From Lophium mytilinum (taxonomy: Eukaryota): a DNA stretch of 64,000 nt. The stretch's first letter is position 1. Each line of letters begins with the position of its first letter. The position numbers and the translations under genes were made by a program. The notes beneath the pieces are model-generated. The model was not told the DNA's origin. It did no database searches and saw only the letters and a program-made list of their open reading frames with translations. Below, piece by piece: positions 1 through 64,000 of this stretch. The stretch is from positions 1,819,599-1,883,598 of the forward strand of contig MU004190.1 in assembly GCA_010093605.1 (NCBI GenBank). The letters are read 5' to 3'.

Positions 1-2458
1 TCAGATAAGGTCACAGTGTAACCATTGCCGTATTGACTTTTGAGAGCTGCTGTCGATCCGGCGGCCTTCAACGCTCCTTTGAAGATGATGGCCACATCGT
101 CGGCAAGATAGTCGGCTTCATCCAGGAAGTGAGTGGTCATGATGATCTAACTGTGATATTAGTGAGCTGCGACAGCACTCGATCGTGTATAACTTACAGT
201 TCGTCTTCCGCGTTCGGCAAGCAGAATATCCCAAATCTTCCTGCGGGAGATAGGATCTAGTCCGGTGCTGACTTCATCCACACAGCAGACTGCACTGCCA
301 CCTGCGAACATCATGGCGAGCTGAAGCTTCCGCTTTTGTCCTCCAGACAGTGTCTTCGATTTAGCATCCCGCTTGTTATCAAGATCACATGCTTTGATCA
401 AAGCGTCGGTCTCTGTGTCGAGGTGGTACGTGCCGAGGGATTTGAGGGAAATGAAGGTCCGAATATGCTCTTTGACAGTCAACTCGCCCCTTACATCAGT
501 TAGCATACGTCCTCCTTTTGTGCTTGACGATAAATAAAATCAAATTGAGCTCACCAAATCACATTCGCCTGGGGCGCAAAGCCCAGCCCCCCAGCAGGAT
601 CGATGGAGATGGAGCCCCCGGTCGTCGTGATGGTTCCGGCGATAGCATTTAGAGTAGTCGATTTACCACTGCCATTAGGGCCCAGGAGTGCGAGAATCTG
701 ACCATCGTATGCCTTGAGATCCAAATCCTTGACGGCATGCACGGTCTTCCTGCCTTTGAATAGGCTGCTCCATCCAAATGGCTTATACCTAAGAGATTAC
801 GTTAGCAATCAGTTCGTTCTGGGAAGACCAAAGTGGCCAGCTTACGTTTTGCTGAAGTTCTTCAAGTCAACAGTTGCAGCTCTCGCGTCGGTCGGCGTGG
901 CAAACCTGCGGCCTTTGGATGCTGTACCAAAAAGCAATACCTCTATGCCGAATGCCAACACTGGATAGAGGAAGATCTGTATAACCAGAAAAACCCACGA
1001 GAGATAGCCCTTGATGCGCCAAGCATCTTCCGGTGCCACTCCTGTCAGGCTCATCTTCATATTGTTGAGCTCAAATCTTGCACATGTCGTAATGTAGTAC
1101 GTGTAGTTCGACGTTGGGAATAGCAAACTAAGCGCTAGAGTAAGAGATCGGGTCTGCTTATAGAGTACCTGGGGCAAGATCGCCAGAACAACCGCGATGA
1201 CAGTCATGATGGATCCACTCAGTTGCGCTTTTCGAAAGAACACCGAGCCGAGGAGAGAGAAGGATATGAGAGCGAGGCCGGCGAGGAGGTGATAAACAAT
1301 GGAGATGGCAGCGGACGAGCGGGTGAAGACAACGGTGGCAATGACGATGCCGACTGCGAACCAGCTCGGCAAGTATATAGCTGTAAAGGAGATGTAGGTT
1401 GAGGCGAATCGAACGAAGCGAGCGCGCGACGAAGAGCCACCCGGGATCATAGAGTCGATGAGCTGAGATACACCCATTTCACGTTCGACAGCAACGAATC
1501 CGGTCAAGTGGTAGACGATGCCTACCAACGCGAAAGAGAAGATTGCCCCGAAGATGTCAACACAGAATTGGAGGTACTGCGTCTTCGTCTTGTTGAGTCG
1601 ATCTCTGTCTGTGTCATCCGTATAGAGTATGCTTTCAACCTTTGGAGGCAGCGAGCTTTTTCCAGAGATGGATAAGATTTGATTATCGATAGCGTTCTGC
1701 AATGGAAGCATGTACGTCTGGGCGTTGTATCTGCCACTATTGACATCGGTCAGACCCAAATTGGGGTCGGAACGAATGGTGTAATTCCAAATACTGGTGG
1801 ATGACGGTTCGGAGGAGCTTGACCAGAAGGCGATGCCGGCAAAGCAAGGAGATATGCCTTGCGCCTGAGCAGCACACTCGGACGACAAAGCCACGTAATC
1901 GGCAAACATGCGAGGGGTCTTTCCGGCTTTTCGAATCGTGTCGGAGAGAGAGGAGATAACCTTGGACACGTTGCCGTTCTTGAAGCCGCTGTCAAAAAAT
2001 CCGACGATTGGTCGGTCATTGTCAGTATGTAATGCGTCCTCTAAGGATGGAATCTGTGTAGAGTGCATTAGAACACGTTCAGTTCGAGGAGTTAATACAT
2101 TGCCAGCCGCTTGAAAGGAGTTTGGATCTTGGACGTGGTTCCAAAGATCGAAAAGCACGCATCAACGCGAAATCTAGTTCTTCAAATCGCGCATTGTACC
2201 CTATTTCTTCTCGAAACGGCCGAAGTACTTCGTACAATGACAGATATTGATACTTGAAGAAAAGAGGGCACGCACAGTAAGCTGTGGCCCAACTCCATGA
2301 TGTTCGTCGGAAGAGAAGAAGTCCTGGGAGTACCCAACAAGCAGGACAATGAGCAAGGGTACAAGAAAAGCCCGAATGAATGTCGATATCGGTCTTCGTA
2401 ACACAGCAATGACGAGATTCTTCTTCGTGAGAGCCCACACTTGCCTAGGGAGCAGCAT
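1..2458 (-). CDS. ABCA-subfamily ABC transporter (multi-exon; 3' part runs off the window edge)
   Basis: N-terminus MLLPRQVWALTKKNLVIAVLRRP is typical of fungal ABCA proteins. A multi-TM domain lies in ORF 842..2158. NBD motifs are Walker A GPNGSGKST (551..742), signature LSGGQKRKL and Walker B VCCVDE (159..506). The pieces are separated by short introns. Confidence 0.93.
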
Positions 2459-3170
2459 CTTCGGGATTAGCGCAAAGCGAACGATATGAGCCAAACGAGG
2501 GAAGTGTGAGAAGCAATGAGGCGAGGGATATGTGGATAAATATCAATCTACTGCTTCAGACCGCAGGAAGATCTTCGCGAAGATACAAGACCATTGCATT
2601 GATCCTCCTCGCATCGACATGTCTAAGTTTGACTGCAGCACCTAGCAGCACCCAAGGAGATTCAGCCTTGCCAAGTGCGACGAGGCTTCGCGCTTGGGAC
2701 GATTCGAGATTGAGCGGCTGCTTGAAACAATATCGTAAGAACAAGCTTTCCAACGACCAATAGATTGCGATTATCACCCGTATAAGCCGCGTACGCATTG
2801 ATGCCAAAGAAGCCGTGGCCGCAAGTGCAGCAAATAGGAGAGATCGCTGTCAAAAAACGCCCTGAAGGATGGGGCTGTGCTGGGCACGGCTAACCTTACT
2901 CGTGAAAAACGCCCAGCGGACACAAATAGGGTTCGGCACGCCTTCAAGCTAGCTACACTCGTACTCCATGTGCTCGTTAACTCGATTGGGCAGACGATAA
3001 CTTTGTCCGTTTAGAGAGGCATGGGATAAAACGAGGCTCATTTAACGTTAACGGCAACCCTCTGACTCTAGAGAAATGGTCTATGAAGGATTAGATACAT
3101 ACATGTCAACGAATTGAAATCTCAAAATGCTTGTAATAATGATGTGCAACCTCTTCGACGCGAGTTCGCT

Positions 3171-4258
3171 CTATAATTTGGTTTTCGCGGTCCCAAATGA
3201 AGCCAAATAAAACGACCACTTGACTCCTAGCAGATTTACCCAGCCATTCTCAAGGAGCCCCTCTTTGCTAGCTCGGTCGAGAATTCCTTGAAGCGTATCT
3301 TGACCTGTAACACCAATAGAAATAGACACTATCCCCTCTGGCTTTCCCTCTTCGCCGCGCATGAAACCTAGCCGGGCGTTCGTGAAGGCCAACAGGTCGC
3401 GGCTTCGGGCAACGCCAAACATATCCTCCCATTGTCTCGGCGCCTCTTCGTGACGGACGTCTCCGGGCGCCAGACGGCAGACCAGCCCGCCCAGCTGTAT
3501 GTGTGTATTCCGCTTCATGATGGCTGAATAGGCTTTGTAATCTGTTCCGCAGGCGTGCCAGGGCGAGAAGGGTGAGGTCAATGGCTTCGGGTTGTCTTTC
3601 GAAGGGCGATGGGAATCGAGTTCGGGTATTATGCCGCCTAGGTCATGTCAGTGGAAAGTTGAGAGAAACGGCAAAGAGAACCTACCCTTCATGCCACTTG
3701 GGTGATATTGAACGCTAACGACATCGTCATGCTCGTCGTTGAGTATCACCTTCCCAAGGCCATTCGACGTGATATATTCTCGCCTGGCTGCTGCGTCCTC
3801 ACTCTGCATTATGATCATGTACCCGCCCTCGCCTCGTTTCTTGAGTAATCGCCCTGCGGTCGTGCTCGCTCTCAATGTCGTGGTTGGCGCAACGACCTGC
3901 TTTCGTTAGATTTCTCTCGGAAATTTGAAGCTTGAACTGGAGCGCCTTACCTCGATGATATCCCCTCCAACGGCAACTATACATTCCAAGTCAGCGAATG
4001 GCACCAGCAAAAAGATGCACAGAGCTCCATACCTAAAAAATTCGCCACCCCAAAAGCGCCAACCCTCGGATCTTCGTAGACGATTTCAGTCCCCAGGATA
4101 GTAGTCTGCCGTCATCATCAGCATCCGTCAGTTGGTTCCTTTCCAGTCTTCCCTACCAGCAGCCTCTTCGCCTTCGCCAGGTCATCCGTCACGAATGCGA
4201 CCTGCCGTAGCCTCGTCGGCACGATGCCGCCTGCAGATTTGGGACCAGCTGAAGCCAT
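3171..4258 (-). CDS. Glyoxalase-like (VOC fold) protein, 5 exons
   Basis: Spliced by eye: MASAGPKSAGGIVPTRLRQVAFVTDDLAKAKRLL / TTILGTEIVYEDPRVGAFGVANFL / VAVGGDIIE / VVAP..TTAGRLLKKRGEGGYMIIMQ..QYHPSGMK / GGIIPELD...KTKL*. Introns have GT donors, CTRAC-type branch points and YAG acceptors. The RLRQVA and GGYM motifs match Glyoxalase_3-like proteins. Confidence 0.82.
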
Positions 4259-5133
4259 ATCAAACGATCGCGAAATCAATTCTTTCCAGCGCGGTAATTC
4301 GGGAGACGCGTTCTACATTTTGTAGCTGCAGCGGCTTACTCGTAGGGCTGGGCTCAAGGTCCTCGGCCTGTCGGATTCCCCGCATGCTGGCGATGGTCGG
4401 CATTTCACGGTCGTTTCCCAGGGCGATAGGGGTGCGCAGCCGTGGCTGTCGCGAGACCTCACGTGTTGGAGGCGGTCTCAAGCGACAGTTCAATGGGAGG
4501 ACAAGGCGGAGGGTGTCAGACTGTTGGATTGCAGTATCGATGGAATGGTGGAGTGCTGCGGAGGTCTCGGGGGTGAAGGGCATACGGTTAGTGGCATCTG
4601 ATCATGAACGAGAATGTCCTGCCCCTACCTCATTTGTAAGCCATGCTGCGATCTCGGATTTCGGACGAGAATGCTACGTCTTCCGCCGAGGGGGCCTACA
4701 ATTTGCGCCAATCTCGCGTCCTTCAGCATTCGCCTGTAGTGGCATAAGGCCGCACCCTCCTGCTGGGTTTTCAACGTCGCGGGTGGTATCTGAAGAGATC
4801 CTAGGCCCAGCCTCCTCGTACAACTCGTACAACCACTTCAGTTTAATCATCGAGTCTATCTCCAGTCATCATGGCAAGGTTGTGGAGACTGTTGAGGGTA
4901 GCGTTGGTTTCACAATCCACTGTAGATATGAATCCGAGGAAGCCCCATGCCTCGTTCCCAATAGGCCGATACGCCCGTGCCTAATGTAAGCAGCGGTGTA
5001 ACACACTTATCACTTCTTATATCGCATCGTCACCCACGTCTTCCTTGTATCAATCGTTGATGTTTCTCTCCCTTCTTCTCTCCTTTCGCCCATCTCCCCC
5101 AACTCAATCACACTCTCCAAGATCGCCGCAACG

Positions 5134-5580
5134 ATGTCCACAGCTACCCACTCAACTCAAACGGGCTCCTGTCAGTGCGGCGCCGTCTCGTACAACCTCA
5201 CCGGCACCCCCCTCAGCTCTTTTCTCTGCCATTGCACCAACTGCCGCAAATTCACTGGGTCCACATACCAAGCCAACGCGATGTATGCCGGACGCGACTC
5301 TCTCGTCGTCACCAAAGGCAAAGACAATCTCTCCGTCTGCGCGTACAACAACACTACCTCCGGCAACACCATTCGGCGACATTTCTGCAAAACTTGCGGA
5401 TCCCCGCTCTTCATCTATCCAGACGCGAATGCGGGTATCGTGGTTGTGATGTCGGGAGGGCTGGATGATCCTGCGGCATTCGCGCCGACGAGGGAGTGTT
5501 TTGTGAAGGATAGGTTGGCGTGGGTGACGCCAATTGAGGCGGCGCAGTTTGAGACGGTGCAATCGCTACCGAGGAAGTAG
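5134..5580 (+). CDS. GFA / CENP-V (Mss4-like) zinc protein
   Basis: GSCQCGAV...CHCTNCRK...RHFCKTCGSPLF is the classic GFA/DUF636 cysteine pattern. Single exon, 148 aa. Confidence 0.93.
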   Translation: MSTATHSTQTGSCQCGAVSYNLTGTPLSSFLCHCTNCRKFTGSTYQANAMYAGRDSLVVTKGKDNLSVCAYNNTTSGNTIRRHFCKTCGSPLFIYPDANAGIVVVMSGGLDDPAAFAPTRECFVKDRLAWVTPIEAAQFETVQSLPRK

Positions 5581-5689
5581 GGGAGATGGAGTGGAAATCG
5601 AAATGCGTACTTCAGAGCTGGAGGATCAGGGTTCTTTGGAGACGCTTAGGATAGTTTTGTAGCACGCTCAGCAAGCATTCTCTCCCGTG

Positions 5690-7212
5690 CACCTCGGTAC
5701 GTCAATTCGTGTCCCCCGGTGGGGTGCCGGTGCACGGGCTGTTTACACCCCCTTTCCTTCACAACAACTAAAACAATAGCTACATTCACCAAATTTTCAC
5801 CCAATTGCTTCCTAAATGGCTGATTTTGATCCTGGCACGCCTAAGCGCCCAACTAATAAGCACATTCCTTAAACAGAGACCCGGGTTCGCTATTTTAATG
5901 CTTGTAATAACCTAGAAAGGATAAGAAGCCTTAAAGAGATAGCGGGGTCCTATAGAATTACTCTAAGAACTAGCAAGAGATAGAGGGTAGAAAGGAGAGA
6001 GTTTAGGAGGCTAGTATATTATTAGATAAGAGTTATAAAGTCTACTAAGAAAGGCACTAAGCTAGGGCCTCGGTATTCCATTTCTAAGAAGGCTATTTAC
6101 TAGATTATTAATCCATCTAATTCTATAAGAAGAATACCTCTTTCTATAGTGCTAGAGTATTTTAATATTAAAACTAATACTAGAACCTTTAAGAATTTAC
6201 TTAAAAGGCACTATGCCGGGCGCTATAAATATGCTAAAACTATAGCCATTTTAAATAATAATAAGGGCTACTATTATACCTATAGAGAGATATATAAGAA
6301 TAAGCTAATAGAGGGGTACTAGAACTAGGTTCTATTTACTAATAAAGCCTATATAAATCCTTAGAGAATATAAAAGCCTATAGTTATTTAAATAGAAGAA
6401 ATACGCTTTAAACTAGAGAATTTAGTATTAGAATTAGGGGGTATTATAGAAGTTACCCTTTATATAGCCGCTTAGATTAATTAGTATACTAAGGTAGAGA
6501 GAATTATCTTTTATAATAATAAAAATAACTATCTTTCTAAGCCTAAGATGCCTAGAAAGCCCTTACGCTTAAAGTATAAGATAGAGAAAAGGTATCTTAA
6601 TACTATTAAGAACTAGAAGGCTAGAAAACCTTATAATATTAAAATAAAACTAAAAGAAAACGCTATAACCTAGAAGTACTATACTAAGAAGGTGCTTTCT
6701 TACTATACTAAGGCTATTTACGCCTTAGAGGATTCTACTTTCCTTCTAGAAAAAAAGGCTAATAGAAGATAGTATCTCTAAGAGAATAATAACCCTTTCT
6801 ATAGTATAAGAAATAATACTTCTCTTCTAGCTAAATTTAAGAGGAATAAGTATATTCTAATTTACTAGCACCCTGCGTAGTTACTAGATCTTAATCTAAT
6901 TAAAGCTATATAGCTAATTCTTAAGAAAAGAGTAAAAACTTAGGTATGTAAAGCTTATAATATTAAGAGACTTTAGAAGATAATTTAGAAGGAATAGAAA
7001 GCTATTTCTTAAGAAAGAATCTAGAATTTAATTATAGAGATGCCCTGGCGCTACTATAAGGTTATAAACTATAGTGGAAAGATGGTAAAGAGTAGAAATT
7101 AGTGAATGTATATTTAGTTGTGCTATGAAATGCCTGTGCAGGCGTTGTTTTAGTGTTGTTGGCACCCCCCGGCACCCCACGCCCGGGGGACACGAATTGA
7201 CGTACCGAGGTG
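5690..7212 (+). mobile_element. RIP-inactivated IS630/Tc1/mariner-superfamily DNA transposon with terminal inverted repeats
   Basis: Perfect inverted repeat GCACCTCGGTACGTCAATTCGTGTCCCCCGG (5689-5719 vs 7183-7213), extending imperfectly inwards. The interior is AT/TpA-rich. CCGTG direct repeats lie at 5685-5689 and 7213-7217. Confidence 0.93.
5816..7105 (+). pseudogene. DDE transposase (Tc1-like, DD38E) destroyed by RIP
   Basis: One frame runs from ATG 5816 to TGA 7103-7105 with many TAA/TAG stops. Reversing C>T/G>A changes restores WDQVLFTDEAH (D at 6341), LQEDNDPSHG (D at 6785) and HPAQSPDLNPIE (E at 6902). Confidence 0.9.
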
Positions 7213-7565
7213 CCGTGCGATCGTGCGTACACCTGTCTGCCACTGTTTGAGGTGCCCCGCAGGGTTATAAAAATCTAAGGGCGATGTTGAGTTTCGAGTG
7301 GCTTGAATTAGGCTACCTCTTGACTGAAAATTTCCTCATGAACCAGGCTACCCCTTACAGTGGCATCCAATGCGCAGCATTGTAGCTACGCAGCAGTAAA
7401 TCTAGGTGCCCAGCGATATGGTCTACTTTTGTCATCCTTAGTAGGCTTAGCGTGCCTCACGCGCACAGACCCACACTAAGCCCTTATAGCCTCGCGTCAC
7501 CTCCACGCCGCCTTCAAAACAACACACAACACGAGACAAGCTATCAATTCCATCAACAGCCTACA

Positions 7566-8858
7566 ATGGATGAGAAAACCGCTACTAATGGCCTCGGCGT
7601 CACTAACCGCAAGCGCAAGTTTTCAGAAGACGACGATGGCTCGTTCGGGTTGGTCACGGATAGCTCCGTCTTTAACAGCAAAGAGCGGGCCCTCAAGGTC
7701 ACGAAGTTCGCCAAGATCGCCGACATCGATCGCGTGCGTGCGAAGAAGTACCTCCGCGTCAACAGAAACGACCTTGACCTCGCCATAAACCACTACTTCG
7801 ACGATCCTGAACTGTTCAAGCCCATGGACCCTATTACCATCGTTTTGCGAGGCTCTGACAAGTTCACGCTGCCTCACGACCTCTTCATCTCGGCGTTGGA
7901 CAGGTTTGACTCCCTCGTCGAAGCAGGCGAGATCCTCTACAGCCCATCCGATCCGGAACGAACCAAATACGATGGCTTTGAAGTAAATGTATCCCCGCCC
8001 ACTTTATCTCTAATCAGTGTTTACCACCAATCGCTCCACAGTTCGAGTTCCGCATCGTGCCGGCAATGGGCTCGAAACCGCTGCTCGCCGCCAACGACCC
8101 CGGTCGCTCCCATCCTCAAGGCCCATTCGTCAACCCCGATCCCGCTTTCGTCCTGGCCAACGTTGGCACAGCTCACGTCTTGGAACTCAACAAGTTCTGT
8201 GTCTTTCGGCCCATGCTCATCCTGCATACCGCTCAATACTCCGAGCAGGAAGACGACCTGGACGCTTCGGACTTGACGGCGGCATGGCTAACCCTCCAGA
8301 CCATCAAAGAGCCGCAAATTGTCCTCTACAACTGCGGTGTCGACTCCGGCTCATCGCAAGGCCATAAGCACCTCCAGTTCTGGCCGCATCCGGATCTAGA
8401 TAACCCGTTCTACCTGCCTCCAGACGGCAAAGATCTTCCGTCAGGCAAGCGATTTGCCCATTTGCCAATAATCCATATGCTGACAATCTTCAATAGATGC
8501 CCCGACTATGCTTCCAGAGTTGCCGTACCAGCATTGGGTTGTCGGCATCCCTCCAAAAGCCACGGCGGTTGGCCTCATCGAGTCCTACTTTGTGCTGCTC
8601 AAGAAGGCGAGAGAGGCGTTGGGAAAAGAAGATGGAGAGGCTGCAGCCTACAATCTGCTCTTCACTCGAGTCTGGATGATCATTATCCCCCGGACCCAGA
8701 AGGGCTACGAAGGTCTTAATGCCAATGGCGCGGGTATGCTTGGATCGGTGTGGGTAAAGGATAAGAAGGAGCGTGAGGAGTGGACCAAGCATGGTATGAC
8801 GGAGCATCTGACGCGCTTGGGGCTTCCCGTCGCGAATGAGCTTCCAGTTGAGAAGTGA
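7566..8858 (+). CDS. APA2: Ap4A phosphorylase / ATP adenylyltransferase with N-terminal UBA-like domain; 3 exons
   Basis: Motifs LNKFCVFRPMLIL, YNCGVDSGSSQGHKHLQ (HxHxQ) and YNLLFTRVWMIIIPR..NGAGMLGSVWV. Introns are ~7983-8041 (GT-AG) and 8445-8496 (GC-AG). The N-terminal segment VTKFAKIADIDRVRAKKYLRVNRNDLDLAINHYFD resembles UBA_4-type domains. Confidence 0.88.
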
Positions 8859-9029
8859 TGTGGTTCTACCGGGGCTGCGGAAGTGGTTGGAGTGGTTTCT
8901 TGGCATAAGATACCCGGTTCTAGCTACGGTACGAGTAATTAGATGCTGTCTGGATTGTGCATCATGTCTGCGCACTAACCAGACTTTCTGAATGCCTCTT
9001 CACCATGGTTTGTGATGATGTTTCCTACT

Positions 9030-9852
9030 TGTCAATCTCAGTTGGAACTTCAAAGTGCACGACGTGCTGCCGCCGTCTGAAGCACCCTGGCATACTTTCA
9101 GAAATCATTATAAGAGAATTCTTCGGTGATTTGAAAGATTGGAAAAACAATTGGGGCACCTCATACGGTATCATGTAGGTGTACGCGTACAAGAAAGAGC
9201 CCAGTACAATGTCGCTGTCTGAAGTCCCTCGGCATATTGTTGGAAGCCGGAAAGAGAAGTATTTTCAGTGTTTTAAAATATGGTTAGGGTACTTCAGACG
9301 GTGTCGAACAGTGGCAGATAGATGAGATGTAAGTCAATTTCAATCAGGGAGTTCAAAAGGCACATCCTGCTGTCGCTGTCTGAAGCCTCCTGGCATACTT
9401 TCGGAAACCGGAAAGAGATACGTCCTCGGGGTTTTCCATAATAGTCAGGGCACCTCAGACGGTATCAAACAGCAGCAGAAACGTGACGAATTGAGTTAAC
9501 CTCAGTCAGGAACTTAAAGGCGTACACTTGGGCAGTGTGCTGCCGCCGATTGAAGCGCCCTAACATACTTTCAGAACCCGGAAAGAGATATATCTTTGAT
9601 GTTTTCAGACTGGTCAGGGTACTTCAGACGGTATCACCCATGAGTGGACAACTACAAAACTGAGTCGAGCTTAGATAGGGCCTTCAAAGTGTAAACCTAG
9701 GCAGCGTACTGCTACGGTCTGAAGCACCCTGACATGCTTTCGGAGACCAGGATGAGGTGCGTTTCCAAGGTTTTGAAACATCGGGAAACTGGCCAGGGCA
9801 CCTCAGACGGTATCAAACAGCAGTAGAAAACTGATAAGTGAGTCATTTTCAA
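9030..9852. repeat. Degenerate tandem array of five ~140-170 bp units, each with an internal inverted repeat
   Basis: Left arms near GCCGTCTGAAGCACCCTG at ~9072, 9214, 9375, 9545, 9715. Right arms near CAGGGYACYTCAGACGGTA at ~9153, 9285, 9446, 9615, 9794. The loop motif CATACTTTCRGAAACCGGAAAGAG and the linker motif GTCAAYYTCA..GGAACTTCAAAG are also shared. Confidence 0.9.
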
Positions 9853-10056
9853 CTATTTTAATTGTCCCACGTCGTACCGCTAACCACACGTTTCGTGCCA
9901 GGAACCCAGAACAACCGCCAGAAGGCACTATTACCCTCAAAAGCACAATTAGTCGCACCTCAAGAACCGCCAAAGCTGCCATAAACCACTACCCATCCTC
10001 CTCAATATCTTACAAGTCTGCCAAAACAACCCCATTACGTCCTTCAATGGTTAGAC

Positions 10057-12123
10057 TTAGTACCCAAACGTGGCCCTGTCGTACGCGGATCGCTGTGCTG
10101 TATCTGACAACACGTCGTACGCGTGGTTGATTATTGCCATACGCGCTGTGGCCGACTTGACCTCCTCCGGGGGCACTCTATCCGGATGATGGGCCATAGA
10201 GAGCTTACGGTATGCGGCCTTGATCTGGTCTTTCGTTGCCCTCCTTGTGACTCCCAGCAAGTCGTAATTAGTCGGCTGCGTGGGCTCGCACGCACGCGGA
10301 GGCCCCTGTTGACGTCCACCCCTGGGAGCCTGCTGAGCACGCGGAGGTGGCCCGTGTTGACTCTCCCAACGGCGACGCTCCTCTTCTGCCCACTGCTGGT
10401 ACCGCTTTGCCTGCTCCTCCGCCCTCGCGGTCTCTTTCGCCTTCGCCTCTTGTGCCTCCTTACGGCGCTTATGGTCCTCTTCGTGACGGTAGCGCTCCTG
10501 CATCGCGGCCCACTTGCGGTTCCTCTCTGTCTGGGCCTTTTCCTGTTTGATTCGGGCCTCTTCGTCAGCGCGCTCACGCTTCCTGATGTCTTCGCTCAAC
10601 ACTTTGTCCCAAGTGCTGCTGATCCTGTCCGCTGCTTGCCGCATCTTCTCTTGCTTTTGGGCGTTCTCTTGCCTCCTCTTGAGGGCCTCCTCCTCTTCCT
10701 TCGTGTGCTTCTCGGCTCGCGCCTCCTGCTCCTTCCGCTCCTTCCGCAGGGTCTCCTGCACCTCTTTCTCCATCTTCCGCCACTCTTGGTCTCGTTTCTC
10801 CGTCTCTTTCGTCGCCTGCGCCCCCTTTTCCTTGTCCATTTTGCGGTCACTCTTCTCCGGCGCACCATCCAAAGTCTCAATCAGCACATCGTCGGATGAC
10901 AGAATCGGGAAGGAATCCATGGGCTTCTTCCTCGTCGAGGTACGTCCAAACTTTGCGAGCTCCTCCAAGTTATCGAACTGGCGGCGTAGCTCAGGATCGA
11001 TCTCCAATCCTTCGTGCAGGTTTTGTGAGGTCTCGTTCTCGGATTTCTCGTCGTGGAAAGCAGCACGCGGTGGGAACTTGGATTTGCGTGCGTTGTTGTT
11101 CGTGGTCTTGCGCAGAAACGGCAGCGGCGATGGCCAGCTTTTCGAAGGAGCGTCCGGCGGAGTGCGCTTCGGTGCAGCATCGTCTGGAACCTCGTCGTCT
11201 ACGCGCTGGTTGTGGAAATCTGCTGGAATGAACCGGGCTACGCCGCAGTCGTTAGCACTGTACCTATAGCGCGGTCTCTTGGGCGCCCAGCTCTGGAAAG
11301 CCGTATGCGCACCACCACGTCTCTTCTTACCGCGAGCTTTCTTCCGCTTGTCTTTGCCCTCCGCTTCGTCCCACATGCTGCGCGCTTTTTCCCGCATCTT
11401 TAGAGCTTCCTGCTCTTCCTTGGCTAGCTGGACGACATGCAGAGCACCTTTCTGAGCCCGGTCGAGGGCTAGGAGTCGTTGCCGCTCCTCGCGCTCTTCC
11501 GAGTCGCTGCGGATGAGGATAGACACGCGCTGATGGCGGCGGTCTCGATCGAAGGGCGGGCTAACGTACGGTCGGGTGGAATTCGCGGCTTGGGAGGAGA
11601 AAGGTTTCGCGTCGGGAGAGCGTTTTTCGAGCTCTTCAGAGTCACTACAGATGACGATGGGCTCGCGCTGTTGGCGGTGGCTGCGATCGTTGGGTTCGTT
11701 AGCCATGGTTTGAACTGGATGAACGACGCTTGATGACGAGGCGGGGAAGTGCTGTTCGCGCTGCTTGGAGTCGCTGCGAATGAGGATGGACGCGTGCTGC
11801 TTGGGCTCGCTGTCATCTCTGGGCTGGTGTGCGCTGCGTCGCAGGGGATTCATGGGTGCGGAGAACGGCGACGACACAGCAGTGACGTAAGAAACGAACG
11901 GATTTGCTCGCGGGGATGAGGCAGGGCATTCCAATGCAAGGACAGCATTGATGCGAGACGGGACGCCAAATTGGGTCTTACTAGCAGCATTTCGGACCGG
12001 GCGCGAGGTGTCATCGGCATCGCCCATGGTGATGTCGCCTTCGGAGTCTCTCTCAGAGTCTGCTTCGTCGGCTGAGTCGAACTCCTCGAAGAAGGGAGCT
12101 GTGTAGTTGTCTCGGCGATTCAT
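10057..12123 (-). CDS. DnaJ/Hsp40 class C protein with C-terminal J-domain, coiled-coil and disordered N-terminus
   Basis: 688-aa intronless ORF ending NYDLLGVTRRATKDQIKAAYRKLSMAHHPDR...MAIINHAYDVLSDTAQRSAYD, a J-domain with the HPD motif. A charged E/K/R-rich helix precedes it. Confidence 0.9.
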   Translation of the reverse strand: MNRRDNYTAPFFEEFDSADEADSERDSEGDITMGDADDTSRPVRNAASKTQFGVPSRINAVLALECPASSPRANPFVSYVTAVSSPFSAPMNPLRRSAHQPRDDSEPKQHASILIRSDSKQREQHFPASSSSVVHPVQTMANEPNDRSHRQQREPIVICSDSEELEKRSPDAKPFSSQAANSTRPYVSPPFDRDRRHQRVSILIRSDSEEREERQRLLALDRAQKGALHVVQLAKEEQEALKMREKARSMWDEAEGKDKRKKARGKKRRGGAHTAFQSWAPKRPRYRYSANDCGVARFIPADFHNQRVDDEVPDDAAPKRTPPDAPSKSWPSPLPFLRKTTNNNARKSKFPPRAAFHDEKSENETSQNLHEGLEIDPELRRQFDNLEELAKFGRTSTRKKPMDSFPILSSDDVLIETLDGAPEKSDRKMDKEKGAQATKETEKRDQEWRKMEKEVQETLRKERKEQEARAEKHTKEEEEALKRRQENAQKQEKMRQAADRISSTWDKVLSEDIRKRERADEEARIKQEKAQTERNRKWAAMQERYRHEEDHKRRKEAQEAKAKETARAEEQAKRYQQWAEEERRRWESQHGPPPRAQQAPRGGRQQGPPRACEPTQPTNYDLLGVTRRATKDQIKAAYRKLSMAHHPDRVPPEEVKSATARMAIINHAYDVLSDTAQRSAYDRATFGY

Positions 12124-13986
12124 GACCTGACTAGTGGACGGAGGAGCAGTCCTTGTCGGTGAAGGGATGGGTGAGAAGACAGGTGAAGTGGAATTGATGT
12201 TTCATCAAAGAAATGGTCGGCTAAGGTTCGGAGCGAGGATGGAGGAGATATTGGGCGCGTGTGGGCGTGCTTGCACGTGACGGCCTTGCCTGTCCACGTG
12301 GTAGCTGACTGGGGTTTGGCACTGTCTGAAGTGGCCTCACTAGTTCGCTGCTGCATCAAAACGGTCGGATTTCCTCTCGTTCGGATTTGGGAGAATGGGC
12401 CGGGCCAGCTCTGACGGTGCCGAGAAGGTGTACACAAATCAAAAAGAACAATTCCGAACCTACCTACCCACGTGGTAATTCCGTGTGTCTAGGGATATAT
12501 CATCCCAGGATGCCGATGTCTGGGGTGGCCTCGCCAGCTTTCTGGATGATCAAGAGGATTAGCTTCGAGTTTCTGGGAGCATGATGAGGCCACTCCGACG
12601 GCGTCAAGAGGGAGCACGCAGTTCTCTGAGATGGAATGGAGGATCTTACCTGCTCAATTGATGGTGTAAGAGGGGATTGATGCGGAACATCTGAATGGTA
12701 ACGTCTAAGATGCCCGACGAGTTATCGTATGTTTTCATTATAGGAAAGAAACCCAAGGCACCTCCAACAGCGGCAAGAGGGGCTCGGCAGATACCTAAAA
12801 GGAAGTGTTGACCGACACTCCATTCCATAAAACCCTTACTAAGTTCTCTAGAAATCCTACCGTCGAAGTTGTTGACAGATTTGCACCCATGCATCTCTTC
12901 GATGTTAGTATCTCGAGATGGCAGCGTATGAGGCGGCGCAGTAAGTTTGTCAGTTGTTCAGAACGAGAATACTCATTTGGTGTAGAATTTACATAACCTG
13001 GAGAGATGCTCCGGACCATAGAAGAATACTCTACATAGGTAGCTAGAGATGTTGGCTCTGCTGCCGCGAGGTGACGAGATTTTTCGGTCTTTCCTATTCC
13101 CACTGTAGGAAATTTTGACTAATTCGCATTGACTGCGCCATTCGGGGCAGGATTGCTTGCAGGCAATCTGCAAGTGGATAGTTGCTTGCCTACTTCTACT
13201 TCACCTATATAGTACAGTGAGTATATGCCCACCCGTGCACCATCACTCATAAGCATCTTCAGAGCCTTGGAACCTTGATACTACCATGTTCTTACCAACA
13301 CATATAACCATCGCTGTAGAACCAAAAATTTTTTGTTCTTTCCAAATCACGTAGATTTTCTATGATACAATTTTAGCAGTCAGTTCCCTATCGAGCCGAG
13401 GAAATCTAGTCGAATTCATCCATCTACTCCTCATTAAGTTTTTGTCTCTTTTGCAATTCATGAAATGGTAACCTAGGGGGGCTGATTGACTCTGTATGAG
13501 ATGTCCCAAAGTACAATGCGTGGTCATAGATATCCGCAAACTTTCCTGCCAATAGTTGCGCAGCCTCACAGCAGTTTCGGGAAGCTGGAGTGGCGGATCG
13601 GACTTGTATGTTGTGCATGCTCCTTTGCCGCTGTTTGGGGCAGCCTCTCAAGGAATCAATCGGTCAAAGGGCGGAACTCCAGTCTGAACCGGACTTACGA
13701 AATTACTGTGAGGCACGAGCGGTAGCAGATAAATATTTTGATATCTAGACGGGAAGCACTTACCACATTAGAGGACTGCTGACGATGCGAGGAAAAGGCA
13801 GAGACATGCCGCGATGTATATGCATTCACTACACAAAACACTCCGGCAAGTAGCGGCGGAAGGGTCTTCTTATCCCGCACACCGAATACACTAGGACGTC
13901 CTCAACAGAGGTAAGCAACCTCCGCCTAGCATCTACCTTCAACATTGCCGAAAGCCTCACAAATATGGCAGGCACAACTACTCGAG

Positions 13987-15366
13987 ATGGTGGAGAGTGG
14001 CCAAATCCCGACAGGTGAGTCTACTGACGTCCTTTTCCTGAGTCGGACTTTGTTATACTAGCTAGAACACGAGCTCATCTCAACCAGCTATCTTTACTGC
14101 CTCCCAGAAGAGCTCCTAGACAGAATCTGCGCGTATGTCGGCACGCCAAATACCTATAACACGCAGCCAATTCAACGAAGCATATCCATGGTTTCCAGGA
14201 AATTCCGTCGAATCTCCAAGCCTCATATTTACCACAATGTGCACAAGGTTGGTGGCATATCAGGAGACAAACTGATCAGGAAGCTGTGCGACAACCCGGA
14301 TCTTGCCAAAACTGTCAAAGTGTTCAGCTTAGATTCACCCGTTAGCCGCAAAGTGAGCTCCTATCAACGTCAAGTCATGCGAAGACGGAGTGACTTCCAA
14401 AGCGATCCCCCGGGAGCGTCTTTTGTCTCTGACAACGCAGCACTTGCATTCTTATTGCACACTGTCCCAGCACTGGAAGTTCTGGACCTCCGCGAGTTCA
14501 CCATGGATAGTTCTCGAGCTATCCGGCACTGCCGTCGTCAAGATTCTGAAAACTGGTTGAGCGCACTGAGGAACCACAACCTGCTTAATCTAAGAGAGAT
14601 TCGTATTGGGCTTCGTGGTCTCCGCCTCTCTGAGCTTGCGCTATTGTTCCAGATCCCTACAGTACGCATCTTGGATCTTTTCAACCACGACGAGTTGAAG
14701 GCTAGCAGGATTCTTCATCGTCTCAAAGATAGCAGGCTCAACGATGGCCTGTTTCCAGCGGGAACCTCCTCCGTAGAGTCTATATCTGTTCAAGATTTGG
14801 GAGACTGGGACTCGGACGAGATCATTCGGGGCTGCAAGAGCCTAAACTATTTCGGCATTCACTATCGTGATCACCGATCTCAACCGTTCAACTTCCTAGA
14901 GGCGTACCTAGACTCCCAGAAAGCCGTATTGGAGAAGCTGGATATCAGCGCCTCGGACGACTGGCATCTGACACGGATTCAACAGTGCATGAGGGGTATC
15001 CTCCCAATGTCTGGCCTCAACACCTTCACTAGCCTCCTCGATCTACGCGTGGACTATACTGCGTTGGCTGGCCTTGTGCTCCCAGGCGAAGATTCCATTA
15101 TCACACCCCCACTCTGGCAAAATCTACCACCCAACATCCGATGGCTACGCATCGATCTCACCGTTCTTGAGCCCACCAATAGCCTTGCGTCCCTTCATTT
15201 GGATCTCATGGAGCTGGCTGAAGCTTGTGCGGTGGCTTTGCCCTATCTCAAGACCGTCGTCGTCGCTACCGACCTCTTCGATCCTAGTGATGCCTTGGAA
15301 GAAGCCAAGATCCCGTTTGCGAAGGCTTCGGTGTGGTTCCAGCAGATCTGCGAGCATCACAGATAA
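13987..15366 (+). CDS. F-box domain protein with LRR-like C-terminus (paralog 1)
   Basis: Short exon MVESGQIPT, then a GTGAGT..TAG intron, then YLYCLPEELLDRICAYV..SISMVSRKFRRISKPHIY (F-box), continuing in ORF 14188..15366 with LxxLxL repeats. Confidence 0.82.
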
Positions 15367-16008
15367 GGAGTCACCATTAGTAATGTATTGACCTAGACAG
15401 CTTCTATCATCGAGTCCCAGTACTTTCTCGGAGGCCTGGTCGATGGAACAGGATTTGATGTTTTCCGGCGGCAGGGTTTGATTGGGTTTATGCCTCCGAA
15501 GTTTGAGGTTTGAGGTCTGAGTAACACTGGCGGTACAACTGGTTTTTCAAGTAGAGGACTAAAGTTGAAGGTGAACTTGAGCATTACTGCTATTGAATGG
15601 GGCCAAAAGCTCCTATATGCGTATGTACTTGCCTATCATCATGTGCCAAATACCAACTCTTGCTTTGACTTCGGTACATGCGTCTACCGTTGTTCAGGGT
15701 GGCCCAATGCATTTTCAGGGTCTTTATTCTTTTCCTCTTGGACTAGATTGAAACTTGTTGAAGCCCTTCAAGCAGGGGCAGCCAATTGAAGCTAAAGTAA
15801 GATGACGGTCACGGCTGAGCTAGTTCCATGTTCGTGCGGAGTTTCGGGTTTGCTGTCCACTGACGGGCGACCAATCAGAAGGCGGTGAAGGAAACGACAT
15901 GCCCAACTTTCTGCAACCTCCTACCTCTATTTTGCAGGCAACGCTCAACAACATCAAGGGTAGACGATCTATCAACCACAGCACCCACTGTCCCTAGTAG
16001 GGCTCAAG

Positions 16009-17322
16009 ATGCCGACACCTCAACCACCAGCAATGGGCGCGCCTATTCCACCAGACGAAGGGAGTTCGCTAGGCAGGAAGGGTGTCACCCCTCGTAGGTA
16101 AATAGGACCCTGAGAGTCTTGCGCCTAGGGCAGAGATTAATTTGACAGAAGTAGCTCCCTGGATTCTCTGCCGGAAGAGCTTCTTGCCAACATTTGCTCC
16201 TTCCTTCCTCCCCCCGATACTGCGAATCCCAGCCCAGTTGCAGGCGTTTGTCGAGTCTCACGAAAGTTCCACCGGATTTCACTGCCATATTTGTACCGTC
16301 ACGTCCATAAACAAAGCGGATGCAGAGGAGCCAGCCTTATCAGGACACTGCGGGAGAATCCAGATCTTGCCAAAATAGTCACCGTGATCAGCACTGATCC
16401 GGCGGACAGTCATCATCATTGGAAAGAAGATGAAGAGGTCCGAGTCGACCACGCACAGATGCCTGATCTGCTCCAACTCCTGCCGTCGTTGGAAAAACTA
16501 GATCTTCAAGGCTTCTGTGAGGGGTTCTCACGAGAGTACGGACTCATTAGCCGAGGGAGTGAGTGGCTGCACATCGAGCAGGGCTTCCTGCCCAAATTGC
16601 GGGAGGTTTCGCTCGATTTCAGGAGTCTTGTCAACCACTACGACCTTGCGTTCTCCCTCCAGCTTCCGACGATTAAGGTTGTGAACTTGGTCAATGAGTC
16701 TATCAGTCTCAGCATGCTCAGCCGTTCTCCCCCAGCAAACTACAACGTCGAGACTCTCAAGCTGACAGACTTCGGCGGATGGACTTTAGTCCGCGAAGAC
16801 GAGCTTGTTCAGTCTTTCAAGTCTCTGAAGAATTTCTCTATCCAATACGAGCGGGTGTTCAAGCGCTTTCAGTTCAAAACGCTCCTAGAGGAGCAGCAAG
16901 AATCATTGGAGCAACTAGAGGTCATCATCTCCAAAACTTGGTATCACGATGATCTGGCATTCTATAAGTGCCGGGGAGGAGTCTCTGGAATGGCTGGACT
17001 CGACAGATTCACGAACCTCTCCAGCCTACGGGCCGACTACTTGTCGCTTGCAGGTCTCGGACCGGACGCATTACCGATCTCGCAGCTTCCGATGCCACCA
17101 AACCTCCGGCGTCTTCGTATCGACGTGCGCGGAGCTGGCATCATCACACTTCAGGCTGAGCTGAGGGATCTAGCCGTACTTCGTTGCCGACTCGGCGAGT
17201 TGCCTTCGCTCACATCCGTCATCGTTGCAACCGATAACCAGGGATCTAGCAAAATGGTGAAAGAGCTCGAGGAGTTATTCGGCGAGTCCTCGGTGAAGTT
17301 TGAGCAGATCAATCAAGCATGA
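16009..17322 (+). CDS. F-box domain protein with LRR-like C-terminus (paralog 2)
   Basis: Exon 1 MPTPQPPAMGAP..., then a GTAAAT..CAG intron, then SLDSLPEELLANICSFL..VCRVSRKFHRISLPYLY in frame with ORF 16291..17322. Clearly similar to paralog 1 (LIRTLRENPDLAK vs LIRKLCDNPDLAK). Confidence 0.83.
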
Positions 17323-17966
17323 GTGTGTTCATACTTCTTAGAGTATAGCGACGACACTTTGGGCTGCTTGAGCTACCTCATTCTGTTTTACATCCGTCTA
17401 CAATGGCATTTGGGTTTGGGAAAGCTAACACATCTTTTGGTTTGCTTTACATCAGCTGGGGGACCCACATTGGTACTGCGGCAAGCACCCTTTGACAGAT
17501 TTTCTTTGCGAGGAATTTCTTCGAAGTTATATTGGAGGCCTTTGGTAATCCAGTCTCTGAGAAACCGTAGATAATGGTTGTTCCCTCTCGTGAATCTATT
17601 TGTGACTCCCTCAACTTAATGTCTGCATGGACTTTAACGTAGAGCTTATTACTCTGCTGGCAATCCTACGCGCTCATGCTCGTTATACCCTAAATCCTGC
17701 TGCCTGAAAGTGCTGGGGCCTCTTCTCAATTCACCTCGCGGTGTTATGAGGGCGCCGGCAGAATGAATCGTAGTGTGATATATAGCTTCCACCAAGCAGG
17801 CAGAATCGCTCTAAGCTGACGTAATCCTTTCTCTGGCTCTCATATTTATAGCCCCTCGCCCTCGACTTAGTTTGCTCACCGCAAGTCAACAACGCCATCA
17901 CCCTCCATCAACACCGCCACCCTTCTAAAGCTCCAAAACACCGGTACTTGCCTACATCCTCACAAC

Positions 17967-19361
17967 ATGGCATCACTAGATGCAGACAACGATAGGCAGC
18001 AGAGTAGGCTTGAGTCCCTGCCGAACGAGCTCCTATTCGAAATATTCGGATACGTCGCACCACCAGAACCAATTGGGGTGGTCCAGGATATCTTTCAATG
18101 GCGTTACGACGAGCCTCCTCTTCCCGATCCTCTTCCCCATTCTCTTCGGCACCTGTGCCTAGTCTCCAAGAGGATCAACGAAGTCGCATCGCCAATGATG
18201 TACGAGAAGGTTTTATACCAGCCTGAGTTGGTCAGATCAGCAGTACTACACGGCAACTGGTCGAGTAGCATCAAAACATTGACCACACATTACCAGCCAT
18301 GGAGATACGAAATCGTGGAGGATCTAGCAAAAGCGCGGGAAGAGCTCCTCGGGCAGATGGTCGGCTACCATACATCAAATACCCCTATTGTTTCCGTTTC
18401 GAGGGACAGATCCAGCAAGCTGGTGATCCAGAACCGCAAGTACTCATTCCAAGATTGGGAAGATAGTGATGAACTAGCGCTGCTTCTCTCCCGTCTTCCC
18501 CGCGTGCAGACTTTAGATCTGCATAATCCCCAAGGGGATTTTCGACGTCCATGGAAAACACCGCGTACATGGAAACCACCGCTTGCATGGAAAACACCGC
18601 TCTGGCTTCAATTGATCGAAAGCTCTGTGCACTTGGATCGCTCCACGCAACGAATCGGGAATAGATTTGAGCATCTCAGAGAGGTCTGCATCTCGTTGGA
18701 GTTCGACCCTGTACTCATGGTCTCACCACTTTTTCAATTGCCGAACATGAAATCCTTCAGGGCCGATATGTGTAGGGAGGCTGGTTGGCGGTCGCAATGG
18801 AAGTGCAAGAAACGTACTTCCACTACAGAAAATATCTCTTTGCTATGTTATTGCGCCCCGATGCATGCAGCGGTGCTCATGGTCGACTCTTGCAAAGAAC
18901 TCCACACATTCCAGTATCTTTCTGCCGGACTCAGCCATCCGAATCAAACCTTCAATTCGCTTGGGAAGGCTCTCCATCAGCACGAACGGACTCTAGAAAC
19001 CATGGAAATCATTCCTTCAACACCATCGGCTCGCCTCTTCTCATCATTTGGATCGCTTGTGGACTTCCAGAAACTCTCTCAAGTCCGGCTCAACATCTCT
19101 TTCTTCTACGACAGACCAAAGATTGAGACGACACTTCCACGATGCATCCAGTCCTTGATATTGGACACTTTAGAAGAAGCACCCTGGCGACAGGATGAGT
19201 TCCGCATGAAGCTCTGGGGATTGAGTGAGGTCTGCTCTCATCGTTTCCCAGAACTACGAAACATCACCTTCAGATCATACGAAGACTTAGGGGCAATGGA
19301 AAATCTCCGGAAGGCGTTTGAATGTTGCGGCGTTACTCTATTGTACGAGCAATACCCTTGA
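17967..19361 (+). CDS. F-box domain protein with LRR-like C-terminus (paralog 3)
   Basis: SRLESLPNELLFEIFGYV...SLRHLCLVSKRINEVASPMMYE. 464-aa intronless ORF. Confidence 0.85.
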   Translation: MASLDADNDRQQSRLESLPNELLFEIFGYVAPPEPIGVVQDIFQWRYDEPPLPDPLPHSLRHLCLVSKRINEVASPMMYEKVLYQPELVRSAVLHGNWSSSIKTLTTHYQPWRYEIVEDLAKAREELLGQMVGYHTSNTPIVSVSRDRSSKLVIQNRKYSFQDWEDSDELALLLSRLPRVQTLDLHNPQGDFRRPWKTPRTWKPPLAWKTPLWLQLIESSVHLDRSTQRIGNRFEHLREVCISLEFDPVLMVSPLFQLPNMKSFRADMCREAGWRSQWKCKKRTSTTENISLLCYCAPMHAAVLMVDSCKELHTFQYLSAGLSHPNQTFNSLGKALHQHERTLETMEIIPSTPSARLFSSFGSLVDFQKLSQVRLNISFFYDRPKIETTLPRCIQSLILDTLEEAPWRQDEFRMKLWGLSEVCSHRFPELRNITFRSYEDLGAMENLRKAFECCGVTLLYEQYP

Positions 19362-20078
19362 GCAAGAATATCAAAGCAGAGATCTGTGATGGACGTACCA
19401 ATGGTCTCTCTAGTTCGGCGTGGTTCCGAAAGCGGGGTCCGGGTCACATTAGCACTCTTTCGGATACACTTCTTGGGGCTAAGCTGTCGTTATAGAATGT
19501 AGCATACTACTCAGAATGGATACCGGATTACCAACTTCATATGTGCATCGCGGTGACACGGATAGAAGCCTTGACTCACCGCCGTTTGATCTGTTTCATG
19601 AGTTCATAGATCACTTAAGGCATTCTTCATGATATATTCTAAAATACTGGTTTTGCTCACTACCACCTAGGCCCTTCAGAATATTGGGTAGATGTACTAG
19701 AGACGCAAACATGTTTTTTCGCTTCAAAAAACGCATCGGGCATTACTAATATTTGATATATCATGCAGATTGCTGCTTGTATTGATAATGATAATGATCT
19801 AGCACGGACTACGGCAGCCGATCAGTTGCGAGGCAAATAGCAAATAAGCATATGATACGTGTTGTTTGAGATGTCCACATAATTCGGAACGCCCTTGGCG
19901 CGCGGGGCCTCAGTTGCATGGCACGTGTGAATTCGTCACACTTGGGGATCAAACGAACTATCAGGCTGGCTATAAGTCACATTAATTCCTTCTGTGAGCA
20001 TGGCAAAAAGAGGTGCCCCGCGACTCGACGCACGAGAAACATCCTATCAGGCCTATCCTCAAAATTGGAGGATCAAGG

Positions 20079-21224
20079 ATGAAGATCCTAGTAACAGGAG
20101 CTAGTGCATCTCTGCTCTTTGATCACGTTCGCACCACTAATACTGCACAGGGAGCGGGCTTTCTCGGCACTCGTCTTGTCGAATTCCTTTTGAACCTTCA
20201 TCACGAAGTCATTGTGCTCGACTCGTTTTGGACCGGACCTGAGAGTAGCCTCGAGCTTTTCAAAACGCGCACAGGTTTCTCTTGCTTCAGGCAAAGATAA
20301 AAGCCTCTACGATCTATAACTCTACCTTGTCTAGAACTGAAGATTGCAAACCTCACAAGCACGATGTGATCGATCCCTTCCCCGACATCCAGGTCGACCA
20401 AATATACCACCTCGCATGCTCTGCGAGTCCGAAGAGATTTACCGAAGACCCTTTGAAGATACTACGTACCTGCTTCGAAGGAACAAGAAACGCATTGGAT
20501 CTGGCTCAGAGACTCCGTGCTCGTATCTTGATTGCCAGTACTTCAGGCAAGCCAAATATGACGTTCCCCAGGCCACGTAACCGTTCGCCCTAACCGAGAT
20601 TGCAGAAGTATACGGCGGTCCCAAAAAACCCCCCAGCGAGAAACGTACTGGGGAAACGTGAGTCCCTATGGTCCTCGAGCTTGCTACGATGAAGGAAAGC
20701 GCGCCGCAGAAGCACTGGCGTATGCGTACCAGAAGCAGCACAGCACAGAAGTTCGTATCGCCCGCATCTTCAATACCTACGGCCCGGGAATGCGGCCAGA
20801 CGATGGCCGTGTCATTCCTAACTTTATTGTCGCTGCTTTTGGGGAGAGCCATATGAGGGTGACTGGAGATTCGATGAAGCTCACGCGGTCGTTCCAGTAC
20901 GTCACTGATTGCGTGACATCTCTGGTCAGGCTTATGGGTAGCAACGTCAGGACTCCTGTCAATATCGGGAATGATGAAGAGACCCGCATTTGGGACTTGG
21001 CACATATAGTTGCTGGTAAAGTTGCCAGGACTGGGAGACCAATGGTCGCAATTGAGGAGGCCGAAGCACCTCCAGATGATCCTGTGCAGATAAGGCCGGA
21101 TTTAACTTTTGCTAGGACGAAGTTGGGGGTTGAGAATACCGTGTCGTTGGATGAAGGTCTTGAACTTACTGTGGAGTGGTTTCGAAGTCATTTGACTGAT
21201 CCAGAGGGACAGTTAGCATGCTGA
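20079..21224 (+). pseudogene. UXS1: UDP-glucuronic acid decarboxylase (UDP-xylose synthase), apparently frameshifted (pseudogene or sequencing error)
   Basis: Motifs MKILVTG-GAGFLG, HDVIDP, IYHLACSASP, ASTSEVYG, YWGNVSPYGPRACYDEGKR and RIFNTYGP..DDGRVIPNF. A 1-nt frame loss occurs in the A6C6 run at 20623-20634, and the splice donors are GC-type. Confidence 0.75.
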
Positions 21225-21448
21225 GACATTGACATCAAGAAAATCATCTGCTATTGGAGGATGTTCTGCGCAAGATCAGTCGACGGATTACACAATCACG
21301 AACCATTTCACGCACAAATAGAAACAGATTACCGCTAACAAGACTTGAAAGTGTCTAAAATCGCTCCATTGACGCTCATCTACAAACTCTATCTAATCAT
21401 GGTATCGTACTGAGAATATATACACCCTTCCCCCAGAGTCTATCTAAT

Positions 21449-22829
21449 CTACCTTCCTCCACCCTGGCCCCTCCACTCCCCCCTCTGAAAACTATCCCGA
21501 CTCGCACTCGCCCCACTCTGACTCCCATGACTACTCTCATCCACTATCTCCACATTCGTCGTGCGCAGTATCCCCTTCTTCCCCTTCCCACCCGCAATAT
21601 CGCCCGCCTCGTCCGGCAGAATCGCCCACTCGCTGTCGTTATCCTTCGTGCCAAAGTTGTGCACGACGCTCGTCGGCTTCGTGATCTCGTACGACTTGAG
21701 GTTGAAGTTGTTGGCGCGGGTTACGCGAGTGCCGGAGCTAAGATTCGGCACGATGCGGTGCAGGAAGTTGTCGAAGGTCTTGCGCAGCGGGGGCAGGCAG
21801 GAGACGATCAGGCCCATGCCGACTTCGGCCGACGACCAGATGGTTAAGTCGACGGATTGGTAGGTCGTGTCTGTGGCGGATTGGAGGGAGTTGAGCTTGA
21901 AGAGTTTGGCGATGGAGCAAGCGGTGCCACTGATATAGGGGGTTAGAGAGGGGTTTCGTGATAAGTGGTCGGGACAGATGAGGAGGAAGGGCTGTGAGGT
22001 TTGGGTTGTCTTGCTACTTCGGTGCGTCCGCTTTTGGCGAAGGGAAGTGAGAAGAATGTGGAAGTTCGCCAGACAAGCGTTGTTCGGATTATATGCAAGA
22101 AGAGGCTTACAGTAGACCGAGCAGAAACACGGCTCGCAGTCCCCACTGTGTGCTTTTCGCCAGCTGCACAGACGCGAGGTACACAAGCGGTGAAGCGGAG
22201 TAGATGATGTCCGTGATGATGTTCGCACCAGACTGCGTATACCCACTTGCCGCGTTGACCTTCTTGGGCCAACAGGACCCTGGCTGTTTCCTGTTCCAGC
22301 GCAGCGAAAGGGGTCGACAGTTGCCAAACAGCACGATGCTTGGAAGAATAAAGTTGCAGGTAACGACTAAGAAAAGAGAGAGCCAGATAATCCCGCGGTA
22401 TGTCGGGGAGAAGTTTAGCGTGATGAGATAGGCGGAAATGCTCATTTTAAGGAATGCCATGGCGAAGACGTTGGTTACTTGGGCGATGTAAATGTCTTTG
22501 AAGCACGCAATGAGCGTTGGGAGAATGGAAGGGTCTGTAATATGGCGACCTTGGCCTTCGTAGGCAGACTTGATGGAGAATGCATTGGCGACGATGTTGA
22601 GAATCTTGACAGATTTATGAGTAACTATGAAGGGGTGGATGATAGGGAAGTCAGTTTAACATACCGCCGATAGCATGATAAGATAGTCACTCAAAGTGAA
22701 CTTTCCCTTCGCTTTCCAGCTAACAATCAACCGCCAAACAACGAAGGCGGTACCCAAGATTATGACGGGGATCAGAGAGCCCACGATGGCAGGCCCTCGG
22801 TCGTTGAACGTGACCTTTTCTGGAGCCAT
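21449..22829 (-). CDS. PTH11-like (rhodopsin-domain) integral membrane protein / GPCR, no CFEM domain
   Basis: MAPEKVTFNDRGPAIVGSL..AFVVWRL..SDYLIMLSA; MAFLKMSISAYL; CRPLSLRWN..GSCW; NIITDIIYSASP; WSSAEVGMGLIVSCLPPLR. Multi-exon. Confidence 0.88.
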
Positions 22830-23246
22830 TTTGAGCCAAAGACCAGCTGGCAGGAGAAACAGAACTGTGGAAGAGGATATCAAAAAGTTGTTGAACTAAG
22901 GCCCGCTAGAACTAGAGGCCGTCTCGTGCTTAATCTATATTCCCTCCACTTCTCAACGGGCGCGGGAGGCAACGGCCAGCCAAGGTACCATTTCGTACGG
23001 TTGCAGCAACAGCTTCCCGCGACGGCGCCACATTTCATATCTGGAGCATACTAAAAACATGCTAGCAAGGATATCGACAGACTCTCGAAGCGGAAGCTGC
23101 CGAGCTCGGGAAGTAGCCGACCTTAGAGGTTCTGGCCGTTGGTCTACCTTTCATTGTGCCTCATAGTAGAACTCCATGAGAATCAGTTCACGTTCGAACC
23201 AGACTGACACGTTCCACGATTGACAGGTTCAATACACTATGTAGAT

Positions 23247-23290
23247 CGATCTTTGTGTTGATCTCTCTGTTGATCTTTCTGTTGATCTCT
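23247..23290. repeat. 12-bp minisatellite (GATCTYTSTGTT)n, ~3.5 copies
   Basis: gatctttgtgtt gatctctctgtt gatctttctgtt gatctct. Confidence 0.7.
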
Positions 23291-25069
23291 GCGATGCTGA
23301 AGCTTTCTGGCTCCACAGTAGGAGTGGATCACGACGCAGGGGCACACAGCGAAGTTGGTAACGAGTAACGAGGCACTCAGGATAGCGAGCCAGCCGGTTC
23401 CTGGTAATCCTGCCCGAATTGAGGTTTGCGCAAGCATTCATCCGGTTTCTCTCGAGATCATGCAGGCAAGAGAACACGAAAATTGCGGTAGTCTTTCTTC
23501 TTACAGAACGCTTACCGTGGGTGAAAGGATCACGCAGGATGACAACACCCCCACCTGCCACCTTCATGGTTGCTTAGCCCGACACTAAAGGCACTCGAAA
23601 CCCTTCCTCCGTGTCCGACTATGCAAACTTACCCTTGCCCCAAGAGCGACGGAACCTGGGGTTCCTCATCCGCGGCTGGGGTTCTTGGGCCTAGGTGGTT
23701 CCTGCAGCTGCCGTCAGGAGGTGTCGTCCGTAGTAAGCTGAGCGCAGCGAATAGGAGACGTTCGGAGAATACGAATAAGGTTATTCCATTTCAGGGGTTC
23801 AAGGGTCCGGTTCCCGCAGGAGGTAACGCCCCTGCCGAGAACCGTGAGGGTTGCGACCCTTGGACCGACAAAGAAAAACGAGCTTCAAGCGGTGATGTTC
23901 TAGACTGTCGCTCTGGCCCAAATCTTCGACACGTACGATGTTCTGTGCATTCCGAGTGAGAAGATAAGCTCAAGTATTAGGGCCCCCAGTCTCTGAAGAG
24001 TTGCTTTTCTAGGGTACCGATAGGAACACTAGCCTCGCTAAATTCTCGAAGTCGAACGCCACCCGCAGACCTCCGCGACGCGAGCACGCAAGTTGTGCCC
24101 CTACTTAGCCGCCTCATCAACCTCGAAATAGCGAGCGGAGACGGAATAAAACCTTCTACTCGCTAAAAACATGGCCTGATACGCTCACATTTAAGGGCGG
24201 CATATCGCGCCACGGCCCATGAGAGCGATTGAGTCTTGGCAGAGAAGAGGGTACGTACTCCGCACTCCGTGGGTACTTTGCTAAGAGTGCTGGAATTCTC
24301 ACTTCAGCTTCACTACACCCAATGTTTGGTCTGCGCAGGACTCGTCTCAGTACAGACGTCAGACGAAGCTTAAATAATGGACCTCGATCCCCACGACCTC
24401 AAAACTCGTCCCCGCAAGTGCCGATATATAGGTATCGGTTGTTCACTCACGAGTCAGGAGCAGGATTTACTTGTGCGTATTTAGGCAGAAGGGAACTGAT
24501 ACGCCGTTTTGAATCCACGATGAGGTAGCAAGTCGCCACACCCGCGTTTGCCATTTTGAACTATCGATTTCTCGCTTGGAAAGGATTCTTGGTTAGCCAG
24601 CAGGGAGCGATACCTACCCACGTGCTGCCTCAAATATAGAGAATCTCAACTGCCGATGGCGAAATCAATGCAGACTTGGCAAATATGGATATTCTACCGC
24701 TTACATTACCTCTTTGAGCGCGGCCGGAGATGAACAGGTAGCGGGGCAGGGGACCCCATCCTGCAGCACCCACGATTCAAGAACCGCATCATCGCATGTT
24801 TGCAACCGGCAGTAAAATCATCCACGGACCCTGTAACCTCGCATTCGTCTGCCGCAGTACCCATCACTGCCACGCGAGCGAGAGAGGGGTTCGTCGGCGT
24901 GCCGTCCTGGAACATTAAAGTTAAGAGATCCCTGATCCCACCACCCTGGCATTGGGACCTCTTACAGAATTCCTCGTGTTTATCCTCGTCTCTTCCTCTC
25001 TCTCGTTCTCCACCCGTTCACTGAACACCCACACTCGTTTTATTTTCCTTTTTGGACAAAGAAGCACGT

Positions 25070-27384
25070 ATGATGCGTGCAGCCGCTCGTTTGGCTTCGG
25101 CCGTCCATCTCTTCAGCATTCTTGTTCCTGGCGCTATCGCGCTCCCGACCAGTAATGGACAGATCGTGGGCCGTGATACTGTGGACGGCAGCACTTATGA
25201 CTATGTAATTGTGGGTGGTGGACTCAGCGGCTTGGTCGTTGCCAATCGTTTGAGTGAGAATCCCAAGAGTACGTCTTTCATCTTTCGTTTGTTTCCTTCC
25301 TTCACCATAAGCAAGACTTCAACGAATCTTTTCATCCTTGAGCATTGCGACATAAAGGCCAAGAGTTCCATGCAGAGAACCCACATGACCTTCACGTGAT
25401 TCTATACGTCCAACTACATCTTCTGCAACACCACCCCGCTTTGTCCACTGTTTCCGCAACTATGCTCAACAATCCCAGACACCGTCCTCGTAATCGAATA
25501 TGGCTACATCGACAACGGCCCCAAAACTTTAATTCCATACTTCGCCAACTCTATCAACGCTGCCGACCTCTGGCCCGGCCTTACCTCCGCCCCGGTCCCC
25601 GGCCTCAATGACCTTACCTTCTCGGTTTCAATCGGCGCTGTCGTTGGTGGAGGCTCTGTCGTCAACGGCATGGAGTACGACCGCGGCGCCAGCGCTGACT
25701 ACGATTCATGGTACGTACAATCACCACTGTCTTGGGGTGCAAGATCTTTTTATGTGCTACTCAAGGCGCGCTCTCAAACCTTCACTTTTCCACTACCTGA
25801 ACTCTTACCCTCTCGACCGACCCCCTGAGGAGCCTCCGATACTATTTCAGGGGTATTCCCCCAAATACCCACTGATAATCCATCATCCCTCTCAAGCCCC
25901 TTCTCATCAACCCCAACATACAACAACCATACTAACGCCCTCCCAGGGAACTCCTCGGCAATCCAGGCTGGGGCTGGAGCGATCTCCTACCCTACTTCAA
26001 GAAAAGCACCAACTTTACGCCCCCTTCGGCCGCCGCCACCAAGGAATTCGGTATCACCTGGGATGCTTCCGCGTACGGCACCAACGGGCCCCTGAAAACC
26101 ACCATTGCAAACTTCCAGTACCCGGATCTCAACACGATCTGGGACGCGTGGAGGCACGACGGCGTGCCTCTCCCGCGTGAAGGCTCCTCGGGCGACGCTG
26201 TCGGCGCCTTCTGGACGCCCTCGACGCTCGATGCCAGCTCTTCTACGCGATCCCACGCGCGGACAGCATACTACGACCCCGTCGCCAGCCGGCCGAACCT
26301 GCATCTCATCACCGGGCAACAGGCCAACGAGATCCTGTTCAAGAACTCCCTCGCCACCGGTGTATCCTTCGTCTCCCGCGCCGACGGGACCATCTCGACC
26401 GTCTCCGCGCGCAAAGAAGTCATCCTCGCCGCCGGCGCGATCCACACGCCGCAACTCCTCCAACTCTCCGGCATCGGTCCCAAAGCCGTGCTGCAAGCCG
26501 CTGGGATCAAGGTGCGACAAGACCTGCCCGCCGTAGGCGCGAACTTCCAGGACCACCCAGCCGCCTTCATGAGCTACACGCTCTCCAACACCACCTTCCC
26601 GAACCCGAACTCCCTCGCGCTGAACGCAACCTACAACGCAACCTCGTACCAGCAATACGTCGACACCCGCACCGGCCCCTACGCCGCCGCGCGCGGCAAC
26701 AGCGCCGCCTTCCTCTCCCTGCCGCAAGTAACCTCGAAATACATCAGCATCGTCATCTCGCTGCTCACCCAAAACCCCCTCTCCTACCTCCCCAGCATCT
26801 ACACCGACAACTCCCTCCTCAAAGGCTTCCTCGCGCAGCGGGCTGTCTTGGCAACCCAATTCAGCACCAACAGCGCCGCCGTCTCCGAATTCCCCTTCAA
26901 CGGCGGCGGCCGCGCAACCGCCGCGCTCCAGAAACCCCTCTCCCGCGGCACCATCACCCTCAACGCGACCAACCCCTCCGGCGCGCCCGTCATCGCCTAC
27001 AACGCCTTCCAGAACCCCGTCGACCGCGCCGTGCTGCTCGCCATGGTGCGGCACGCGCGGGACTTCTGGGCGCTTCCGCAACTCGCGAAGTTTTCTCCTG
27101 TCGAGGCGGGCCCCGGCGCGCAGTACCAGACCGACGACGAGATCTTCAACGCGCTGGTGGCGGGCGGGCTGCTGACGCCGAGTTTCGCGCATCCCAGCGG
27201 GACGTGTGCGCTGATGCCGCAGGGGTTGGGGGGGTGTGTCGCGCCGGATTTGAGGGTGTATGGGACGCGGGGGCTGAGTGTGGTGGATGCGAGTGTGATG
27301 CCGTTGATTCCGGCGGCGCATTTGCAGGCGACGGCGTATGCGGTGGCGGAGAAGGCGGCGGATTTGATTAAGGCGAGGGCGTGA
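25070..27384 (+). CDS. Secreted GMC oxidoreductase (CAZy AA3-type)
   Basis: A signal peptide is followed by [21 protein letters not shown] (FAD Rossmann fold), [54 protein letters not shown] and [30 protein letters not shown]. Multi-exon. Confidence 0.95.
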
Positions 27385-28043
27385 GGGGTGTTGTTGAGGG
27401 TGGTTTGAGGAGGATGAGGGGTGGGGATCTGTAAATTTTAATCATTGGGTGGGTGTAGGCGCGGGTTGAGGAGGTGTGAGTTAGGTGGAATATATGTACA
27501 ACTTTTGGATGTCGGGTTTGTGTGCTTAGTTGGTCGTCGCGGTTGGTGCTGTGTGATTTGATGAGCGTGAAGTAAGATTAGGCTTCGAGGCATATGTTAA
27601 ACTATTGCACTACCCCTCGAGCGGCGTTAGCTAGCGGCATCAGCTAATCCGGGTCGCGGACAGTGGACGTCCTTTGTGTACATTTTAGTGTGCAATGAAA
27701 GGGTAGAGCACGTAAAGAGGTAAATCGTACTCGATAAAAATGCTCTGGGTGGAAGAGGAATTTTGGAGGATGCGAAGAGAAGGGAGATTGAAAGTTGACA
27801 AAGAGCGGGAGCACATGTAACTGAGATAGGTTCGTATATTATATTTTATATGTTCAAAGATCGCGAAGCGGACTCTAGACCCATTGCGCCCACTGTCAAC
27901 TATCCAATACCGAAGACCCAAAACGCCAACAAGCGGCGTGGGAATTGCTCAAACAAAGGAGATGGTATCATGACCGCTGTATCCCATTCTATCTTTTTCT
28001 TCCATCACCAGTACGAGGAAACTGTTCCCTTGTGTGAAATCCC

Positions 28044-28973
28044 TTACACCATGACACCATCGGAGCTGTCACCGCTGGTGCGTTTCTCCTCCTCGATGTT
28101 CTTGTTCTTCTTGCCAAAAGTCGACGCGAGGGCCGGGAAACAGTATCCAGGGTGGAAGATGGTCAGCGCGAGCGTCGCAATGACAATCATGACACCGTCA
28201 AGAACGATGAACTCGGCCTCGTTCCGCATAATCGGGTTGCGCCATCCACCGCTCATCTCGGGGATACGGTAGATGCATCGGGTGAGGATCACGATGTAGG
28301 CTACGAAGACGGCGCCCATGAAGAGACGGAAGGAGGACTTGTGGGCGAGCTCAACGGCGGACGGGGAGAGCGAGGCGCGGTTGCGGTAGACGCGGAGGAG
28401 GTATTCGGTGGCGGCAGCTCCGTAGCAAACAAGCACAACAACCTGGAAGACGATACCGGCGATCATGAGGTTGGAGCCGGTGTCGAGCATGCTGGAGCCC
28501 GGGTCGGCGGTGGCAGCAGTTCCTCCACCGGCGCCCTGGAGGACAAGAGAGAGGACATCGCAGGCGATGAAGATGCGGGTGTACCAGACACCCTTGATCC
28601 AGGAGTACTCCTCGCCGAAGGAGAGGACGAGGTGCTTGAGGGTGAGGTAAATGCCGGCGGTGATGAAGGCAGGGGCGATGATGAGGCAGACAATCTGCAT
28701 GTTGAAGCCGGCGCTGGAGTAGGGGTTGTTGTGCATGATGATACGGCCAATGTAGCCGACGCATTCAGCGAAGGTGCCGAATCCGAGACCAATCATAAAG
28801 GTCCATGTCTTCCATCGGATACCTTGGAAGAGCTGGACGAGGAGGGCGATGCCGAAGAAGGCGGCGAAAAAGGCATTGCCGCCGAGGCTGGGGTAGTAGC
28901 CGTAGATAGTCCCCTCGACCGGGCACTCGGGGCCGACCTTGGTGCACCAATCTGGGGCGCTGGGGGCAACCAT
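28044..28973 (-). CDS. RTA1-like (lipid-translocating exporter family) 7-TM protein
   Basis: CPVEGTIYGYYPSLGGN, ECVGYIGRI, IIAPAFITAGIYLTL, FIACDVLSLVLQGAGGG and ILTRCIYRIPEMSGGW..EAEFIVLDG. Confidence 0.93.
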   Translation of the reverse strand: MVAPSAPDWCTKVGPECPVEGTIYGYYPSLGGNAFFAAFFGIALLVQLFQGIRWKTWTFMIGLGFGTFAECVGYIGRIIMHNNPYSSAGFNMQIVCLIIAPAFITAGIYLTLKHLVLSFGEEYSWIKGVWYTRIFIACDVLSLVLQGAGGGTAATADPGSSMLDTGSNLMIAGIVFQVVVLVCYGAAATEYLLRVYRNRASLSPSAVELAHKSSFRLFMGAVFVAYIVILTRCIYRIPEMSGGWRNPIMRNEAEFIVLDGVMIVIATLALTIFHPGYCFPALASTFGKKNKNIEEEKRTSGDSSDGVMV

Positions 28974-31538
28974 TGTGGAGGTTGTGGGGTTGTAGGTTGG
29001 GGATGAGGAGTAGAAGACTCGGGGTAGATGGAAGACTCGGGGTCGATAGAAGTTAAGTACAGAAGTGGATGAGGGTGGAGAAAACCGAAGGCTGAGAATG
29101 GAAAGGCTGTTGAGTGATGATTGGAAGGATGTGGAGGTGGTTGATGATGGCTGACATGAAGGCGAAAGACACAATACTTATATCACAGCTGTTTTGGGCC
29201 GTATTGGGGCGGGCCTCGTGTTACGCCCGAAAGGTAGGGCAGTGCAAGGCCGTATGGGCAGGGCCAAGAGCGGTTTCGCAGTTTGATGAGTCGGTAGACT
29301 CGGTAGGCGTGGTGTTGGCTGATGCGCATGGCTGACGGAGGGACTAGCTGACCGGCCGTCGCAAGGTCAACCGAAAGAGCTCAGGCGCCGCTGCAACGGC
29401 GCCTTGTAGGGCAACAAGCAGGCTGCTTGATTGGAGCGCAGAGCGAGTGTCAAGGGCGGAGCGGAACGGGATGACGAGGACACGCGGTGTGGATGGAAGG
29501 CTGAGGCCCGGTGGAATTATACGTCCGTAACCGAACCAGCCAATCCCAGCTACCCGTCTTGTCCGTCCCCACACTTCTCTCGTAGACTTCCAATGGCATG
29601 CCGAACCACGATCGAACCAGGAGCAGGCCTTGGCTAATGTCTATTTTCATGATGCACTTGATTGTCGACGCTAGAAACTCTGTATACCTTCCCTTGCATC
29701 GCAAGCTCGACCTATTCGCGCTTTTCTCGCGAAGTGAGCATATCTACATCACACTAGCCACTATAGAGCCTACTAGACAATCGCCATTCACTCGAGCTGC
29801 GTGACGTGCTCCTGAATAAGGAATCCCAGCCTTAGATACGGGCCGTCAGATGCTTCAACACGTCGCATAGCCGAGTTGGCCTTACGCTGCATCGCGTCTC
29901 CATCATACGTAGTCGCAAGCATCACACCATTCCTTGTCTCCTGCGTTGCATTCCTCGCATTCTGGTTTACGTATCTTTTCTGGTGAACAACCATATAGTC
30001 TGCTTCTAACAAGTAGATCCTCTCGGGTAGACTCTACTTTCTGTCCATCAATCTCTTTTACCAGGAGTCCACGGCTCACCGTCCCGAATCCCTACCGCCC
30101 CGAATCCCGGGCGGCGGGATGTGAGTCCGTCTTGGCACCTTTCCTCTCTTGTCCATTAGGCTTAGTCTCCGCGCTAATGTTAGAGATCTCACCGACTTCA
30201 CTGCATGTCTAACCGCCACGTCTCGCGTCTACCTACCACCTCGTATTCTGGACGCGTGTCAGCCTTACAACCTTACTGCACTGCACACCGAGCCTTGAAG
30301 CCTCCGACCGTCTGTGTTGCTAACTAGGTGTGTCTATCTCTATCTAGGTAGCAATTCCCGCGCAGAGTGCTCCACCGCAAGTCGTCTTGTGGAGATTGAT
30401 TATGAAATTATACATGCTACGAATCCGTCTCGTCTCACGATGGAGATCATGTGAATCCCTGAGATCTGCTACACGGCCCTGGCAATAAAGTTCTTATCGA
30501 CCTAGTTGTTTTCGCACAGGATTGACGGTACGTATACTGGTATCATGCGATCATAGATCGCTCCCAGGACGTACACCAGTTCTTACGTCCGTAATGGGAG
30601 TTTGCTCCCACGATTCCCAAGTCCGCGTCTCGAGCCATAACTACATACCCGACGGTTGGTCTAAATTAATCTATAAGACAACGCGATGAGACAATGCGGT
30701 CCCAGACTTAATTCGATCGACCGTCCCCGCATCTCTTTAATTTTTAACCCTGAATCCCACGGCGCAAACTGCTCCTGATCTGGCTAGCTTATCCAGCCCG
30801 TTAGCGCCAGAGTAGCGGCCGTTGGCCGTTGTGGCTGGGACGTGACAATCGTTCAACCGTGGTACAGATGCTCTTAGCCCAAGCCAATTCCGCGATGCTG
30901 GGGCAGAATCATCGCGTCGCTTTTTCTGCACTATGTACGATGACTTCGAGTCTTCCATCAAGCGCGTACTGGGTGTCCAGGCGGTATTTCTACGTGTCGC
31001 GTCCTATCACACCCATTCGACCTCCGCCTATCGTTCCTTTCCATCCTTTAGACTCCATCCAATCCGCCCAACGCTTCACATTGCAGTCGCAACGTCCGTT
31101 CTCCGAGCACAAATGGGATCTCAAGATCGTCAGAACTTTTGAGTTATCCGTGAATAGCTGACGATCTCTTTTGCGATTCTCCTCACAGCCCAATGGCGCA
31201 CGATACCACTCTTTCTGGTTAGCACGACTCCTGTGCCACCTTTTGAGTTCTTACACTCCTCTTCCCGATCGCCACCAGCTTGACTTTGGGCCTACGTAGT
31301 TCACGGAACGAAACTGTACCTCTTGGGTAACGTTCATCCTACCTACGAAAACAACGACGCCTTACTAGGGAATGAAAATGTTTCCACAAGACACAGACTC
31401 ATGCCGAAGAATAGAACGGCTATCCTCTCAATCTTCCCCAAGCCCTCAGTATTACCCACAGGGGCACTGACATAGCAGCGCCGCATCCGCTAAGTCCCAG
31501 AATGATGTTTCTTTGGTTCGATTCGTTTCTTTCGTCAA

Positions 31539-31938
31539 CATTACCACCACGTCGTGTCTCCGTCGTCATGCTGCTCTCTCATCCACACACAGCTTCTCAA
31601 TACTGGTCTCCGACATTTCAATTCGTCTCTTTTGATACTATTCCTCGCACGCCGTGTATGCACGAAAGGTGAACTACAAAACGTATATAAACCCACCGTT
31701 TAGTTAACAACTCAAGCTTGCACCGGTTGGATTCTTCATTTTGGTTGACATTACCACCCCGCCGCGTCTACGCCGCGGCCCGCTCCTTCACTTATGCATG
31801 GTCTCTCAATAACGGCCTTCCACGGTTGAATTCGTTACTTTTGTTAGCATTACCACCCCGCCATGTCTATGCCGCGGCCCCGTCCTTCAATCACGCATGG
31901 TCTTTCAGTTACGGTCTTCCACCGTCTAATGTCGTTAC
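31539..31938. repeat. ~99-bp direct repeat: two close copies (31749, 31848) and a more degenerate copy at 31539
   Basis: CATTACCACCCCGCCRYGTCTAYGCCGCGGCCC..TCCTTCA..YGCATGGTCT..ACGGYCTTCCAC occurs twice, 99 bp apart. CATTACCACCACGTCGTGTCT is at 31539. Confidence 0.75.
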
Positions 31939-32643
31939 CTGGTTTCAACATCTCCACATTGTCTCCTAGCCGTAATAGGGGTGCCTCTCTTATCGACCGC
32001 AAGGTCGTTAGAGAGTCCCAGAAGGTCCAGCTCTCCCTTTCAACCGCGAGGTCGCCGTTCACGACGATGTCTACAACGGGTATGAGCTATGGCTCCTCAC
32101 TTAAAAACACTTAACCTTATCGTATCTTCCAGCTCTCATCCAGCTACTACACTACTTAAACCTCCGCACCCCCTCCTCAATTACTACCTGCGTCAACTAC
32201 AGCATCGTCAAACTCCTCGGCATCAATTGAATGTTCTTACCAAGCCCGACCCTTGAGGTAACGCACACACCAAAGGAAGCATGAAGCCGAAACTAACGCG
32301 CTGCAGATGTTTAGAATCCTGGCCCTCTTCGGATACGGCGGAGCGGCTCCGCCTGTCGGTCCTGTTGGCGCAGGCGCTGAAGGCGCGGCGGAGGGAGGTG
32401 CAGCGGCCGGGGCGCGTGAGCCGGAGACGAGGCAGCTGGGGGCGTAGCTCGACTCTATCACCACATCGGGGATCCGATTGCGGCAATCGTGGGCCCTCAT
32501 GGCCAACCCTCGCAAAGACGCGAGGCCGTCTTCACGGCGCTCGCAAACGGCAACCTGCCGTAGAATCGGGCTCGTGATGATGACGAGGGATCAGCCGACG
32601 AGATCAGTTCGCTGGGGATGATGACACCGCACGACAAGCCAAG

Positions 32644-33901
32644 TTGGGGGGCCGCAGCCTCGGCCTCCACACTAGAAGGCGCATCTTCTTCAACTTCCAA
32701 GAACTCGCCGAACCACACGAGATCAGGGCCGATGAAAATGCACGCTTCCTTGGGCCGTCTACTCGCCCGGAGGCCTCGACCTGGGACGACGCTGGAATCT
32801 TCCGGAACTCTCGGTGGCCGAATCCAGATGCTGGAGATCGAATCCTACGAACCATGTCGCAATGGGGCCCAGATCTCATGGCTCTCATCAAAGCCAGTCC
32901 AAACGGCATGATCCACGTTCTGAGCCAATGTACCCTCCTAGACCGGCACGACCCCGACCATGTGTGCGCGCATCGCGCCTGTTCCGCCCCAACCCAATGG
33001 GGTCAATATCTGTACAAAGTAAGTCTCACCATCGTCGTTCTCTGTCGTCGACGCCCATAGATGCTAACGTGACCACCAGTGTTCGCACTGCGATGCCAGG
33101 TACCACATGGCGTGCATAGCAGAGATAGTCAGCACCAAAGTCTCGAAGCACCGTCACATATTTACGATACTGCGAAAACCGCGAGGCTGCTATCGCTCCC
33201 CATCAGCCAGAATACAGCAACCTCGCCGACGTCTTCGCCCAGGCCACAGGGCTGTCGAGCCGCCTTCGAAAGAATCATGGGACCTAAGGGATAACTCATG
33301 TTCTAGCGGCCAGGACATCCAACCTCCAACCCGTTCGTCAACGCCACCGGCTTGGATCCTTGCATTTTGGACCCTCAAGACGCAGACTTGCTTGTGCGGC
33401 GAGCATTTGGAGGATTCGGACGGTTCAATCGAGCAGCAATGGGCTCACATTCCGGTAAGTGTAGTCTCTTCGTACGTTCAGATAGGCTCAGCGCACCTTG
33501 CTGACTTGCATAGATGGCGACAGCAGACCCCTCCTCCTCCCGCGCCAGAACAAGAAGAAGAGTCGTTCAACAGCAACGACATCCCCGGCCTCAACACCCG
33601 CCAACTGAGTGTGTTGCCCAGGAGAGGCATCAACAAGGCGGGTTTCGGTTCAGAAGGATACGCTGAGCGCACCACCTGTCTCTCGCGAGTCGTGATTGGA
33701 GAGAGAGTGACCACGCTACCTCCATGCTACCATCGGTTCCATCACGATTGCATTGGTGATTGGTTGCGTATCAACAAGACTTGTCCGTACTGGCGAAAGG
33801 ACGTCAAGACCGCCCTGTCGACCGCGAGGTCGGAACGCTCTGAATTGGGACCGTGGCGACTGTTCAGAGGCGGCGAGAAAGACGACGGGTGGGGGGTTTG
33901 A
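32644..33901 (+). pseudogene. Degenerate zinc-finger / RING-H2 ubiquitin-ligase-like gene
   Basis: A spliced Cys/His cluster VCAHRAC...YK/CSHCDARYHMAC spans a GTAAGT..GCTAAC..CAG intron. The C-terminal RTTCLSRVVIGERVTTLPPCYHRFHHDCIGDWLRINKTCPYWR is a RING-H2 with the first Cys changed to Arg and the last to Trp. No clean start codon is visible. Confidence 0.6.
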
Positions 33902-34414
33902 GCGCCGTTCCATGCGCAGGGGGCGAAACCTGATAGGTACCAGACTGCCGGGGGTGGTGGGGGTGATGCGCGACTCTAGTCCCGAGGAAATGCCGTTGTA
34001 GATCTCGTAGTAGTCAGTGGGAGAATCGCCTGGAGAGGTAAGTAGCGAGGTAGGTCTCTGAAATGATCTGATGAGGATGGAGAAGCAGGAGTAGAACCGA
34101 CAACAAAGCGCTCAAGAAACAAACTCGCAGATACAGTGCGTGGATTAAAAATGCGTTTCGTATAAGACCCAGTCTCCGCTATGTGGGGAAGAAACTATAA
34201 TATAAAAAGGCAGGTATAACATGAAAATGAAGTTATTCCGACGCCATGCGCTCGAAAAAGACCGCTCAGGAAAAATGAAAACGTAGAACGTCGAGTCTTT
34301 CCCCCGGATCGCGATATCCTAACTCGCGTCGAGGTTAGTCTAGCACGGGGCTGCGATCCTCAACCTGTCCCCCCTCCCTCGCCATCACAAAACCAGCCCG
34401 ACCTTTGAACCCCT

Positions 34415-35479
34415 TCATTTATGCCCCACGCCACCCCCTTCCATCTCATACGCCATCTGCTGCCCAGGCGGCGGCGCATACATCTCGCTCGGCGGCTGCT
34501 GCGGGCTGTTGATCCCGCCCCCGCCATACCCCACACTCCCCTCGTGCGCGTATTTGACCTCGTTCGGTGGCGGGTCGTAGTAGCCCTGGTGCCCTTGCGA
34601 TGGGAGTTCGGCCGGGTACACAGTCTTTGCGGCGGCGTTGCTCTTCTTGCGCTGGCGCCAGGCAAGGAAACCCAAGATGCCGATAGCAATAACGCCAAGG
34701 GGGACGGCGACGCCTACTCCAATTTTCGCTCCAGTCGACATGCCGCTGCTGGCAGCTTCGGTAGGCGATGGGCTGGGCGACCCGGTATTTGTGGCGGAAG
34801 CGGCAGTACCAGTAATCGTTGTTCCGCCAGAACTGGAAGATACAGAATTCGAGGCCGAAGCAGCTGACGCAGTAGTCGCAACTGAGGAAACAGAGGAAGC
34901 TGAAGAAGAGGCGCTGGAAATGGAGGTGGAGGCCGCGGCCGACTGGGCCACTTTGATAGAGGAGTAGGCGTAGAGGGGGAAGGTATTGTTGTTTGTGGCG
35001 CAGGAGCAAGCATCGTCGTCAGCGTCATAACCGCAGCAAAAGTTTCCATTGGAGACTTTAGCAGTGCAGCGGTCGACGCGTTGGTCGGTGTCGTCGGCTG
35101 GAGGGTTGTTAGGTTAGTATAAAGTAGCTTGGGTAGGGATGTGATGAGTAAAGCGGGGATGAGGCTGGTTGCGAAGTTCGATAGATAGGTTGAGAGACGT
35201 ACCTAAACAGAACTTGGGACACGCTCCTGATGACCAGTCTTGTACTGTGCAGGTTCCGCGCTCGTAACCGCTTGAGGTCTGGCATAAAGGACCCGGATCC
35301 AGTATACATTGAGAGCCTGGCGAGCAGCAGAAGGTCTGGTAGCTACTGTCCGAGCTACACGGTACATCTTCCGACTCGGAGCCATCAGGATTGTAACACT
35401 GCTGGGCAGCACTTCCAAGCTGGAAGAAGAGAGGAACGGCAATCAGAACCAGCCGCCGTATCGACATGATGGGGGCCAT
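34415..35479 (-). CDS. Mid2-like type I membrane protein (Cys-rich ectodomain, Ser/Thr stalk, one TM)
   Basis: Signal peptide, then CYNPDGS..PC..CCSPGSQC..YERGTCTVQDWSSGACPKFC, an intron, an S/T/A-rich stalk, MSTGAKIGVGVAVPLGVIAIGILGFLAWRQRKK and a cytosolic tail with AEL/EM motifs. Confidence 0.87.
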
Positions 35480-37221
35480 GGTGTTGAGAATTCTGTGGAC
35501 CACTGAAGGCGATCAGCAAGTGGTAGGGCGGGTGGTGTGCGGGAGGAACGAAGAGCAGCAACCTGGGATGGGCCGTGCTATTTCTTAAGAGGTCCCACGC
35601 ACCAGGCAGTTGGCTTGGCCTCCAATTGGGTGTGCAGGGGAAGCACGGCAGTGTCTGAAGGTTGGGGACAGCGGCCATGCTGTTCGGCCCCCCCTCTTGA
35701 GCCGCGGAGGCTGCACAGGCCGCGATATGGGCGCATCAAGGTACTGCTGGGCTGAGGCGCCATGACGGGATTGGCTTAATGCTTAGTATAGCGGAAGAAT
35801 TCAATTGGTGAGTTGACGTCGCCGGCTTACAGCCGGGAGGTTAACGCGGGGGGCCTTAAGTTGAAGGCGAAAGGCTCTTCTGGGCATCCAATTTGCATAT
35901 TCTCGACCCTATCTTCCGTCACGAAAGACGGGAGAGGCGCGGGCAAAACTGAACGGCTGAGCAGCATCGAGGGTTTCTACAGAGGATAGCGTGGTGTCGT
36001 CGGAAGAGGATCGCCGGGCTGTGTGTGCGGAGCTGGCATGATGTGAGGTTTTCGTGGAAGGATGCGTATCCTTGTACTCGAACTTCCGCTTCTCTGGATA
36101 ACTGCAGCCGCGTTCCCGTAAGGAGTTTAAATCTGCCTCACGGGTGGCAGGCATTGGTGGAGTCTGATTTAAGGGGCGAGCCGAACTCTGTAGCCGATCT
36201 GCATCCGGTAAGCGCACGATCGGAATCTGAGACGATGGAAGTAGTTCAACGGTTTGGAGTCTGCCAGGAATAGCTGTTAGAGAGAGGTCCGCGTAGAGTC
36301 CTCAACTTGCGGTTGTTCATTGCTGTCAAATATAGGTTGTTGGTACGGCGGTTACAGCAGAAACTGGTGCAAAGCGGTCGAGTCAAAATGGCCCCCAAAG
36401 CCAAGTCAAACGCGAGAAGGGCTTGTTGTCACACGCTAGTCCCGGGGTGTTTGATACGCTGAACGCCTGATGCACGCGCTTGATTTCTCCGGCCAGGTCA
36501 TGTCTGACTTCTCTTGTCTCAGTGACATTGCCTGTGATACCCAGTTGAGGGAGGCGAAATTTACTGAAAACACTGCTGTTTGTTGGTGGTCAGAGTAGAA
36601 AGGAACAGCTTGGAGCATCGTGTCCTCCAAGATGTTGACGAGCGCTGAGGGCTGAGGCTGAAGTCTTGTCTCTTGATCCGTGACAGCGTAAGGCCTCCCT
36701 GTCTTCCGAACCATCCGACGGTGATCAGGTTCTCCCGCGTCCATCATTTCGTGATGCGTGGAGATGAATCGCAAGCTGGAGACCTGAAGACATTGGGGGC
36801 GGCGAGTCACCAGCCACGGTGGCGGAGTTGCAGAGGCGCGGTTGGTGGCACAACATCTGGGCAGCGTTGCAGCACTGAGATCAGCATAACGCACGCTTTC
36901 GATGTGGCGATTTGGTTTGTGTAGACGACCATGGAGATGGTGATGGAGATGTTGATGCGCATAGCACCGCGAAGAAGCGTGAGAGAAGTGCTTGGCGACT
37001 CCACCTGACAGTCAGTGTAAACACTGCTAGGCCGCAAACAATGACAGCAACTCGTACCGGCGACTCAGCCTTGTCCCTCCTATTGTTGGTGATCCCTGTT
37101 CTCAGCCGTCGTGTCCTCCTTTCAAGTGCCATGGCCGCCTTTGACCGCCGACGTTTCCTTTGACGTTTTGTTTCCTCACCACCACGCTGGCGGCCTCCGA
37201 GCAGAGTGACCGCGACCCATC

Positions 37222-38583
37222 ATGAATTCCATGATCCGGGGTGCCGTGACTTCACGGCGCTTCGTCTTCGCCGCCGTTACCGTTATTCTTCTTGTATTAT
37301 TCTTCAACGCCATTCCCTCGGGTTACGGTTACCTAGATCCCAAGCCAGAAGTCCCAAATCAAGGGACCGCCCCGCCCAAACCACCACCCAAGAATGCAGA
37401 ATCATCACCATCACCATTACCATCGCTAGCATCATCAGCATCATCGCCACTAGCGCAACCCTCAACACCAGCAGGAACCCCGCAGCCCTCAAACCAGGCC
37501 GCCGCCTCGCCTTCGACCCACCCTTCGTCCTCCACCTCCCCTACCTCGCCCTCCTCGACCCCCTCAGCGAAGAAACCCGACAATGAGCTCACCAAAACCG
37601 CCATCCTCGCCTCCCTCCAAAAAGAAGACACAACCTGGCTCGCCGCCTTCCACCCAGAAGTCCACGCCGCCATCTACGTCGTCGACAACACCACCGCGCC
37701 CTACCACGTCCCCGCCAACAAAGGCCACGAGGGCATGGTCTACCTCACCTACCTGATCGACCACTACAACTCCCTCCCGGACGTCATGGTCTTCCTGCAC
37801 GCCCACCGCTACGCCTGGCACAACCCCGACCTGCTCGGCAGCGACGCCGCCGAGATCATCGATAAGATTAGCGCGCCGTATGTGCAGCGCATGGGATACG
37901 TGAATGTGCGGTGTCACTGGGACCCCGGCTGCCCCGCGTGGATGCACCCGCTGGCGCCAGAGACCGAGCGCACCGACGTGTTTAAGCCTGAGGAGGTCGA
38001 GCTGGCGGGCGCGTTCCGTGAGATCTTCCCTGGGGAGGAGGTGCCGGAGATATTGGCGCAGCCGTGCTGTGCGCAGTTTGCGCTGTCGGGGGACGCGGCG
38101 AGGAAGATCAGCTTGGAGCGGTATACGGCGGTGAGGCAGTGGTTGTTGGATACGAAGCTGGATGACGCCATTTCAGGAAGGATTTGGGAATATTTGTGGC
38201 AGTATCTGTTTACCGGGCAGCCAATAGCGTGTCCGAGGATGGATTTGTGTTATTGCGATGGCTTTGGGGTGTGTTTTGGCGGGGAGAAGGGGAAGAATGG
38301 GGAGCAGGGGATGAATGAGTATTGGGACTTGCGGAATGAGAAGGGGAAGTTGCAGGCGGCCTTGGGGCAGATTGTGGATGAGAAGGAGGATGAGGATGGG
38401 AAGAAGACGAAACCCGTGTTGACGGATGCCGAAAAGCATATTGTGAAGGATCTAGAGGCGCAGATTAAGGATTTTGAGGATCAGTTAAATGAGAAGTTGA
38501 AGAAGGCGAAGAAGAGGGGCACGGATCCGAAGCTTCGGGCGGAGGACTGTGGGAGAGATTGGAAAGAAGGGGATGGGTTCTAG
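37222..38583 (+). CDS. DUF3431 family protein (type II membrane)
   Basis: N-terminal TM and a Pro/Ser stem are followed by AIYVVD..PANKGHEGMVYLTYLIDHYNSLPDVMVFLHAHRYAWHN, GYVNVRC.WDPGCP, PCCAQFALS and SGRIWEYLWQYLF. Confidence 0.9.
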   Translation: MNSMIRGAVTSRRFVFAAVTVILLVLFFNAIPSGYGYLDPKPEVPNQGTAPPKPPPKNAESSPSPLPSLASSASSPLAQPSTPAGTPQPSNQAAASPSTHPSSSTSPTSPSSTPSAKKPDNELTKTAILASLQKEDTTWLAAFHPEVHAAIYVVDNTTAPYHVPANKGHEGMVYLTYLIDHYNSLPDVMVFLHAHRYAWHNPDLLGSDAAEIIDKISAPYVQRMGYVNVRCHWDPGCPAWMHPLAPETERTDVFKPEEVELAGAFREIFPGEEVPEILAQPCCAQFALSGDAARKISLERYTAVRQWLLDTKLDDAISGRIWEYLWQYLFTGQPIACPRMDLCYCDGFGVCFGGEKGKNGEQGMNEYWDLRNEKGKLQAALGQIVDEKEDEDGKKTKPVLTDAEKHIVKDLEAQIKDFEDQLNEKLKKAKKRGTDPKLRAEDCGRDWKEGDGF

Positions 38584-39369
38584 ATGGATGTGGGAAAGCG
38601 ATGTCTTGCATATGGACGGCGTTCGGGCGTGGGCGTCGGATCTACAGAGTATGTGTGCATATAATGTTGCATCTGGTTGGAAAATCATGAGATCTACCTC
38701 GCAGGTAGGCCTGTATTTTGTATTTTTCTTTATCTACTGAGTAAAATGTACAGCATATCACGGCATTCTTATGATTCAGAACACTAGACAAAGTTCAAGG
38801 CAGTGTTCATCAAGCTACCCGTTGTGCAGGTCTGCAGGTCGGAGCGGTGATAAGGCAAGCACGCCTATGGCAATGACGCCTATGGTTTAGGTGCGCATCT
38901 AACCCTGTCGAAGCTCCTCAGGCAGTACTAAGGCTTATTGAAGTCTACTGCTAGAAGTTTCAACATCCTTACAATGCTTGCGCGGTAGTCCCTACCTGGA
39001 TAATGGGCGGTAGTGGGGTGAATCACGTGATGGCTTGGTCAACACTAGGATTGACTTGCATCCATAGATATCAGCCTTCCGAAGGCTGACCGGAACTTCC
39101 TTTTCAATACACATAATACGCACGTGTTATCTCTGTGCCTTGCTCCGACGCTAGGAAACCTCCATCCAATCTAAGGCAGACTCGTGTTGTTGCGATCCGG
39201 ACGCCGGCATGGAGGCTGTGATTTCGCCTTGTCCATGTAGGCAAACACAGTGGCTCAACAGAGCGTCTTATCACTGTTAGCCTACTATTTTGTCGCTCCT
39301 CGTCCTCCTAGCCTTCCACCACTTTCGATTCAACCTTTCCACCTCGGGTTTCGTTCATGAATCTGTGCA

Positions 39370-41573
39370 ATGAGTACGAGTCCAGGAAATGCGGTCATGC
39401 AGGTTTCCTCTCGCTGTTCTACATGCCTCACATTGGAAAAGAGTGGACAGTCCTCGATATCATCACTGCGGAACTCTGCTAAAAAGTGCCATTTCTGTGA
39501 ATTACTTCGAGATATCATTTCCCAAGCGCATTGTATAAACACTGATGAAGTGGATGGGGATGTACTTATGATCGCGAGGAATCTACCGATGGTGATTTAT
39601 GTTCACGAAATGGAGAAGTCGCTGAAGTACAATTATTGGCTTGAAATCTTCATGTCCCCGAACCCAGGTATGTTAACGGTGCCTATTGTGCGCATTTCTA
39701 GCTATCAAGTGCCCGGCTAGCCTATTCACTGTAGCTATGTAATAGTGTTGGTCACTATCCCTCTTCCGAATCCCACCTTCTAAAACGTTCTAGTATTGTG
39801 TAGCCTGACCTCACATATCGCTGATATTGGCTAGGCATGGAAGTTGAAAGGAGATATCCACATCTCGCGACACGTCCACTCGTCGAATCCCACGCAGAGT
39901 CCGCAGCATGCCTCACAAAGGCTTGCCGATGGTTGAAGGAATGTATAGAGAACCACATAGATTGCAACATCCACGAGCAGCATCCCGATATGCCCAAGCG
40001 AGTCCTCTACATACAGGCGTGCCCCAATCCCCAGGAGCCATATATTCTTCGCCTGATCAGTACCGACGGTGGAAAAGATCCCTATGTTGCACTGTCGCAC
40101 TGTTGGGGACTGGAGCAGCCGCTTACCACAAACACGGCTTCTCTCGACTCGCGGATGAATGAAATAGTATGGTCCCAGTTACCAAAAACCTTTCAAGATG
40201 CCATCAAAGTGACCGCTACCCTCGGGTATACATATATATGGGTAGATTCTTTATGCATCATCCAGGATTCGCAAATTGACTGGGAGGAACAGTCCGCACA
40301 GATGGCGACTATCTACGAGAAGGCCGTTGTTACATTAGCGGCTGCATCTGCCACTGGCGATACCGAGGGTTTCTTAGCACAACGACCAGAGCGGATAAGT
40401 GGATCCGCTCTCCTCCAATCCTGTAATCCCGGAACGTCCCCGCTGTCTGTGTATTTTCGAGAGCGTCTCGAACACTACGAAGAGCGTTTCGAACACTACG
40501 AAAGCCTTGATCCCTTGGAGACGCGCGCGTGGGCTTTTCAGGAGCGCGTCTTGGCCACTCGAGCCTTGATATTCTCCCGCAACGAGCTGCGCTGGGAATG
40601 CAATACCACCCAACAATGCGAATGTGGTGGTACTGATACCGGCCGTAAAAAGGCTAGGGGAGCATCATATCCCTACAGTCGCAGCCTGCTCTCTTCGAGC
40701 ACCCCTCGCTGTGATCTGTATCGACATTGGTACCTCGACACTGTTCGGCAGTATTCAAGGATGTCGCTTACTCAAGCAAGCGACATACTTCCGGCGCTCT
40801 CAGGTATCGCGCATGTGTTCAGCAAACTCACTGGAGCCGGGTATTTTGCGGGCATCTGGCAACCCGAATTCCTGCACGGCTTGTTATGGAAGCCTCCGAG
40901 GTGGACGGAGCCGTCAATACAGCCCGCCTATCGGGCCCCATCGTTTAGCTGGGCATCTACCGATGAGGAAGTCTCTTACCCGTATGATCTGCTTAGTGAA
41001 AATAAGATTTGGACCGACTTGACTGAGGTCGTGGACATATCATGTACTCCAGCTGGCCTAGATCCATTCGGCCAGCTTGAGGATGGCTATACAATTCTCG
41101 AGGGGCCTTTCTTTCCAGCCTGGATACACTTCCCTCCAATACCGGATGGAAGCTTAACGCTCACCTTTACGCCAGATCTTTGCACACACCTTTACGCCAG
41201 ATCTTTGGTTATCACAAGAAGGGACCACTGTGTTTTTAAACCCGACACGATGCTAGCTGTTTCAGAGATCCCTGAACTCGCTGTTACCAACCCCCAGTTC
41301 CCTTCCTCGTCTCCCGTCGTTCATCGTGCGTATGAAGATTCCGAGGAGGCAAAAGGCATTCACATGTGTTACTGCCTATATCTTTGTTTGAACAACCGCT
41401 TTACAGTTCTTTCAGATCATTACTGCCTGATCCTTGGCGGCTCGGTCCGGAAACCAGGTGCGCTCGAACGGCTTGGTCTGTTACATATCAGCGGTTCTAC
41501 ACATAGTCCAGGTGTGGGATCGTTGGCTTTAGCTTCGAAGGACGCAATCCGAACACGAGTGACGATTGCATGA
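39370..41573 (+). CDS. Heterokaryon-incompatibility (HET) domain protein
   Basis: YVALSHCWG, LPKTFQDAIKVT..YIWVDSLCIIQDS..DWEEQSAQMATIYE, PLETRAWAFQER, YFAGIW..LLW and YRAPSFSWAS. The N-terminal exon has CxxC..SAKKCHFC. Intron 39668-39834 keeps the frame. Confidence 0.92.
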
Positions 41574-42245
41574 ATAAATCAAGAAGATAGCAAGAAAAGC
41601 TTGCAGTTGAAGTGCTTCCTTTTCTAATTCCTGCCTTGCATGTACCTTTTTTCCCCTCGTTCTTCCCTTTATCTACTTTTCACGCGGCTTTAGGTCCGAG
41701 TCTGCGTGATACCTATCACTGCGTTCCCGCTCGTTCTTGCTTTCAGGTCTGCGCTTTCTTCGTAGGATTTCATCTGGCGCATACTGAGATTAGCGTATCG
41801 TCAGCCATATATTTAACCTTCTACAAGTTGTGAATGAGGAACGCCCGCCCAAATCGACATTGGCGAGTCATTCGGGAAGCTTTCTACGCGGGCTTTGCGT
41901 TTCTGAAATCTCTTCTTCGAGTTCGATGGTGTTTTCACGGAGTTTTGCGTCCGGAGCCACACGAAGTTGAGACGTCAATGATCTGGTGTTCAAGTGATGT
42001 ATGATTCCAGCACTCAATCCAAGTTTCCTCCTACCAAATTCAAGTCCCTTCATACCTCAGTATATTACGCCAGAAAAAAGAGCGACGTTATGTGAGCTCA
42101 ACTAGAAACCCGCCCAAGTGCCAAGGCGCCAGAACATAACACCCAGAAATCGCGAAACGAGAGTGACACGAGCAGAAACATATTGCCGAGATTGAACGCC
42201 GAAAAGAAATAGATTCCTTTTCGCATACCTGTCCCCATAATCTTC

Positions 42246-44474
42246 TCACAACCTCGCCCGAAGCACAGGGTCGATCCACTCATCCCACCCGGATTTATAC
42301 ACACCACCATCCTTCTTCGCTTTCACGTTCATAGGAATCTGTCTGGTCCAGTTCATCAGCGTCTCGTACGCATTCCCGTCTTTCATGCCGATCGCGCTGC
42401 ACAGGGATGCGTCCGTGAAGTCCCAAGCGTCGGTCAGGGCTACGATTTCCGGCTTCAGCTTATCGAGCAGGCTATTGACTAAGTCGCGGATGGTGGATAG
42501 CTGCGATAGCGACAGATACCCATCTTCGACAAAGCTGATGGCATTGATAGATGCTGGGTTTGTGATCGTAGACAAAGCGAAGAGGGAACGCAGATTGACG
42601 AGCACGGTCTTCATCGATGAAGACGGGAGGGCCGAGGTGTGCGATATGAATTCTTGCAGGACGACGAACTCGATATGAGCTCGCGCAGCACTGATGATGT
42701 TCATCATGTGCTCATTCCAGGCCTCCGCTGGGGGCAATGAAGAACTCCGAAGAGCGGTATATGCACCAAAGATGAGCCGAAGCGCGCGATGGCGGTAGAT
42801 AGATAGCTGAACATTCGGATCGAGGAATTGCTCACCGCGCGCGGAACACGGCTCATGGATAACGTGTACACAGTCATCTGACGCTCTCCACGTCGCGAGG
42901 GGACTCGTCCAGGAGAAAAGAGCCCATCCATCTGCTACGTACTTCAACTTCGGATCGATGGATTTCCCTTCAACAAGGGTGTCGATGAGCTTGAATAGAT
43001 ACCGACCGACCTGCTGCCAAAGAACATAATTCTCGCCCTCAAAGGTTGCGGTGGCAGTGACGCTGGCAACGATCTCGGGAAGACCGCTGGTCATGAGGTA
43101 GCCTTGCCCACCGCAACACTTTCGGGCGTCTTCGGCGCCGTCAGAGGCTGTTTGGGTAGCCCACGCCTTGAGACCCGCGGCGAGAGTATGGTTGTATGGT
43201 AGCCCTCCATGATTTCCGGTGTCTTGTTGCGTGCGAAGGGTTGCGTATTCCGCATCGCATGTGCGAGAGGCAAAGAGGATAGCATATGACTTCGAGGTGA
43301 GTGTAAGGAGGCGATAGTATTGAGACTTGTAGTCAACAAGAGCTGATTCGGTGGTGGCAAGACCGTTAGGGCCCAGGCCCTGCTCGCGGACGATCGAGTA
43401 ACGAGTGGCGATGGTGATAGCTTGCGCGAGTTGGAATGCGACGGCACGCACAATCACGGTCCGAACATAGACAAGAGTTGCGTACGAGAGCTTGGCATGC
43501 GGGCTTTTCTTGTATTCGCCTTCAGGACTGACTGATGCGTTCCCCATGAGCATATCCGACCTGGGAATCCTGACGCTCTTGAAGGTAGCATAGCCGTTGC
43601 ACGTGCCGTTATAGGACATCTTGAGTCCAATATCACCCAGGTCGATTCCAGGCAGAGGCAATCCGTCTGACAGAGACCGAAACTGCACCATGAAGAGGTG
43701 TGGGCCGTGATCTTTGTTCCGGATGATCAGACGGGCTACAACAATGGAATGAGTGCAAGAAAAGCCAATGGCCCCAGGCCAGAACTTGGTGGATGAAAGC
43801 GTCGGGGAATGAATAACGAATTCCTCCGTTTCTGTATCCAAGGTGGCGGTGGTTTCGATGCCTCGTACGAAGCTTCCGTGGCCCAATTCTGTCTGGCAGT
43901 ATGCGCCGTTGATCTTCCCCGACTCCGCAAGAGGTAGCCATTTGGCTCGTTGTTCGGCCGTGCCCTGAAGTCTCAACGTTGGAATGAACATGACAGTGGT
44001 CAATCCAAAGGGACTGGCGTTGCTGAGAACATATCGAGGCGTAATATTGTGGAAAATGGTGTGCTTATTTGTGATTCCGTCCTCGAAAGCAGCCTTTCCC
44101 CACTCGAGACCTTCGTCGTAGGCTTGCTCGCGATCCATATTACCATATGAACGAGGGAGCTTGCTGGTATCTAGGGTGCCAGTGCGCCTTTCGACGCGGT
44201 TGAAGGCAGCTCTCCGTTGCTCGACAATATCAGCTCTTGATTAGCGTTGGTCAGCTTGACTTCTGAACGGAGGATGCCATTGAGGCGTCTTTGCTGGTGC
44301 TCACCCGCCATGTATCAAACACGTCAACTCGTAGGAGTGAAACGAAGTTGCCTTTCTCGCTTCATCCATCATAATAGTTTGCTTATTCGACGGTGTATTC
44401 ACGAGGTGCCTTTCCGGAAGATTCATGATCCTGGATGGAGATCTTCCGTCAAACTTGGGCGAAACAATTTCCAT
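42246..44474 (-). CDS. Peroxisomal acyl-CoA oxidase
   Basis: GAYCQTELGHGSFVRGIETTAT, KFWPG, IGLKMSYNG, ITIATRYSIVREQ, EDARKCCGGQGY and TFEGENYVL, with a C-terminal PTS1 -ARL. A short first exon (..MDEARKATSFHSYELTCLIHGG) is followed by a GTGAGC intron. The start could also be 44426. Confidence 0.93.
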
Positions 44475-45075
44475 GTTGGTTTTGCACCACGCTTAGCAGA
44501 GGTAAGATGTTGATAGGACGTGCAACAAAGGATATCCCAATTCAGCGAATGGACTACTTCCGGAACCAGCCGACTTCGCGAATATGATATAGTTCCGGGA
44601 GTTATCTAGGCTGAAAAGGTAGAGGAGATGGAAGGAGATATCAGTCTCTAAGAAAGAGGATGCGGAGGACTACAAATCAGAGAAGAGCTGTGCAGACGAG
44701 CGATACCTGTAGATAGAGGTCTGCAGAGGCTGGAATAGATGTATAATCACTAGAGAGGGAGCTCAAGAGGAAGAAGTGGGGACGGGCGCGATCGAGGTCC
44801 AGGGGAAGAACGAATTGTATTTTCAGTATGTGAGATATGAAGACACCCCTCTTTCCGCTCAGATGGCGGCTCGCACCGGGGACTTATACTCAGCCTTTCA
44901 GCAGGTCTGCGGCGCGTCCGACGACTTTGCAGACTTACCGCTCTGCATCTCAGCTATCCGTCCCCAGTAGATAGCACTTGGCTAGAAGTAGACCCCCATG
45001 CTGCACATCCCCGAATCCCTCTGCCAGGCATGATGGGTGGGTGTCTAGCTTTGGCGTTAGTCCTGACCGGTTTGG

Positions 45076-45195
45076 CCTCGGGACCGCACGCCTAGGCATC
45101 ATAAAGTATCAATGAATCGAGACATCGCCTAATCATAACGCAAATGGAAGGTGTGACAAATGAGGATAACGAGTTCTAAGCTTTATCTTCCTCGG
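45076..45195. promoter_or_regulatory. Two CCTCGG hexamers upstream of the acyl-CoA oxidase (possible FarA/FarB-type fatty-acid response elements)
   Basis: CCTCGG at 45076-45081 and 45190-45195, about 600-720 bp upstream of the start. CCTCGG is the known FarA/FarB core, but hexamers also occur by chance. Confidence 0.3.
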
Positions 45196-46108
45196 TAAAC
45201 GTTCCGAATCATTTACCATGAATCCTGTGACTCCCTTGCTTTTGTCATTGGAATGTTAGACTTGCTTTTCGGCTGCGGCGTAGGCGACTTCAAGTTCCAA
45301 TGGCTGCGGCGTAGCACCCCGGCATCTTGCGTTTTTCCCACTAAGATGTATTTCGACGAGACGTGAGATCCAGAAGTGGCGAGACCCTGGGGAGCTGTAG
45401 ATAGTGAAGAACCCGCGCTTACGGATGCGTAGCATTGGCGCGTAGAGGTCTATACAACTCGCGGGAACCACGGTCGAGTGGGCCCTTCAACCCGAATCCA
45501 TGGTTAGGTTAGCCCGGGTTCTGCACGTTTGACAGCCGATGTTGGGAGAACATGGCTAGAACGTGCTAGGTACAGATTCTCTCGCCTACCGTGCCCCTCG
45601 TGTGCATGAAGTGAGGCATGTCACTTTCAGGCCAATGAGAGAAGGCGACCCTGTCAGGACTCGAAGTACTGCATGCAGAGTCCGGGGCTGGCGGCTGCGC
45701 AGATGCGTAGGTCGAGAAAGCGGTCAGCCCATGCGGCAACGATATTAGAGCATCCACTCATCTGATTCGGATAGAGAGTGTTTGGGGTGCAGGCAATGTG
45801 CCCGCAAGGGTCGTGATTCAGTAAAGATTGCTAAACAAATGGATTAGAACGCAAGGAGAGAGGATTTTGAATGCTCATGTGATAATGGAAGATACGGCAG
45901 ATCTATCGCAAAGGCGAATTAAGTTATTCTTTCCCTCATCGCCCTGCGGAACTCGGCCATGAAGCTGATGGATCGCATAGAGTAAGATATTAGCGGTCAT
46001 GAGGCAGACGAGTTGCCGCCCGGTCAATATCAATGAAAGAGCGCGGAGGTGGGACACTTCCGAGGGCAGTTGACAGCGCATGATGCAGCACTGAGAGACG
46101 GAAAAAGA

Positions 46109-46141
46109 ACAGGATGCAGGACGCAGGACGCAGGACGCAGG
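46109..46141. repeat. 7-bp minisatellite (CAGGAYG)n
   Basis: acaggatgcaggacgcaggacgcaggacgcagg. Confidence 0.75.
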
Positions 46142-46621
46142 TTGGATGCGGGTTGGGTGCAAGACGAAAGGAGTCTTGACGTGTCAATGCCTTGGCAAGT
46201 CTCTCTACGGCGTGCGAGACTGTCAAGCGTGCAGGGGTTATTGGCCCTCCGTAGTCTTTCTTGGCGTCTCGGCATACCGAAAATCGGCAGTTCCGAAGGA
46301 TAAGGGCCTCGGGATGTGTCTCGTTATCGCTGGAGGACACGGCGCCACAGCTCATCCTTTGCGTCCTCAACACCACGATTCCAACACGACAAAGCTTGTC
46401 TTCTACATCTGTAGTAGTCATTGTCTCGCCTTCAATGAGGGTTTAGCAATAGAATCTTCATCTCTTTCGAACGTTAGAAAATCAGTAACCATGGTCACAG
46501 CTCTGACAGCTCACTTTCCACGAAACTATCTAGACTCACCTCGCGCTTCTGTCTACCTAGTCGCATCAATGCTAGAGATCTGTCTAAACATAGTACAGCC
46601 ACAGTCATCCCGGAAGCTCCT

Positions 46622-47841
46622 GTGCCATCAAGACTGCTCCTACCTGCTCTGCGACCGCGTGCCTTGACTCTCCCGCTCCCCGGCCGCCCCGATCCTCATG
46701 ACGCCTCAGGAAGCTTTCCATCTCTGCCATCGATCGATTGCTATGCTTTCATCCACCAGCATACAGCCGATCAGACTTCTTCTCTTCTTCTGCAGAAACT
46801 GCCGCTCGATCTGCGCCAACTGGTCTTCCGGCTCGTGACTGGCGACGCGCTGATTCATCTCAATTATTCGTCCGATCGCGGAATCCGCAGCCAAGATTGC
46901 TGCCATCCTAGGACCTCCGGTTTCAAGTGTGATTCCAGCTGTGGAGAATGGGGGTTATTCGTGGCGCGAACTCCACTGCTGCTTACGTGTCGGCAAACGT
47001 GAGTGCAATTGATTTTGCTTCCTCTTTGATATAGGCTAGTACGTGCTTCTTGAGGCGGCCACCGGTCGACTGTGGTTTTGGATCGATTGGGGACCTTCGA
47101 TACATGTTCGGTATCCTTGGGATCAAGACCACGTCTTCGTAATTGTAAGCGGCAGCACCTAAGGTAGATCAGTCTAACATCCGGTCGTGAATTTCCATAC
47201 GTCTCAATCTTAGATTGCCATCTGTATTCTTTTGAAGCACATTAAGCAACTTGGAAAACGATGCGTATCCTAAACTTACGTCTTATTACAGTTATTCCGA
47301 AACCATCGATATCCTATATACCACCATCACCTTCTGTTTCACTCCATCATCGTATCTGTATCATACCCTCATTAACCTCCCTCGACTCTTTGCTCCTTCT
47401 CGCCTGGCGATGATCCGCTCCCTCCATTTCCGCCGTTCTGTACAGAAGGTAATCTACGACATCTGCGGAAGGAGCACGTGCACCATCTTTGCCTTTGATA
47501 ATCCCTCAAAGGCCCCTTGTCCCTCATAGCTTCCGACTCAAAGACCGAATGGGTGAATTTCTGGGCCGCCATTGCTTCTATGACCGCACCACGGTATCTT
47601 TCCGTAAAATTTGATCCAGAACCAACTCATCAACTGCCGCCATCGTCAACGAAGCGCTCCGGTGGAAGACTGGCGGGTGTGGAAGCCTGTGATTGTGGAT
47701 CCGAGAAGGAGAGTGATCGGAGCTCCCCTTAGGTCGTTCCGTTTGCAAATACCATACGAGACGGATGGTAGTATGGATTTGGAGGCAGGCGGGAGGAGAT
47801 GGCCGGTGGAAACGTGCATCGCGCGGCGCGTTGACCTGTAA
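46622..47841 (+). pseudogene. DUF7730-like (F-box-like LP.E/DLR) fungal protein, frameshifted
   Basis: RPRALTLPL..QTSSLLLQKLPLDLRQLVFRLVTGDALIHL..PLLLTCRQT/YSETIDILYTTITFCF. The 3' part is split over three reading frames (47251, 47517 and 47611 ORFs). The start is not resolved. Confidence 0.62.
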
Positions 47842-50020
47842 AGCGGGGATTATATGGTGCTTGTTAAAAACCCCTTGCAGACCAATCGTTCAGCAAGCGC
47901 TCATTGTGGCCTCGTTCATACTTCCAACTAAGACTGTCACTCCTCGATCGGATTGGGAGTCACTAGTATGTACGGCCGATACTGATGTGGAAGAATAAAA
48001 AGGACAACTCCATCCGAGGCTCGAGGCCGAGAGGCTGTCCCTTACAGTCACCCCGTAGCACAGTTAGATACCTGCGACATCCACTCTTTCTGCAATGGAA
48101 CTTCGCAGGCTATCCCAGTTCCTAGTCTCCAGGGGTAGTTGCGCAATTTATTATCAGTACCCCTGAACGCTGTGGAAGTCCTTCATACTTGCGCCACCGA
48201 GTACACATAAAACCAGGCGGCCACGGAATAATTCTGTGAAGACATTTCAGACGACCCATCCATTCAGCCCCCCGATTTGCTTCGTGCTTGGACAGGAACT
48301 CGCCGCTCTCACCGATCATGCTCAGTCAGCTTCGAACTCCAATGTAACAACGACAATTCGCCGTTTGTCTCAGAATCCCTCGAGTTTGAATTTACTTACT
48401 ATGCGAGCAGCAGGGTCGGGGCAACAATTCTCGACGATCGAAATTCTACCGATCCCTGTATTATACACCTCGGGACAAAATTCCCGACAATGGCCGTTGG
48501 CTCTCTCTCATAACTTTCAGGGACCCAAAACGTTCTGACCTAAAATTCATCAGACAGCGTTCAAGTTGCTCGCGCTCAAATACTCAACAGAAAGATTCTC
48601 GTTGTAACAATGCGTCCGTCGAAAGTTACATTCCAAGTCCCGGTTGCACGTGCCCGCCGGCACTTGACTGACCAGCTTGAACATCCTGCACAGACGGCTT
48701 ACAGAGTGTGGCTGAAATACTTGCCAATCAATGTAATGTGGAATTACCTTTCGCGGCCTAGCAAACCGCCTCATTGCCGGGGCACGGGGCAAGCCATCCG
48801 CCACCGGTTTTCCCCACACACGGGCCGCTCCCTCGGTTTAGCATGACAGGGAAATGTCTGTCTAAGTTGCCTTGCTATGCTTAGCAGTAACTGCATGAGG
48901 TAATAGGGCGAAGATCTAGCAATCGAGGTGCCAGAGAACCACGGCACCGGACTTATAATGATATGCCCGAAAACGAGCAAGCTGGCATCGTCAGGCTTCT
49001 AAAAACACACAGCTTTTTGTGGAGTCAGCCCTTTCTACGAAGCTAGAATCATTGATGGAATCCATTGACTTGAGACAGGCTTGTGGGCTCAGAGGCTCAG
49101 AAGAGCACACCTACCCAGTCACGTCTCAGCCTCTGGCCCCTGCATCGAAAGCAGACTACTGCAAGCAATGCGGATGTGCTCCACAGCGGCAGCTCCTCGG
49201 GTTCCAGAGCCAGTTTCCTGGGGTCATTAGTGAGAGAGCGTCAACACCTAAGACTGACTTCTGCCGCCAGTAAGAGCAATATCGCCTTCAGCGGTGTGAC
49301 GGGGAGAAAACTGCGTCCACCCACAGTCATTCATTGGCTTAGAAAATATCGCTCCATTGTCCCTTTCAGAACAAGGTTTGGCCTAGCAAGGAGCTGCAGT
49401 CTTCTCCGGCTCGTAAGAACTGCTCCCGGGGACCGACTTGAGTCGGATGCTTGCAAACCCGGACCTCCTTTTAGTCTTTGTCCAAACCTTATGCTTGTAG
49501 CCTGGTCCGTCACACCAGAATGGCAGCAACCTCGTTGTTAACCGAGGGGGATCCAACGCACATCCTTTCCTTCTTCTGCAACCTGTCACAGTTGGACGGC
49601 ATTCGAGATCGCCACAAACCCCAGGATCGCATTGATATGGCCCATTCTATTGCGGTCGGGCCTCTTCAACCTCGTTTACAGCATCTCTTCACGTCCGATG
49701 AACTAGCGCGGAAACTGAGTCGACCCCTGTAAACCTCCTTTTCTGGGCTCATAGTGAGCTGGCTTGAAGAATCATTGGCTAGGCAGCTGTTAATCCTCCC
49801 TAAGGGCGTCCGGAATCGCTACCTTATACGGTAAGTTTGTGGCTTGATTTTAGCGCTCGTTCACCGGACGTAAAGACATGCTGTACATTCACTACTATCC
49901 CTAGCCGCGATGATAACTAGGAACATTGCATGCTTCTTCACGTTTTTCTTCAACATAGCTTTCATCATTTCCTAGCTCCTACGTTCCAGTCGCCTACCTG
50001 AATTACGAACAGCTGCAATC

Positions 50021-51376
50021 ATGCTGAAGCAAATGGCATTGACCCTTGTGGTGGTAAACGGTATCTTCTTATCACTCGCGTGCATCACCTTGGGATTGCG
50101 AGTATGGATTCGATCTACTCGAGGAGCTCTGGGTACAGATGACTGGTTATTGCTTGTCGGCCTGGTATGGAGCTTCGAGCATGTCGGTAATGACAGGAGA
50201 GCTGACATTCCATTAGCTCCTCTTCGCTGTGACTGTCGCTATGTCAACAATGAGTGCACATTATGGACTCGGTGTCCACAACTACGGCGCTTCCGCGGCT
50301 GAAATGCAAAATGGGGTAATGGTACGTTGACTACAGTCCTCCGCCTTGCATTACTACATAAGAAATCTAATGTGGTATAGTACTTCGCACTCTGGCAGCT
50401 TTTCTACGTCACAAGCACCGTCCCAGTGAAAGCATCAATTTGCATTTCCCTGCTTCGGATTACCACCAAGAAGCTGTTCCGGGGGATACTCTGGGCACTC
50501 ATCGTACTATCAAGCATCAGCACCTTCATGGCATGCGTCGTGGTTTGGTCCACGTGCCGCCCTATGGCCGCCACTTGGGACAAGTCGATCAAAGGCGCGA
50601 AGTGCAGTTCGCTTGAGATGATTATCGCGTTGAGCTACCTGGTATCGGGTGTGAATGTTGTCACCGACTGGACGTGCGCAATACTGCCGGCGTTTATTCT
50701 ATGGGACATCCAGATGCGGACCAAGCTAAAGTTCTCAGTCTGCGTTATCCTGGGCATGGGAGCAGCGTTAGTTCAATCTTAACTCTTCCAATTTAGTAAA
50801 GACAGGCAAAGCTAATCAAAGCACTTTCTACAGCGCAAGCACGGCAACTTTGATTCGCCTCAAAGCCATTCCCTCGTACAGAAACGCGAATGACTATCTC
50901 TGTAAGACCGCACCGGCCCGCTCAGGATCTCCGAAGCAGCTAACACATTGGCAGACGGGATCGCAGAAATTGCAATCTGGTCGACCGTCGAAATCGGGCT
51001 CGGAATCATCGCCGGATCCGTCGCGACATTGAAGCCCCTCTTCAACAAAGTCTTCGGCAGCTCCACCGACCCCAGCTCGTATGCGGACGGCCGTACACCG
51101 AGGCCTTATCCTGGAAGCTATCGCCTGCATGATGTCTCTAAAAATAAGAGCGCAATCGAGACGACTATCACCGGACGAGGGGAGAACGACCGAAGCGATA
51201 TCAGCGACGAGGACACAGCGAGCCAGCGGAGGATATTAGGAAGGGCTGGTGCGGGCCTAAGCAGCAAGCAGAACGGTGGAGGCATCACTGTTACTCGCGA
51301 TATCAGTGTCGAGGCAGGATCGAATGCGGATCTGAAGTCGACCGAAAGGGAAAGGAGGGTGGCAGACATGATATGA
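50021..51376 (+). CDS. PTH11-like (rhodopsin-domain) integral membrane protein / GPCR, second copy
   Basis: LGLRVWIRSTRGALGTDDWLLLVGL; VKASICISLLRI; CRPMAATWDKSIKGAKC; NVVTDWTCAILPAFILWDIQM; IWSTVEIGLGIIAGSVATLKPLF. Multi-exon. Confidence 0.9.
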
Positions 51377-52617
51377 TGGTCTTCAGTCAATAGGAGGTCT
51401 TACTTGAGCGTTTGGGAGGCAATAGGGGTTTGGATTTGACGTAGGATTACGGAAATTGGTTATGGCATGACGAGTGTGGCTGCACTTCATCACAACTGCA
51501 CTGGAATTCCACGACTCTGGCGAAAGCTGATGGATATTCACATTTGTTTGCTTCTTCAAACGGAAGCTTTCGGAAACCGGCTCAGATACTCGCACGTCAA
51601 TGTTTATATCAATTCTTGATGCTTGAAGACCTATGGAAGTTAACTCAGCGGTAGCAAGCGGGAGTCCACAAGAAGAGAAGTCGGTGTACGCCTGCTCCGA
51701 ACAGACTGCGTTGCTCCAAGCAGATATTGGGCCATGAGAAGGCCTCTGTCCCAAATCAGCTCCATCACTCTCACACTCTACATTTGGGCAATCTCTCCAT
51801 GTTTGACGTAGCTACGTCGGTCAGCAATACATCTTACTATTCTAGAGAAATTACGTTGCCCCAGATATCCGGCATAAGAGCAGATCTCGTCTGATGCGAG
51901 CTTCATTAGTCTTGCGATCTACAAACTCAGTAAGACGCTTCGAAACTTGCATCCACTAGCTCTAGTTCAGGCGGAGCTGCGTTACCTGAAGCGAGGAATC
52001 CGGCATATCAAAGCGGGATTTGGCTCGAGTGAGCTCTAAATCGAATCAGCCCTGAATCATGCCTCCGGGATACCACGGCTGTTCCTAACTGCTCAGATAC
52101 CGAGAATGCAGGCGCCATGCAAGAGCAACGAGGCTGCCGAATCACACGGCACGTTCGCTAGACTAGGTAGCCTATGAACTAGTCGGGAGGTGCGGCACGG
52201 GTAGTAGTGAGACATGGTGCATATGCGCTAATGTAAGAGGGGCTGGACGGAGTCTAACCGACCTCTAGAGAGGACCGTATTTTGCCTACTGCAGGTGAGT
52301 AGGTACCTAACCGTTACGCTACATTTCCTGGGGGCCGATATTTAAAGTCCAACGGCCCGCTGAACATGTTGGCCTTTGCATTTCCCGTCGTTGGTTCTGC
52401 GCCTTCCCCACTTTCTTTGAGCCACCTGCTTGCCTTCTGCATTCGACCTCGATTCCGCAGTGTGGCGCGCCTTGCTCAGTATTGACTTACTCGGCAAAAG
52501 ACCGTATATCTACCCCTCCGCTGAAGCTCGCTTCCTCCCTGACTTCTCAATCAATACAATACTAAGGTTGACCATCCACCGAGCCGCTGCTGAAGCGCTC
52601 TCATCGCAGCAGCCATC

Positions 52618-53694
52618 ATGTCTCACGTTGATGCCATCCCATTCTCCGGAATGTTGAGCCCAGAAGAGGCTGCTGCTTCAGTCTCCGGATCCTCGCTCAA
52701 AGACAAATCTGTTTTGATCACTGGCGGAGCTTCAGGACTCGGTGCTGCTATCGGGCTAGCATACGCAGAGAAAGGGTGTGTTTACAACACGAGATTTCTC
52801 CTCTCAACACCAGAATTGATGGGATTCTAACGACTTTTAGTGCCTATGTCACCATCGCAGACATCAACGAAACCCTCGGAAAAGAACACGCTGCGAAACT
52901 CCAAGAAAAGGGCTTACAGTACTTCTCAACACCATCATCCTTCTAATTTCAAATAACCTGACATTTCCAGCGCGCAATTCATCACTACCGATGTAACGTC
53001 ATGGCCATCACAAGTGGCCGCATTCAAGGCCGCTATCACCTTTTCTCCGACAAAGAACATCCTCGATATCGTCGTTGCTTGCGCAGGTGTCTTCGGTGAC
53101 CCATTCCTCGCCGCCGACGAGGCCGCCGTGACCCTCGAGAACGATCCCCCAGCTCCGAACCTCGTGGCCCTGCAAGTCAACAGCATTGGCTCTTTCTACA
53201 CCGCAAAGCTGGCCCAGCTGTACCTGAAGATGCCGAGCTCCACGCCCAGATCGGAACCCCCGAGTCTCATTCTCATCGCGTCCTTGGCTGCGTACTTCGA
53301 CATCCCGCTGATGAGCAGCTACACCTCTTCCAAATACGCCGTCCGAGGGCTTTTCAGGAGCATTCGCCCCCTCTTTGCTGACCGTGGGATCCGGGTGAAT
53401 CTAATCGCGCCGTGGATTATGGAGACGCCGCTGGTGGTGGAGTGGTTGAAGCTGTTTGATGCCGTGGGTGCGCCACAGGGCGATTCGAAGCAGGTCGTTA
53501 CGGCGGCCTTGAGGTTTGCCGACGACAAGAGCGTGAACGGCCGCGCTTTTGCGATTGGGCCGAAGAGAATTCTGGATCTCGGTGATGACGTCGAGGGAGG
53601 GGATGGCGGAGTGGTTATGCAGGGCTTCTACAAGACGGAATTGCCGGGTTGGGATAAGATGGCAGATGGGCTGAAAGGGCTTATGGGAATTTGA
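52618..53694 (+). CDS. Short-chain dehydrogenase/reductase (classical SDR)
   Basis: KSVLITGGASGLG, VTIADIN, DIVVACAGV, LIASLAAY, catalytic YTSSK and GIRVNLIAPW. Two short introns. Confidence 0.92.
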
Positions 53695-54121
53695 GAGTCT
53701 TCTTCAGGGGCTTCAAGGGGTTGATACCGTCGTATGTGGGACTTGTTCTCGAAATGTAAAGAGCTGAAGCTACCCAATTGCTGCCAGTCAGGTTTGCTAT
53801 ATATTGAATTCACCTAATATTGCACTCCCAGTTCAAGACTAACAAAGCAGCTACTCCTACTCAACTACGAGTACCGCTGCTCCACCAGGTGCTTCAACTC
53901 TCCTAGCTTCATCTCAAGCATTCAAGCAGCCACCTCAAGTCCTCCCTCCGAACCTTCACCTTTCCATAAATTGCGCGCCAACTTCCACCAGCTTTCATGA
54001 ACTTGGCCGCCGCGCTCATTCCCAACTTCTCTCGCTCATCTCGCGCAGTGGTCGTCGTCTTCGTCACCACCGCAGCCGAAATAACGCGAACCATCGTCTC
54101 AGACCCCACGCCACTAACAGC

Positions 54122-54854
54122 ATGTCTCCCCAAGGCGCCATCGAGCCAATGCACATCTCCGACTCAATCTCAGCGCCCAAGCGAATGTCCTGCGGCGGCC
54201 GCATCCAAAGACGAAAGCTATACAAGATCCTAGGAGTCCTAGCCGTTCTAATCTTCGCCCTCGCTATCCTCCCAGTCATCATCGATCACGTCCACGCGAA
54301 GTTTCCCTCTACTGGCGACCAGAGCGAGACCGACCCCTGCAAGGTGGACGTCTACAATATCGTCAACTACCGCTACTACGCCGCTGATCACGTCACCTCC
54401 CACCCGGACCAACCCGTCACCTACGCCAACGTCAGCTTCGACCAGTCTGCGATTTCCGGCGAGGGCGGCATTTTGAAGCCGGCGTCCTGCCACGCCAGCG
54501 AGGAAAATCATAAGCCGTCCGGCTTCGACCCAAACGCGGTGTACGACACTTTTGTTGTGAGCGATGGTTCTGGCGCTCGTGTCTTTGCGATTACGTTGGA
54601 GGACGTGAGTTCGACTGGCGGTAATTTCAATATGTCGGTCTTGTGGGTCTGCGCAGGGTAAGCCAATCCCTGACTATCGTTGTCAAGTCGGTCGCTAATC
54701 TAGCGCGACTCGTAGCCATCCGTATAGGTCTTGGACGAATGTCACGCTGGAGCCCTATGAGTGCGGCTCTGTCGATAACGGCACGTGGACTGGGATGCTC
54801 TGCAAGGGCCCGCCTCTCTACTCGTTCACGGCGGAACATCAACAGAGAGAGTGA
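54122..54854 (+). CDS. Small membrane-anchored/secreted protein, possibly Alt a 1 (AA1)-like
   Basis: Basic RRK is followed by a hydrophobic helix, then ANVSF..SCHAS..FDPNAVY..MSVLWVC. After a GTAAGC..GCTAAT..TAG intron, exon 2 reads HPYRSWTNVTLEPYEC..C..QRE*. The fold assignment rests on motif resemblance only. Confidence 0.62.
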
Positions 54855-55036
54855 GCTGGGGGGACTCTTTGCGGTCGGTTGAAGGGTCTTCTAAGGGACT
54901 TGGAAAACAATGGTGTTAGTGCGGAGGTGGCCCCTTTGTTCTTGTTTTTTTCAACTTTTAGGCAATCTTGGGAGATGTTTTGGGTATCAAAGACCCGTTA
55001 GCGTAGTCACATCTTCGTCCAAAGTAACAGGTGTGA

Positions 55037-55975
55037 TTATACGTACGCGTTGCCCATACGCAGAATGTTGATAGGATTTCTCGCAAGCGTCGTTCCAGGA
55101 GTACAAATCAGTTCTTGAAGTAACTGAACGTAGGTTTCTCCGTCATTATCAGGAACTGGCTCATAGCCTTCGAAGGACGCACCAGGGGGTGCACGAAGAG
55201 CCACTTTGGCATGCTGAAGACTGGGAAGTTGGTGGAGGCGTGCGAGCTCGTGCCTGAGAACAGGGCTGATCCAAGCTGTGATGAGCTCATCGTTCGGAAC
55301 GTTGAGATCCCGACCACGGACAATGATACGGATTGAATGCCAGAGAGGGCGGCAACAACCGTGGGGACGAAGGTCGAATACCATCATCTCGATGCATTTC
55401 CTACAACATGGTCGGCGCCTGAGTGGTTTATGGAAATATCGCCGATGGCTTGCGCCTGCTTCAAACTCAGAGTTTTCAACAGAAACATTCTTAGAGTCAG
55501 ACCAGATTCGAAGTAGGAAACATTAGCGGAAGATAACAGCAAGCGCGCTTCGTGATATATCTGTCGGCAAACTCGCAGCAAACGAACATCCATGAGTTCG
55601 ATGTCATGCCAGGGATATTGCTCACCCAGGGCACCGGGGAGGAGAAGGAGGGAGCTCGCGTGTTACACTGTTAACTCTGGAGTCCTGGTGCTTTCGACAG
55701 ATTATCTCGTTCCTGTATCGTGGTTTGGCGGGTATGACAGGCCAAATTGCATCTCGAGGGTAAGATACCAGCGATGGCCCCTCCGCCGCCGGTTTAAGGC
55801 CACTGGCCGGCCGGACAGGGGTAGTACTATGCGCTATACGGAGAGAACTTCTATAGGCGTCGATTTCTACACCATTTACACTGCCGCCGATGACGTATTC
55901 GTATATCGTGTTCCTAATCTCGGGTGGAAGGTGGAGGAGAGAAGACGAGGTTGAATTGTGGAGGGTTCAAACCTA
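55037..55975 (-). pseudogene. DUF7730-like (LP.EIR..IY) fungal protein remnant
   Basis: HNSTSSSLLHLPPEIRNTIYEYVIGG (~55890-55960) and RLLRVCRQIYHEARLLLSSANVSYF (ORF 55384..55593) are separated by stops and frameshifts. An in-frame TGA lies just upstream of the first motif. Confidence 0.6.
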
Positions 55976-56776
55976 CTTGTTAGCAGTAATCCAAATCTCT
56001 TACGTCCCAGTACCTACGCCGCATCTTTCGTAGCCGTAGCTGCGTTAGACGTAGTGCTTTGACTTAGGCACCCCTCAACCGGTGCGGCGCGCTCCGAGGA
56101 TATATCCAACAGCGAGCTCAGAACTGGCGAAAAGCTCGAAGCGGGCGTTGGGTTTGATGGGGACAAAACACACGACGGAGAGGATGGTCGTTGATAGCAG
56201 GTACACATTTTGATTTCGTGAGATTCTGTGTGCTCAATCGTAGTAGAGGCGGGCCAGATACGGCTTTACGGCTCCCTAGACAGAAGACGAGGTTGACGAA
56301 GCCCGAACGAGAGGAACACGCTCGACTTTGTATGTGAGGTTGATTGATTGATTGATAGATAGATTCATGTTATCTGGAGTATCCTTGTCCTGGATTGAGA
56401 AGAGGAACATTTGAAAGGGTCCCGCCTCAGGGGCCAGGGGCCTTGGAATGCGCCCTAGCTAAGCAGACACCAAGACAAGGCCGATCTGCTTCTTCTTGCT
56501 CTACTAAACATGTGATACGCGAGGTAGAAGGCGAGAAGCTCGAGCTGAAGACAGCGATGGTGTTGAACTTGGGTAGATCTCTAGCGACCTACTGGGTCGG
56601 CCATGGCTCCTCTTTTAGCGGGCGCCACAGGGGACGCTGGACTTCGATGCACCAGCTTTGCAGTGGAATCATGACGGCATCCCAAACCATTCGACTACGA
56701 AGCACCACGTCCATGATCCTCGCCGTTCTTCAATCGCACGGCTGATGCTGACCGCACCCCGAAAGCGTCGCCCGCC

Positions 56777-58393
56777 ATGATCATCTCCCCCGCGCGCGGA
56801 GGCACCGCCAAAATCGTTATCGCGCTCGCTGCCGGATGCATCCTCCTCTTCCTCTGGAACTTCGCTCTCCCCCACTACTCTAGCACCATAATTCACCCTG
56901 AAAATGGAGGAAAGGCAAAGCCGACAGGCGCAGAGGACGAGTACAAGCCCGGGGAGTTCTTCCAGGACGCCAAACCCGCCAATGCGAGCAGGACGGTCGA
57001 GTTGAACGATACGCCCCCGCAAGAGGAGATTCAGGAAATAGCCAAGAAGCCTACTCCCACGCCTGTTCCCGCGCATGAAGAGACCGCTACAAACACGAAA
57101 TGCTCCGAGGTCAAAGGCGCCGACGACGTGATGGTCGTGCTCAAAACCAGCGCCGCCGAGATCTACGACAAGCTCCCCGAACACCTCCTCACCCTCTTAG
57201 CCTGCGCACCCCACCACGCCATCTTCTCCGACCTCGCTGGCACATTCTCCGGACACAATGTTTATGATGCGCTGGAGAACGTCACGGCAGAGACCCGCAA
57301 AGAGCACGACGAATTCAGGTTCTACGACAAGATACAGCAATACGGCACCGAAGCCCAGCACCTCGCCAACCTCAAAGGCGACACCTCCAAAGACCTCGAC
57401 AAGTGGAAGTTCCTGCCCATGGTATACCGCGCCTACAAGCTCCGCCCGGCGACCAAATTTTTCGTCTTTATCGAAGACGACACTTCCCTCAGCTGGACGA
57501 ACTTGCTGCAATGGCTCTCTCGCCTCGACGCTCGGATCCCCCTCTATGCCGGCGCACCCTCCAATGTCGGTGATTTGCGATTCGCGCAGCGCGGTGGCGG
57601 ATACTTGATATCAAACGCGGCGATGAAGCTGTATGCGAACGCGTACGAGCAGCGGTATGCGACCAAATGGGAGAAGCGGACGGCAAGCGAATGCTGTGGG
57701 GACGTCATGCTCGCGATTGCGCTGGATGACGCGCATGTGGAGTTCTACTCCGCTTTCCCGCTGCTGCAGGGTGAGAGTGTCGCGAGTCTGGACTGGACGG
57801 ACAGGCATTGGTGCGCACCGGCTGTAAGCTGGCATCACATGGACAGCAACGAGATCGACATGGTGTGGAACTTCCAGCAGAGTTGGGTAAAGGATCACGT
57901 ACGTATACTGCTTTACCCCGGTTGCCGATCGAAGATGAGAGGGAAGAGAATGGAGTGCTAACATTGCGGATCGCAGGGCTGGCAAACACCCTACCTCGTC
58001 AAGCATGCCTTCACATCCTTCGTCTCGCCTCGCCTCTCCCCCGACCGCGCCGCCTGGGACAACCTCTCCCAGGATACCCGCATCAAGAAACCCGCCGACA
58101 ACGCTGCTATCGAGGATACTGTCAATTGGAACGGCCTTTCAGAAGCCGAGAAGAATGCGACAGCATCTTTCGCCAACTGTCGCAAGCAGTGCGAGGCAAA
58201 AGAGCAGTGCCTGCAATATAAATACCGCCAAGGAGAGAAGGAATGCGTGCTCGGCAACGTAGTGCGGTTAGGTAGCGCAATATCCGAGGGAGGAGATAAA
58301 GACACCAGGAGTGGCTGGGTGGTGGATAGGGTGAATGACATGGTGAAGAAATGGGAGCCGTGCGCTGAGCCGAGTTGGAAGTTCAACCAGTGA
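56777..58393 (+). CDS. Glycosyltransferase family 31 (Fringe-like) protein
   Basis: N-terminal TM; DVMVVLKTSAAEIYDKLPEHL; DLDKWKFLPM..KFFVFIEDDT (DxD-like); FAQRGGGYLIS; CCGDVMLA; AVSWHH. An intron at ~57899-57975 precedes a Cys-rich last exon ending WKFNQ*. Confidence 0.9.
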
Positions 58394-58857
58394 TCCCCTG
58401 AAGACGAAGAAGAGTGTGGATGATCTTCTTACTGAGCATTTGATAATATTAAATATGGGTCCGGTAGGATATGATGGCGTTTGGGGTTGTATTGGTGTTT
58501 ATGGAGAATGCGCTGCCCCCTCGGAGTAGGGAATACGGTATATTGATATATACCGGCGTCTACAGTCTATAGTGAGTTGCTCGTCGACAGCTCGGTTTCA
58601 TTGTATATCTATTCTCAGAAGCGAAATATACAGTACTTCCAAGGTTCTCCTACCGTTGCCACGAAATCATCTAGACAATAGATGGAAACGCCTTCCTCGC
58701 TGTCATCGCGATAGTATCACAACAATGCTAGCATTTGCTTCCGCACCAGACTCGAGTCTATATCGGCCATCAATTCTATCATAGATTCCCCGAAAGATTT
58801 TGGATCCACAGAGAGACTTCGGCCTCCAGCATGAAGCTCGATGACAATGCCCCCACA

Positions 58858-58952
58858 TCTCCTCCTCCTCCTTCTTCTTCTTCTTCGTCACCCTATCCTC
58901 TTCGTCGTCGTCTTCTTCCTCTTCCTCTTCTTTTTCTTCTTCTTCTTCCTCC
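58858..58952. repeat. Compound trinucleotide microsatellite (TCC/TCT/TCG)n
   Basis: cctcctcctccttcttcttcttcttcgtc...tcttcgtcgtcgtcttcttcctcttcctcttc...tcttcttcttcttcctcc. Confidence 0.8.
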
Positions 58953-59681
58953 CACGAAAAATCCAAGTTGGGGGTGGGAGGGACCTTCATATACCCCTTT
59001 CGGAAACCCGGAAGGCGCTGCCTGGTAGGCAGCAGCGAGCGTGCGGGGGTGATTTGGAGCGGGACAAGGCAGTGGACTTCACTTAACGAGGTTCCTCTTC
59101 ATTTCTTTCGTGGTGAGTTATGGACGGATAGGGGATCAGCCGGTAGGGTCTTTATGTGGCTTCGATGGGCTAACAAACTCCAGTCTACTCCCTCCCTAAC
59201 CTATCTGCTAATGTGACCTTATGCTGCAGTGGCTGAGTTCAGCTCAGGTTCGCATAAATTTTCGCAAGGATAACGCCTCTGCCTCCCTGCAAGTGTCCGA
59301 GACCCTATCAAGCGAAAATCCTAATAGCTATATCGGCGAGCGTTGTTATCTGAAAGACAACCTAGTTACTTATGATTTAATCATCTCACTACTTTTCGCA
59401 AGTACATCCATTCCGCTACTTCTATAACCTTTTCGAGTCATTTATCAGTACACTAGCGACTAGCATCGTTGTAGCTAGGCACTTTTGCTTAGCTCGTCGG
59501 GCTGGGTTTTACCGACTGACCGACTACACCGGAAACATAACCATCATTGACCTCCGTCTTCAGTTCATCGAGGCATGATATAGAGGCAGTGCCCACCGCT
59601 ACCAATATGTCGTAAAGGTGTGATAAAACAGTATCCTAGAGGAACAAGTGCTTCAAGAACATGTGACCAGAGCATCCAGTG

Positions 59682-60938
59682 ATGTCTAACGTCAACATCC
59701 TCATTTCCGGCTCTGGCATCGCCAGCAGCGTCTTCGCCTTCTGGTTGCTGCGAGCCCATCCCACCGCAAAAATTACCATAGTCGAGCGCGACCCAGCTCT
59801 CCGCTTAACCGGCGCCAGCGTCGACATCCGCAGCTCAGCCGTCGACATCATCAAATGGATGAACGCCGAGCAAGAGATCCGCAAGCACACCACTAAAGAA
59901 GAGGGCCTCCAGTTCGTAAAAGCCAATGGCAAGGCTATAGCAACCTTCCTTGCGACCGGCCGATCAGACGTTCAGAGCTTCACATCCGAGTTCGAGATCT
60001 TCCGCGGGCGGCTCGCGAAGATCTTCATCGACCTCATCATAGACCGGGTGAAGCTCATCTTTGATGAGTCGGTCGACTACTTCGAGCAGCGCGACGACAG
60101 CGTGGCCGTTACGTTCGCGAAGAGCAAGGAAACCAAGACGTACGACCTCCTCGTGGCTGCGGACGGCCTGGGCTCCAAGATCCGCGGCATCATGCTGAAC
60201 CGCAAGCCGCACGAGCAACTCTACGACGAGGGCGTGCACGTCGCGTACTTCACCATCAAACGCGACCTACTGCAGGGCGGCCGTCTAGCAAAGTGGTACA
60301 ACGCCCCGGGCGGCCGCGTCGTCTTCCTGCGCCCGGATCTCGATCCCACCGGCCGTACGAGAGGCAATCTCATCAACGTCACCACAAGAGGCGACACCGA
60401 AACCAAGGCGAGACTCAACAAAGCGCTGCGCGAAGGCAACGATAGCTACATGAAGCTGATGGAAGATATGTTCTGCGATGTGGGCGGGGTGGCGCCCGAG
60501 GTGCTGCAGGGCATGCGCGACAGCGACGACTTCTACTGCTCGCTGTTCGGGCAGATCAGGTCGCCGAAACTGAGAGATGGCCGAGTGGTCCTGCTGGGCG
60601 ATGCCGGGTATGCGACGCCTGGGTTTGGCACTAGTCTTGCGATTATCGGTGGCTATGTTCTTGCTGGAGAGCTGTTGAGTAGTTCTGGCGATGTCGATGC
60701 GGCGTTAATGCGGTATGAAGACATCATGCTGCCGTTTGTGAAGGGGTCGCAGGGTGGTGGGGATAATGCGATGCAGATGCTTAATCCGCAGACTATGTGG
60801 GGGATTAGGATCAGGAATGTTATTTTGGGTTTCGTGAGTTGGGTGAAGCTGGATAGGTTGGTGATGCGCGTGGCCTCTGTGATGGGCTTCGGAGAGAAAA
60901 AGGCACCTTTGCCGGATTATCAGTGGCTGGCTTGTTGA
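59682..60938 (+). CDS. FAD-dependent monooxygenase (FAD_binding_3 / UbiH-like)
   Basis: ILISGSGIAS (Rossmann), YDLLVAADGLGSKIR (DG motif) and GRVVLLGDAGYA..GFGTSLAIIGGYVLAGEL (GD motif). Intronless. Confidence 0.92.
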   Translation: MSNVNILISGSGIASSVFAFWLLRAHPTAKITIVERDPALRLTGASVDIRSSAVDIIKWMNAEQEIRKHTTKEEGLQFVKANGKAIATFLATGRSDVQSFTSEFEIFRGRLAKIFIDLIIDRVKLIFDESVDYFEQRDDSVAVTFAKSKETKTYDLLVAADGLGSKIRGIMLNRKPHEQLYDEGVHVAYFTIKRDLLQGGRLAKWYNAPGGRVVFLRPDLDPTGRTRGNLINVTTRGDTETKARLNKALREGNDSYMKLMEDMFCDVGGVAPEVLQGMRDSDDFYCSLFGQIRSPKLRDGRVVLLGDAGYATPGFGTSLAIIGGYVLAGELLSSSGDVDAALMRYEDIMLPFVKGSQGGGDNAMQMLNPQTMWGIRIRNVILGFVSWVKLDRLVMRVASVMGFGEKKAPLPDYQWLAC

Positions 60939-61722
60939 AGAGAACATCGTTACCTCTCTTGGTATCCTGCATTTCTCCCCTCTTGTGGCTGGAGTATGAA
61001 GTCGATGGTGAGGGGACTGCGCTCGACAAGGTGTGCAGGTTTGCGATCGATTTCAACACCTCCTGCTCGCGCTGAAGCTCCTTTGAAAGGAGAAGCCTAT
61101 AAAAGCTATTCCTGTGCGACGAAATCTTGGTAACGAAATCTTGGTAAATCTGTGGCGATAGAGATAGACTAGAATCAAAAAGAGCTTTTCCTTAGGTCTC
61201 TGCAAATTAAGAAGGCAATAGGAGGTAATCAAGTCAATCAGTGTAGAGCCCGAGGGGTCATATCGATCAGGTCTTCTTGTCTCTGACTAGAACCATACAC
61301 ATCGTCCCCGATTGGGTCCTGAGGACTCGGAATTGCTGGGAATATATAGCTGTGTGGGCAAATGGCTAATGGTCGACCCAAGGTTCGTGAGGGCCCATTA
61401 TTTTTCAGGGAAGGATACCTGTACTGTGGACTCGGTAAGGTGGCGTTCGGGTTGGGTGAGACTATGTGGGCATAGTGGGAGGACTATCTCCCTGTGGAGT
61501 TTATTTGCTCAGGGGTCTTTCTGGGGCTTTGTCCGATCAATGTCGCTGAACAGGCCAGGCTATTTTAAAGGAAGGACAGATATACGAGTTCAATGTGATT
61601 GAATTCTTTAGCGTACTCGACCGTCACAGAACGTTGGACTGAGTCTCAAGAAACTAAATGGGACGCCTCTTTGTATAATATGGGAATATGCCTTCGTCCC
61701 TTAGACCTAGCAGGCAACTAGA

Positions 61723-62553
61723 TCACCACCTCACCCCTCCACCCATCCAAGCCCGCATAACCCAACACGCAACCACCAAATCCCTCCTCCTCTTATCCCC
61801 CGCCGCATCCAGAACCTTTATTCCCCCTTGCCCTCCCTTCTCCGCGCCCTGCTCCACAGCAACCTTTTGGCCTTCCCCACTCCACCAATCGCCCCTTATA
61901 ACCAAAAACAACACCCGCCTCTCCACCTCGTCTTCGGCCCGGTACCCATACTTCTGTATCCGGGCCTCATTCGCAGGGTCTAGCGCGTCAAACCGCTGCG
62001 ACCGCACCACATGCCAGAACTTCCACCACCGGCCTCGCACCCCCGCGCCGGAGGTGAGCTCGATCCGGCCATCTAGTGTCCCGGCGCGTAGACCGCGCAG
62101 CTCGGCGCGTGGCCCATGGCGGGAGATGTGGTAGAGTGTGGTGTCGTCGTCGTAGCGGAGCGCTTCAGGACGCGAGCTTTGCGACGCGGTGGAGAGACGG
62201 CGGCATTCCGTGGGTAAGAGATGTCTTATGGAGAGTGTCAGGGGCCGGCCGGATTTTGTGAGGGTTTGGGAGAGCTGGTAGCGCGGTAGAGAGGATGTCG
62301 AGCTGGTTGTTGAGGCGTGGATGAGGGGGGCGGCGAGAGTGAGATGGGAGAGCAAGGGGTCTAGGGCGTGGTAGGCGGGTGGGAGGCTCGCTTCGTTGCA
62401 TCTTGCGGGTTCTGATGGCGTCAATTGGGTTGGAGGAGCCTGGGACTCCGGTTTTGGGGTGGTGGTGGCATCGTCACCGAAGTATGGGGGCGGGAGATCG
62501 TTGTAGGGGTTCAGTCTGGTGTTGAAGGGTTGGATGGATGGGGGGAGCTGCAT
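61723..62553 (-). CDS. Hypothetical fungal protein with two N-terminal PPxY motifs
   Basis: 276-aa ATG-initiated ORF with coding-like composition. It carries LPPPYF and LPPAYH motifs and ends RDLVVACWVMRAW, resembling many fungal hypothetical proteins. Confidence 0.72.
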   Translation of the reverse strand: MQLPPSIQPFNTRLNPYNDLPPPYFGDDATTTPKPESQAPPTQLTPSEPARCNEASLPPAYHALDPLLSHLTLAAPLIHASTTSSTSSLPRYQLSQTLTKSGRPLTLSIRHLLPTECRRLSTASQSSRPEALRYDDDTTLYHISRHGPRAELRGLRAGTLDGRIELTSGAGVRGRWWKFWHVVRSQRFDALDPANEARIQKYGYRAEDEVERRVLFLVIRGDWWSGEGQKVAVEQGAEKGGQGGIKVLDAAGDKRRRDLVVACWVMRAWMGGGVRW

Positions 62554-64000
62554 CGTTGGCGGCTCATTGTTGTAGGTTGGTAGATAAGAATATATCTAGG
62601 AGAGACGAAAAGTGTGAGGTTTGTAGATGCGATAGAAGAGCATTTAGGTGTTGATTGGGAAACAAGGGCTTTCATGATATCATGAGATTCATGAGATGGA
62701 TGGAAAAGCGGGGTCGGAACGGGGATTTTCCATTCGCCGGGACGCCTCAGGCACTAACCTCCTCGACCCCTTCCCGACTTCTCGAAGTCTGTCACATTTT
62801 CTCCATCAGCATTTTGTATTTCGACGCAAGGTTTTTCCCTATCTTTGCGCCTACCAGCAAGCTCTGCTACTAGGGTCTGCGACCTTGAAATCAGGCTTAA
62901 AGTAATGCTAGCTAACACGCCACCTTCCCTTCCACCTGCTCTCATCGTAGGCTATCAATTGAGAGGTTTTCAGCAATGGGATGGCTCTAGCCCTCCTGAA
63001 TATCGACTTGCCCTGGATCACTACGAATGCTCGGAGTAAAATGAAATTATTTCAAGAACTCAACAGCCCTTGCGTGGTCGTATCCTACTTCTCTCTTGCA
63101 ATCCATCCCCTCCTTGTCTCATTGAGCACAATACCGCATCACTGCCCCGCGTTGTCTGCGCGTGGTTTTCTCTCACCTTTCCAAAAAGTCTTGCTCATCG
63201 GGGTTTCTTTTCCCTATCTTCGCTTTCCTGTCGGGCTTCCGGTGGAAGTGCTCGATGGTGACTCTAGCTGCGCCGAAACCTCTTTGAAAAAGCGGCTCGA
63301 GTCTCACTAAGCTTGTTTTCGACAATGGAGATGCCCGTTCTGTCCTCTGGGGGCATTTTAGAGATGTCGTACTAGTCCAAGCTCTAGAGATCAGAGCGAT
63401 TTTTCTGTATCTAGACATAAGGTTATTGATTATTCCTCCATCAGGACCGCCACACTCGATTCCGACGGGACCAAAACGTGCGCTAAGCCAGCATCCCAGG
63501 CAGCTCGTTCAAGACCAAGAAGAGTTATGCACTAAGCGCGGCCCGGCCCTACGGTATATAGGTAGCTGGGAGTGGCGCAGTCGAAAGTCAAAGCCAACGT
63601 CGGCAATGCGGCGTAAAAACTATCTGTTCCTCTGCTTCATTCGTAATCTCTAGACTCCTTCTACCGGAGAATGCGTACAAACCTTAGGCCTGAAAAGACC
63701 AAGACTGCTCATGCGCATCGCGTATACTGGACGAGGCCGCCTATGTTTCACCACGCTATCTGCAATTACAAAATGACACTTATAAAGCTAGTCACCTCGA
63801 CTATTAGAGTCGATGGCATTCCTCAGCAGCATTTCGCAGTTCCTCAGACGAATTCCGGAGGCCGAGGGTTCTCCAAATCCAAACTCGGTCTAGCTTCACC
63901 CGAAAACTAAAAAACCACATACGACGACATCACATCTCATTAGCAAAAGAAGACGCACTCGAAGATTACGTGGAAAATACGTGGACAATGGCTATAATTA

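Follow-up and report, generated by a model that had tools for sequence, protein, structure and literature searches.

The mobile unit at 5690-7212 of the 64-kb window (the whole stretch of DNA analysed here) probably ends at CAC...GTG and is flanked by a duplication that is not TA, of either 5 or 3 bp. Three lines of evidence place the ends there and not at the inner TA: a count of chance palindromes at other TA sites, a paralogous empty site that lacks the palindrome, and an outer tip that appears to be shared with a further sequence in the genome. If all of the DNA from one flanking pentamer to the other was inserted, the duplicated target cannot have been TA. Judging by protein, profile and structure-model matches, the element is a member of the Tc1 family of IS630-Tc1-mariner, in a fungal lineage. 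From this one insertion, read at a single locus, we tentatively propose that a fungal Tc1-family lineage, Sleeping Beauty-like and DD38E-spaced, has abandoned the TA rule in favour of a 5-bp (or 3-bp) stagger, GC-rich targets without TA, and CAC tips. This generalisation is possible, and we hold it less firmly than the placement of the ends.

Anatomy of the element and its boundaries

The element is flanked by a GFA-domain gene (5134-5580, + strand) on one side and a UBA-like-domain gene (from 7566, + strand) on the other, with the insertion 353 bp upstream of the latter. Its parts and the adjoining target are given by coordinates, strand and identity:

5669-5689, no strand: left part of the target; resembles the letters preceding 7223 in paralogous copies of the flank repeat
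5685-5689, no strand: left direct repeat CCGTG; the paralogous site has one equivalent pentamer
5690-5730, + strand: left terminal inverted repeat, starting CACCTCGGTA, perfect as far as 5719, imperfect from there to about 5730, with TA at 5698-5699
5816-7111, + strand: transposase frame destroyed by repeat-induced point mutation (RIP); single frame with 26 stops, triad N176, N324, K363
7169-7212, - strand: right terminal inverted repeat, ending ...TACCGAGGTG, with TA at 7203-7204
7213-7217, no strand: right direct repeat CCGTG
7216-7386, no strand: right part of the target, a dispersed-repeat unit at 8-13x single-copy depth, related to the tandem units at 9040-9850

A preliminary description of this DNA had noted an inverted repeat that runs on beyond the inner TA, with CCGTG on both sides, and the sequence is as described there. 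The repeat finder returns arms at 5689-5719 and 7183-7213, which are 31 nt long and 100% complementary; the "31-bp" terminal inverted repeat (TIR) thus takes in one base of each CCGTG. With gaps allowed, the repeat spans 5689-5730 and 7169-7213 (45 columns, 93%). The left end reads CACCTCGGTA/CGTCAA from 5690 and the right end TTGACG/TACCGAGGTG up to 7212, so that the left junction in full is ...CTCTC CCGTG / CACCTCGGTA CGTCAATTCG... and the right junction ...CGAATTGACG TACCGAGGTG / CCGTG CGATC.... The inner TA is situated 8 nt inside each CAC...GTG tip, and the perfect inverted repeat extends 10-11 nt outward of it. Between the tips, the unit measures 1523 bp and consists of 126 nt, the open reading frame and 101 nt.

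The CCGTG copies at 5685-5689 and 7213-7217 are part of a slightly longer direct repeat of 6 nt, CCGTGC, at 5685-5690 and 7213-7218. This permits two symmetric readings. In the 5-bp reading the element is 5690-7212 (CAC...GTG) and the duplication CCGTG; in the 3-bp reading it is 5689-7213 (GCAC...GTGC) and the duplication CGT (5686-5688 and 7214-7216). Both readings predict the same empty site, and one insertion therefore does not separate them. Tc1-family tips usually start with CA, which is why we lean toward 5 bp. Immediately beyond the outermost repeat stand the dinucleotides TG and CC, with GT and CG one base farther out; at the one insertion tested, there is accordingly no TA duplication at the outermost ends of the inverted repeat.

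Palindromic arms of at least 8 nt were found at none of the 2558 other TA sites in the window, where the longest arm is 6 nt and occurs once. The outward extension of the repeat is therefore not a product of chance. For the flanking pentamers, a 5-mer recurs at that fixed distance at 79 of 63972 positions (0.12%), a figure that understates the probability of a chance match, since CGTG-type motifs are locally repeated, with CGTGCGAT/CGTGCGTA standing in tandem at 7214-7229. The inner 20-mer has only its two sites in the 64-kb window (none expected, from 100 shuffles). Within the same 64 kb, neither a further TIR copy nor, at any other place, the 18-nt palindrome supposed in the preliminary description was found.

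The surrounding region offers some further observations. The kilobase at 6001-7000, inside the element, has a GC content of 0.28 and is the only AT-rich one in the window (0.46-0.65 elsewhere). The host is a filamentous ascomycete (a dothideomycete of the Mytilinidiales) near Mytilinidion resinicola: the acyl-CoA oxidases of the two are 94% identical, and Lepidopterella comes next at 73%. HET and DUF3431 genes are present as well. Rfam gave no family match in 5300-10200, and a protein search with the open reading frame at 10057-12123 returned no homolog at E<=1e-30.

Family and decay of the transposase

From the ATG at 5816 to 7111 the element contains a single frame interrupted by 26 stops (20 TAG, 5 TAA and 1 TGA). 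When the stops are read as X, a search of 1.84 billion representatives with the translation gives 205 protein matches at E<=0.001, the best of which aligns at 1.8e-41 over 422 residues (6-427). The window copy itself, read in this way, matches no Pfam family. In its relatives, the DDE_3 domain was detected in all eight sequences scanned (E<=7.5e-6), with six of the eight reaching Pfam's cut-off. A profile built from 12 sequences of the family matches the catalytic domain of Sleeping Beauty SB100X at 3.2e-26 and Mos1 at 5e-5, and its FtDEaH, EDnDpSH and DLnpiE stretches align with the DDE motifs of SB100X.

The predicted structure agrees with these matches. We modelled the closest intact relative, P0003 from Bimuria novae-zelandiae (427 aa, pLDDT 88.1), for which Foldseek returned Mos1 (1.6e-10) and Sleeping Beauty (2.6e-10) as the best structural matches. 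The alignments to full-length Mos1 cover 424-437 columns and include the N-terminal DNA-binding part; in the model, helices at 18-132 precede the catalytic core, and HTH families (PF13384, PF13518, PF01527) are recorded in some relatives. In P0003 numbering, the catalytic triad of the relatives is D176, D318 and E357. The first two aspartates are thus separated by 141 residues, compared with 90 in Sleeping Beauty, and the second aspartate and the glutamate by 38 compared with 34 (Sleeping Beauty values from the available text of PMC8934666). In the model, these ~50 additional residues follow the third strand of the core and precede its first long helix.

The marks of the Tc1 family are thus present: in the relatives an RNase-H-fold DDE transposase with the signature motifs and a paired-like N-terminal HTH region, and in the element TIRs around one gene and a unit of 1523 bp, within the expected range of about 1.3-2.4 kb. 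By the protein, profile and model matches we assign the element to the Tc1 family, in a fungal lineage, which bears out the label "Tc1-type" in the preliminary description. The named members of the lineage are Dothideomycetes (Bimuria, Setomelanomma and Zopfia), and relatives are also seen as proteins of JGI metagenome contigs. All protein, profile and model matches are to Tc1/mariner transposases, and no RAG1-core-like DDE transposase was found among them. Pattern searches for relatives gave 42 matches in viral contigs and 94 in genome contigs, of which none was confirmed in either set.

The interior of the element has been wrecked by RIP acting on at least two copies. The window copy has N176, N324 and K363 in place of the catalytic D, D and E. 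Its open reading frame has a GC content of 0.30, a TpA/ApT ratio of 1.67 and a (CpA+TpG)/(ApC+GpT) ratio of 0.36, compared with 0.54-0.55, 0.58-0.72 and about 1.2, respectively, in the flanks. Across 66 conserved columns, each with agreement of at least eight of nine relatives, the window copy agrees in 32, is changed in a manner reachable by C>T or G>A in 27, and is changed otherwise in 7. A second, differently mutated copy is present in the sequencing runs, where stretches of 254, 345 and 351 nt show 15, 17 and 28 differences, respectively, the last with gaps in addition. Its differences from the window are mostly transitions (69 of 84 differing places in X1). The outer ~126 nt and ~101 nt of the element have been spared.

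An invariant serine of the lineage, at the position where Sleeping Beauty has the target-proximal K248, was considered as a cause of non-TA targeting. We dropped this explanation because Mos1 likewise has a serine there and uses TA.

The insertion site, the outer tip and competing explanations

Contigs from two sequencing runs were used to ask what the target looked like before insertion. Both runs derive from one sample, probably the window's own source, and are therefore not independent. From about 7216 the right flank is a dispersed repeat, with depths of 1922 and 1347 at 7225-7301 in the two runs, compared with 150 and 158 in the left flank. Among the contigs listed, five flank-repeat contigs come from the right and diverge from the window at 7216 (three contigs) or 7223 (two contigs), and none of the five enters the palindrome at TACCGAGGTG; a contig that does so may be present beyond those listed, as the listing leaves aside 31 loose ends, 90 pieces and 49 differences. 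The sites compared in this way are paralogs of the flanking repeat and not the orthologous empty site, and the loose-end strings are consensuses at 0.75 agreement.

The 30 letters before 7223 resemble the left flank of the element: they contain the 9-mer CAGCAAGCA, which occurs twice in the window with both strands counted, then CTCTC, and then CGTGCG. Aligned to a reconstructed empty site (the left flank to 5689 joined to 7218 onward), these letters score 22, which none of 5000 random windows reached. With the palindrome retained in the empty site the score is 13 (reached by 9 of 5000), and with the window as it is, element included, -5. The count of CGTG-type units points the same way, with two in the paralog, two in the window after removal of one pentamer, and three in the window as it is. 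The reconstructed target (CTCTCCCGTGCGATCG) and the paralog both lack TA. The letters before 7216 in the other contig group score only 2 against the left flank, which 380 of 5000 random windows reach; by eye, this group is similar to the left flank, with C-to-T differences, but the likeness is not significant. No contig in the two runs spans across the element as an empty allele would, and the one joint found is unrelated. The units at 9146-9742 in the window are too diverged in their interior for the insertion site to be read.

The contigs also bear on the outer tip. Two allelic contigs of 254 nt cover 5792-6045 and thus reach 30 nt beyond the first and last listed differences between the copies (5822 and 6015), and the flank contigs, one ending at 5718 and the other beginning at 7184, adjoin the 31-mer common to both arms. 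Since their ends fall exactly 30 nt from differences between copies, the contigs behave as paths in a k=31 graph. The contig with the right interior of the window copy stops at 7211, one letter short of the 7212 predicted from the element's own repeat. The 30-mer at 7182-7211 has no second occurrence in the window, the left arm included. Together, these two observations suggest that another sequence in the genome shares the tip for 7 nt or more past the inner TA; presumably, this is the second copy. The argument holds if branches of a k=31 graph are the only places where Logan contigs break and, as it depends on assembler behaviour, we give it less weight than the chance count and the empty site.

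We also considered whether the flanking repeat family and the element have a true tip in common, as the tip heptamer GCACCTC is also found in the arms of that family. This was rejected: the TIR aligns with these arms at a score of 17-18, no higher than the 95th percentile of random, and conservation in the tandem units runs on outside the heptamer. An inverted-repeat unit spanning the insertion was likewise rejected, since the score of a supposed left arm at 5607 equals the average of the null (1580 of 3000).

These observations have to be weighed against four other explanations. The main rival, which we regard as unlikely, is a one-off aberrant insertion. The element would indeed end at CAC...GTG, but its family would normally use TA or another 2-bp target, and this copy would have integrated at a non-TA site or been captured, after excision, at a staggered break. 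Only a single insertion is visible here, and the prior for TA in a Tc1-family enzyme is very strong. Sleeping Beauty does reach non-TA dinucleotides, at about 1.4% of 2,018,489 sites in the available text of PMC5801840, and most of these events were later called aberrant by the same authors (PMC7987939, likewise in the part available). The validated non-TA events of Sleeping Beauty, however, keep a 2-bp duplication (PMC5801840), and here the dinucleotides outside the tips differ from each other, while the perfect ends are directly adjoined by a clean repeat of 5 bp. In a lexical search of open-access text, we found no report of a Tc1-family element or enzyme with a 5-bp duplication. Considerably less probable is an insertion of the canonical kind, in which an element CGTCAA...TTGACG, either by chance or through a site-specific enzyme, landed at the TA in the centre of CACCTCGGTACCGAGGTG and duplicated it; this palindrome would already have been bounded by CCGTG. 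The preliminary description had offered this as one of two readings. It puts TA exactly where the canonical rule expects it, Tc1/mariner target logos are palindromic (PMC5801840, available text), derivation of the palindrome from the neighbouring family with GCACCTC in its arms is conceivable, and strict site specificity would also account for a second copy with the same outer tip. The paralogous sites, however, lack the palindrome and there is no TA in the reconstructed target, and we therefore disfavour this reading. It would also require a prior, unexplained 23-bp insertion with a 5-bp duplication of its own, the TA-site count speaks against such a palindrome, and the likeness of the TIR to the repeat-family arms is no better than the percentile given above.

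Slightly more doubtful again is a composite, in which a Tc1-type element is enclosed by short termini (CACCTCGG...) and was moved by another transposase that duplicates 5 bp. Transib-type elements typically combine CAC tips with 5-bp duplications, and the heptamer common to the nearby repeat family could hint at foreign termini. The anatomy, however, leaves no room for foreign parts, with an uninterrupted perfect repeat of 31 nt and a unit made up of 126 nt, the open reading frame and 101 nt; 8-10 nt would be a very short transposase site, and the neighbours include no second transposase (the Pfam scan gives GFA and UBA-like only). We consider it most improbable of all that there was no true duplication, and that the CCGTG match arose from pre-existing CGTG-type repeats at a site with no target duplication or a rearranged one. 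The tandem motifs at 7214-7229 lend themselves to this, and a hand alignment can pair the two CGTG motifs of the paralog with both flanking pentamers. This alignment nevertheless costs 13 gap positions compared with 6, and the tally of CGTG units in paralog and window is the one expected if one pentamer was added. The placement of the ends at CAC...GTG, with a non-TA duplication, therefore remains the reading that we prefer, as it is supported by the chance count, the empty site and the shared tip. The 5-bp target duplication offered as the other reading in the preliminary description is thus favoured at this locus as far as the non-TA ends are concerned; from a single insertion, neither its choice of 5 over 3 bp nor a switch of the lineage as a whole is supported.

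Proposed mode of insertion and comparison with known systems

According to our preferred explanation, the mobile unit would be a cut-and-paste transposon of the Tc1 family, made up of a single transposase gene between inverted repeats of about 41-45 bp. Its target would have been a TA-less site within one copy of a dispersed repeat. The two strand transfers would have taken place 5 (or 3) bp apart, compared with 2 bp in canonical Tc1/mariner elements, and repair of the gaps would have produced the direct repeat, duplicating five bases of target, CCGTG, or three (CGT) if the ends are GCAC...GTGC. We infer that the element's own transposase may generate this duplication as its normal mode. The TA situated 8 nt inside the tips would then be a mere part of the inverted repeat. 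Later, with at least two copies in the genome, RIP turned C to T and G to A inside the element, leaving a dead gene between spared ends.

A duplication of TA is treated as diagnostic of IS630-Tc1-mariner, and annotation pipelines set element boundaries by it. If our proposal is correct, the lineage would be the first known Tc1-family group in which both target sequence and stagger have changed, which would mean that these two properties can change inside the Tc1 family. It would offer a natural experiment on what sets the stagger length in DDE transposases, and a close comparison to Sleeping Beauty and Mos1 for the residues that fix the 2-bp stagger and the flipping of the TA bases. Such a residue comparison would be relevant to the engineering of integration preferences. 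Annotators that trim transposable elements at the first TA would misplace the ends of elements of this kind. Should the insertion prove to be a one-off, it would still be a documented natural case of non-canonical integration by the Tc1 family.

Searches for the termini elsewhere returned chance hits. In literature text, the tip string was found only as an unrelated human primer, and in metagenome contigs the inner 20-mer gave one chance match, in a contig of 70% GC with unrelated flanks.

In fungi, a study of Trem elements describes TA duplications in six of eight families, with no duplication identifiable in the other two as far as the available text of PMC2836289 goes, and Dici duplicates TA as well (PMC13469147, available text). 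For Tc1 in yeast, flanking sites of the form TACA/.../TGTA are given in the part of PMC9977792 that is available. The non-TA insertions of Sleeping Beauty come from a Tc1-family enzyme that integrates away from TA, as would be the case here; they are rare (about 1.4%) and have a 2-bp duplication where validated (PMC5801840, available text), whereas the duplication at this locus is 5 or 3 bp. The length of the duplication is not fixed at 2 bp in Tc1/mariner elements, since the TBE elements of Oxytricha duplicate 3 bp, ANT (PMC4724952, available text). This equals the CGT reading in length. In contrast to our element, TBE elements have targets centred on A/T, three genes and telomeric repeats, according to the same text.

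The preliminary description had also drawn attention to Transib/RAG elements, which have CAC tips and a possible 5-bp duplication in common with this element. The likeness is superficial. CCGTG does flank CAC...GTG here, but the 3-bp reading fits equally well and only the three tip letters CAC agree with the Transib heptamer. The Transib/RAG enzyme belongs to another superfamily, and the transposase at this locus is Tc1/Sleeping Beauty-like by sequence and predicted fold. The closest counterparts are instead members of the Tc1 family such as Sleeping Beauty (5cr4), Tc1 and the fungal impala, which likewise have one transposase gene, TIRs of ~40-45 bp and a length of ~1.5 kb. Like SB100X, the lineage described here has an alignable DDE triad with DNDPxH and SPDLNPIE motifs. 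Unlike in these Tc1-family elements, the outermost repeat at this locus is flanked by a GC-rich direct repeat of 5 (or 3) bp in place of TA.

Repeats at the insertion site

The transposon, a RIP-killed Tc1-type element at 5690-7212, lies directly beside short repeated sequences.

7214-7229: two tandem 8-mers, CGTGCGAT and CGTGCGTA, right at the insertion site
7216-7258: unit adjoining the transposon and related to the array below
9040-9850: tandem array of about five units of ~165 bp

The tandem 8-mers make short flanking matches more probable, and this had to be taken into account. Two units similar to them are present in a paralog, another genomic copy of the dispersed repeat into which the transposon inserted. 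Each ~165-bp unit of the array contains an inverted pair of arms, GGGCACCTCAGACGGTATCA and its partner CCGTCTGAAGCACCCTG, and this pattern occurs eight times in the window, against 0.5 occurrences expected. The transposon-adjacent unit belongs to the same family, whose depth is ~8-13 times single-copy in the two sequencing runs of one sample that is probably the source of the window. The family has no match in Rfam and may be a satellite, a foldback element or a MITE.

In one contig from these runs, at about single-copy depth, the sequence jumps back by 49, from 7326 to position 7278, and a single base is missing at 7299. This contig represents either a paralog or a variant in which 49 bp of the promoter-side repeat are tandemly duplicated.

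Among metagenome contigs, the inner 20-mer of the terminal inverted repeat matched only contig L001 (3001-3020). This was rejected as a chance match: the contig is bacterial-looking, with 70% GC and unrelated flanks.

Genes elsewhere in the window and host

10057-12123, minus strand: open frame of 688 aa
37222-38583: DUF3431 gene
39837-41573: HET-domain gene
42246-44138, minus strand: acyl-CoA oxidase gene

The sequence around the open frame has a GC content of 0.58-0.59 and a strong AT skew. None of the 8000 best candidates was a homolog of the frame at E<=1e-30, so that it could be a gene of low complexity or one specific to the lineage, but might equally not be a gene. The three genes neighbour one another (37222-44138) and are typical of filamentous-ascomycete content. 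Judged by the acyl-CoA oxidase sequence, the host is placed next to Mytilinidion resinicola.

Transposase lineage

Between the first and second catalytic aspartates, the transposase relatives carry ~50 additional residues in the region 195-300 (numbering of P0003, the closest intact relative, 427 aa, from Bimuria novae-zelandiae). Among them are the invariant motifs FYNDE and PxKPR, and the structure model of P0003 predicts an additional helix there. The two aspartates are separated by 141 residues in the relatives, compared with 90 in Sleeping Beauty, and their catalytic signature is DD38E instead of DD34E.
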